Source of the DNA: Anaeramoeba ignava BMAN
Lineage: Eukaryota > Protista > Anaeramoebae
NCBI GenBank assembly: GCA_028826165.1
Contig: JAPDFW010000091.1
Span: 1-64,000 of the forward strand
Direction of reading: 5' to 3'
Length of the DNA: 64,000 bases
The stretch's first letter is position 1, and every line of letters starts with the position of its first letter. The notes under the pieces are model-generated. The model saw only the letters and a list, made by a program, of their open reading frames with translations, did no database searches and was not told the origin of the DNA. A program made the position numbers and the translations under genes. Positions 1 to 64,000 of this stretch are shown one piece after another.

Positions 1-27
1 GATGAACTTGAAACTTATTTTATTTAA
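1..27 (+). CDS. 3' end of an upstream BTB-TLDc paralog (DELETYFI-stop)
   Basis: GATGAACTTGAAACTTATTTTATTTAA encodes the same C-terminus as the gene ending at 1975, implying a tandem array. Confidence 0.75.
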   Translation, partial: DELETYFI

Positions 28-491
28 AATCTTTTTCATTTTTCAAAATTCAATTCAATTTTTATTTTATTTTCAATCAAATTAAATTCTTCAAATTAAT
101 AAATAAGAATTTTAATTTTAAATAATTTCGAATTAATTTAAAAATATTATTAAAAATTTAATTAACAAAACGAAAAAATAATAAACAAAAATAAAAATTA
201 ATAATAGAAATTAATAATAATTAAATTTAAATTCATTAATTAAAATATAAAAATAAATCAATTTAATTAAAATTTATTGTTCAAAATTATTAAAATTGAA
301 TTTTTTTCTTTATCAAAATATTTCAACTTTCTTTTTAATTTTATTAAATTATTGGGAATAAATTTATATTATTTTAAATAAATAAATATTAATAAATATA
401 TAAGATAGAATTAATTTGAAATTGAATTATTTTAATATTTTATTCTTGATTCATTTTTCATTTTTCATTTTTCATTTCATTTTTAAATAAA

Positions 492-1975
492 ATGGAAACT
501 TATTTAAATTTAGAAAAACTTTCAAATGATTTAAAAAATTTATTTCAAAATCAAAATCAAAATGAAAAAGAAAAAGAAAGTTATTTTGATTTTGAAATAA
601 TTTGTGAACAAAATAAAATTTCATTTAAAACCCATAAATCAATTCTTTCATCAAGAAGTGAATATTTTAAATCCCTTTTTAATTCTAAAATGAAAGAATA
701 TCAAGAGAGAATAAATTAATTCTAAAAGATGTTTCAAGTTCAATTCTATCTTCAATTTTGAATTATTTTTATTCAGGAAAAATTGAAATTAATTTAGAAA
801 ATGCAATTCAAATTTTAATTTTTTCATCAAAATATTTAATTGATGAATTAATTGAAACTTCTTCAAATTTTATCAAAAATAATTTACAATTTGAAACTAT
901 TGTTGATATTCTTAAACTATCTGAAGCAATGAACTTAACTAAATTAATAGATTATTCTTATCAATTTCTTTTAGAAAATTTTAATGAATTTATTAAAACT
1001 TCTCATTTTCTTGAACTTGAAGAAAATCATTTAAATTCAATATTATCAAATAATAATATTTTAATAAATGAATTTGAACTTTTTCAATCAATAATAAAAT
1101 GGGGAAAATATAAATCAAACATTAATCAAGAAAAAGAAAATCAAAAACTTGAAAAAAAAGAAAAAGAACAAATCCAAGATCAAATTTCAAATATTATTGA
1201 TAAAATCAGATTTATTGATTTCTCCGATAAAGAACTCGAAGATATTTTGAAAGAAGAATTAATTCCAATTCAAATTTCACAAAAACTAACTGAATTCCAA
1301 GACCTTCAACAAAATGAAAAAAGATTAAATCAATTTATTGAAAAAGAAAAAGAAAATTCATTCATTTTCAAAACAAGATTTAATTTCAAAAATTCCGAAA
1401 TTATTAAAGATGTTGAATATGTTAAGAAATTAAAAGAATGGATAAATGATGATGAATTCTTTTCCAATATGAAGAAAGGATTTTCAGCAAAAAGAGATGG
1501 ATTTTCATCTCAAAAATGGCATTCAAAAGTTGATAATAAAGGAAAAACATTAGTTATTATCAAAACAAAAGATAATTTTATTTTTGGAGGATTTAGTCAA
1601 GTTGGATGGACAATTGATAAATCAAAATGGAATGAAAAAAATAGAAAATATTATTCTGGATGGATTATTGATCCAAATGCATTTATTTTTTCATTAAGAA
1701 ATGATAAAGGAGATAGAAAACCGGAAAAATTTACAATTAAACGCTACAAAAGAGAATATGCTATTTTTTATAATTATTTCTTTAATGGTTCAACTTTTGG
1801 AGGCATAAATCCTGATCTTGCTTTAGATCATCACTTAAAATCTGGTTGGTCAAATTTGGGTGAAAGTTATAATCCTCCCAATGGAATTGAATGGAATACA
1901 AATGAAGCTAAAACTTATTTAGCTGGTTCTTTTAATAATTGGGAAGTTGATGAACTTGAAACTTATTTCATTTAA
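492..1975 (+). CDS. BTB-BACK-TLDc protein with a 2-nt frame disruption at ~705-710
   Basis: BTB motif FKTHKSILSSRSEYFKSLF, BACK-like INEFELFQSIIKW, and TLDc motifs RDGFSSQKWHSKVDNKGKTLVIIKT..FIFGGF and AFIFSL. Removing one AG from GAGAGA joins the two ORFs (MKEYQE-NKLILKDVSSSILSSILNYFYSG). Confidence 0.85.
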
Positions 1976-2085
1976 AAATTAAAAAATATCAATCAAAAAA
2001 ATTAAAAGATGATTTTAGAATGAATTTTATTATTATTTCTTTTGAATAAAATCTATGAAAAAATATAAAATTTCAAGAAAAATTT

Positions 2086-3570
2086 CTAATCATTTTTAGA
2101 TGAATGTTCTAAAGATAAAAGTTTCTGATATAGAGTATTATTTAATGTTTTCCATCTTTTATTTTCATCTTCCAAACGAAGTATTTTTTGTTTCATTTCC
2201 TCTATATCATCATTAGAAAGATTTTCTGAAACTTGGGAATCATTTTGGGCTTGTGGTTTGGATTCTTTGATTTCTGATCTTAATTTTTTTAAATGAAGAA
2301 GCTCTTGATAAGACTGTTCAATTAGATGAATTTGATTTTGGGAGTTTTGATTTTTGATGACATTATCAATTTTGCAAGAAATTTGATTTGGCAAAAACAT
2401 TGGGATCATTCCTTTTACATCTTGTTCGTATTGGTTATGTTTTTTAAACGGTTTAATAGGAGCGAAATTACCCGAATTGGCTTTTGTTTGAGATATAGTA
2501 TTAAGTTCTGCATTAATTTCTTTCTGGACAAAATTGACTAAGAAAATTTCATTGACTTGCGAATTATGTTTTTGGAAAGTATTAAGACATTGTTTTGTGA
2601 ATGTGTCCCAAATTTTGACATTTCCTTCGAGATCACCTGTGATTAAAACGGATCCATCAAGGATACAATTCATAGCGGAAACGGAAGTTTTATGACCTGA
2701 GAAAATTTGTTTTGTTGAAGAATCCAAAAAAGTAAGTGATTGTGGACCAACAGAAGAGTTTTTAATAAACGTTGAGTTTGTAATTTTTGAGTGAGTGATA
2801 TCTTTATTTCCAAGCTGAAGATCATCGCACAAACTGACCTGACAAACATCGCCTTTTCCTGAGGCTACATACAAGAACCTTTCGTTATTGTCAACGAGGA
2901 TCCTGTTTAAATAAGAAGGGAAAATAATTGATGCGAGCATATCGCCTGTATAAATATCAAAGATCTTTGAAGTTCTATCAAGAGAAGCCGAGTAAATTCT
3001 GCCGTTGGGGCTTATATAAATATCTGAGACTGGGAGTGTGTGTTGTGTCCATTTTCTTAAAGGTTTAATCAGTGATTGAATTTCCGAATTTGATTCTTGC
3101 ATGACTGAAGTGCTTAGTGAGATCATCTCTACTAAGCTCCAACAGCATATTGAGCCTTCTTCTCCTGTTGTTATAATAATATAAGCATTTGGGAATTTTG
3201 CGCTTTTTATTTGTGTTATTTTTCGGATATGAAGCTTGAATCGCGCCAAAAGTCTTCCTGTTGAAATGTGATAAATATAAATATTCCCGCTTTCTCCTCC
3301 AATTAAACAGTATTCTTTTGCTTGATCTGGAATCGTTAGGCTTGTTGCTTGTTCTGCTAAATTACTCGTGAATAATGGTTTATTATTTGCAATATTCCAA
3401 ACCGTTATTTTGTTCGTTTTCTCTGATTGAATACTGTAGATTTGTTTGTCTGTAAATCCACATTTAAAACTTCCACTTGATTTGTATTTTTTTATGTTTG
3501 TTCCTGTTTGATATTCCCATATTATAATTTCTTCTTTTGAACTGCTTAATATCATTTCATTATTTGTCAT
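2086..3570 (-). CDS. WDR18: WD40 protein WDR18/Ipi3 (rixosome subunit)
   Basis: WD repeats with family-typical GGESGNIYIYHISTGRLL, HTLPVSDI, SASLDRTSKI and GHKTSVSAM, plus a C-terminal coiled coil ending RWKTLNNTLY. Intronless. Confidence 0.8.
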   Translation of the reverse strand: MTNNEMILSSSKEEIIIWEYQTGTNIKKYKSSGSFKCGFTDKQIYSIQSEKTNKITVWNIANNKPLFTSNLAEQATSLTIPDQAKEYCLIGGESGNIYIYHISTGRLLARFKLHIRKITQIKSAKFPNAYIIITTGEEGSICCWSLVEMISLSTSVMQESNSEIQSLIKPLRKWTQHTLPVSDIYISPNGRIYSASLDRTSKIFDIYTGDMLASIIFPSYLNRILVDNNERFLYVASGKGDVCQVSLCDDLQLGNKDITHSKITNSTFIKNSSVGPQSLTFLDSSTKQIFSGHKTSVSAMNCILDGSVLITGDLEGNVKIWDTFTKQCLNTFQKHNSQVNEIFLVNFVQKEINAELNTISQTKANSGNFAPIKPFKKHNQYEQDVKGMIPMFLPNQISCKIDNVIKNQNSQNQIHLIEQSYQELLHLKKLRSEIKESKPQAQNDSQVSENLSNDDIEEMKQKILRLEDENKRWKTLNNTLYQKLLSLEHSSKND

Positions 3571-3654
3571 TTTTATTTATAAAAAGAAATGAAAAAAATG
3601 AAAAAATGAAAAATGAAAAAAATTATTTTATTTTTAAAAGAAAAAAAAAGAGAA

Positions 3655-4930
3655 ATTTTCTATTAAATTTTTAAAGAAATTTTTAAATAAATTTTTAAAT
3701 AAATTTTGAAATAGATTTTGAAATAGATTTTTAAATAAATTTTGAATTAAATTTTGAAATAAATTTTGAAATAAATTTTGAAATAAATTTTGAAATAAAT
3801 TTTGAAATAAATTTTGAAATAAATTTATAAATAAATTTTTAAATAAATTTTGAAATAAATTTTGAAATAAATTTTGAAATAAATTTTTAAATAAATTTTG
3901 AAATAAATTTTGAATTAAATTTTTAAATAAATTTTTAAATAAATTTTGAATTAAATTTTGAATTAAATTTTTAAATAAATTTTTAAATAAATTTTGAAAT
4001 AAATTTTGAAATAAATTTTTAAATAAATTTTCTATTAAATTTTTAAAGAAATTTTGAATTAAATTTTGAAATAAATTTTGAATTAAATTTTGAAATAAAT
4101 TTTGAAATAAATTTTTAAATAAATTTTTAAATAAATTTTGAAATAGATTTTGAAATAAATTTTGGAATAAATTTTGAAATAAATTTTGAAATAAATTTTG
4201 AAATAAATTTTTAATTAAATTTTGAAATAAATATTGAAATAAATTTTGAATTAAATTTTTAAATAAATTTTGAAATAAATTTTTAAATAAATTTTTAAAT
4301 AAATTTTTAAATAAATTTTGAAATAATTTTTAAATAAATTTTGAAATAAATTTTAAAATAAATTTTTAAATAAATATTAAAATAAATTTTTAAATAAATT
4401 TTTAAATAAATTTTGAAATAGATTTTTAATTAAATTTTGAATTAAATTTTTAAATAAATTTTGAAATAAATTTTGAAATAGATTTTGAATTAAATTTTGA
4501 ATTAAATTTTTAAATAAATTTTGAAATAAATTTTGAAATAAATTTTTAAATAAATTTTGAAATAAATTTTGAAATAAATTTTTAAATAAATTTTGAAATA
4601 GATTTTGAAATAAATTATGAAATAAATTTTTGAAATAAATTTTTAAATAAATTTTGAATTAAATTTTGAAATAAATTTTTAAATAAATTTTTAAATAAAT
4701 TTTTAAATAAATTTTTAAATAAATTTTGAAATAAATTTTGAAATAGATTTTTGAAATAAATTTTGAATTAAATTTTAAATAAATTTTGAAATAAATTTTT
4801 AAATAAATTTTGAAATAAATTTTGAAATAAATTTTGGAATAAATTTTGAAATAAATTTTGAAATAAATTTTTAAATAAATTTTTAAATAAATTTTGAAAT
4901 AAATTTTGAATTAAATTTTGAAATAAATTC
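3655..4930. repeat. ~12-bp minisatellite (TTTTGAAATAAA / TTTTTAAATAAA variants), about 100 copies
   Basis: Directly visible tandem array filling the Prp3-WDR18 spacer. Confidence 0.95.
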
Positions 4931-5006
4931 CTTTTAAAATTATTGATAAATTCCTTTTAAAATTTAATTTGGAAATTCATTTTAAAATTTTGCTCTAAAT
5001 TTGATT

Positions 5007-7823
5007 TTAAATAATAGACTCATTCAAAGAAAGTTTGTAATTTTTGCACAAATCAATATAATGAGGAACTTGATGTCTTTCTAAATAATGTCTAGCAATC
5101 CTTTCATTTTCAAATGAATGAAAAGCAAATCGCTTAAAACTTGGTTTCTTTGCAGAACCTTCCCAAAGCAAGACACAGAAATTTTTCTTTTCAGTTGGTC
5201 TTGCTCCATCTATTTCTGTTTCTGAATCAGTATCAGAATCAGAATCAGAATCAAAATCACTATTTTCATCATCTTTATCAGAATCACTTTGTGAATCATC
5301 TTCTGGATTCTTTTTTTTTGGAACATCCAATTTCCATTTAATTCTTTTAAGTAATAAATTTTTGTAAAATTTAATATTTTTTGGTCCTCCTTCAACAACA
5401 ATCAAGTTCATATCTCTCACAAAAATACAACAACCTGAAAGATTACGTTGTTGTGCATTCACATCAATTTTATATTTTGTTTTTGGATGACGAATATGTT
5501 TGGCATGAAAAACAGCAATGTGAATTTTGGCACTTGTATCTTCACTTAATTTCCTTTTTTTCTTTTCAAGACGCTCTTCTTTTGTGAGTTTTTTGTTGTG
5601 TAAAGCATGTTTACGTTGTCTTTCTTCAATTTCTTTTCTGACATATAAATCTACTTTTGTTGGGTCTTGTATTGCTTCCTGGCCAAGAACACGCATAAAA
5701 TTTGAGAGTTTAACTAAAATTAAAATTAAAATTAAAATTAAAATTAAAATAAAAATTAAAATTAAAATCAAAATCAAAATCAAAATTAAAATTAAAATTA
5801 ATATTAAAATTAAAATATTTTTAAATACCTTTTGGTTTTGGAGGAGGAAGAAGTCCAAGTCGTATTTTATCTTGTGTTTCTTTCTCTCTTTCTAATCTTC
5901 TCATTGTTCGTAATTTCCTCATTTCTTGTTTTGTTAATAAGGGTTTTAACTCTTTAATTGGTCGAATATCAATAGGAGAAGTAACTGAAATTGGATGTTG
6001 AACAAGATTTGTAATATGTGATTTTTGAAGTTCTGAATGAAGAGAATATTGGTATTCGGAAATAATATTAGAAAGATTTTCTGTTGATTCAGTTTGCATT
6101 TCATTTTCATTTTCATTTTCTTGATTATTGTTATTATTGTTATTATTGTTTAAATCTTTTAAAGACATCATTTTAAAAAATGATTGTAATTGTTTATAAT
6201 TAAAATTCTCAAGATCAATATTTGGAATTTTGTCGTATGTTTGAGACTTGAGTAAAGGTTCATCCCACCATTCAATTTCTGGGATTGGATTTGGTTTTAT
6301 TTTTAAAGAATTTTCAAATTCAATTTCTTGTTCTTCACCATCAATTTCAAGTTCTGTTTTTAAACGTAAAAGTTCATGTTGTCTTTCGTTTTCTCTAAAT
6401 TGCTCAGCTTCAGAAATGTATTTTCCAGGTTCGGCAAAGTTAAAATTTTTTTGTTTTTTGGAATCAATTCCTTTTGTTAGTTTTTTGTTTTTCAGATTTA
6501 ATCTTGTATCAAAAAAAGGGTTTATTTTTGGATTTGTTGCCATTTTTGGTTTTAGTTTCACATTTCGATCACTTTTCATTTTCATATTTGCTTTAATTGA
6601 AGCTAAACTAGATTTTGTTTGAGAAACTATGAGATTTCCGTTTTCATCAATTTCTCTTCCGTCTTGATCAAATAATAATGGACGAGGACCTTCGATATCA
6701 ATGCGTCTTGGTTGCTTGATTATTGCTGATGGGTTTGTCATTCCTGTAATATTACTTTGTGATACAATTGATGTTATATTTTGAGTATCAAGTTTTTTAC
6801 GTACGATTGTTGTGCTTGTTGGAATAAAAGGAACTACAGTATTTTTTTGGAGGAAGAGTTGATTCTAATTAAATAAAAATATAAATAAAAATATAAATAT
6901 AAATATAAATAAAAATATAAATATAAATATAAATATAAATATAAATATAAATATAAATATAAATATAAATATAAATATAAATATAAATATAAATATAAAT
7001 ATAAATATAAATATAAATATAAATATAAATATAAATATAAATATAAATATAAATATAAATATAAATATAAATATAAATATAAATATAAATATAAATATAA
7101 ATATAAATATAAATATAAATATAAATATAATTATAAATTTAAATATAAATATAAATATAAATATAAATATAAATATAATTATAAATATAATTATAAATAT
7201 AAATATAAATATAAATATAAATATAAATATAAATATAATTATAAATATAAATATAAATATAAATACAAATATAAATATTATTATAAATATAAATATAAAT
7301 ATAAATATAAATATAAATATAAATATAAATATAAATATAAATATAAATATAAATATAAATATAAATATAAATATAAATAGTTCACCTTTTTCATTTGATT
7401 TAGTTGCTCAATAACTTGATTTCGGATTTGAATTGATAAAATTAGTTTTTGTTGGGCTAATTTAATTTGATTAGATCTAACATTTGGTACATTATCTTGC
7501 CCAAAAATTTCTTCTTTTTCTTTTGAATAATGTCGATTTTTTTCATTTTGTGAACGATGACTTGATTTTCTTTCTTTTTCATGTGATCTTCTATGTTTAT
7601 CTCTATGTTGGTGATGATGTTCTTTTTTTCTTTCTCGACTTTTATGTCTTTCATGTTTATCTTCATGTTTGTCATGTTTGTCATGTTTTCTTTCTCGACT
7701 TTTATGTCTGTCGTCATGTTTTTCATGTCTGTCATGTTTGTCATGTTTTTCTTCATGTTTTTCATGTCTGTCATGTTTTTTTTCTTTTTCATGATGAGAA
7801 GAACTTCTTTTATGTGAACCCAT
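5007..7823 (-). CDS. PRPF3: U4/U6 snRNP protein Prp3; introns 6865-7385 and 5714-5828
   Basis: Motifs [29 protein letters not shown]|[32 protein letters not shown] and CVLLWEG. Both GT-AG introns preserve frame. Confidence 0.95.
6870..7379. repeat. (ATATAA)n microsatellite forming Prp3 intron 1
   Basis: Visible near-perfect hexamer array. Confidence 0.95.
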
Positions 7824-7926
7824 AATTGAAAAAAAAAGCAAAAAAAAAATGAAAAAAATTAATTTTATTTTTCATTTTTTCATTTTTTCATTTTTTAAAT
7901 TTTCATTTTTTTTTTATTAAATAAAT

Positions 7927-8869
7927 ATGCAAGCAGCTGGAAAATTAGCTGTAAAAGTTACAAGTGCAAATGGTTTACCAAGTATAATTCAATCACAAGA
8001 AAAAATTCATTTATAAAATTAAAATTCATTTATAAAATTAAAATTCATTTATAAAATTAAAATTTATTTATAAAATTAAAATTCATTTATAAAATTAAAA
8101 TTAAAAAGGATCTGGAGCATTTTATTGTGTACTTTCACTTGAAAATCAAGAAAAAAAAACAAACAAAACAAGAGGATCAACATCAAATCCAATTTGGAAT
8201 GAACAAATACATTTTACAGTAACGAATTCAAACTCAAAACTTTCAGTATTAGTAAAATTAGGAAATGACACAGTAGGAGAAACAACAATAGATATAAGTG
8301 AATTACCGAGTGGAAATTCAGTTGATAAAGAATATCCACTCAAAACAAAAGGAAAATCAAAAAGTACAATTTTCTTACATTTACTTTATTCTTCTCATCA
8401 AGTCAAGGATGTTCAATCTGCAAATATCGCAAGAAAAACTTTCGAAGCTGTATCTACAACTAGTGATGATGCCTCCCTTAAAGGCTATCGTCTCCAAGCT
8501 TTGCGCCAATTGAGAAATGCTCGTCCTTCTAGAAAAGAAAATCGTGAAAGAGCTATTTTGGAAGAATTGACTTTTTTATCAGAAGAAGAAAAAATTTATT
8601 CTCAAAAACAACAATTAGAATCTGTTCAAGCTATTACTCAACTTAAGGAAACTTTGATTAGTCATTTGGAGGAAATTATTGGTGAAAAAGTCAAAATTCA
8701 AGACGATTCTAAAGATGAAAATGATAATGATAATGAAAATGAAAATGAAAATGAAAATGATAATGAAAATGAAAATGAAAATGATAATGAAAATAATATT
8801 GAAATGGAAAATGATATTGAAATGGAAAATGAAAATGTTAATGAAAATTTAAATAATAATAATAATTAA
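7927..8869 (+). CDS. C2-domain protein with coiled-coil and acidic N/E/D tail; intron 7982-8108
   Basis: Spliced frame MQAAGKLAVKVTSANGLP|RSGAFYCVLSLENQEKKTNKTRGSTSNPIWNEQIHF (C2 signature NPxWNE) runs into ORF 8501-8869. Confidence 0.85.
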
Positions 8870-9094
8870 TTAATTAATCAAAATTAACATCAAAAAAAAA
8901 GAAAAAATTTAATTTAAATCAATTTTTCTTTTTCTTTTTCTTTTTCTAAAAAAAAAAATCAATTTAAATTTTTTTTAAATGAAAAAGAGAAATTGTTATT
9001 TGGATTTTTTAGTTTGTTTTTTGTTATTTTTTATGTTGAATTTTTATAATCATTTATTTTATAAAAAAAGAAAATTATTTTGATTTTTTTTTTT

Positions 9095-9190
9095 GTGGGT
9101 TCTTTGTGTCGTCAAAGAACCCCTCCATTGTTTTATTAATGGAGAAAAAAAACGGACTTTTTTTCCTGGACAATTCCAGTGAGGTCCACC
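9095..9190 (-). promoter_or_regulatory. Structured RNA element in the ODC 3' region (three hairpins, AAUAAA in a loop)
   Basis: Perfect stems 9097-9106/9113-9122 (10 bp), 9123-9129/9138-9144 (7 bp) and 9166-9170/9175-9179, the last nested in 9154-9157/9184-9187. GC-rich island within A/T tracts. Confidence 0.6.
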
Positions 9191-10542
9191 AAATCCATAA
9201 AGAAGAAAAAAGGAAATATAAAGAAAAAGTATAAGAAGAAAAAATAGAAAAAAGCAAAAATTGAATTGAATTGAATTATAAAAAGTAAAAACTTGAGAAA
9301 AAGAAGAGAAAAAAAGAGATCTTGTTTCAGAAATGTCAAATATAATGAGAGGATTGCAAGTAAGTAACATCTGTGATTTGGAAGCCGTTGAAATTGGTAG
9401 CAGCAGCTGTTGTATAAGCACCCATATCATAGAAAATTATCCAATCACCAATATCAAGCTCTGGGAGAAGTAGACTTTTCTTGATGCAATCAATGGAATC
9501 ACAAGTGGGTCCAAACAAAGAAGATTCATATAACTCTTCATCCTCGTTCACTGAACGGAACACCGACACTGCTGGTTCTGCATGATCAAAAATAACACAA
9601 TTAAGAGTGCCGTAGAGTCCGTCGCTCAGGAAATACTGGAAAGTATCTGTTTCGCCGTGGTTCTTTTTGCGCTTTGCATATACATCTAAAACAATTGTTT
9701 GGCAACTGGTCGCAAAATATCTTCCTGGCTCAGCAACCACCTCGACATCCGAATCAAACAACTCGCTGATATCTTGATTTACTGTCTCGGCAATTTCCAT
9801 GAACGTGACACCATCTTGTTTGTGGAAAGTTCCTGTTCCAGGAAATCCGCCACCAATGTCGAGGAAATTCATATGAATGCCCATGTCCTTGGCAAGTCGA
9901 AATATATCGCTAACAGACGTAAGTGTTTCTGTGTATGTTGCAACGTCTTTGCATCCGCTTCCTACATGAAAGGATACTCCAATAATGTTAACCCCAATTT
10001 CTACTGCTCGTGTCAAAATACCGTGAATTTCTTTCAAATCAGCACCGAATTTAGATGACAATCTGCATACTGAGTTCTCATCGTTTGTTTTGATTCTAAG
10101 CACAAGTTCAGCTTCAGGATAATGTTTGGAAATCTTCACCATTTCTTCAACAGAATCAAATGTCATCTTGCTAACTTTGTGTGCTTTTGCGTATTTCAAG
10201 TGAGGAATCATTTTGCATGGATTAGCGAATATTATACGATCACTTGACACACCTAATCCAAGTACAACTGCGATTTCTTGTTTGCTTGCACAGTCAAAAT
10301 TCACATCGAGTTTTGCTAGAACTTTTAAAATTTCAATGTTAGGATTGCATTTTACTGCATAGAAGGGTTTAATTGTTGGCATCCATCTCATCCAGTCTTC
10401 GTATCTTCGTACAACTTCATCGAGATCAATGATAACAAATGGTTGATCTTGTTCTGCTTCAATTTTGGTTTTAATAGCATGATTAACTGCCGAGTGTGTA
10501 TCATAATTGTTGAATTGTTTGGTTCGAATGATTTTTTGCTCG

Positions 10543-11152
<610 letters not shown>

Positions 11153-11897
11153 TTGATTTCTTTTATAAAAAATGCCAAATTATTTTCCAATAAAATTAAT
11201 AAATTCGTTAAAAATTAACCCTTTTCAATAACAATCATTAATTAAATATTATTTTATCAATAAATATTCATAAAATTTGTTTTATTTTATCTTTTTATAT
11301 CTTTTTATAAGTTTATTTTTATTATTTTTTTATTATTTTATTATTTACTTGAGAGTGAAGAGAATAAAGAGTGTAATTTTTGAAACAAGGAAAAAAAAAG
11401 TGATTTTTAATTTTTTTAATTGATCATTTCTTTTAAACAAAAAATTCACAAACAACAAATTATTTTTTAATTTATTTTATTAATTTTAAAACAAAAAAAA
11501 AATTTTTTTTTTTTAATTGGATTTAATTTAATTTGTCGTAAGGTCTGGTTTTTTTTTTTATTTTTTTATTTTTATTTTCACTAATTAAATAAATCAAATA
11601 AATTATTAAAAGCCAAAATTTTTTCACTTATTCTAATCTTTTTCTCTTTCATTTAATGTCTAATGTTTTTATAAACTTGTCTTTTTTTTCTTTCTATTTT
11701 GATCTTAAAATTTTTCTTTTTTTTTTTTTTTTTTTTTTCCTTTTAATTTTTCTTAGATCGATCCATATTTGATTAAACAATTTTAATAATATAAAAATAT
11801 TTAAAAATACAAATTAAACTTTAAATTCAAATTTTCGTCATTTGATCTTTCTTTTTTTTTCATTTTATTTTCTTTTTTCCATTTTCTTTTATTTCTT

Positions 11898-11907
11898 AAC
11901 ACGTGTT
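11898..11907. promoter_or_regulatory. Palindromic E-box AACACGTGTT upstream of ODC
   Basis: CACGTG in a spacer that is almost entirely A/T. Confidence 0.4.
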
Positions 11908-11989
11908 TAACATTATTTTCAATCTCCCCTTTTAAAAACAAATTTAAAAAAAAATTTTTTTTTTCTTTTTCAAGATCTCTATTGAAATT

Positions 11990-14886
11990 TTCTTTAATAA
12001 AATATTAATAATTAATATTAAATTAAATAATAATTTATTTATAATTATTTTTATTTATTAATTTTAAATCAAAATATTAATTAAATATTAATTAAATTTA
12101 TAATTAAAATTTAAATAAAAAATTAAATCAAATTTTCTTTAAATAAAATATTAATAATTTAATATTAAATTAAATAATAATTTATTTATAATTATTTTAT
12201 ATTTATTAATTTTAAATCAAAATATTAATTTAAATATTAATTTTTATAATTAAAATTTAAATTAAAAATTAAATCAAATTTTAAATCAATAAAATATTAA
12301 TAATTAATATTAAATTAAATAATAATTTATTTATAATTATTTATATTTATTAATTTTAAATCAAAATATTAATTTAAATATTAATTAATTATAATTAAAA
12401 TTTAAATTAAAAATTAAATCAAATTTTAAATCAAATAAAATATTAATAATTAATATTAAATTAAATAATAATTTATTTATAATTATTTATATTTATTAAT
12501 TTTAAATCAAAATATTAATTAAATCTAAATTAAATTATAATTAAAATTTAAATCAAAAATTAAATCAAATTTTAAATCAATAAAATATTAATAATTAATA
12601 TTAAATTAAATAATAATTTATTTATATTTATTTATATTTATTAATTTTAAATCAAAATATTAATTAAATATTAATTAAATATAATTAAATATAATTAAAT
12701 TTTAAATCAAAAATTAAATCAAATTTTTAAATAAATAAAATATTAATAATTAATATTAAATTAAATAATAATTTATTTATAATTATTTATATTTATTAAT
12801 TTTAAATCAAAATATTAATTAAATATTCAATTAAATATAATTAAAATTTAAATAAAAATTAAATCAAAATTTTAAATAAAAAAAAAATATTAATAATTAA
12901 TATTAAATTAAATAATAATTTATTTATAATTATTTATATTTATTAATTTTAAATCAAAAATATTAATTAAATATTAATTAATTATAATTAAAAATTTAAA
13001 TAAAAATTAAATCAAATTTTAAATCAATAAAATATTAATAATTAATATTAAATTAAATAATAATTTATTTATAATTATTTATATTTATTAATTTTAAATC
13101 AAAATATTAATTAAATATTAATTAAATATAATTAAAATTTAAATTAAAAATTAAATCAAATTTTAAATCAATAAAATATTAATAATTAATATTAAATTAA
13201 ATAATAATTTATTTATAATTATTTATAATTATTAATTTTAAATCAAAATATTAATTTAATATTAATTAAATATAATTAAAATTTAAATTAAAAATTAAAT
13301 CAAATTTTAAATCAATAAAATATTAATAATTAATATTAAATTAAATAATAATTTATTTATAATTATTTATATTTATTAATTTTAAATCAAAATATTAATT
13401 AAATCATAAATTAAATATAATTAAAATTTAAATCAAAAATTAAATCAAATTTTAAATCAATAAAATATTAATAATTAATATTAAATTAAATAATAATTTA
13501 TTTATAATTATTTATAATTTTTAATTTTAAATCAAAATTTTAAATCAAAATATTAATTAAATATTAAAATTAAATAAAATTAAAAAATTTAAATCAAAAA
13601 TTAAATCAAATTTTAAATCAATAAAATATTAATATTTAATATTAAATTAAATAATAATTTATTTATAATTATTTATATTTATTAATTTTAAATCAAAATA
13701 TTAATAATTAAATCTAAATTAAATTATAATTAAAAATTTAAATCAAAAAATTAAATCAAATTTTAAATAAATAAAATATTAATATTTAATATTAAATTAA
13801 ATAATAATTTATTTATAATTATTTTTAATTATTAATTTTAAATCAAAATATTAATTAAATATTAAATTAAATATAATTAAAATTTAAATCAAAAATTAAA
13901 TCAAATTTTTAAATAAATAAAATATTAATATTTAATATTAAAATTAAATAATAATTTATTTATAATTATTTTTATTTATTAATTTTAAATCAAAAAATAT
14001 TAATTAAATCTAAATTATAATTAAAATTTAAATAAAAAATTAAATCAAATTTTAAATCAATAAAATATTAATATTTAATATTAAAATTAAATAATAATTT
14101 ATTTATATTTATTTTTATTTATTAATTTTAAATCAAAATATTAATTAAATCTAAATTAAATATAATTAAAATTTAAATCAAAAATTAAATCAAATTTTAA
14201 ATAAATAAAATATTAATATTTAATATTAAATTAAATAATAATTTATTTATAATTATTTTTATTTATTAATTTTAAATCAAAATATTAATTAAATCTTAAT
14301 TAAATATAATTAAAATTTAAATCAAAAAATTAAATCAAATTTTTAAATCAATAAAAATATTAATAATTAATATTAAATTAAATAATAATTTATTTATAAT
14401 TATTTATATTTATTAATTTTAAATCAAAATATTAATTAAATCTAAATTAATTATAATTAAAATTTAAATCAAAAAATTAAATCAAATTTTAAATCAATAA
14501 AATATTAATATTTAATATTAAATTAAATAATAATTTATTTATAATTATTTATAATTTATTAATTTTAAATCAAAATATTAATTAAATATTAATTAAATAT
14601 AATTAAAATTTAAATTAAAAATTTAAATCAAATTTTAAATCAATAAAATATTAATAATTTAATATTAAATTAAAAATAATAATTTATTAATATTTATTTA
14701 TATTTATTAATTTTAAATCAAAATATTAATTAAATATTAATTAATTATAATTAAAATTTAAATAAAAAATTAAATCAAATTTTAAATAAATAAAATATTA
14801 ATAATTAATATTAAATTAAATAATAATTTATTTATAATTATTTATATTTATTAATTTTAAATCAAAATATTAATTAAATATTAATT
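11990..14886. repeat. Tandem satellite, ~20 copies of a ~145-bp unit
   Basis: The marker TAATTTATT recurs at 12031, 12178, 12323, 12469, 12614, 12769, 12916, 13061 ... 14824, with spacing mostly 143-150 bp. Confidence 0.95.
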
Positions 14887-15206
14887 TTTCTTGTACTCAT
14901 TTCGATTTTTTTAAGATCAATGAAAAATTTTTAAATAAACAAAAAATAATAATAATAAAAACTTATTAAGTTAAAAAATAATTAAACAAATAAAATAAAA
15001 ACTAAATTAAAAATAAAATTGAAAAATTTTATAATTGAATAAGCCAAAAAATCCAATCAATTTTTTAATTGATCTCTTTTAGCAAAATCAATTAAATTTT
15101 TTTTTTCATTTTTTTCTTTTTTCATTTTTTTTTCATTTATTTTTATTATTTTTATTATTTTTATTATTATATTTTTTTTTTAATTTATTTTCTAAAACAA
15201 AATAAA

Positions 15207-18200
15207 ATGGATTTTCTTTTACCATTTCAATTTGAAAATTTTACAATACAAACAAAAACAGTGATAAAAAGGAAACTAAATGAAAAACAAGAAAACATGA
15301 GTATAAACTATAAAGAGATAAAAACAAAAGGGTTACCATATGGAAGAGAAGGAGAAACAATAGTAGTTTATAAGAATAATTGCTATTGTTTTGGAGGTTT
15401 TGTAGGAAAACCAATATTTGGATGTACAAATGAACTTTTTGAGTTTAATTTCAAAAGAAAACAATGGAAACCAGTTAAAATTAAAGGATTTATGCCTCCT
15501 CCAATTACTGGTCATTCTGCTGTTGTTTATTCTCATCATATGTGGATTTTTGGTGGAAATGTTTATAATATTCATCAGGATTTTCAACTTTCTAATGAAA
15601 TTTATCGTTTTGATTTTCACAAGAAAATTTGGGAACATATTGTTCCTTCTTCTGAAAAACCTCCACCTGTTACTGGTCATACTGCTAATGTTTTTCAAGA
15701 TAAAATGATTATTTGTGGTGGTTTTGTATGTTTCAAATCAAATTCAATATTTAATTAAAATTCATTTTAAAATCAAAATTAAAATTAAAATTCAATATTT
15801 AATTTAAAATTCAAATTCAAATCAAAATTCAATATTTAATTCAATTTAAAATTAAAAATCAAATTTAAATCAATATTAAAATTTAAATCCAAATTAAAAT
15901 CAAAATTCAATATTTAATTAAAATTCATTTTAAAATCCAAATTAAAATTAAAATTCAAATTAAAATTCATTTTAAAATTAAAATTCAATATTTAATTCAT
16001 TTTAAAATTAAAATCCAAATTAAATCAAATTAAATTAAATTCATTTGAAAAAAATTAAGAACCCAAATTGTATCAGAAATCCAAAACAACCAATCTCCAT
16101 CTTTAACTTCAAAACCCAAACTTGGAATGAAATTAAATTCTCTTCTCCAAGTACAAAAAACAAACAACAAAGAAAATCTCTCCAAAAAAATCTTAACAGA
16201 ATAGGACACAGCACAGTTATATTTGGAAAATACCTTATAGTCTATGGAGGAAGAACATCAAGCAGATTTTTCAATGATTTATTCGCATTTGATTTATTCA
16301 CAGAAGAATGGGAAGCCTTTGAAATGACATTGGGGGAAATTCCTCCACCTTTTTTATATCAACAATCGGTTCTTATTAACAACCATCTTTTCATCATCGG
16401 CTTTGCTTCAAATTCAGCAACCTTTTTCTTCACTTTTGATTTTATCACTCGCACTTGGACAAAAATTGGAAACGATTCTTCTCTCAATTCAGATGGAATC
16501 AATCTTTTCATTTTCAACAACAAAATATATTCTTTTGGAGGAAATTTATCAAATTTACTTTTTAAATACAATCTTAACTTATTTTATCATAATTCTTCTA
16601 ATCAACATCTCAAATTACCGTTTAAAGGAAATTTTTATTCTTCGGAATTTTCTCAGATCCAAAAGGATTTGATAAATCTTCTTAAACGCCAATATAAAGT
16701 CGATATATTTTTCGATACAAAAGATGGAAAATTTGGAGCTCATCAATCAATCCTCAATTTAAGATGGACTTTCTTTAAATTTCATAAAAAGAAGTGCTTC
16801 AAACTTGTTAAAAAACAAACTACTCTTGTTTTTCAAAATTTTTTAGAATATATTTATTCAGGAAAATTGCATCTTTCAAAACTTGAGCCGCAAATCATCA
16901 TTCAAATCATCTTATTCTCTCAAAAGGCTCAAATTATGAGACTTAGTCTTTTGTGTGAAAAATATATCAGATCAAATCTTACTTTAAAAAATATCTCTCA
17001 GTTTCTTAATTTATCTTATCAATTTTCAATTGGAAATTTAAAAGCTTATTGTTTTGAGTTTATTTTTTGGTTCAAACAATTACTTTTTGAAATTTTGAAT
17101 CCTGAAAAATTTTCTAATCACCAAACAAAACAAGATTTGAAAGATTTTTTCTCTCAAAATCATACAATTACAAATCTCTTTAACTCACCTGTTGTCGAGA
17201 TATCAGAATGTACTTTGATTCAAGATCTTTTTTCACTTTTTAAAAGTGGGAATGATTCAGGTTAATAATTTAATTTCAATTTTTGATTTTTGATTTTTAA
17301 TTTTTAATTTTTAATTTAAATTTTTTTTTTTAGATTTAATTCTATCTTTTAGTCAAGATCAACCAACTTTTCATTTACATTCTTTTATTCTTTCATCTCG
17401 TTCAAGTTATTTTGAAAGATTATTAAAAGAAGAAAAATCAAAAGTAATTCAACTTTTAGATAATATCAAAATTAGAATAGATCCTATATCTCAAAATGAA
17501 AATGAAAATGAAAATCAAAATCAAAATGAAAATGAAAATCAAAATCTAAATGAAATTGAATCTGAAAATGAAAATGAAATTGAATCTGAAATTGAATCTG
17601 AAAATGAAAATCAAAATCAAAATGAAAATCAAAATCAAAATCAAAATCAAAATCAAAATCAAAATCAAAATCAAAATCAAAATCAAAATCAAAATGAAAT
17701 TGAATCTGAAAATCAAAATCTAAATGAAATTGAATCTGAAAATGAAAATGAATCTGAAAATGAAAATCAAAATGAAAATCAAAATGAAAATGAAAATCAA
17801 AATGAAATCGAATCTGAAAATCAAAATGAAATTGAATCTGAAAATCAAAATGAAAATCAAAATGAAATTGAATCTGAAATTGAATCTGAAAATGAAAATC
17901 AAAATCAAAATGAAAATCAAAATCAAAATCAAAATGAAATTGAATCTGAAAATCAAAATCAAAATCAAAATGAAAATAAAGAAAATCAAAATGAAAATCA
18001 AAATCAAAATAAAGAAAATGGATCAAAATATTTAATCAAATTATTACAATTTATTTATACAGGATTAATATCTTTCAATTTTCAAGAAGCTATTGATTTA
18101 CTTATTATAAATAATATTCTTGAATTTCATTCTAAAACACTTAAAAATGAATGTGAAAAAGTTATTTTATCAAATATTTCACCAGATAATGCACTTCAAA

Positions 18201-18562
18201 TTCTTGAAAAAGTTCATAGTCTTGGATTTTCTGATCTTAAAGAAAAAATTTTATGTGTTATTGTTGAAGAATTTCTTTTTGATATTCTTAAAAATCCTTT
18301 TTTGGAAAAAAATTTATCAAGTGATCTTTGTAAAGATATTTTAATTGCTCAAGGAAAATATTTAAATGAAATTATTTTTTTAAAAGAAAAGGAAATTTTG
18401 AATCAACATGAAAATTTGAATGAACAACAAAATTCAAAATCAAATTCAAAATCAAATTTAAAATCAAATTTAAAAGAAAATTCAAAAGAAAATTTAAAAG
18501 AAAATTTAAAATCAAATTTAAAAGAAAAGAAAAAGAAAAAGAAAAAGAAAAAGAAAAATTGA
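15207..18562 (+). CDS. Kelch-repeat plus tandem BTB-BACK protein, LZTR1-like; introns 15726-16059 and 17261-17333
   Basis: Kelch repeats (GHSAVVY..MWIFGG, GHSTVIFG..IVYGG), BTB1 AHQSILNLR..FLEYIYSG, and BTB2 LHSFILSSRSSYF..LLQFIYTG with an in-frame QN/EN insert. Confidence 0.85.
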
Positions 18563-18824
18563 ATTAAAATTAAATTTAAATTTAAAATCAAACAAATCCA
18601 AATTTATTTGATTTATTAATTAACAAATTCAAAATCAAATTTAAAATCAAATTTAAAAGAAAATTCAAAATCAAAATTCAAATTAAAATTAAAATTAAAA
18701 TTAAAATTAAAATCAAAATTAAAATTAATATTAAAATTAAAATTAAAATTAAATTTAAAATTAAAATTAAAATTAAATTTTGGAAAAATTACTTTTTCAT
18801 TTTTTTCTTCATTTTGATTTAAAA

Positions 18825-19079
18825 ATGGAAAAAGAAAAAGAAAAAGAAAAAGAAATGAATTATTTATTAAGAAAAAAATCTTTACAATTTTGGAAGTTTG
18901 TTGAGAATTCAAAAGTTGAAATTGAAATGATTGAAGGAACAAAAACAAATGGAATGTTTCGATTAAGTAATGGAAATCAAACAGAATTTCAAATTTCTGA
19001 ATTAGAAACACCAATAGGAATATATCCAGAAGCAATTGTTAGATCTGAAGATATTTGTTTAATGCATTTTCAAAAATGA
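18825..19079 (+). CDS. GEMIN7: Gemin7-like Sm-fold protein (SMN complex)
   Basis: LLRKKSL..FQISELETPIGIYPEAIVRSEDI matches the Gemin7 pattern FxVxxLxTPIGxxxEAxxRxxDI. Confidence 0.8.
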   Translation: MEKEKEKEKEMNYLLRKKSLQFWKFVENSKVEIEMIEGTKTNGMFRLSNGNQTEFQISELETPIGIYPEAIVRSEDICLMHFQK

Positions 19080-19168
19080 ATTTAATTTAAAAATCAATTT
19101 AAAAAAATCAATTTGAAAATGAAATTTTATTTTAGTTTTTTAAAAGAAAAATAAAAAGAAAAAATTGT

Positions 19169-19972
19169 TCATTTCTTTGTATTTTGATTTGTATTTTGAT
19201 TTGTATTTTGATTTGTATTTTGATTTGTGTTTTGATTTGTGTTTTCATTTGAATTCTCATTCAAATTTAAATCAATAATATTAATAGTATCATTATCATT
19301 ATCATCATTATCATTATCATCATCAAAATTCTCTTCAATTTTTTGCAATTGCGAATGTGACAGTTTTTTGAAAATTTGGAAACCAGATTCTGAAGATCTA
19401 TGAGATTGATTAACCATTAATTTGAAATTATCTTCTTCTATTTTTTTTTCTTTTTCAAAAACTTGTCTCCATTCCAAAAATTTATCAACAGAAAAGGGGG
19501 TTCCATGACTAAGTCTTTGTTGAACTTCTTTCTTTTTTTGTTCTATTTCTTTTTTAAGAACAAGATCATCATCCAAATCATCGTTTGAATCAACATCAGA
19601 ATTTTGATTAAAATCAGCAACTTTATTCATGATCCAATCTTGCAAGTGATTAACAATTTGGAATATAAAAGGTTCTCCAATATAATCCGTTGCTTGTTGC
19701 TTTATTGTTTTCTGTAGTTTTTCGAGATCTGTGATTGAAATGTATTGAATTGATTCAAGTTCAAGTAAAGGTGGTTCATTTGGATAATTTTCTGTGTATT
19801 GAACTGTCAACTCAAGTATTGGTGGATTTGCTATTGAATGTGTTGATAGTTCATCTGGTGATATTCTTATCCGAAATTTTTCAGGATATTTTGTCTCAAG
19901 TTTAGTTAGACTATTGCTGAAAATTGATTCTAATACTAATATTTCATTTGTTTGTTCTTCTTGTGGGTTCAT
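19169..19972 (-). CDS. RWDD1: RWD-domain protein RWDD1/Gir2 (DRG regulator)
   Basis: EEQTNEILVLESIF, YPNEPP, GEPFIFQIV, HGTPFSVDKFLEWRQVF and SGFQIF. Confidence 0.85.
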   Translation of the reverse strand: MNPQEEQTNEILVLESIFSNSLTKLETKYPEKFRIRISPDELSTHSIANPPILELTVQYTENYPNEPPLLELESIQYISITDLEKLQKTIKQQATDYIGEPFIFQIVNHLQDWIMNKVADFNQNSDVDSNDDLDDDLVLKKEIEQKKKEVQQRLSHGTPFSVDKFLEWRQVFEKEKKIEEDNFKLMVNQSHRSSESGFQIFKKLSHSQLQKIEENFDDDNDNDDNDNDTINIIDLNLNENSNENTNQNTNQNTNQNTNQNTNQNTKK

Positions 19973-20278
19973 TTATTTTGTTTTTATTTTCTTGAAGAAG
20001 AACTGAAAAAAATGAAAAAAATGAAAAAATTTTTTTTTAATTTTTAATTTTTAATTTTTAATTTCTTTTAAAAGATTAAACAATTTTCTTTCTTTTTTTG
20101 ATTTTAATTTTAATTTTAATTTTGATTTTGATTTTGATTTTGATTTTGAATTTGATTTTGATTTTGAATTTGATTTTGATTTTGAATTTGATTTTGATTT
20201 TGAATTTGATTTTTGATTTTGATTTTGAATTTGATTTTGATTTTGAATTTGATTTTAATTTTGATTTTGATTTTGATT

Positions 20279-22084
20279 TTAATTTTGATTATTAAATTTG
20301 TTAATTAATAAATCAAATAAATTTGGATTTGTTTGATTTAATTGGAAATAATCAATTCCAATTTCTATTTCATTAATAATTTCTTTTGTAATTTCAATTT
20401 CATCTTTAATTTGATTTGAATAAATCCAATATTCAAATATTTCAAATGATTTATTACTTAATTCACTATAATCTGTAACTTTATTTGAAGTATCTTCAGT
20501 TACAGATAAAAACATTCCTCGATATAATTCACTTCTCATTATTAATATTAATTTTGGAAATTTATATTGTTTTTCTTTTCTTTCAATAATAAAATCTTTT
20601 TCATTTTCATTTTCATTTAAATAAATTCTTTTAATTGTTTCTTCAATTTTTTCATTTGAATTTATAATTTCTTTAATTTTTGAATATAATTTTGGATTTA
20701 TTTTGGAATTGTTTGAATAAATCATTTCAAATATTTGATTTGATTCTTTAATTGATTTTTTTGAAATAATTTCTTGAAGTTTTTCAATTTGATTTTCATT
20801 TTGATTTAATCTATATTTTAATATTAATTTATGAGCTTTAATTATTTCTCCATTTTTGGTTTTAAATGAAATATTGCAAAATTCTTTTCTTCTAAATAAT
20901 TTTATCAAATCTTCTTCAAGATTGGAAAAAGAAGGAGGAGAATAATAAAGAAATGATTTGTAATTGCCACAAGAAATATGATAATTAGAAATATTTTCAT
21001 TAAATCTTAATTTAGGAAGTTCAATTTGAATTGGAATTAATTGAATATTTGTATCTCCAGTTCCTAATTGGCCATAAGCATTATCTCCAAATCCTATTAA
21101 TTTGCCTTTAGAAGTTAAAATCAAAGTATGGCCATTTCCAACAGAAAAATCAATAATATCATCATTTTCAAATAAAGATGATTTGATTTCAGTAAATTCA
21201 TAAGTATTTTCATCTTTGCCAAGTCCATTAAATCCATAATCTCCACATGAATAAAATTTTCTTTTTGGATTTTCATTTTCGTTTTCAATCAATATTATTG
21301 AGAAAGCATATGCACATTGAATATCAATTATTTTGCCTTTTGGAATATTTTGGATTTTGGTTAATTTTGGGATTTTTGTTTCTTCTTTTCTTGATTCACC
21401 TAATCCAAGTTGACCATATCTATTATTTGCGCACGTAAATAATTCTTGATTTGAATTTAAAAGAAAAACGTGATGTGTAGAAATTCCTGAAAATATTTTA
21501 GAAACATTTTTCATCATTAAAATTGGTTTTTCTGTTTTTTGAATTTTTTTAGGATCAAAACCAAATTGACCAAAATTATTTGAACCAATTCCATAAGCGT
21601 TTTGATTTGAAGTTAATAAATAAATTGAATTTCTTCCAGGAACAATATCTTCAATTATTCTATCATTTGTATCTTCAATTAATGATGAAATATTGATAAA
21701 TTCTTTTGGATTTTTTGGATTAATATCACTTCCTTTGGCAAATACATTTCCTTTTATTGTTAAAATAGCTGCATCCCAGTTGCTAACAGTTACTTTTTGA
21801 ATATTTTCTTCAATTTGGATTTTTTCAGGATTTTGATTTGAATCATTTTTTCTTAAATATTCTATTGCTTTTCCATTTTTAAAAAGGAAAATTGTTGAAA
21901 AAAAACTTGATGAAATTTGTTTAATTTGTTTTTCATTTTCATTTTCATTTTCATTTTCATTTTCATTTTCATTTTCATTTTCATTTTCAAATTTAAATTG
22001 AATTGGTTTTGTTATTTTATCTGCTGGTTCATTTTTTATAAGTTTTGGATATTTATTTAAACCAAAAAATAAAATTTCATTCAT
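20279..22084 (-). CDS. RCC1-repeat + BTB protein, copy 1
   Basis: RCC1 repeats (GxNxxGQLG, GxxHTLIL) and a C-terminal BTB-like module (AHKLIL; KLILIMRSELYRGMF). Confidence 0.9.
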   Translation of the reverse strand: MNEILFFGLNKYPKLIKNEPADKITKPIQFKFENENENENENENENENENEKQIKQISSSFFSTIFLFKNGKAIEYLRKNDSNQNPEKIQIEENIQKVTVSNWDAAILTIKGNVFAKGSDINPKNPKEFINISSLIEDTNDRIIEDIVPGRNSIYLLTSNQNAYGIGSNNFGQFGFDPKKIQKTEKPILMMKNVSKIFSGISTHHVFLLNSNQELFTCANNRYGQLGLGESRKEETKIPKLTKIQNIPKGKIIDIQCAYAFSIILIENENENPKRKFYSCGDYGFNGLGKDENTYEFTEIKSSLFENDDIIDFSVGNGHTLILTSKGKLIGFGDNAYGQLGTGDTNIQLIPIQIELPKLRFNENISNYHISCGNYKSFLYYSPPSFSNLEEDLIKLFRRKEFCNISFKTKNGEIIKAHKLILKYRLNQNENQIEKLQEIISKKSIKESNQIFEMIYSNNSKINPKLYSKIKEIINSNEKIEETIKRIYLNENENEKDFIIERKEKQYKFPKLILIMRSELYRGMFLSVTEDTSNKVTDYSELSNKSFEIFEYWIYSNQIKDEIEITKEIINEIEIGIDYFQLNQTNPNLFDLLINKFNNQN

Positions 22085-22395
22085 TTTTGAAAAGAAAAAA
22101 AATGAAAAAATAATTTTTGGAACTTTAATTTTAATTTTAATTTTAATTTTGATTTTAATTTGAATTTTAATTTTGATTTTAATTTTAATTTTAATTTTAA
22201 TTTTAATTTTAATTTTAATTCTAATTTTGATTTTAATTTTAATTTTAATTTTAATTTTGATTTTAATTTTAATTTTAATTTTAATTTTAATTTTGATTTT
22301 TGATTTTAATTTTAATTTTAATTTTAATTTTAATTTTAATTTTAATTTTAATTTTAATTTTAATTTTAATTTTAATTTTAATTTTAATTTTGATT

Positions 22396-24198
22396 TTAAT
22401 TTTGGTTATTAAATTTGTTAATTAATAAATCAAATAAATTTGGATTTGTTTGATTTAATTGGAAATAATCAATTCCAATTTCTATTTCATTAATTATTTC
22501 TTGTGTAATTTCAATTTCATCTTTAATTTGATTTGAATAAATCCAATATTCAAATATTTGAAATGATTTATTACTTAATTCACTATAATCTGTAACTTTA
22601 TTAGAAGTATCTTCAGTTACAGATAAAAACATTCCTCGATATAATTCACTTCTCATTATTAATATTAATTTTGGAAATTTATATTGTTTTTCTTTTCTTT
22701 CAATTATAAAATCTTTTTCATTTTCATTTTCATTTTCATTTAAATAAATTCTTTTCATTGTTTCTTCAATTTTTTCATTTAAATTTATAATTTCTTTAAT
22801 TTCAGAATATAATTTTGGATTTATTATTCTGTTTGAATAAATCATTTCAAATATTTGATTTGATTCTTTAATTGATTTTTTTGAAATAATTTCTTGAAGT
22901 TTTTCATTTTGATTTTCATTTTGATTTAATCTATATTTTAATATTAATTTATGAGCTTCAATTATTTCTCCATTTTTGGTTTTAAATGAAATATTGCAAA
23001 ATTCTTTTCTTTCAAATAGTTTTATCAAATCTTCTTCAAGATTGGAAAAAGAAGGAGGAGAATAATAAAGAAATGAATTGAAAAATGTACAAAGAATATG
23101 ATAATTAGAAATATTTTCATTAAATCTTAATTTAGGAAGTTCAATTTGAATTGGAATTTGAATTGGTTGATCATTTGTATCTTCAGTTCCTAATTCACCA
23201 CAAGAATTACTTCCAAATCCTATTAATTTTGATTTAGATGTTAAAATCAAAGTATGGCCATTTCCAACAGAAAAATCGAGAATATTATCATCATTTTCAA
23301 ATAAAGATGATTTGATTTCAGTAAATTCATAAGTATTTTCATCTTTGCCAAGTCCATTAAATCCATAATCTCCACATGAATAAAATTTTCTTTTTGGATT
23401 TTCGTTTTCAATCAACATTATTGAGAAAGCATATCCAGATTGAATATCAATTATTTTGCCTTTTGGAATATTTTGGATTTGGGTTAATTTTGGGATTTTT
23501 GTTTCTTCTTTTCTTGATTCACCTAATCCAAGTTGACCATATCTATTATCACCGCATCCAAATAATTCTTGATTTGAATTTAAAAGAAAAATATGATGTG
23601 TAGAATTTCCTGAAAATATTTTAGAAACATTTTTCATCATTAAAATTGGTTTATGTGTTTTTTGAATTTTTTCAGGATCAAAACCAAGTTGACCAAATTG
23701 ATTTAAACCAATTCCATAAGCATCTTGATTTGAAGTTAATAAGTAAATTGAATTTCTTCCAGGAAACAATATCTTCAATTATTCTATCATTTGTATCTTC
23801 AATTAATGATGAAATATTGATAAATTCTTTTGGATTTTTTGGATTAATATCTTTTCCTTTGGCAAATACATTTCCTTCTATTGTTAAAATAGCTTCATTT
23901 TGAAAACCAACAGTTACTTTTTGAATATTTTCTTCAATTTGGATTTTTGAAGGATTTTGTTTTAAATCATTTTCTTTTAAATATTCTATTGCTTTTCCAT
24001 TTTTAAAAAGGAAAATTGTTGAAAAAAAACCTGATGAAATTTGTTTAATTTGTTTTTAATTTGTTTTTCATTTTCATTTTCATTTTCATTTTCATTTTCA
24101 TTTCCAAATTTAAATTGAATTGGTTTTGTTATTTTATCTGGTTCATTTTTTATAAGTTTTGGATATTTATTTTGACCAAAAAATAAAACTTCATTCAT
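22396..24198 (-). pseudogene. RCC1-repeat + BTB protein, copy 2, with two frameshifts
   Basis: An 11-nt duplication (AAAAACAAATT) at ~24045-24068 and a 1-nt insertion at ~23765 relative to copy 1; a stop codon intervenes at 23986. Confidence 0.75.
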
Positions 24199-24500
24199 TT
24201 TTAAAAAGTAAAAAAATGAAAAAATAATTTTTGGATTTTTAATTTTGATTTTGATTTTTAATTTTAATTTTAATTTTAATTTTAATTTTGATTTTAATTT
24301 TGATTTTTAATTTTAATTTTAATTTTAATTTTAATTTTGATTTTAGTTTTAATTTTAATTTTAATTTTAATTTTAATTTTGATTTTGATTTTAATTTTAA
24401 TTTTAATTTTAATTTTGATTTTTAATTTTGATTTTTAATTTTAATTTTAATTTTAATTTTAATTTTAATTTTAATTTTAATTTTAATTTTAATTTTAATT

Positions 24501-26309
24501 TTAATTTTGATTTTGATTTTGGTTATTAAATTTGTTAATTAATAAATCAAATAAATTTGGATTTGTTTGATTTAATTGGAAATAATCAATTCCAATTTGA
24601 ATTTCATCAATAATTTCTTGTGTAATTTCAATTTCATCTTTGATTTGATTTGAATAAATCCAATATTCAAATATTTGAAATGATTTATTACTTAATTCAC
24701 TATAATCTGTAACTTTATTAGATTTATCTTCTGTAACAGATAAAAACATTCCTCGATATAATTCACTTCTCATTATTAATATTAATTTTGGAAATTTATA
24801 TTGTTTTTCTTTTCTTTCAATTATAAAATCTTTTTCATTTTCATTTTCATTTGAATAAATTCTTTTCATTATTTCTTCAATTTTTTCATTGGAATTTATA
24901 ATTTCTTTAATTTCTGAATATAATATTGGATTTATAATTCTGTTTGAATAAATCATTTCAAATATTTGATTTGATTCTTTAATTGATTTATTTGAAATAA
25001 TTTCTTTAAGTTTTTCAATTTGATTTTGATTTTGATTTAATCTATATTTCAATATTAATTTATGAGCTTCAATTATTTCTCCATTTTCTGTTTTAAATGA
25101 AATATCACAAAATTCTTTTCTTTCAAATAATTTTAACAAATCTTCTTCAAGATTGGAAAAAGAAGGAGAATAATAAAGAAATGAATTGAAAAATGTACAA
25201 AGAATATGATAATTAGAAATATTTTCATTAAATCTTAATTTAGGAAGTTCAATTTGAATTGGAATTTGAATTGGTTGATCATTTGTATCTTCAGTTCCTA
25301 ATTCACCACAAGAATTACTTCCAAATCCTATTAATTTTGATTTAGATGTTAAAATCAAAGTATGTATACCACCAACAGAAAAATCAAGAATATTATCATC
25401 ATTTTCAAATAAAGATGATTTGATTTCAGTAAATTCATAAGTATTTTCATTTTTGCCAAGTCCATTTAATTTATAATCTCCACATGAATAAAGAATTCTT
25501 TTTGGATTTTGATTTGGATTTTCATTTTCAATCAACATTATTGAATAAGTTGATCCACATTGAATATCAATTATTTTACCTTTTGGAATATTTTGGATTT
25601 GTGTTAATTTTGGGATTTTTGTTTCTTCTTTTCTTGATTCTCCTAATCCAAGTTGACCAGAATAATTATCACCACATCCAAATAATTCTTGATTTGAATT
25701 TAAAAGAAAAACATAATTTGAATCAATTCCTGAAAATATTTTAGAAACATTTTTCATCATCAAAATTGGTTTTTCTGTTTTTTTAAGTGTTTCAGAATCA
25801 AAACCAAGTTGACCAAACTTATTTAAGCCAATTCCATAAGCATTTTGATTTGAAGTTAATAAGTAAATTGATTGAGGACCAGAAACAATATCTTGAATTA
25901 TTCTATCATTTGTATCTTCAATTAATGATGAAATATTGATAAATTCTTTTGGATTTTTTGGATTAAATTCATTTCCTTTGGCAAATACATTTCCTTCTAT
26001 TGTTAAAATAGCTTGATTTCTAGAAAAAACAGTTACTTTTTGAATATTTTCTTCAATTTGGATTTTTGAAGGATTTTGATTTAAATTTCTTAAATTTTTA
26101 TTTAAATATTCTACTGCTTTTCCATTTTTAAAAAGGAATATTGTTGAAAATAAACCTGATGAAATTTGTTTAATTTGTTTTTCATTTTCATTTTCATTTT
26201 CATTTTCATTTTCAAATTTAAATTGAATTGGTTTTGTTATTTTATCTGTTGGTCTATTTTGGAAAAGTCTTGGATCTGTATTTAAACCAAAAAATAAAAC
26301 TTCATTCAT
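24501..26309 (-). CDS. RCC1-repeat + BTB protein, copy 3
   Basis: Intact 602-aa ORF, highly similar to copy 1. Confidence 0.9.
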   Translation of the reverse strand: MNEVLFFGLNTDPRLFQNRPTDKITKPIQFKFENENENENENEKQIKQISSGLFSTIFLFKNGKAVEYLNKNLRNLNQNPSKIQIEENIQKVTVFSRNQAILTIEGNVFAKGNEFNPKNPKEFINISSLIEDTNDRIIQDIVSGPQSIYLLTSNQNAYGIGLNKFGQLGFDSETLKKTEKPILMMKNVSKIFSGIDSNYVFLLNSNQELFGCGDNYSGQLGLGESRKEETKIPKLTQIQNIPKGKIIDIQCGSTYSIMLIENENPNQNPKRILYSCGDYKLNGLGKNENTYEFTEIKSSLFENDDNILDFSVGGIHTLILTSKSKLIGFGSNSCGELGTEDTNDQPIQIPIQIELPKLRFNENISNYHILCTFFNSFLYYSPSFSNLEEDLLKLFERKEFCDISFKTENGEIIEAHKLILKYRLNQNQNQIEKLKEIISNKSIKESNQIFEMIYSNRIINPILYSEIKEIINSNEKIEEIMKRIYSNENENEKDFIIERKEKQYKFPKLILIMRSELYRGMFLSVTEDKSNKVTDYSELSNKSFQIFEYWIYSNQIKDEIEITQEIIDEIQIGIDYFQLNQTNPNLFDLLINKFNNQNQNQN

Positions 26310-26449
26310 TTTCTTTTTTTATTTATTATTTTTTTTAAATTTTTAAAAAGAAAAAAAATGAAAAAATGAAAAAATGAAAAAAATTTTTGAATTTAATTTT
26401 AAAATTTAAAATTAAAAAAATTCCAAAAGAACATAAACTTTTTGTTGAC

Positions 26450-27210
26450 TCAAATACAATTAGCGCAATAAAACTTTCCACCTTTCAAAGTGAAATCAAC
26501 GGAATAAAGCTCTTTTGAGCACTTTTCACAAGTGAAACAAGAAGAATGATAGTATTTATAATTGACAAACAATAGCACTTCCTCATCTATAGATTCACCG
26601 CATTTAGAACACTGAGGTAACGACCTAATAATTTTTGGATCGATCGACAGCGATTCTAAAGGAGCACATCTTGTACAATAATTATCACTGCCTGAGGTGA
26701 TATAATTGTTCTTTGGTAATTGTTCTCCACAAGATTTACAAACAAAACATTCAGGATCTTTTTTTTTTGATTTTTTTTAAAAAATTTGGATATTTCATTT
26801 TTATATCATTTTAACTAAACAAATACTCATTCCCATAAAAGCCAAGAATTAGCAAATTCCAAGCAAACATGGAATGATATTTTATAGTATTTATTTTTAC
26901 GGTAATAAAATGTTCCAACACGAATTTCTTTTTCTGTAATTTCCTTATTGCACGCCTTGCAAGTGTGTGATGGTTTGACAGCTGTAGATGATCTTGGAGT
27001 AAAACTTTTGCCATATCCTTTCTGTCCAAACAAGCTATTATGACATGGCTCGCAATATGCTTGGCCTTGATGCTCTAAAAACTTTCCTGGTCGAAGACGT
27101 GCTTTGCAAGAAGTGCATTTAAAACATGTTCTATGCCAATGTTCATTATGAAATACTATTTCTTCATTATGATATACTTTTCTGTGACATCCTGGACATG
27201 TATTCGCCAT
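26450..27210 (-). CDS. Triple LIM-domain protein; intron 26758-26900
   Basis: LIM1 CPGC..WHRTCFKC..C..YCEPC. Splicing C|AT restores the zinc-ligand His of LIM2 (YYHPECFVCKSC..YCTRC). LIM3 CSKC..YHSSCFTCEKC..YCANCI*. Confidence 0.9.
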
Positions 27211-27662
27211 TTTTTATATTCGTTTTTTTTTTTTATATTTGATTTTTTTGATTTTTTTTTTTTTTTTGAAAAGAGAAAAATGAATTTTTAATTTTTCAAA
27301 AATTTTTCTAAAATTTTTTTTTTCAAAATGTAATTTAATAATAATAAAAATAAAAAGATTGGAAATGGAAATTTTTATTGAATTTGGAATTTAAATGAAA
27401 AATCAAATAAAAATTAAAGAAAGAAAAATTGTTTTAAATTTGAATTTGTTCTTTTTGTTCTTTTTTTTTTTTTGAAAGAAATTTTTTTAGAATTTTTGGA
27501 TCAAATTTGATGAAAAAAAATAAATCAAATAAATCAAATAAATCAATTAAATCAATTAAATTAATTTTTTTTCCTTCTTAAAAACCTATAAATAAAAATA
27601 AAAATAATAATAATAATAAAAATAAAAATAAAAATAAAAATAATTATAATAAAAATAATAAT

Positions 27663-29618
27663 TTACGACATAATAAATCTTTCAAGATGCATAAATGGTC
27701 TTTCAATAAGGAAATAAACAATTAATGAAAAGAAATATGATAAAATAACATTAGTTGTTGTATTGAAAAATATTGGCATTGCTGAATAATTATAAAGTAT
27801 TCTTGAACTATAATCAACATTTGACATAATAATAGGATGAACCAGATAAGCATTATAAGTTAATTTAGCTAATGGTGTCCAAATATCAAGTGATAAAAAA
27901 TCTTTCACAATTGATTTTAATGTTGGATAATAATAATAAATAAATACAATTCCTGCTATTCCGATTCCCCATCCAAATTTAGAAAATCCAATATACCATG
28001 CACTTGTATTAACAGTCCATTTAGTTCCTAAATGCTTATAGTTATCATAAGGAATCATAACCATTGCAATTAATAAAGTAAGACTTGCCAAAAATATTGA
28101 TGTTGAAATAATATGTTGTTTGTATTTTGTGAATAATCTTTTGAATTTTGAATTTCTTATTCTTAATTGTTTTTCTTCTTCATCTTTTTCAATTAATAAT
28201 TGATTTTCATCATTTTCTTTTTGATTAATTTCATTATTCTTTCTGGATTTAAGTAAATATAAAAACATTGCAAGTGCACATCCAACAAGAAAAGGTGGAA
28301 TTCTTGTGTAAGGTTTTGTATAAATTTTATCATTATAATCTTCTTGAGTTGGTCCAAACATAATAAAATTAATATTCCAATGATGAACAATCCAAAAATT
28401 CAAAGCTATTGAAACTATAATAAAAACAGCAACTAATGATAATCCAATTAAAGGAAAGTAAAAGAAAGAATAAAGAAATATTGGACTAATTATATAAAAT
28501 TGTGTATCATTTGCTAAATACCAAACCCAACCTTTTTGTATTATTTATTTAAAATATTTTAAAAAATATTTAAAAAAGTGGATCAATTTTAGATAAGAAT
28601 AATTACCCATGCATTCATCTCCAAAATGTTTTGGATAAAAATTATTGAAAAAAAGAAGACTTGAATACCAATATTTCCCACATGTATCATCAATAATTGG
28701 TTTTAATTCACCAAAATAAGGGCCATCACCAAAGAAAATTGCAAGAAAAGTGAAAACAAGAAGTACAAATCCTAAAGATGGAAGAAGTCTCCAAAATCTT
28801 CATTTTCAAAAATATTTTAAATATATTGAATATTTTGAATATATTGAATATTTTAAATATTTTGAATATATTTTAAATATTTTGAATATTTTGAATATTT
28901 TGAATATATTGAATATATTTAATATTTTGAATATATTTTGAATATATTGAATATATTTAATATTTTGAATATATTAAATATATTAAATATTTTAAATATA
29001 TTGAATATTTTGAATATTTTGAATATTTTGAATATATTGAATATATTGAATATTTTAAATATTTTGAATATTTTGAATATATTGAATATTTTGAATATTT
29101 TGAATATTTTGAATATTTTTAATATTAATATTTTGAAAATATTGAAATATTGAATATTTTAAATATATTGAATATTTTGAATATTTTGGATATTTAATAT
29201 TTTGAATATTTTGAATATTTTAAAATATTTTGAATATTTTAAATATTTTGGATTTTGAATATATTGAATATTTTGAATATTTTGAATTAAAAATACCGAT
29301 GAAAATAAAATAATCCAATATTAAATTCTTGAATATTTTCAAATTAAAAAATACCGATGAAAATAAAATAATCCAATATTAAAACTTTTTCTTCTTTCAA
29401 ATGCTAAATGTGCCATTAAAAATCCACTTAAGAAAAAGAATGTATCAACTGCAAATTCTGCTCCTAAAATAAATTGGAATGGCCATTTACTTAATGGTCC
29501 TTTTTCATCAAATAAAAATACTTCATTGTTATATCCAAAAGATAATTGAATAATAACTGTGTGGCCTTTTTTTTTGGAATAAATCAATCAAATATCAACC
29601 AAATATTAATAAATTAAT

Positions 29619-29655
<37 letters not shown>

Positions 29656-30803
29656 TATATATTTCAAACCAAAAATAATCCAAAACATTGAAATAACTCG
29701 AATTCCATTTAAATATTTAAGACTTGTATCTGGAAATTTTTGAATTAATTTTTGCCAATTTGTTTGTAATGAAAGATTATTTAAACAATCAATTAACATA
29801 ATTTTCCATTTGCTTCTTTTTATTTCATATTCATCAGATTCTTCTTTTTGATTTTAATTTTGATTTTGATTTTGATTTTGATTTTGATTTTGATTTTGAT
29901 TTTAATTTTGATTTTAATTTTGATTTTGATTTTGATTTTGATTTTAATTTTAAATTTGATTTTGATTTAGATTTTGATTTTGATTTTGATTTTGAATTTT
30001 GATTTTAATTTTAATTTTGATTTTTATTTTGAATTTTGATTTTAATTTTAATTTTGATTTTGATTTTGATTTTTATTTTGATTTTGATTTTGATTTAGAT
30101 TTAGATTTTGATTTTGATTTTGATTTTGATTTTGATTTTGAATTTTGATTTTAATTTTAATTTTGATTTTGATTTTGATTTTAATTTAGATTTTAATTTT
30201 AATTTTAATTTTAATTTTGATTTTGATTTTGATTTTGATTTTGATTTTGATTTTAATTTTAATTTTAAATTAAATTTAAATTTTGAATTTACTAATAGGT
30301 TTGAGATTTGGAATAAATTTTGAAATTGTTCCAGAAATAACAAGACAACTTGAAATAATAACAATAATTAAAGTAATAATAACTCCTGCTGAATATTTTT
30401 TCTTAAAATTATCAGCACAAAAAACATCCATTGGTTGGTCAGAAACAGTTGCAAAACTATAGAAAATACTAATATAAAGAGAAACAGCAACAGAAACATC
30501 ATCTTGAGTGCATTCTTTTGGAATACAAAATCCCCATTTCAAAGGTGTAACTGTTCCAGATACATTTAATCCAAAACTAACAACACAATGATGTGCAGTT
30601 TTTAACATTGTACAAAGATCATAATCTCCTAAATCAGTTGGCATATCTTTTCCTGTTGCTAAAAATATCATTTCAACTCCTTCTGGATTTTGACCTGTTA
30701 TTGCTTCCATATATTTTTGTTGGCAAGTTGTTGGATCACATTTTATTAATGAAAAGCAAAATATTAATAAAATCAAAATAATTATTTGATTATTTAAATT
30801 CAT
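27663..30803 (-). CDS. NRF-6 family membrane O-acyltransferase (acyltransferase-3), paralog A; introns 29844-30292, 29566-29669, 28798-29354, 28532-28606
   Basis: Signal peptide, NRF domain LGDYDLC, LNGIRVISMFWIIFG|HT, FAVDTFFFLSG, FHR|FWRLLP, CMG|WVWYLANDTQF, YTKPYTR, PLAKLTYNAYLVH and IERPF. Confidence 0.9.
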
Positions 30804-31040
30804 TTTTTTTTTGATTTTATAAAAGAAAAAAGAAAAATGAAAAATGAAAAATGAAAAGACTAAAAATATGCGAAAAATTTTTGATTAATCAAAAAAAGAA
30901 AGAAAATTTAATTAATGAATAGTTTTAAATTTAATCCACTTTTTCCTTTTTCTTCTTAAAAAATCTAATTAAAAATTAAAATTAAAATTAAAATTAAAAT
31001 TAAAATTAAAATTAAAATTAGAAAATTAAAATTAAAAATT

Positions 31041-33188
31041 TTACTCAATAATAAATCTTTCAATATTCATAAATGGTCTTTCAATAAGGAAATAAACAAC
31101 CAAACCAAAAAAGAATCCTAAAATTCCATTAACTGTTGAATTATAAAGTAAAGCTAAAGTTGAATGATTATGAAGTATTCTTGAACTGTAACTAACAATC
31201 GCAATAACAAAAGGATGAACTAAATACGAACTATAAGTTAATTTAGCTAATGGTGTCCAAATATCAAGTGATAGAAAATCTTTCACAATTGATTTTAATG
31301 TTGGATAATAATAATAAATAAATACAATTCCTGCTATTCCAATTCCCCATCCAAATTTAGAAAATCCAATATACCATGCACTTGTATTAACACTCCATTT
31401 AGTTCCTGATTCTTTATAATTATCATAAGGAATTACAATAATTGCAATTAATAAAGTAAGACTTGCCAAAAGTATTAATATTGAAATAATTTCTGAAATA
31501 ATTTTTGATTTTGATTTTGATTTTGATTTTTGGATTTGATTTTCATCATTTTCTTTTTGATTAATTTGATTATTCTCTTTTGATTTAAGTAAATATAAAA
31601 ACATTGCAAGTGCACATCCAACAAGAAAAGGTGGAATTCTTGTGTGAGGTTTAGAATAAATTCTATCATCGAGATCTTCATGAAATTCACCAAATACATA
31701 ATAATTAATATTCCAATGATGAACAATCCAAAAATTCAAAGCTATTGAAACTATAATAAATGAGGAAACTAATGATAATCCAAATAAAGGAGAGTAAAAG
31801 AAAGAATAAAGAAATATTGGACTGATTATATAAAATTGTGTATCAACTCCTAAATACCAAACCCAACCTTTTTGTATTATTTAAAATATTTTAAAGGATA
31901 AATTATTCAGATTACTCAAATTTTATCAATTTAATTCAAAATACTCATGCATTGTTGACCAAATTGTTTTGGATAAAAATTGCTGAAGAAGAATAGACTT
32001 GAATACCAATAGTTCCCGCATGAATGATGAATGAATTCAATTAATTTTCCAAAATAGGGACCATTTCCCAAGAAAGGAGAAAGAAAAATGAAAACAAGAA
32101 GTACAAATCCTAAAGTTGGAAGAATTCTCCAAAATCTTCATTTTCAAAAATATTTTGAATATTTTGAATATTTTGAATTTAAATAATACCGATGAAAATA
32201 AAATAATCCAATATTAAAACTTTTTCTTCTTTCAAATGCTAAATGTGCCATTAAAAATCCACTTAAGAAAAGAAATGTATCAACTGCAAATTCAGATGCA
32301 AAAAGGAATTGAAATGGTAATCTATGGATTTGTCCTTTATCACCAAAATAAAAAGCTTCATTATTATATCCAAAAGATAATTGCATAACAAAAGTATGTC
32401 CTTTTTTGATTTTTCAATTTTTTGAAATGAGAGAATGAAAAATTTCCAAAATAATAATAAAGTGATATTTAAATAATAAAATGATTCAAACCATAAATAA
32501 TCCAAAAAATCGAAAGAACTCGAATTCCATTTAAATGTTTAAGAGTAGAATCAGGATGTTTTTGAATCAACTTTTTCCAATTAGTTTGCAAAGCAAAACT
32601 ATCAAAAAAATGAATCCAAAAAGTTTTCCAATTTGATTTTTTCAAATGATTTTGATTTTGATTTTGATTTTGATTTTGATTTTGATTTTGATTTGATTTC
32701 AAGAAAGTGCCAAAAAGAACAAAAAAAGAAAAAGCAGCAATCACAATCAAAGTAATAATAACACCAATGGAAACATTTGGATGGAAAGTATCAGCACAAA
32801 AAACATCCATTGGTTGGTCAGAAACAGTTGCAAAACTATAGAAAATACTAATATAAAGAGAAACAACATCAGAAACATCATCTTGAGTACATTCTTTTGG
32901 AATACAAAATCCCCATTTGAAATTTTTTATTATTCCAGATACATTTAATCCAAAACTAACAACACAATGATGTGCAGTTTCTAATATTGTACAAAGATCA
33001 TAATCTCCTAAATCATTTGGAATTCCTTGTCCTGTTGCTAAAAATATCATTTCAACTCCTTCTGGATTTTGATTTGTTATTGCTTCCATATATTTTTGTT
33101 TGCAAATTTCTGAATCACAATTTATTAATGAAAAATAAAATGTTATTAAAATGAAAATAATGATTTGATTATTTAAATTCATTCTCAT
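31041..33188 (-). CDS. NRF-6 family O-acyltransferase, paralog B; introns 32401-32491, 32136-32189, 31868-31944
   Basis: Same motifs as paralog A; three introns at homologous positions. Confidence 0.9.
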
Positions 33189-33367
33189 TTAAATTTAAAT
33201 TTGAATTTTGATTTTGATTTTGATGAAAAATGAAAAAAGAGAATTTGAATTGAAAAAAAAATAATATTGAATGACGTTATTGATTTAATTTTTAATTTTA
33301 ATTTTAATATGTTTTTTTTTAATAATAACAAAATGAGAATAAAAATAATCAGGAATAATTTAATTAT

Positions 33368-35423
33368 TTAAAGATTTTGTATTCGGTATTGATGATAATT
33401 ATCTAAAAGGAAAATCAATAAAGAATTTTCATTGAGTTGAAAATATTCAGGAATATCAAACATTTCCTCAACAATTTCTTGAGGTAAATCAGGTTGAATT
33501 TCATCAAAATATAGAAAATGAATAAATTGTTGAAAACTTGTATTAGATTTGCCACTGTAATCATTGACTTCATTTGAAGAATCTTGCACACTTAAAAACA
33601 TTCCACGAAACAAATCACTTCGCGCAATAAGTATTAATTTATGAACGCCGTATTTTTTATCTTCCTTTTTGATGTAAAAATCGGGCTTATAATTTGAGTA
33701 CAAAAATTGTAAATCTTGCAAAATGGATTTTCTTCCTTGTTTTGACTCGATCCAAGAATCATCTAATCCCATTTCGTGCATATATCCCACGAGGGATTGC
33801 TTTGTTTCTTCTTCTACATCAAAAATCCCTGTATATAAGAATTTGAGAATTAGTTGAATTTCGCGAGATTTTTTGGAACGAAGAGGGTAGAATAAATGAG
33901 AGAGTTTTTCAGAAATTAATTTTTCATCGCAGTTCTCTGGGAATTTGTCATGGAGACGCATGTATAGTATTAGTTGATGAGCATGGACCTCGCCGTCAAT
34001 GGAGCGAAAAGGAGAAGTCAGTGAATTCATTCCTAGAAAGTAAATTTTCCATGTCGTCAACAACAGAGTAGTAAAAAGTGAACAATAAATTAAGTTCGTT
34101 CTTGAAAACGTTGGGATTATGAAATGAGGAAGGGGAGTTATAGAACATGAACAACTTAAGATTGTGGATGTGTGTAAAAAGACAAGAGTAGTCAAAAGGG
34201 AATTTATTGTTTGAGTCTTTGACATGGAGATCTGCATGAGATTGGATCAGAAATTGAACAATTTCGAAATGATTATTTTGGCTTGCGTAGTGGAGAGGTG
34301 TTTTGCCGTGGATGTCTTGGGCATGAATATCTGCGCCGTGGGAGATTAAGTCCTTGATAATACGGATATTTGATCCGGATTTGCAAGCAAGATGTATGGC
34401 TGTTTTGCGCTTGGAGTCTTGCAGTAAAACACTATCCTTTTGGTCGAGAAACAACGAGACAATTTCTGGGTCGCATCTCCTCTTGCAGGCTATATGCAAG
34501 GGAGATCTGTTTTGTTTGTCGAGGGAGGATATATCTGCTCCTTTGTCAATAAGAAATTTAAAAGTGATTTTTATTGCTTTATAAAAACAAAGATAGTGTA
34601 AAGGTCGGTGACCATCATCATCAGCCTCGTTGATCTGAGCCCCGTGATCCAAAAGCAGCTGCATACATTCGTGAGATCTCGAGCTCATCGCGACCATATG
34701 AAGCGGCGTTCTGTCCTTTTGGTCCCTGATTTGAGTATTTGCGCCGTTTTCAACGAGAGTGCGAATTATCTCGATATTGGGATTCTCAGACCTGCAGAGA
34801 TAATGGAGCGGCGACTGGTTCTTTAGAGTGCATAAATCAGGGTTCGCTTTGTGTTGTAATAGTAATTCGATCTTATTGATTTCGCTGTTTTTTTCACAGG
34901 CAAAAAAAAGTGCCGAATTTCCAAACTTGTCGGTTGCGTTTATGTCTTTTGTGTGCTCTATTAATAACTGAACCGCATTGATCGGCAGCTTGAATAAAAA
35001 CGCATAGTGAAGGGGTAATCTTTTGAAGTCATCTGCAATTGACAAATCCGCATTTGCATCTAGTAGTAATTTTATTATTGTTAGATCTTGTATGTTTATT
35101 AAAGCTAAATGAAAAGCAGTTTTTTTGTTTTGATCTTGAATGTTCACTTTCGCTCCTTTTTTCAATATCAATTTGATCAGACCCGGTTTCGCGTTATTTT
35201 CGCATAGATAATGCAATGCTGTTCTTCCTTTTGAATCGCTTGCGTTTATGTTCTCGCTTTTTTTTATTAATTGCGAAATTATTTTGTCTTTTGCTTTTGT
35301 TTTACTTGCAAAAATTAATGGTGTTTCTTCATCTCTATTTAATATTTTAGTGATTCCTTGTGTTCGAAGAAGTGTTTTAACTTTTCTATTTTGATTTAAA
35401 GAAATTGCTTCAAAAATTTCCAT
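33368..35423 (-). CDS. Ankyrin-repeat + BTB protein with a +1 frame discontinuity at 34007-34010
   Basis: About 11 ankyrin repeats (TPLH/TALH), then EFTDFSF / RSIDGEVHAHQLIL and HKLILIARSDLFRGMF. The two ORFs join if one T of TTTT is skipped. Confidence 0.85.
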
Positions 35424-35684
35424 TTCCAAAAAAAAAAAGCAAAAAAAAAAATGAAAAAAATGAAAAAATTTTTTTTCCGTTCCACTTTTTATTTTGGTTC
35501 AAAAAAAAACAAATTTCAAAAAAAACAAATTTCAAAAAAAAAAAAAAAAATAAACTGTGCAATGTTTTCCAAGTTAAATTGATTTCTTAAAATCTTTCAA
35601 TAATCACAACAATCATAATTGAAATTCTTTTTCTTTTTCTTTTAATTTTAATTTTAATTTTAATTTTAATTTTAATTTTAATTC

Positions 35685-37472
35685 TTAAAGTTTTGCTAAA
35701 TTAGCGAATTGATTGCAAAAAACAATAAATTCTGCTGCTTCTCCTTGTTTGCAAATTAAGCGAATTTCGATTGAAGATTTTTGTTTGTAAATTTGACAAG
35801 CTAGAATTTTAAGTTTGATTTTAAGTTCACTTTTTTTAGCTTTAAGAGTAAAAATATTTGGATAATTCCAACGGAATTGGAGATGATCAAAAATTTGTTG
35901 AGAAGTTGAAATAATTTCCATGAGGGATTTCTTACTGATTAAAGAAACATAGTGATTTTTGACAAGATGCTGTTTTTCATTTTCAATTTCTAGTATTCCG
36001 TTTGTGATAAATTTTTCATCATATTTTAATTGGACATATTTCCTACTTGCTGTTCTTTTCCTTCTTCGAAATAAATTCCCAAATAATCTTTTTGTTTTAC
36101 TTGGTTTTTGGATTTCTTGTTCGTTTTCGTGGATTTTTTGTGTTTTTTTTGGGAGTTTAAATTCAATATTTGCTTTTTCCATTTTTTCGATATTATGAAC
36201 TAAATTGAATGAAAAGATTTTCAATTTTTAATTTTTAATTTCATTCAAATTTAAAATTTTTACCTTGAGTTTGTTTTTTTTCAAATAATAAAAGAGCATT
36301 TTTGTGACTGTTTTCTAAATCCAATTTTCGAGTATGTTTTGAATTTGATTTCTGATTAATTTTTGAAGTTTTCTTAATTTTTCTTGTCACAAAAGTGTAA
36401 AGGATTTTTTCCAAATTCTGGGATTCATTAGTTAAATTTTGAGTAATGATATCTTTTTCCCAACCAAGATTAGCTAATTGCTTAACAATATCTGAATCAA
36501 TTTTTTTGGGTTCAATTGGTTTATAAAATTTTCTTCGAAGAATTGATTCTGGAGGAATAAAATTATCAGTAAAATTTGAGCAAAACCAAGGATGTTTTTT
36601 AATTTCAGAGATTGTGATTCTTTTTTCAGGATCTACTTGTAGCATTTTGTTGATTAGATCTTTGATATCTGGTGCTACATCATCCGGGATTTGGTATAAT
36701 CCTCTTTTGACAAGCATTAAAACTCTTTTTATATTATCACCTTCGAATGGGAGTCTTCCGACTGTAAGAACGAAAAGGATAACACCACAACTCCAAATAT
36801 CACTTTTTCTTCCATCATAAGAATTTCCCTAATAGTAATATTATTAAATATTATTGAATATTATTAAATATTATTGAATATTATTAAATATTTTTGAATA
36901 TTATTGAATATTATTAAATATTATTAAATATTTACAATAATAACTTCAGGAGCTGCATAATGAGGAGAACCACAAGAAGTTTCAAACATTTGCTTTACAT
37001 CAAGCAATCCTGCCATACCAAAATCAGCAATCTTTAAATTTTCAAATTCATCAAGAAGTAAATTTTCTGGTTTTAAATCACGATGACAAATCAAATGATT
37101 ATGACAATACTCAACACCATAAATCAACTGTTGAAAAAAGCAAAGAGATTGACCTAAAGAAATGTATTCCTTGCGGATCAAGTACTCAAAAAGCTCGCCA
37201 GTTTGCATATATTCCATAACAACAAATAAGCTTTCATTTGATTCAAGAACATCAATCACTTTGATCACATTTGGATGATTTAATAGCTTCAAAACCGCTA
37301 TTTCTCTTTCTGCTTTGGTTCGCATTCTTTCTGTTTTCAATACTTTCGTTTTAGAGATCATTTTGATCGCAACTTGCTTTTTTGATTTAATATCTATCGC
37401 TAGTTTTACTTTTCCTGTTGCTCCTTCTCCTATTGTTTTTATTATTGTATATGAACCAATTTGTTGTGACAT
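35685..37472 (-). CDS. AMPK-related BRSK/SAD/Gin4-like kinase; introns 36829-36935 and 36200-36263
   Basis: GEGATGKVK, ICHRDLKPENLLLD, DFGMA, TSCGSPHYAAPEVII|GNSYDGRKSDIWSCGVILF, with UBA-like and KA1-like C-terminal regions. Confidence 0.9.
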
Positions 37473-38198
37473 TCTTTTTGTTTTTTAAATTAAAAATTTT
37501 TTGTAAAATTAATCAAAAAAAAATATAGTTATTTTGAAAAGAAAAAAATAATTTTGAAAAGAAAAAAAATGATTTTATTAATTGAGAAATGTTTTTTGTT
37601 TTTTTAAAAATTTTTTTTGATTGGAAGTTGGGGTGTTTGTTTGAATTAATTTTTTTTTAATTTTGGATTGTTTTTTTTATTTTCATTTTGGGATAATTTT
37701 TTTGATCAAAAAAGAAAAAAAATAAAAAAAAATAAAAAAAATAATAAATAAATTGGTTAATTGAGTATTAAAATTAAAAATAAAATTAAAATTAAAATAA
37801 AAAATTAAAAAGGGGTCAAAAAAGTAAACAAATTCCACAATAATTTTTTTCAATTAATTTTTTATTTTTTTAAATAAAATTTTTTAATTAAAAAGATTGG
37901 AAAATTCCTTTTAAAATAAATAAATAAATAAATTGAAAAGGGGGTCATAAAAGTCTTTTCATTTTAGATAAAATTTAATTAAAATTCCTTTTAAAAAATA
38001 ATTAAAAAATAAAAATTTAAATTGATGAGAATTAGGTGAAATTTAATTATTTGAGTTAGTTCGATTCACCAAACAAAAAAAAATGAATTGAATCAAAATT
38101 AAACCAAAAAAGTTTTCTTTTCGGTTTTAGCGAAATTGAAGAAAAAAAAATCAAAAAAAAAATCAAAAGAGTAAAAAGAAATCAATGAAAGTTATTGC

Positions 38199-41100
38199 TT
38201 AGGGGCATAATCCAACAGCTTCACAAACTTTGTCTGGTGGGAAATCACTAACTAACAATTTAACTATTGTTTCATAAAAGGTATCAATTAAAGTATCGCA
38301 ATCAGTCTTATATGGATCTGGGATGAATTTAGAGCAAACTTCATTCAAAAATTTTTCAACTTCAGCTTCATCTGTTGGATCATCAATGAATTCTTCGAGA
38401 TATTTCATAACCAAATCACAAATAATACATTTATCATCACCACCAACTTTCATTGATGTGCATAATCCAATTTCAGTGCAAATTTGATCAGGTGGGAAAT
38501 CATTAACTAATAATTGAACAATAACTGGAATATATTGTTCAATTAATCCATCACAAATTGTATTGATTGGAGATGGAAGCATATTGCAAACATTTTCAAG
38601 GAATTGTTCAATTTCTTGTTCTGTTGTGTTTTCTGAAATAAAAGCTTCAACTTGTTCCATAATCCATTCACAAACAGTACATTCAATTCCTTTTGGTGCT
38701 TTCATTGATGTACATAATCCAATTTCAGTACAGATTTGATCAGGTGGGAAATCATTAACTAATAATTGAACAATAACTGGAATATATTGTTCAATTAATC
38801 CATCACAAATTGTATTAATTGGAGATGGGAGCATATTGCAAACATTTTCAAGGAATTGTTCAATTTCTTGTTCTGTTGTGTTTTCTGAAATAAAAGCTTC
38901 AACTTGTTCCATAATCCATTCGCAAACAGTACATTCAATTCCTTTTGGTGCTTTCATTGATGTGCATAATCCAATTTCAGTGCAAATTTGATCAGGTGGG
39001 AAATCATTAACTAATAATTGAACAATAACTGGAATATATTGTTCAATTAATCCATCACAGATTGTGTTGATTGGAGATGGAAGCATATTGCAAACATTTT
39101 CAAGGAATTGTTCAATTTCTTGTTCTGTTGTGTTTTCTGAGATGAAAGCTTCAACTTGTTCCATAATCCATTCGCAAACAGTACATTCAATTCCTTTTGG
39201 TGCTTTCATTGATGTACATAATCCAATTTCAGTGCAAATTTGATCAGGTGGGAAATCATTAACTAATAATTGAACAATAACTGGAATATATTGTTCAATT
39301 AATCCATCACAAATTGTATTAATTGGAGATGGGAGCATATTGCAAACATTTTCAAGGAATTGTTCAATTTCTTGTTCTGTTGTGTTTTCTGAAATAAAAG
39401 CTTCAACTTGTTCCATAATCCATTCACAAACAGTACATTCAATTCCTTTTGGTGCTTTCATTGATGTGCATAATCCAATTTCAGTACAGATTTGATCAGG
39501 TGGGAAATCATTAACTAATAATTGAACAATAACTGGAATATATTGTTCAATTAATCCATCGCAGATTGTGTTGATTGGAGATGGGAGCATATTGCAAACA
39601 TTTTCAAGGAATTGTTCAATTTCTTGTTCTGTTGTGTTTTCTGAGATGAAAGCTTCAACTTGTTCCATAATCCATTCACAAACAGTACATTCAATTCCTT
39701 TTGGTGCTTTCATTGATGTGCATAATCCAATTTCAGTACAGATTTGATCAGGTGGGAAATCATTAACTAATAATTGAACAATAACTGGAATATATTGTTC
39801 AATTAATCCATCGCAAATTGTGTTGATTGGAGATGGGAGCATATTGCAAACATTTTCAAGGAATTGTTCAATTTCTTGTTCTGTTGTGTTTTCTGAAATA
39901 AAAGCTTCAACTTGTTCCATAATCCATTCGCAAACTGTACATTCAATTCCTTTTGGTGCTTTCATTGATGTACATAATCCAATTTCAGTGCAAATTTGAT
40001 CAGGTGGGAAATCATTAACTAATAATTGAACAATAACTGGAATATATTGTTCAATTAATCCATCACAGATTGTATTAATTGGAGATGGAAGCATATTGCA
40101 AACATTTTCAAGGAATTGTTCAATTTCTTGTTCTGTTGTGTTTTCTGAAATGAAAGCTTCAACTTGTTCCATAATCCATTCACAAACAGTACATTCAATT
40201 CCTTTTGGTGCTTTCATTGATGTACATAATCCAATTTCAGTACAGATTTGATCAGGTGGGAAATCATTAACTAATAATTGAACAATAACTGGAATATATT
40301 GTTCAATTAATCCATCGCAGATTGTATTAATTGGAGATGGGAGCATATTGCAAACATTTTCAAGGAATTGTTCAATTTCTTGTTCAGTTGTGTTTTCTGA
40401 GATGAAAGCTTCAACTTGTTCCATAATCCATTCACAAACAGTACATTCAATTCCTTTTGGTGCTTTCATTGATGTACATAATCCAATTTCAGTGCAAATT
40501 TGATCAGGTGGGAAATCATTAACTAATAATTGAACAATAACTGGAATATATTGTTCAATTAATCCATCGCAGATTGTATTAATTGGAGATGGGAGCATAT
40601 TGCAAACATTTTCAAGGAATTGTTCAATTTCTTGTTCAGTTGTGTTTTCTGAAATGAAAGCTTCAACTTGTTCCATAATCCATTCGCAAACAGTACATTC
40701 AATTCCTTTTGGTGCTTTCATTGATGTACATAATCCAATTTCAGTGCAGATTTGATCAGGTGGGAAATCATTAACTAATAATTGAACAATAACTGGAATA
40801 TATTGTTCAATTAATCCATCACAGATTGTGTTAATTGGAGATGGAAGCATATTGCAAACATTTTCAAGGAATTGTTCAATTTCTTGTTCAGTTGTGTTTT
40901 CTGAGATGAAAGCTTCAACTTGTTCCATAATCCATTCGCAAACAGTACATTCAATTCCTTTTGGTGCTTTGGCTTGTGCTATTTAATTAAAAAATAAAAA
41001 AAAAACAAATTTTTACAAAGATTTTGTTTTTTTTTTGTTAGTCAAAAAAGTTTAATTAATATTTATGAGGCAAATAGAACAAAAAAAATTATTTTTATTA

Positions 41101-41223
41101 TTTTTATTATAATGATGTAATTTTGTTTTTATTTTTATTTTAATTTTGTTTTTATTTTTATTTACGAATAGAGAAAGTAAGAGATGCAAGAATTAAGAAA
41201 ATGAAAATTATTGAGAATTTCAT
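38199..41223 (-). CDS. Saposin-like (SAPLIP) polyprotein: signal peptide, 10 identical SapB units and 1 divergent unit; intron 40979-41165
   Basis: Exon 1 MKFSIIFIFLILASLTFSI; 84-aa/252-bp units with the six-Cys saposin pattern CxxC..C..C..PxxICxxIGLC. Confidence 0.95.
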
Positions 41224-41289
41224 TTTAATTGTAAATAAAAGAAAAAAAATGAATTAAAATGATCTTTTGTAAAATTATTTAAATATATA

Positions 41290-41301
41290 ATACACGTGTA
41301 T
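41290..41301. promoter_or_regulatory. Palindromic E-box ATACACGTGTAT ~70 nt upstream of the saposin ATG
   Basis: 12-bp palindrome with a CACGTG core in an A/T spacer. Confidence 0.45.
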
Positions 41302-41680
41302 AAAAATAAATAAAAAAAATTTTTTTTTTCTTTTTTTTTTGCTTTTTTTTTTTTTTTTAAATAAATTGAAGATTTGAATTTATATTTTTAATTAATTTAT
41401 AATTAATTTATAATTTAATTTCTTTTCTATTTTCTGTTTTTGATCGTTGTTGTTTATTAAATAAAAATAATTTAAAATAAAATAAAAAATAAAAAGGAAA
41501 AAAAAATTTTTTTTTTATTTATTTTTTTTAATTAAAAATAAAAAGGAGAAAAAATAAAAAAAATAAAAAAAGGAGAAAAAATATTATAATTAGTAATTTT
41601 GATTAAAAATTGAATAATTAATATATTTTTATTTTTAATTTTTTAATTTCATTTTTCTTTTCTTTTCTTTTTAAAAAATA

Positions 41681-44600
41681 ATGGAAATTTCTGAAGAACA
41701 AATGATTGAATTGTTATCACATATTTTAACTCCAAACAGTGAAACAATTAGTCAAGCAGAACAACTTCTTCAAGAACTTCAAGAAACATTAAAATTTTCA
41801 GAAACTTTAATTCAAGTTATTTTGAAAGATTATCCTTCACAAATTAGATTATTAGCAGCTACAATTTTTAAAAAACAAATTGAAAGAGTTTGGGTTCGTT
41901 TTTCTAAATCAAAACGTACAGAGATTCGAAATTATTTATTACAAATTTTAGCTCAAGAAACTCAGTAAACAGAATGAAATTTATAACTAATTTTAACACA
42001 GAATTTATAATTAAATTTATATTTATAATTAAATTAATATTTATATTTATATTTATATTTATATTTATATTTATATTTATATTTATATTTATATTTATAT
42101 TTATAATTATATTTATATTTATTTAAATATTTATAATATTTATATTTATATTTATTTAAATATTTATATTTATATTTATTTAAATATTTATATTTATATT
42201 TATTTAAATATTTATATTTATATTTATATTTATTTAAATATTTATATTTATATTTATATTTATTTAAATATTTATATTTTATATTTTATTTATATTTTAT
42301 TTTTTATATTTATATTTTATATTTAATTTATTTATATTTATATTTTATAATATTTATATTTATATTTATATTTATATATTTATATTTATTTTATATTTTA
42401 TATATTTATATTTTATATTTTATATTTATATTTATATTTTATATTTATTTTTTTATTTATATTTTTATTTATTTTATATTTATATTTATGTTTATTTATA
42501 TTATTTTATATTTTATTTTATATTTATATGTTTATATATTTTATATATTTATATTTATTTAAATATTTATATTTATATTTATATTTATATTTATAATATT
42601 TATATTTATAATATTTATATTTACAATTTATAATATTTATATTTATATTTATATTTTATTTTTATTTTAAATATTTATATTTATATTTATTTAAAATATT
42701 TTATATTTTATATTTATTTAAATATTTATATTTATATTTATTTTTTTATTTATTTTATATTTATATTTTATTTTAAATATTTTATATTTATATTTATTTA
42801 AATTTATATTTATATTTTTTTTTAAATATTTTATTTTTATATTTCATTTAAATATTTTATATTTATATTTTTTTATTTTAATATTTTATGTTTTTTATTT
42901 AAAATATTTTATTTTTATTTTATTTTTATTTATATTTATTTTTTATTTCAAATATTTTATGTTTATGTTTGTTTAAAATATTTATATTTATATTTAAATA
43001 TTTATTTAAATATTTATATTTATATTTATTATTTTATATTTATATTTTTATTTATATTTTATATTTATTTATATTTTATAAATATTTATATTTATATTTA
43101 TATTTTTTTAAATATTTATATTTTAAATATTTATATTTATATTTTATATTTTATTTTTATATTTTATATTTTATATTTATGTTTTTATATTTATATATTT
43201 ATATTTTATATTTTATATTTTATATTTTTATATTTTATATTTCATTTATATTTTTATATTTATAATTTATTTTAAATATTTTATATTTTATATTTTTAAA
43301 TATTTATATTTATATTTTAAATATTTATATTTTATATTTTAAATATTTATATTTATATTTTTAAATATTTATATTTATATTTTAAATATTTATATTTTAT
43401 ATTTTTAAATTTTTATATTTATATATTTTTATTTTATATTTTATATTTATATTTTTTTTTAAATATTTTATATTTATATTTATAATTATTTTTATTTTAT
43501 AATTATATTTATATTTATTATATTTTTTAAATTTATATTTATATTTTATATTTATTTTATATTTATATTTTATTTTATATTTTAAATATTTTATTTATAT
43601 TTATTTAAATATTTATATTTATTTTAAATATTTATATTTATTTAAATATTTATATTTATATTAATATTTATATTTATATTTATATTTAAATATTTATATT
43701 TTAAATATTTATATTTATATTTATAATATTTATATTTTAAATATTTATATTTATATTTATATTTATATTTATAATATTTATATTTATATTTATATTTATA
43801 TTTATATTTATAATATTTATATTTATAATATTTATATTTTAAATATTTATATTTAATTTTATATTTTAAATATTTATATTAGTATTAAAATTATGAAGTA
43901 TATGACATATGTTGTTGCTGAAGTTGCAAAAATTGAAGCAAGTACTAGTGATTGGAATGAATTATTTGATTTTGTTAAACAAGCAATTGAATCAGAAAAT
44001 TCAATTCATAAAATTGTACACAAAATATAAAATCTAAAAAAAAAATAATAAGATTTATAAATATAAATTTTATTAACATAATAGTCAGCTTTAAAAATAT
44101 GGGGATCACTATTAGAATCAATGGGAGATATAATTTTTGATGATTATTTTGATTATTTAATTGAAATTCTTCTCAAATCTTTTGATAATGAAGATGCAGA
44201 CGTAAAATTAGCAGCTATTGAAACAGCAATTGAAATGGTTAGATTACAAGAATTTGAACAAGTTAACTCAATGAAAAAATTAGTTCCAAAAATTTTGAAA
44301 ACAATTCAATTTTTTGCTTTACGAAATGATGATCAAAAGTTTACTAATTCAATGGAAATTTTAGATGAATTAATGGAATCTGTAAAATCAAATAATTATT
44401 TAAATAGAAATATTTAATTATTTAAATCAAATAATTTTTGATTAGGAAGTTCCAGTTATTACTCCATTTTTATTGAAAATATTTCAATTTGTTATTGAAA
44501 TTGCAAATGATCAAACTCGAAATATTGATATTAGGACAAGAGTATTAACTTTTATTATTTGGATTGTTCGATACAAAACAAAATTTGTTCTCAAACATAA

Positions 44601-47600
44601 TTTTACAGAAAATATTCTTAAATCAATATTTTTTTTGGCATTTGATGTAACAGATCAAGAAATTAAACAAAATGATTATGAAATGACAGATAATCCAATT
44701 TTCGAAATTGATGATCTAATGTCAATTAATAAAATATCTTATTATCTTTTGGAAACAATGGCAGAAATAATTCCACCAGTTCCATTTTTTGATCCTGTTA
44801 TGAAATTTATTTTTGAAATTTTTGAAAATAAGGAATGCACTCCAACTCATCAAGAAGTTGGTCTTTTATCACTTATTGTATTTATTTATTAAAAATATTA
44901 AAATTAAAATAAATATTTATTTATTAAAAATATTTAAATTAAAATAAATATTTATTTATTAAAAATATTAAAATTAAAATTAATATTTATTTATTAAAAA
45001 TATTAAAATTAAAATTAAAATATTTATTTATTAAAAATATTAAAATTAAAATAAATATTTATTTATTAAAAATATTTAAAAATTAAAATTAAAAATATTT
45101 ACTAAAAATATTCAAATTAAAATAAATATTTATTTATTAAAAATATTTAAATTAAAATTAATATTTATTTATTAAAAATATTCAAATTAAAATAAATATT
45201 TATTTATTAAAAATATTCAAATTAAAATAAATATTTATTTATTAAAAATATTTAAATTAAAATAAATATTTATTTATTAAAAATATTTAAATTAAAATAA
45301 ATATTTATTTATTAAAAATATTCAAATTAAAATAAATATTTATTTATTAAAAATATTCAAATTAAAATAAATATTTATTTATTAAAAATATTCAAATTAA
45401 AATAAATATTTATTTATTAAAAATAATTAAATTAAAATAAATATTTATTTATTAAAAATATTCAGATGATCTCAGAAGGTTGTTTCGAAATGTTACGTGA
45501 TATTTTAGATAAAATTATTCCAATAATTCTTATAGGTCTTAATAGTCCAAATATTAGAGTTCAAGATTCAGCCTTTCTTGTTATTGCAAATTTTTCAGAT
45601 ACACTTCAACCAGAAATTACTGAATATCATACTCAATTAATGCCTTATCTTCTTCAAAGTTTGGAACATCAAAATAGACATGTTAGATATAGAACAACAA
45701 TTGCTTTAGAATCTTTTGTAGAAAATTTAGGTTTGTTTTAATATTTTTTTTTGAATAACAAGTATTTTTTAAGAAATTAAATTTGAAATCAAAATTGAAT
45801 TTAAAATTAAAGAAAAAGAAATCACTCCTTATATTGAACCTTTAATGTCTAAATTATTTATGCTTCTTAAACAAGAAAACTCAACAAAAATTCATGAAAG
45901 TGTTATTTCAACAATATCTTCTGTGTCTTTATCTGCAGTTGAGGTTTGAATTTTTTTAAAATCATTTATAATATTTTTATTTAATATTTTTATTTAATAT
46001 TTTTATTTAATATTTTTATTTAATATTTTTATTTAATATTTTTATTTAATATTTTTATTTAATATTTTTATTTAATATTTTTATTTAATAGAAAATTAGA
46101 CCATATTTTTCAGAAATTATGCAGTTTTTAATAATTGCTCTTCAACAATCTAATGATGAAATGCTTCAAATGAGAGCAAAAGCAATGGAATGTGCTGGAA
46201 TTATATCACTTTCAGCTGGACAAGAACATTTCAAGGTAAATTTTAATTTTAATTTAAATTTTAATTTTAATTTTAATTTTAATTTTAAAATGAATTTAAT
46301 ATAAATTTTAATTTTAAAATGAATTTTATTTTAATTTTAATTTTAATTTTTTAAAAAAAAAAAGCCATATTTTAATGAATTAATGGGATATGCAATGGAT
46401 GGTCTTTCTTTAGAATTCCGTGAATTAACAGAATATACATATTCTTTTTTTGGAAATCTTTCAGATTGTTTAACTTCAGAATTTGGAAGTTTTTATCAAG
46501 AAATTATTCCTCGTTTACTTCAAACTTCAAATGAAAAAATAGCAATTTCTAGAGGCATTCCTTCTGATAATGAAGATGAAGATGAAGATGATGAATTCCA
46601 AGAAATGTTTGACAATGAAATCAAAATTGGAAATGATCCTTTTGGAATTGATGAAGATGAAAATGAAAATGATTCCAAATTTGTTTTTGAAACTCAAATT
46701 ATGAATGAAAAAGCATCTACAATTAGAGTTCTTGGACTTTTTGCTAAAAATTCTCCTCATCATTTTTTACCTTTTCTTTCTGATTCTCTTGAATCTGCAA
46801 TTTTTTTGATTAAGAATTATCAAGAAAATGTGAGACACAATGCAATTAGGGCTTTATCAAGTATTAATTTTTGAAACAATAATTGATTCAAAAAAATAAT
46901 AATTTTATTATTATTATTTTTATTATTGTTTTTATTTAGGATTTGTTTTGCTATTAGAAAAACCTCAATTTAATTCAGGTCAATGGGTTGCTGGTTTTCC
47001 AATACAAGATGTAAAAAAAAAAGCACAAATATAATATCAATTTAATATTTTTGTTCATTTTTTATTTTGATTATTATATTTATTTTTATTTAGAAATTAC
47101 CTGAAAAAACTGCTGAAATATTTTCTACAATTTTCCCAATTTTAATATTTTTGATAGAAAATGAGTTTGATTCTTTAAGTGTTGCACATTCATGTGAATT
47201 TATTAGAAAAATAGTTGAAAATTTTGGTCCAAGTTCTATAGAAAGCTGTAAAATAATTTAATTTTCAATTTTATAATTTTATAAATGAATTTTATAAATT
47301 AATTTTAATCATCTTATAGTTTATCAGGAAATTCTTGATGCTCTTGCATCCCTTTTAAAAGAAGAAGCACCATGCCAACAAATTTTACAAGATTCCTTTC
47401 TAGATGGAGATGACAATGAAGATGAATTTGGAAAAGGAGATGAAGATGATGGATTTGAAGATGAAGATGATGAATTTGAAAAAGAAAAAGAAAAACAACT
47501 AGAAAATTTATTATTAAAAAAACATGATATAGTTGTAATTGATTCAGTTGTTGATTGCGTTGTAGCCATTATAAAAGCACTTGGAGAATCAAGCGCGCCA

Positions 47601-48344
47601 TTTATCAAAGAAATTGTGGATCTAATCAACCGATATCTTGATCCACAACGATCACTCAAAGATCAAGCAATGGCAATTGGCGCAATAGCAGTAATGATTG
47701 GAGACACACCCGAATTATTCCGACCAATTATATTGCCAATTATTCCGTTAGCAATTCAAAGATGCAAACCACAATTGCATCCGCAAGATATTTTTTTCAA
47801 ACAAGAAGAAATGCTACTTCGCAATTCTGCTTGTTGTTTAGGAACTATTTTTTTTAACTTCCCAGAAATTCAAGAAGTTCAAAATTTTGTTAATGATTCT
47901 TTGCAACTTTTTTATTCTCTTTTAGAAGATCATCATTTACCAACAACAAGAGATAACGCAACAAGCGCAATTGCGAAAATCATGTTAAAAATTCCCCATC
48001 AAAACCTCCCAATACAAAAATTAATTCAGGCTTTTCTTCAAGGTCTTCCTCTTCAAATGGATGTTGAAGAGGCAAAGTTTGTTTATTCTTGTTTGGCGTT
48101 TTTGGTTCTTCAACATCCTGATTATATAGAAAATAGTATCCCCCAAATTGTCGAAATTCTTGTTAAAGTTATTTATCAAAAAAGTTTGGTTATTACTCAA
48201 GATCAACAACTTTTGCAAATTCATAAAGAGTTGATTGATATTTTAAAAAAATTCTTAGATTTAGAACAAGTTGCTCAATTAATGAATTCTTTAAATGATG
48301 AAATTAAAAATGAACTTTTAGATCAATTTGAAAAATTCAAATGA
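41681..48344 (+). CDS. IPO4: Importin-4/Kap123-type karyopherin beta, 11 exons; introns 41965-43882, 44016-44084, 44382-44445, 44878-45465, 45731-45812, 45944-46091, 46236-46364, 46861-46939, 47011-47093, 47248-47319
   Basis: IBN_N-like start ([14 protein letters not shown]), [46 protein letters not shown] and LPLQMDVEE. All ten GT-AG introns preserve frame. Confidence 0.88.
41965..43882. repeat. 1.9-kb degenerate (TATATT)n microsatellite intron
   Basis: Almost purely A/T hexamer-derived array inside importin intron 1. Confidence 0.9.
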
Positions 48345-48578
48345 ATTTTTTTTTAAAAACAAAACAAATCAAAACAAAACAAAACAAAGAATATTTTAGA
48401 TTTCAATTCTTTTTTTTTTTTTAGAAACAAAACAAATAGAAGAAATTTTTTTTTAATAATTAAATAAAATAATAAGAAAAAATTAAATTTTTTTTTATTA
48501 AATTACAAAAAAAAATCCAATCATTTTTTTTTCTTTTTGTTTTATTTGCTATTTAAAGAATTCTTAATTAAAAAAAAT

Positions 48579-50991
48579 ATGCAAAATCATCAAGAAAAAG
48601 AATTAGAAAAAGAAAAAGAGAAAGAATTAGAATTAAAACCAATTCCAAATAAAGAAACTGAAAAAGAAAAAAAGAAAGAAAAAAAGCAGAAAAATAAATC
48701 AAAAGAAGCCGAAGAATCTGTTTTATATCTTATTCTACCTCCAGTTTTACTGTTTGCTACACTATTGATTTCATCATATGTGGGTAATGAATATGAAGAG
48801 GAATTTGGATTGTATCCCTATTTCGACGTGAGAGACTTAAGTATAAACATTCGAAAAGAGTTATACTTCAGCGAGGATAGGAAAACAACATTTCTGGATG
48901 AATGGGGGAGTGCTTATGGGTACAACAACACAATTGATGACTTTGCGAGTTCAGAGAAAGAGCATTTGAAGGGGGACGTATATTTAGACTATACTGGCTC
49001 AGCGATATACACAAAGACATTAGTTGATGAAATAACGTCAGATTGGAAAATTAATTTTTACAGTAATGTTCATTCACGTTCAACATCATCAGTGAGAACT
49101 GAGGAGCAAATTCAAACAATCCGGAGACTGGTTCTTGAGTGGTTCAATACCAGTGATGAAGAATATTCGGTTATTTTCACATCAGGCGCAACTGCATCAC
49201 TTAAACTAGTGGGAGAAAGTTTTCCTTGGAAGAAAGAATCTCAATTTGTTTATTGCAGATCAAACCACAACTCTGTCATCGGTATACGTGAATTCGCCAC
49301 ACAATTCGGCGCAGGTTTCACAGTCGTTACCGAGCCTGACTTGGTTGAAAAAGATCCAGAAATCATTGCTCAATATCCCAGCTTCTGTGAAAAGAGCCAA
49401 ATGCAATATCTGACAGAACCTCCTGATGATCTCTATCATTTGTTCGCTTATCCCGCAGAAAGTAACTTTGACGGATCCAAGTTTAACTTGTCGATGATCG
49501 ACAGATTTCATCACGATCATCTCTTCTGTAATGATACTGGCAAATGGCTTGTTCTTCTTGATGCCGCTGCCTTTGTTCCCACGAACAGACTCGATCTTTC
49601 TCGATACAAACCCGATTTTGTAGCTTTATCTTTCTATAAAATGTTCGGTTTACCCACAGGAATTGGTGCTCTTCTCGTGCATAACTCGGTTGCGCCTCTC
49701 ATGCAGAAACTGTTTTTCGGAGGCGGCACTGTTATGATTAGTTCTTGTGAATCTCATTTATGTGTTCTTCATCCAAATCCCTCAACTCGTTTTGAAGACG
49801 GAACTGTCAATTTTCTCAGTATAATTGCCCTCAAATACGGCATTAATATGCTCAACTCACTTGGTATTCAAAGTATTTCTGACCATGTTTGGACTCTTAC
49901 TCGTTATTTATATACAAATCTTATATCTTTATCTCATTCAAATGGTCAACCTTTTGTTGAAATTTATGGAAAACATCATTTAAATAATCCTCTTTATCAA
50001 GGTTCAATTATTGCTTTTAATCTAAAAAATCCTGATGGAACTTATGTTGGTTATTTTACTATTCAGAAAGATTCTGCTGATGCTGGTTTTCATTTAAGAA
50101 CTGGTTGTCATTGCAATCCTGTATTTTAATTTAAATCCAAAATATTTAAATTATAAATATTTATTTAAATCCAAAATATTTAAATTAAAAATAAAAATAA
50201 ATAATTAAATCAAAAATAAATAATTAAAAATAAAAATAAATATTTAAATTACAAATAAATATTTATTTAAATCAAAAATAAATATTTAAATTAAAAATAA
50301 ATAATTAAATCAAAAATAAATATTTAAATTAAAAATATTTAAATTAAAAATATTTAAATCAAAAATATTTAAATCAAAAATAAATATTTAAATCAAAAAT
50401 AAATATTTAAATCAAAAATAATTAAATCAAAAATATTTAAATCCAAAATATTTAAATAAAAATAAATATTTAAATCAAAAATAAATATTTAAATCAAAAA
50501 TAAATATTTAAATCAAAATAAATATTTAAATAAAAATATTTAAACCCAAAATAATTAAATTAAAAATATTTAAATCAAAAATAAATATTTAAATCCAAAA
50601 TATTTAAATCCAAAATATTTAAATTAAAAATATTTAAATTAAAAATATTTAAATCCAAAATATTTAAATCAAAAATAAGTTATTTATTTTCAAAAATTTT
50701 TAAAAATTAAAAATATTTTTTTAAATCCAAAATAAATATTTAAATCAAAAATATTTAAATAAAAAAAAAAATAAATAAAAAGGGAATGTGTGACATTATC
50801 ATTACTTAAATATTTCTAAAGAAGATATTCACCAACTTGTTTCAGAAAAAAGAAGTTGTGGTGATAAAAGAGATTTTATTCATTCAAAACCTTTTGGTGT
50901 TGTAAGAGTTTCTTTAGGTTATTTAACAACATTTGAAGAAGTTGATTATTTTCTTACTTTCTTAAAAATGAAATATTTGGATTGGGATTAA
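48579..50991 (+). CDS. Molybdenum-cofactor-sulfurase-like PLP enzyme (NifS-like domain only) with N-terminal membrane anchor; intron 50121-50782; 5-nt insertion at ~50794
   Basis: VYLDYTG, FTSGATASLKLVGESFPW, NHNSVIGIRE, LLDAAAF, SFYKMFG, RTGCHCNP|GMC and GVVRVSLGY. No MOSC domain before the stop. Confidence 0.85.
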
Positions 50992-51173
50992 TTCTTTTAA
51001 TGAATTATGTCTTTTTTTTTTAACTTCTTTTTAATAAATTCCCAAAAAAAAAAGTTTTTTTTTAAATTGAATTCGTTTATTTTTTGTTGTTTTTTAAAAA
51101 AAAAAAAAAAAGTGGAACAAAAAAAATTTTTTTTTGTATTATTTAAAAAATGGAAAAAAAAAAGTTTTGTAAA

Positions 51174-52467
51174 TTAATTATTTCTTCTGGGATTGAAATT
51201 ACGACGACCTTGATTTTTTTGACCAAAACGATGAGGAGATTGAAAGTTTTTTCTGTTTTGTTGAAATCCACCTTTTTGATTTCTATTGAAATTTCTACCT
51301 CTATCTGAATTTTGATTTTGATTTCTGTTTTGAAATTGATTTCTGTTTTGGAATTGATTTCTTCCTCCTCTTCTTGGAGTAAATTTAGGTTTTTTGTCTT
51401 GTTGATTGTTTTCATTTTTTGCTTGTCGATTTCTTCTTGATGTTTTTTTCTTTTTTAAAGAATAAATTAAAATTAAAATTAAAATTTAATTTGATTTAAT
51501 TTTGATTTGATTTGATTTGATTTGATTTGATTTGATTTGATTTGATTTGATTTAATTTAATTTAATTTAATTTGATTTGATTTGATTTGATTTAATTTAA
51601 TTTGATTTAATTTAATTTGATTTGATTTGATTTGATTTAATTTAATTTGATTTAATTTAATTTAATTTAATTTAATTTAATTTAATTTGATTTGATTTAA
51701 TTTGATTTGATTTGATTTGATTTTATTTGATTTTAAATTTTTTACACTTTGGGTTTTGGAAGAACTGTGCTTAATGGTTTTAAACGAAATGTATCAATGA
51801 ACATTTTTGTTCCCACTTTAAAAGTGTTTGCAGGATAACCTTCATCAGGTTTTACAACAAAAAACTTTTTACATTTTATTATAAATATTATTATAAATAT
51901 TATTATAAATATTATTATAAATATTATTATAAATATTAATATAAATATTATTATAAATATTATTATAAATAAATATTATTATAAATTTAATTATAAATAT
52001 AAATATTAATTTAAAATTAAAATTATAAAAATTATAAAGAAAGTCTTATTTGTTTTTAAACTAATATAACACAAATATTATTGTTCCCCTTTAATCAAAA
52101 ATTATTATAAATATTAACAAAAATTTTTATTATAAAATAAATTTTTATTATATTTATAATATGATAATAAAAGAAAAATGAAAAATAATTATTATTATAA
52201 ATAAATATAAATATTATTATAAATAAATACCATTTGATTTAAAGGACCTAACACTTCATCAATCAAACCAATTTTTGTTTTATCTTCAAGAAAAATATAA
52301 GAATTATAACCAGGAACAGATTCATTTGTTCCTTTACAAACTAATTTATCACCACAAATATGAAGAAAATGTCCAAGTTCAATAATATTTTCTCCTGAAG
52401 GTGTTTGTTCAAAGTTTCTTTTTCCTGTAAATTTTCTTTTTTTTTGAAATCTTTTAGCTCTATTCAT
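51174..52467 (-). CDS. GAR1: H/ACA snoRNP subunit Gar1; introns 51865-52230 and 51450-51747
   Basis: LGHFLHICGDKLVCK..VPGYNSYIFLEDKTKIGLIDEVLGPLNQM|FFVVKPDEG..FID..LKPL..LPKP. Confidence 0.9.
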
Positions 52468-52587
52468 TTAATAATTAATGATAAAAAAAACAAGAAAAAA
52501 ATGAAAAAAAATGAAATTATTTTTTTTTAAAATAAATTTTTTTTTTCATTTTTTTTCATTTTTTTTCATTTTTTTTTCCTTTTTTTC

Positions 52588-55442
52588 ATGTTAAAAAATT
52601 TGACTATTTCTTTAAATAAACATTTTGATAATTTTGATTCAGATTTTTTTGGAGTTGGTACTGAAACTGGTTTTAAAATATTCCGTGTTGCTAGTGCTGA
52701 ATATTGCTTCCAAAGAGGTAAATATAAATATAAATATAAATATAAATAATTATAAATATATAAATATAAATATAAATATAAATATAAATATAAATATAAA
52801 TATAAATATAAATATAAATATAAATATAAATATAAAATATAAATATAAATATAAATATAAATATAAATATAATTCATAAATATAAATATAAATATAAAAA
52901 TTGGCTCATAAATATAAATATAAATATAAATTCATAAAATAAACATAAATATATATAAATATAAATATAAATATAAAATATAAATATAAATATAAAATAT
53001 ATAAATATAAATATAAATATAAATATAAATATAAATATAAATATAAATATATATAAACATAAATATAAATATAAAATAAATATAAATATTTAAAATAAAT
53101 ATAAATATAAATAATAAATATAAAATATAAATATAAATATAAATATATAAAATATAAATATAAATATAAAATATAAACATATAAATATAAAATTATAAAT
53201 ACAAAATATAAATATAAAAAAATATAAATATAAATAAAATATAAATATATAAATATAAAATAAACATAAATATAAATATAAATATAAATATAAATATAAA
53301 TATAAATATAAATATAAATATAAATATAAATATAAATATAAATATAAATATAAATATAAATATAAATATAAATATAAATATAAATATAAATATAAATATA
53401 AATATAAATATAAATATAAATATAAATATAAATATAAATATAAATATAAATATAAATATAAATATAAATATAAATATAAATATAAATATAAATATAAATA
53501 TAAATATAAATATAATTATAAAATTTATTAGAAACTAAAACACCAGTTAAACTCTTTTCATTATTATCTCGTTCAAATATTTTTGCATTTGTTGGAGATG
53601 GATCTAAAAAAGATTTTCCATCTAATAAAGTGAATTAATTTACAAAAAAAAATAAGTATTCAACTTAATATTTAAAAAAAATAATCGAAATTTGAAACAT
53701 AAATAAGGTTTGTATTTGGGATGATTTCAAAATGAAAATTGTTGCAGAATTGATATTTCGTGAAAATATATTTGGGATATATTTTAGTTCAGATAAATTT
53801 ATTGTAGTTACAAATACAGAAACCTTTGTTTTGGAATTAAAAACTTTAAAACAAGAATTAGCAATCAAAACACAACCCAATCCATTGGGTAAATATATAA
53901 TCAAGAACTATCAAAACAAAATCCAAAAAAAACAAAATAATTTTTAAATTTGATTTATTTTATATTGGATTAATTAAATATATTTTATGAATATTAAGGT
54001 TGTTGTTCAGTTACTGGAGGAAGAGATAATTTAACTCTTGTAATTCCATCACAAAATGAAGGATATGTTAAAATTATTCGTTTTAAAAATGATAATCAAC
54101 CAACTATTTCTGAATTGAAGTATTTTCAATTCATTTTATTTTATTGCTTTTTTTTAGGAATTAAGTTAATTATTTAAATAATTTAATTTCTTAATTATTT
54201 TTTGTGTAGAGCTCATGAACATGCAATTTCAAAAATTGAAATATCTTCAGATGCAAAACTTTTAGCAACAGCTTCTCAAAAAGTAAAATATTTACAAAAA
54301 TATATTTACAAAATATTTACAAAATATATTTACAAAATATTTACAAAATATTTATACAAAATATTTACAAAAAATATTTACAAAATATTTACAAAATATT
54401 TACAAAATATTTACAAAATATTTACAAAATATTTACAAAATATTTACAAAATATTTACAAAATATTTACAAAAATATATTTACAAAATATTTACAAAATA
54501 TTTACAAAATATTTACAAAATATATTTACAAAATATATTTACAAAAATGTTTTTACAAAATATATTTACAAAATATTCAAAAATATTTACAAAAATATAT
54601 TTACAAAATATTTACAAAAATATTTATAAAAATATTTTATTCACAAAATATATTTATAAAAATATATTTACAAAATATTTATACAAAAATATTTATACAA
54701 AATATATTTACAAAATATTTACAAAATATGATTTACAAAATATATTTACAAAATATTTACAAAATATATTTACATACAAAATATTTATACAATATATTTA
54801 CAAAATATTTACAAAATATTTACAAAATATTCACAAAATATTTATTGCTTTCCTGTTTATTTTTTAAAGGGAACAATTATTAGAGTTTTTGATATTGAAG
54901 CAAATCAAAAAATTTGTGAATTAAGAAGAGGAAAAAATACAGCAGAAATATATTCAATGTGTTTTGGAAGAGATAATGAATTATTAGCTGTAACTTCTTC
55001 TTCATCAACAATACATATATTTGAAATTGGAGCTAATTCAAAAAAAGATACAAAGAAAAGGTGAATTTTTTTTTAAAATTAAATTCCTTTCTTTTAAAAA
55101 TTAAATTCCTTTTTAAAAATTAAATTCCTTTCTTTTTAAAAATTAAATTCCTTTTTTTTTAGTTCATGGTTTGGAATGTCAACTAAAGAAATTAAAAGTT
55201 CTTATAAAAGTCATTTAGAAAAATCTGGAATTTTTCATATTTCTTGTTTCAATAAAAACAATTTAAATGGTAAATTATTTATTATTATTTTTTTAAATCA
55301 AAATTAATTTTAACTTAAAATTTTTTATTTAAATTATTTAGTTATTTTTGTTGATGGAAGTTTTTTTGAATTTCAAGTTGATACTGAAACAAAAAAATTG
55401 AAAAAAATTATTTACACAAATTTTGAAGATGGAAATTTTTGA
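52588..55442 (+). CDS. PROPPIN (WIPI3/4-Hsv2-Atg18 family); introns 52718-53531, 53630-53707, 53889-53998, 54120-54209, 54283-54869, 55061-55162, 55270-55341
   Basis: GTETGFKIF, RSNIFAFVG, NK|VCIWDD, NPLG, AHEHAIS..LLATASQK|GTIIRVF, the lipid-binding ELRRG motif, and TIHIF. Confidence 0.9.
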
Positions 55443-56165
55443 AACAAAATAATTGAAATAATTTGGAATAAAGTAATTGAAATAATTGAAATAATTGAAA
55501 TAAAATAATTGAAATAATTGAAATAATTTGGAATAAAGTAATTGAAATAATTGAAATAATTGAAATAAAATAATTTGGAATAAAGTAATTGAAATAATTG
55601 AAATAATTGAAATAATTGAAATAATTTGGAATAAAATAATTGAAATAAAACAATTTGAAATAAAATAATTGAAATAATTGAAATAAAATAATTGAAATAA
55701 AATAATTGAAATAATTGAAATAAAATAATTTGAAATAAAATAATTGAAATAATTGAAATAATTGAAATAATTGAAATAATTTGAAATAAAATAATTGAAA
55801 TAAAATAATTGGAATAAATAATTTGAAATAATTTGAAACAAAATAATTGAAATAATTGAAATAATTTGGAATAAAGTAATTGAAATAATTTGGAATAAAA
55901 TAATTGGAATAAAATAATTGAAATAAAATAATTGAAATAATTTGAAATAAAATAATTGAAATAATTTGGAATAATTGAAATAAAATAATTGAAATAATTG
56001 AAATAAAATAATTGAAATAAAATAATTGGAATAAATAATTTGAAATAATTTGAAACAAAATAATTGAAATAATTGAAATAATTTGGAATAAAGTAATTGA
56101 AATAATTTGGAATAAAATAATTGGAATAAAATAATTGAAATAATTGAAATAAAATAATTGGAATT
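55443..56165. repeat. (GAAATAATT / GAAATAAAATAATT)n minisatellite
   Basis: Starts at the PROPPIN stop codon and fills the spacer. Confidence 0.9.
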
Positions 56166-56268
56166 TTGAAATAATGAAATAAAAAAAGATTTATTGCAAA
56201 AAAATTTTTTCATTTTTAATTTTTCATTTTTCATTTTTCATTTTTCATTTTTTTCATTTTTTTTAATA

Positions 56269-59200
56269 ATGGAAGAACAAAAAGTTGATGCTTGGGGAAA
56301 ATTAGTTTCATTAGTTCAAGAACTTCCAGATATTGAATTAATTGGAGAAGAAATGGGTAAAATAAATCAAATAAAATTCAAATTTAAAATTAAATTCAAA
56401 TTTAAAATTAAAATTTAAAATAATTTTTAGTTACTTTTGGAAGTTCAGATAAATGCACTTATGTTATAAAAAATCAATCTATTAGCAAATTTCATTGTTC
56501 ATTTCAATTAAAAAAAGGTCAAAATAGTTCTGCAAAAATTAAAGATTATTCAATTCATGGAACATTTGTTAATGGAAAAGTTAATTTTTCTTTTTGAAAC
56601 AAAGTTTTTTCAAAAGGAAATTAAAAAATTGATTTTTTTCTTTTGAATTATTTAATAGCGAATTGGAAAAGGATTTTCAAGACCTTTATTTCATACAGAC
56701 GAAATATCTTTTGCTTCAATTCGTGATAAATCTAAACCTCGTCCTGGTAAAAAATTAATTAAAAAATTAATTAAAAAATTTATTAAAAAATTAATTAAAA
56801 AATTAATTAAAAAATTTATTAAAAAATTTATTAAAAAATTAATTAAAAAATTAATTAAAAAATTAATTAAAAATTAAAAATTAATTAAAAAATTAATTAA
56901 AAAATTAATTAAAAAATTAATTAAAAAATTAATTAAAAAATTAATTAAAAAATTTAATTTTAGTTGCTTGTTATATTTTAAAACTTTTTTCTGTTCTTCC
57001 TCGTGAAAAAAGTGATGAAGTAAATTTATTTATTTTAATTAAAAATTAAAATTATTTAACAAAAATAATTTTTAAATTGAAAAATTTGAATAAAAGTCTG
57101 AAATTAAAAAAATTTATAAAATTGGAAGACTTTTAGGAACGTAAATATGAATATAAAATAAATATAAAATAAATATAAAATAAATATAAAATAAATATAA
57201 AATAAATATAAAATAAATATAAAATAAATATAAAATAAATATAAAATAAATATAAAATATAAAATAAATATAAAATAGAGGTAAATTTGCAGAAGTTAGA
57301 ATGGCAACAGATAAACAAGGAAAAAGATATGCAATGAAAATTGTTGATAAACAAAAATTTCAAGAAGGAGAAACTGTAAAAGAAAAAAAAAACACAAAAT
57401 TTACTTTCTTTTGAAAATAAAATTTTAAACTGTTTATTCTTTGATTTTGTAACATAAAAATATATTTATTTTCAATAATATAAATATATTTAAGGATGAT
57501 CAACAAGCACAAAGAGATCCAGCAATGGATGAAATGAATATTTTAACAAAGATTTCACATGAAAATATAGTTGGAATTCATCAAGTTTTTAATACAGAAA
57601 ATCATATTTATTTGGTTTTAGATTTGTATTTTAATTAAATTTAAAAATGATTTATTTCATAAAAGAAAAAGAAAAAGAAAAGAAGAGAAATTATTTTAAC
57701 AAAAAGATTTTATTTCTTCAATTTTTTTGGATTTATTTATCAGATGTACTGGTGGAGAATTACTTGATAAAATTACAGCTAAAGGATTTTATAAAGAAAA
57801 TGATGCTATAGTTGTTATGAAACAACTTTTTTCAGCTTTAGCTTATCTTCATAAAATGCAATTTGCGCATCGAGATTTAAAAGTATTTAAATTGTTGGAA
57901 ATTAATCTATGAATTAAAAATATTTAAATTGTTAGATATTAATTTATGAATTAAAAATATTTAAATTGTTAGATATTAATTTATGAATTAAAAATATTTA
58001 AATTGTTAGATATTAATTTAAGAATTGAAAATATTTAAATTTTATTTATTTCTGAATAAGTAAGTTCTTGAGGTTTTCTTGAGTGTAATTCTAATTTTAC
58101 AATCTTCAGTTCTCGAATAAAAGAACTAAATAAAAAATGGAATAATTCATGAGCATCTTGTTGTTGATTTAAATCAAATAATGAATTTATTATTTGAAAA
58201 TTATTCATCAAATTTTTTAAATTGATTTTCTCTTGTTGGAAATTAATCTATGAATCGAAAATATTTAAATTGTTAGAGAATTTATGAATTAAAAGTATTT
58301 AAATTGTTAGATATTAATTTAAGAATTGAAAATATTTAAATTGTTAGAGAATTTATGAATTGAAAATATTTAAATTGTTAGATATTAATTTATGAATTAA
58401 AAATATTTAAGTTGTTAGAGAATTTATGAATTAAAAATATTTAAATTGTTAGATATTAATTTATGAATTAAAAATATTTAAATTGTTGGAAATTAATTTA
58501 TGAATTAAAAAAATAAAAATTGTTGAATAATTAATTTTATCTTGTTGAAAATATTTAAATTGATGAATTTATTTGAAAATTATTCATCAAATTTTTAAAT
58601 TGATTATTTAAATTGTTAGATATTAATTTATAAATTAAAAATATTTAAATTGTTAGAGATTAATTTAAGAATTAAAAATATTTAAATTGTTGGAAATTAA
58701 TTTATGAATCGAAAATATTTAAATTGTTGGAAATTAATTTATGAATTGAAAATATTTAAATTGTTAGATATTAATTTAAGAATTGAAAATATTTAAATTG
58801 TTAGAGATTAATCTATGAATTGAAAATATTTAAATTGTTAGATATTAATTTATGAATTAAAAATATTTAAATTGTTAGATATTAATTTATAAATTAATAT
58901 TTAAATTTTGTTTATTTCTGAATAAGTAAGTTCTTGAGGTTTTCTTGAGTGTAATTCTAATTTTACAATTTCCAGTTCTCGAATAAAAGAATTAAATAAA
59001 AAATGGAATAATTCATGAGCATCTTGTTGTTGATTTAAATCAAATAATGAATTTATTATTTGAAGATTATTCATCAAATTTTTTAAATTGATTTTCTCTT
59101 GTTAGAGATTAATTTATGAATTAATAATATTTAAATTGTTAGAGATTAATTTCTGAATTGAAAGTATTTAAATTGTTAGATATTAATTTATGAATTGAAA

Positions 59201-61157
59201 ATATTTAAATTGTTAGATATTAATTTAAGAATTGAAAATATTTAAATTTTGTTTATTTCTGAATAAGTAAGTTCTTGAGGTTTTCTTGAGTGTAATTCTA
59301 ATTTTACAATCTTCAGTTCTCGAATAAAAGAATTAAATAAAAAACGGAATAATTCATGAGCATCTTGTTGTTGATTTAAATCAAATAATGAATTTATTAT
59401 TTGAAGATTATTCATCAAATTTTTTAAATTGATTTTCTCTTGTTGGAGTTTCAATTTCTTCTAAAGGAAACAATTCATAATTTCCTTCATTGGATAAATG
59501 CCGAGCTTGAACAGATCCAGTTTGTGTGTAATAAAATTGAAAGAATTTTCGGCATCCTTTAAAAGTTTTGACTTCTATCTAATCTTTTTGTATACAATTT
59601 CCAAAATTTGTGGGAATACAATTTGATGGTTTCACAATTAAATTGGTATAATCTTGCTTGTTATTGGGCCTATTTCCTTTCACTTTTTCTCTTGTTTCCA
59701 GTTGTTTCAATCTACCGAACATTTCATCACATTCAGAAGCTCCATGATTTGGCAATAAAAAATTATGTTCAATAAGAATATCAAGTTCTTCAGAGAATTC
59801 AGAAAAAAAGAAAAACAATTTTTTGTTTTTAAAATGTGGTCCTCCATCACTCCATAAAATCAATTTTTTGAAAGAAGAAAAATAATCATTTTCTCCAAAA
59901 TAAAGAAAAACAATTTATTATAAGAGAAAAATGAGATGATTTCAAAAAATAAAAAATTTTTTGAAATCATCTCATTTTTACTCAAGTTGCTCATTTCTCA
60001 ATTTTCCCAATTTTATTGCGAATTAAAAAAAAATTGGTTATTCTTTTCTTTTTTTAATTTTGATTTGTTATTTGTTGTGATTTGATTTTTTTTTTCATTT
60101 TGTGGATTACCATGAAACTCAATTCTTGTTTATTTTTATGTCCTGTGATTTTCATGATTTGACGAACAAATATTTGATCGTTCGATAAAATGGAAAACAC
60201 TTGTCACTCTTAGAGAATGTAAGGAAACTCGACTTTCGATTTCTGCCTTTTTCACTATTAATTTGAAAAAAAAATCAATTAATTTATTGGAATTCATCGT
60301 TTTTTTGATATACCTCTTTGAACGACTTACTGAATAATTAATCAGGAGAAAAAAATTCTTCTTTTTTTTTTGTGACATCTATTCTATACTCTTTTCTGTT
60401 TCGTCTATGGTAATGAATGCATAATGTTTGTTGAGTATTTTGTAGCCTTGATTTCGAAAAATTGTTTTTGATATAAATTAAATTTGATTTGAATTTAAAA
60501 ATTAATTAAAAAAAAATCAAAGCCTGAAAATATTATGTTAGTCAATTCAAAAGATGACACATCAATTAAAATATGTGATTTTGGTCTTTCACGTTTTACT
60601 TCAGAAAAAGAAAAAATGTCAACTTTTGTTGGAACATTACAATATTTAGCTCCTGAAATTATAGTTCAACTTTATCCAGAATCAATTGCAAAAGGATATA
60701 CAAAAGCTTGTGATCTTTGGTCTTGTGGAATTATTCTTTATGTTTTGTAATTAAACAAAAAATTAAAAATTTAAATTTAAATTTAAAAAATTTATATTTA
60801 ATATTTAATAGATTATCAGGTTATATTCCTTTTACTTCATTAAAACAAACAATGATTATGAAACAAATTCTTGAAGGAGATATTGATTTTCCTCCTGATA
60901 TTTTCTCAAATGTTTCAATTGCTGGTAAATTATATTTATAACAAAAATAAATTGAAAAAAAATAAATTGAAATTTGAAAATGAAAAATTAATTTTTTTTT
61001 AGCTCGAAATTTAATAAGAAGAATGTTAACTGTTGATCCTCTTCATAGAATTACAGCAGAAGAAGCTCTTCAACATCCTTGGATTTTAGGTCAATCTGAA
61101 AAAATTAAAGATGAAATGCAAGATGTTTGGACTAAAAAACCAAAATTGTTTAAATAA
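56269..61157 (+). CDS. FHA-domain + CAMK-group kinase (Chk2/Dun1-like architecture), 11 exons, including a 2.64-kb intron 57883-60522
   Basis: AWGKL, FHA ISKFHC..DYSIHGTFVNGK, LGT|GKFAEV, YAMKIV, GGELLD, HRDLK|PENI, DFGLS, GTLQYLAPE, DLWSCGII and RITAEEALQHPWI. Confidence 0.9.
58031..59454 (-). pseudogene. Three tandem ~200-bp remnants of a ubiquitin-specific protease (C19)-like segment interleaved with a ~38-bp repeat
   Basis: Each copy (about 58031-58240, 58896-59103, 59238-59447) reads FDLNQQQDAHELFxFLF, resembling the USP QQDAHEF box. Confidence 0.55.
59460..59920 (-). mobile_element. Degenerate Sola-like DDD transposase fragment
   Basis: ILWSDGGPHFKNK..HNFLLPNHGASECDEMFG, then an in-frame TAG, then VKTFKGCRKFFQF..VQARHLS. 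Confidence 0.65.
59927..59979. repeat. Perfect 24-bp inverted repeat with 5-nt loop
   Basis: AAAAATGAGATGATTTCAAAAAAT-aaaaa-ATTTTTTGAAATCATCTCATTTTT. Confidence 0.9.
60105..60470 (-). mobile_element. Tyrosine recombinase (Crypton-like) C-terminal remnant
   Basis: FFLLINY..KLIVKKAEIESRVSLHSLRVTS, a frameshift, then VRQIMKITGHKNKQEL: the HxLR and TGH boxes of tyrosine recombinases. Confidence 0.7.
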
Positions 61158-61298
61158 GAAAAAGGAAAAAGGAATTTTTTTCAACTCCTTTTTTTTAATT
61201 TAATTTAATTTAATTTAAAAACAAAAATTAAAAAATCGGAAAAATTTGGAAATCATTTTTTTTTTAAAATTAAAATTAAAATTAAAATTAAAATTAAA

Positions 61299-62276
61299 AT
61301 GGAAATTAAAATGAAAAATGAATTTCCATTAACCAAAGAAGAAGAACTTGATGAATTTTATGATGATGAAGAAACATTAAATGAAAAAATCCAAAAATTA
61401 ATACAATTAATAAAAGAATCAAAACATTGTGTTTTTTTTACAGGAGCAGGAATTAGTATTTCATCAGGAATTCCTGATTTAATGAGTCCAAATGGATTAT
61501 TAGGTTCAAGAAGAAAAAGGGAATTGAGATTAAAAGAAAAGGAATTTTGGAAATGGAAACCATCATTAACACACTTAGGAATATTAGAATTAATGAAGAA
61601 GAAAATAGTGAAATATTTAATAACAATAAATTTGGATGCTCTTCATATGAGAAGTGGTGTTCCTTTTAATAAAATGAGTGAGTTACATGGAAACACAAAT
61701 ATGGAATATTGCACAAAATGTGGAACAAAATTTTTTCGCTTGTTCAAAACCCGAAATGCTTTGAAAAAAAATCTACATCTAACTGGAAGAAAGTGTGATT
61801 ATTGTGGCGGCGATTTAATGGATTCTACAATTAATTATGATGAAAAATTGCCTGAGGAAGCTTATAGATTGGCTGAAGAAAATTGTGAAAAGGCAGATCT
61901 TGTTGTTGTTTGGGGATCTTCTTTAAGAATTAGTCCTGCAAATTCTTTACCTTCAAAATCTGTTGAAAAAGGAAATGGGAAATTAGTCATGATAAATTTG
62001 CAGAAAACTCATAAAGATAAATATGCTTCTTTGCTTGTTAGAGCTAAATCTGATGATGTTATGAAAAGGTTGTTGAAAGAATTTGGATTGGAAGTGGATA
62101 TTTGGAGAGATAAATTGATTGATTTTATTTTGGAACAAAACGAAAAGAAAGAAAAGAAAGAAAATAAAGAAAATAAAGAAAGTAAAGAAAATAAAGAAAA
62201 TAAAGAAAATAAAGAAAATTTGGAATTAAGAATAAGTGATTCAAGTGATTCAAGTGATTCAAGTGATTCAAATTAA
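61299..62276 (+). CDS. Class IV sirtuin (SIRT6/7-like), divergent
   Basis: EELDEFYD, FTGAGIS..GIPD, LHMRSG, ELHGN, zinc CxxC..HLTGRKCxxC, GSSLRISPA and INLQKT. Confidence 0.9.
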   Translation: MEIKMKNEFPLTKEEELDEFYDDEETLNEKIQKLIQLIKESKHCVFFTGAGISISSGIPDLMSPNGLLGSRRKRELRLKEKEFWKWKPSLTHLGILELMKKKIVKYLITINLDALHMRSGVPFNKMSELHGNTNMEYCTKCGTKFFRLFKTRNALKKNLHLTGRKCDYCGGDLMDSTINYDEKLPEEAYRLAEENCEKADLVVVWGSSLRISPANSLPSKSVEKGNGKLVMINLQKTHKDKYASLLVRAKSDDVMKRLLKEFGLEVDIWRDKLIDFILEQNEKKEKKENKENKESKENKENKENKENLELRISDSSDSSDSSDSN

Positions 62277-62556
62277 AAATCAAAATCAAAATCAAAATCA
62301 AAATCAAAATGAAAAAAATTAAAATTAAAATCAAAATCAAAATCAAAATCAAAATCAAAATTAAAATGAAAATCAAAATTGAAAATAAATTTAAATTTAA
62401 AATTGAAAATCAAAATTAAAATCAAAATATAAATCAAAATAAAAATCAAAATCAAAATTAAAATCAAAATTAAAATGAAAATCAAAAATCAAAATGAAAA
62501 ATTAAAATGAAAAAAATTTTTTTGATTTAAAAAAAATCATTTTTCTCTTTCTATTT

Positions 62557-64000
62557 ATGGAAGGTGGAATTATTCAATATTTAACTTCTTTAAATAAAGA
62601 AAATTTAAATGAAATTTATTCACAACCTTTTACTTGCAAAACAATTTTAAAAATTTTATCTCCTTTATCAAAACAATATGTTCTTCAACTTCTTTGTTTT
62701 CCTCAAAATGAGCCTGTTGATCTTCAATCAACATTTTTATCATTTATAAAACCTGAAATGAAAGAAAATCATCAAATTTCTTTAAATAAACTTGTTGAAT
62801 TGAACATTTTTATCCAATGGTTTATTATTATTATTTATATTATTTATATTTTTATTTATTTATGATTTTTATTTATTTATGATTTTTATATTTTTTAAAA
62901 AAAATTTCAAGTTATTCAAAAACTTCAAAAAATTGTTATTCTTTAAATCCACATTTTTATCAACAATTAAGTCAACTTATTATTAATTATGAGTAGGAAA
63001 TTTTAAAAATCAAAAATCAAAAATCAAATGAAAATTTTAATTTAAATTTTAATCAAAAAAAAAAAGAGAATTTGTTGAAGAAAAAGAATATGAAAATCAA
63101 AATGAAATTATCGAAGAAGTTACAGAAAAACAAATCAAATCAAAATCCAAAAAACAATGGGAAGCAATTTTAAGTTATTTAATTGATCACGTAGAAGAAG
63201 AAGAAAATAAAGTTGAATCCAAAAGTCAAAAAAAAGGAGAAGAAACAAAAACAAGAAAAACAAGAAAGAAAAGAAAGAAAGAGGAAGAAAACCCAAAAGT
63301 AAAAACGGAACCCAAAAAAAACAGAAGAAGGAGACATGAAATCAAACTTTCGCAAGGATTTATTTCGCTTCTTGAAAAAACCGGATTTCTATCCAAAAAA
63401 ATTATCAAGAAAAAAACTCGTCATAAAACAACACAAGAAGGTTTCCGGTTTCTTTTTGAAGATCAACACACACAAATGTGGAGAATTCTACTTTTTTATA
63501 TTGATAATTGTGAAGAAAGAGGAATGGTGAAAAGTGAAGTCATTTCATTCTTGCTTCGTTTAAGCTTTATGAAGTTTGGAAGAGTAAGAAAATAATAGAG
63601 TAAAGAAAATCTCTGTTTGAAATATTAACAAGAATTTTCCAAAAACAATAGAAATATAACTCAGAAACTTTATCTTTAACACAACAAACTTTTCTACTTG
63701 ATTTGGATGAGATTGGACTTGTTTATTTAACAAAAAATTCTCAGATTTATTACCCTTCTCACATTACTTCGGTGCTTTCAAATACTGCGCCAAAATATTC
63801 GGGAAACGGTCACTTAATTATTGAAACAAATTTTCGAATTTATGCAAAATCACCAAATCAAATCCAACTACAACTCTTCACATGGTTTGTGCATTCCCAA
63901 CATGCGCTTCCTAACCTCGCCTCGGGAGTTCTTACAAAAAGAAGTATCCGCTCGGTTCTTATTAAAGGTCTTACTGGAGAGCTACTGCTTAAATACATAG
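62557..64000 (+). CDS. GTF2H4: TFIIH subunit p52/Tfb2, 3'-truncated by the window; introns 62820-62911, 62994-63066, 63584-63651
   Basis: LSPLSKQYVLQLL, QWEAILSYL, TQEGFRFLF..TQMW, DLDEIGLVY, IIETNFRIYA and LPNL..LTKRSIRSVL.KGLT. Confidence 0.92.

Follow-up and report, generated by a model that had tools for sequence, protein, structure and literature searches.

A single-locus row of GC-rich hairpins at the 3' terminus of an ornithine decarboxylase mRNA in Anaeramoeba ignava

Ornithine decarboxylase (ODC) is the rate-limiting and heavily feedback-controlled enzyme of polyamine synthesis, and in animals and fungi its control involves antizyme and UTRs. For the Anaeramoebae, a deep-branching anaerobic lineage, we know of no information on the control of ODC or on the formation of mRNA 3' ends. 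Downstream of an ODC gene of Anaeramoeba ignava lies a GC-rich island of predicted hairpins, which a first-pass annotation of the 64,000-nt stretch of DNA analysed here (the window) described as a riboswitch-like element that might control how the ODC message is processed at its 3' end, its stability or its translation, or alternatively as an independent non-coding RNA. Thus, the locus raises the questions of what kind of element the island represents, whether it belongs to the ODC mRNA and what it could contribute there.

The minus-strand open reading frame at 9336-10610 encodes ODC, as judged from its translation and from Pfam matches to PF02784 (4.5e-77) and PF00278 (4.5e-20), and the sequence shows a PLP-lysine motif region and a GPTCDS active-site region. 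The A. ignava genome (42.8 Mb, 147 contigs) contains three ODC-like genes, namely the one studied here (contig C92) and paralogues on contigs C115 (61%) and C24 (48%). The best named protein match, 'ornithine decarboxylase 1-related [Anaeramoeba ignava]' (60% identity), is 100% identical to the C115 paralogue, and the protein database search returned no closer relative. The 5' UTR intron of the gene contains a long TTTA microsatellite. The downstream neighbour is a plus-strand open frame with an acidic, Asn-rich tail that ends at 8869, and the 466-nt spacer between these two convergent genes harbours the hairpin island. Overall, the window, like the genome, has a GC content of ~20%; the island reaches 41%, compared with ~15% in the surrounding spacer. 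The coordinates of the individual features are compiled in Table 1.

Table 1. Features of the ODC gene and of the hairpin island in its 3' UTR (positions refer to the window).
Feature	Position	Strand	Basis and details
Upstream ODC exon match	11349-11377	minus	29 contig letters joined to 10594
5' UTR intron of ODC	10595..11348	minus	GT...AG; 754 nt; stretch skipped by contigs of X4, X1 and X3
ODC start ATG	10592	minus	2 bases into exon 2
ODC coding part	9336..10592	minus	Translation; 418 codons plus stop at 9338-9336
3' UTR of ODC mRNA	9094..9335	minus	Transcript contigs (X4 contig); 242 nt
First part of 3' UTR	9196..9335	minus	Sequence; pyrimidine-rich (mostly U), without AAUAAA
P1 overall	9154..9187	minus	A7 bulge strand 9164-9158; sole internal loop of the predicted fold
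P1 outer stem	9187-9184 with 9157-9154	minus	Fold
P1 inner stem	9179-9175 with 9170-9166	minus	Fold; loop AUUG
Alternative hairpin	9145..9165	minus	G + A7 (9165-9158) with U8 (9152-9145); loop GUCCG; excludes outer P1
P2	9123..9144	minus	9144-9138 with 9129-9123, 7 bp; 8-nt loop 9137-9130, AAUAAA at 9137-9132
P3	9097..9122	minus	9122-9113 with 9106-9097, 10 bp perfect; 5 G-C pairs, 6-nt loop; abuts P2
ACA and genome-encoded A-run	9084..9096	minus	11 A at 9094-9084; likely cleavage/end zone 9094-9084

The element occupies positions 9195-9095 of the minus strand, the sense strand of ODC, and starts ~140 nt past the ODC stop codon. Its sequence, its coordinates, its distance from the stop codon and the hairpins P1, P2 and P3 correspond to those given by the first-pass annotation. 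Every stem is a perfect Watson-Crick helix, amounting to ~30 pairs without a single G-U pair, and G-U pairs are therefore uninformative with regard to the sense strand. The ODC-sense strand folds with a minimum free energy (MFE) of -33.5 kcal/mol (z -3.3), which 1 of 200 shuffles matched, and the plus strand with -38.0 kcal/mol (z -5.1), which none of 200 shuffles matched. In the fold of the full 3' UTR, computed with and without a 40-A tail, the pair probabilities were 0.91-1.0 for P2 and 0.99-1.0 for P3; in the full 3' UTR fold, the inner stem of P1 reached 0.73-0.88 and its outer stem just 0.09-0.30. The latter is mutually exclusive with the A7:U8 hairpin listed as the alternative hairpin in Table 1. 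When the isolated element was folded under constraint, the A7:U8 state had -31.9 kcal/mol versus -33.5 kcal/mol for the outer-P1 state, a gap of 1.6 kcal/mol, and the A7:U8 hairpin became the MFE state once the whole 3' UTR was folded. In this state, the element consists of four hairpins with zero linker bases between them. The competing hairpin noted earlier is thus real, nearly isoenergetic and incompatible with the outer P1 stem, but in its predicted form it abuts P2 instead of invading it. The two mutually exclusive structures constitute weak evidence for an expression platform or a switch, because pairing between A-runs and U-runs is common in this genome.

How unusual such a structure is in A. 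ignava was assessed in a background sample of 264 kb, consisting of the 64-kb window and twenty 10-kb pieces of contig C1. Perfect hairpins whose stems reach 7 bp and include three G-C pairs or more number just 19 in this sample, and most of them lie within open reading frames. No site in the 264 kb other than the ODC island has two such GC-containing hairpins inside 130 nt, and P3 is the best GC-containing hairpin of the window. Among 5,820 segments of 101 nt, the island ranks second by MFE and, with GC content regressed out, fourth (residual z -4.9). Most of the other top-ranked segments with a GC content as low as that of the spacer fold on just one strand, in the manner of simple repeats, and one other top segment is a long AT palindrome at 59927-59979. 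Nothing similar was found in the 47 other 3' flanks sampled, and neither ODC paralogue has the island in its 3' flank, which comprises a 96-nt spacer to the next gene for C115 and AT-rich tandem repeats for C24. The earlier observation that other 3' flanks hold nothing comparable therefore extends to the 264 kb and to both paralogues. We conclude that the hairpin structure is far beyond chance, and that a GC island with unbroken stems in an AT-rich spacer is either young or maintained.

At gathering scores, the Rfam search of the whole window assigned no family, and a cmscan of 7000-12000 at E values up to 10 revealed no riboswitch family, including SAM and TPP aptamers. The best Rfam match was the histone stem-loop (RF00032) in the P1 region (9149-9212), which reached 16.6 bits (E 1.1; gathering score 34) and is located on the plus strand, the wrong one for ODC. 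A tRNA/tmRNA scan gave no hits. BLAST of the element against its own 42.8-Mb genome identified a single copy, and a covariance model of the element (R1) retrieved the element itself at 132 bits, followed by ordinary sequence on contig C84 at 21 bits (E ~1). Scans of metagenomes with the ODC protein and with the P2-P3 DNA pattern yielded no match. The P3 pattern occurred four times in 596 billion bases of bacterial genomes, close to the ~1 match expected by chance from its 20 specified bases, and was not found in viral contigs. The element is thus, in kind, a 3' UTR stem-loop element that is a member of no known family.

Evidence for transcription was obtained from run X4, labelled A. ignava, which contains 78% of the sampled words of 8400-10700. 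One X4 contig of 985 nt covers 9094-10078 with 0 differences and comprises ODC coding sequence and the entire island in one continuous piece. A second X4 contig (515 nt) covers 10109-10594, followed by 29 letters matching 11349-11377, and two sediment metatranscriptomes (X1 and X3) carry the same 10594-11349 join. Since this contig is spliced across 10595-11348 (GT...AG), X4 represents RNA. Rather than ending before 9195, upstream of the island, the message represented by the longer contig continues through the island down to 9094, which is 2-3 bases past the last pair of P3, at the CA that precedes the A-run. The contig end thus falls within 3 nt of the base of P3 in a spacer of 466 nt, a coincidence that has a chance of about 1 in 20 if +/-10 nt is allowed. 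Word depth over the ODC contigs of X4 is ~7,400, a measure that does not rank genes. Apart from a 24-nt chance match, no X4 contig was found over 8977-9093, and 8880-8976 was skipped as repeat. All of this RNA evidence consists of assembled contigs, which do not establish where an RNA ends, whether it has a tail or which strand it comes from, and among which a gap proves nothing.

The X4 contig carries no tail letters at 9094, where the encoded A11 would hide a tail for 11 nt. We assign the mRNA end to 9094-9084 because a tail starting there is indistinguishable from the encoded A-run, and polyadenylation probably takes place in this interval. No spliced variant within the ODC 3' UTR was present among the transcript contigs. 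As the contigs span the coding sequence and the 3' UTR and stop at 9094, the element is assigned to the spliced ODC mRNA, of which it forms the last ~100 nt, and it is unlikely to be a separate gene. Taken together, the element is a real, expressed, single-locus structure at the extreme 3' end of the ODC mRNA.

The sole AAUAAA of the 3' UTR is located in the loop of P2. In the 3' flanks of 47 long open reading frames, a small sample without mapped 3' ends, AATAAA occurs ~5 times per kb and is no commoner than its reverse complement. Because these flanks show no sense-strand excess, use of AAUAAA as a signal by A. ignava cannot be asserted. Its presence in the P2 loop is mildly notable, the chance of landing in an A-rich loop being a few percent. 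The distance from AAUAAA to the contig end at 9094 is 38 nt in the linear sequence and would be much shorter with P3 folded; the usual distance from AAUAAA to the cleavage site is 10-30 nt. In addition, the P2 loop carries the hexamers AAAACA and AAACAA. Strand-biased hexamers in the same small set of 47 flanks without mapped ends include CAAAAC, CAAAAT and AAAACA. Two strand-biased hexamers overlap the P2 loop, and CAAAAU is located beyond the contig end, immediately past the A-run. Downstream of the C115 paralogue, the sequence likewise reads AAUAAAACAA, without a hairpin. These hexamers may offer a lead towards the signals in use. A literature search retrieved nothing on the 3' ends or poly(A) signals of Anaeramoeba.

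Three findings bear on the role of the element, namely that it is genuine and exceptional, that it belongs to the mRNA and that a transcript ends at its edge. On this basis we tentatively propose, as the best-supported reading though one that is quite possible rather than probable, that the island acts in cis on this single ODC mRNA, as a 3'-end module that would position cleavage or block 3'-to-5' decay. In such a module, the inner stem of P1 would be followed by either outer P1 or the A7:U8 hairpin, then by P2 and finally by P3, and this row would set the cleavage site and, probably, polyadenylation. P3 could be a rigid spacer through which the A-rich loop of P2 comes to lie near the CA cleavage site. 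After shortening of the tail, the foot of P3 might halt 3'-to-5' exonucleases, and the ODC mRNA would thereby stay abundant. Positioning of cleavage and a block to decay are not mutually exclusive, and in either case the hairpins would cause or protect the mRNA end. The alternative between P1 and A7:U8 may additionally be put to regulatory use. The earlier suggestion that the element controls 3' processing or stability is in agreement with its position in the mRNA, with its reaching the 3' end and with the contig stop 2-3 bases past P3, although the accompanying comparison with THIC-type riboswitches is unsupported.

Several observations count against a 3'-end module. Within the 264 kb, GC hairpins are no general feature of 3' ends, and the 3'-end machinery of the cell therefore does not need them. 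Furthermore, the two ODC paralogues do without the island, the AAUAAA lies outside the usual distance from the end and is unenriched in other flanks, and ~30 Watson-Crick pairs without G-U would also fit a recent palindromic insertion at the DNA level. The evidence for the module is drawn from one locus in one genome.

The main rival reading is that a GC-rich palindrome, present in one copy, entered the ODC 3' UTR recently by insertion or template switching and has no selected function. The mRNA would then end nearby due to the adjacent CA and A-rich sequence, or the assembly would simply stop at the A-run. Perfect pairing in all stems is what a recent DNA palindrome would show, and the lack of a similar island in the two paralogues and the 47 sampled 3' flanks is likewise as expected. 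However, neither BLAST nor the covariance model uncovered a donor or sibling in the 42.8-Mb genome, a single mutational event does not easily give rise to three or four separate perfect hairpins that follow each other without linkers, and the transcript end coincides with the edge of the island. Moreover, a harmful 3' structure in a very abundant mRNA would be selected against. We thus regard an insertion without function as somewhat unlikely. A separate small RNA on either strand, or one cut from the 3' UTR, is much less plausible and in our view improbable. GC islands in the spacers of very AT-rich protist genomes are often non-coding RNA genes, the plus strand folds even better than the sense strand, and the contigs are compatible with an overlapping small transcript. 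Yet, a single contig without mismatches joins the island to the ODC coding sequence, and neither an Rfam family nor a tRNA match was detected. No C/D boxes were seen, an H/ACA pocket would need longer hairpins with an internal loop, and a miRNA precursor would need longer stems. RNA polymerase III would be stopped within the element on either strand, by U8 (minus) or T7 (plus). The independent non-coding RNA considered in the first-pass annotation is accordingly not favoured.

The end of the contig could also be taken literally, as a tail-less ODC mRNA that is terminated by a hairpin and reads ...ACCCACA after P3, similar to histone or organellar mRNAs. Indeed, the X4 contig ends at 9094 with a single A after C and no loose A letters, k-mer assemblies of tailed mRNAs usually extend into the tail, and the 3' end reads as a stem followed by ACA. 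This reading is nonetheless very unlikely: the histone stem-loop model has no match to P3, the encoded A11 makes a tail invisible for 11 nt, trimming of reads or clean-up of assemblies can strip tails, and RNA libraries of xenic eukaryote cultures are usually poly(A)-selected. Similarly low is the probability of a ligand- or polyamine-responsive switch, in which a transition between outer P1 and A7:U8 would control the signal in the P2 loop, 3' processing or stability. The two states are nearly isoenergetic and shift with context, as reflected in the low pair probability of outer P1 in the full 3' UTR; toggling between them would expose or hide the U8 tract directly upstream of P2, and ODC is a classic feedback-regulated gene. 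RNA-based sensing of polyamines has a precedent in the bacterial spermidine riboswitch class (PMC10853860). The predicted fold of the ODC element, however, is a simple row of perfect hairpins with no junction, no conserved unpaired core and no pseudoknot (pseudoknots lie outside the fold model) from which a pocket could be formed, and it matches no Rfam aptamer. Pairing of A-runs with U-runs is commonplace in a genome with 80% A+T, and, to our knowledge, TPP riboswitches are the only riboswitches established in eukaryotes. Even slimmer is the chance of the specific scheme in which polyamines bind and stabilise such helices, move the equilibrium of outer P1 and A7:U8 and thereby expose or hide the U8 tract and the P2-loop signal, tuning the 3' end or the decay of the ODC message. 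Metabolite sensing by the element is unsupported, and the riboswitch label should for now be dropped.

Additional motifs were compared with the island by eye. The loops and stems do not fit an iron-responsive element, binding sites of Smaug/Vts1 or Roquin, an Rnt1 tetraloop, an H/ACA or C/D snoRNA or a miRNA precursor. An ENE/MALAT1-like triple helix is loosely similar in the order of its parts (U tract, stem-loop, U tract and a 3'-terminal A tract), but the island lacks a closing lower stem, ~20 nt separate its 5' U tract from P1, and Rfam returned no such model. A scan for bacterial-type terminators flagged P2 alone; the T-rich tail of this candidate is weak, and such a call carries no meaning in a eukaryote.

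The hairpin row is unique and very stable, and its end coincides with that of an abundant ODC mRNA. It is therefore a tangible candidate, open to simple tests, for an element that governs the 3' end or the stability of one particular message. Should its two-state part respond to polyamines, it would represent a new kind of metabolite feedback in eukaryotes and the first eukaryotic polyamine-sensing RNA, acting at the 3' end of the message, so that the 3' end or the decay of the ODC mRNA would be tuned by the product of its own pathway. If the island is a mere young insertion, it still illustrates how structure can set an mRNA end.

Several known systems share individual traits with the ODC element. 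The mRNA level of mammalian ODC is likewise set in part via the 3' UTR, which is AU-rich and bound by HuR for control of stability; these AU-rich, single-stranded protein sites differ from the GC-rich hairpins of A. ignava and have no sequence relation to them. The TPP riboswitch of plant and algal THIC is also an RNA structure in the 3' UTR of a biosynthetic gene, where it influences 3' processing, but it possesses a conserved three-way junction and a known ligand and acts via alternative splicing, whereas the ODC element has no junction, belongs to no aptamer family and shows no spliced UTR variant. The spermidine riboswitch is bacterial, a close variant of a SAM aptamer and the sole validated polyamine-sensing RNA class found in our literature search (PMC10853860). 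Like the ODC element it is linked to polyamine metabolism, but it resides in a bacterial 5' leader and shows no match in sequence or structure to the ODC island in the Rfam search.

Chloroplast and bacterial 3' inverted repeats and the histone stem-loop (RF00032) resemble P3 in placing a stable hairpin within a few bases of the mature 3' end, which these hairpins define and protect by blocking 3'-to-5' exonucleases. In contrast to all of these, ODC carries a row of three to four hairpins in a nuclear, spliced and probably polyadenylated mRNA, and the histone element, with a 6-bp stem, a 4-nt loop and an ACCCA flank, has no match at P3. A further parallel is provided by retroviral poly(A) regions, namely the HIV-1 poly(A) hairpin and the HTLV-1 Rex-responsive element, which is located between AAUAAA and the cleavage site. 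These elements are viral, experimentally shown and conserved, whereas the 26-nt spacer hairpin of ODC is predicted and the role of its AAUAAA putative. Common to both is an AAUAAA in or beside a hairpin, together with a stable hairpin between AAUAAA and the cleavage site, a fold by which the effective distance and the accessibility are set in the retroviruses and might be set in the ODC mRNA of A. ignava.

Searching the A. ignava genome with the window ODC identified three ODC-like genes in total, the window copy and two paralogues on other contigs, and a distant decarboxylase with the fold of ODC is additionally encoded on contig C1. Among the three ODC-like genes, the GC-rich 3' hairpin island, which forms the last ~100 nt of the ODC mRNA, is present in the window copy only. 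Downstream of the copy on contig C24 lie AT-rich ~60-nt tandem repeats, and every repeat includes AAAAAAAGTGGAATATAT.

At the 5' end of the ODC mRNA, position 11349 is joined straight onto 10594 in RNA contigs from three runs; the 5' UTR intron removed in this way carries a long (TTTA)n microsatellite. Two bases of exon 2 precede the ODC ATG at 10592, and no separate AUG exon in the leader is needed in these contigs. Within the coding sequence, transcript contigs of the RNA run labelled with the organism (X4) are interrupted for exactly 30 nt (10079-10108), and one sediment metatranscriptome carries two substitutions, at 10077 and 10080. The interruption looks less like a property of the RNA itself than like an assembly polymorphism bubble.

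Coordinates of ODC-like paralogues and of additional features of the window
Feature	Location	Strand	Remarks
ODC-like paralogue (locus L005)	G000 (A. ignava genome) C115:585868-587037		61% identity to window ODC
ODC-like paralogue (locus L006)	G000 C24:478681-479826		48% identity to window ODC
ODC mRNA 5' UTR intron	10595-11348	minus	GT...AG, 754 nt; RNA contigs of three runs
PRP3 (pre-mRNA processing factor 3) gene	5821-7841	minus	
Perfect palindrome, 24 bp	59927-59979		5-nt loop; nearly all A/T

The upstream part of PRP3 is a low-complexity region extremely rich in His, Lys, Asp, Glu and Arg, at the end of which a long TA-rich repeat reads as poly(Leu-Tyr) and is probably an intron or UTR. 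The A/T palindrome is not located within any long open reading frame and ranked third in stability among the 101-nt windows of the 264-kb sample (the window plus twenty 10-kb pieces of C1).

Hexamers were compared in the first 150 nt past the stop codon of 47 long ORFs from the window and the sampled C1 pieces (loci L008-L027). No strand bias was found for AATAAA in these flanks. CAAAAC occurred 20 times versus 0 on the opposite strand, and CAAAAT, AAAACA and TCAAAA were likewise strongly biased; these hexamers may point towards the signal that A. ignava really uses at 3' ends.
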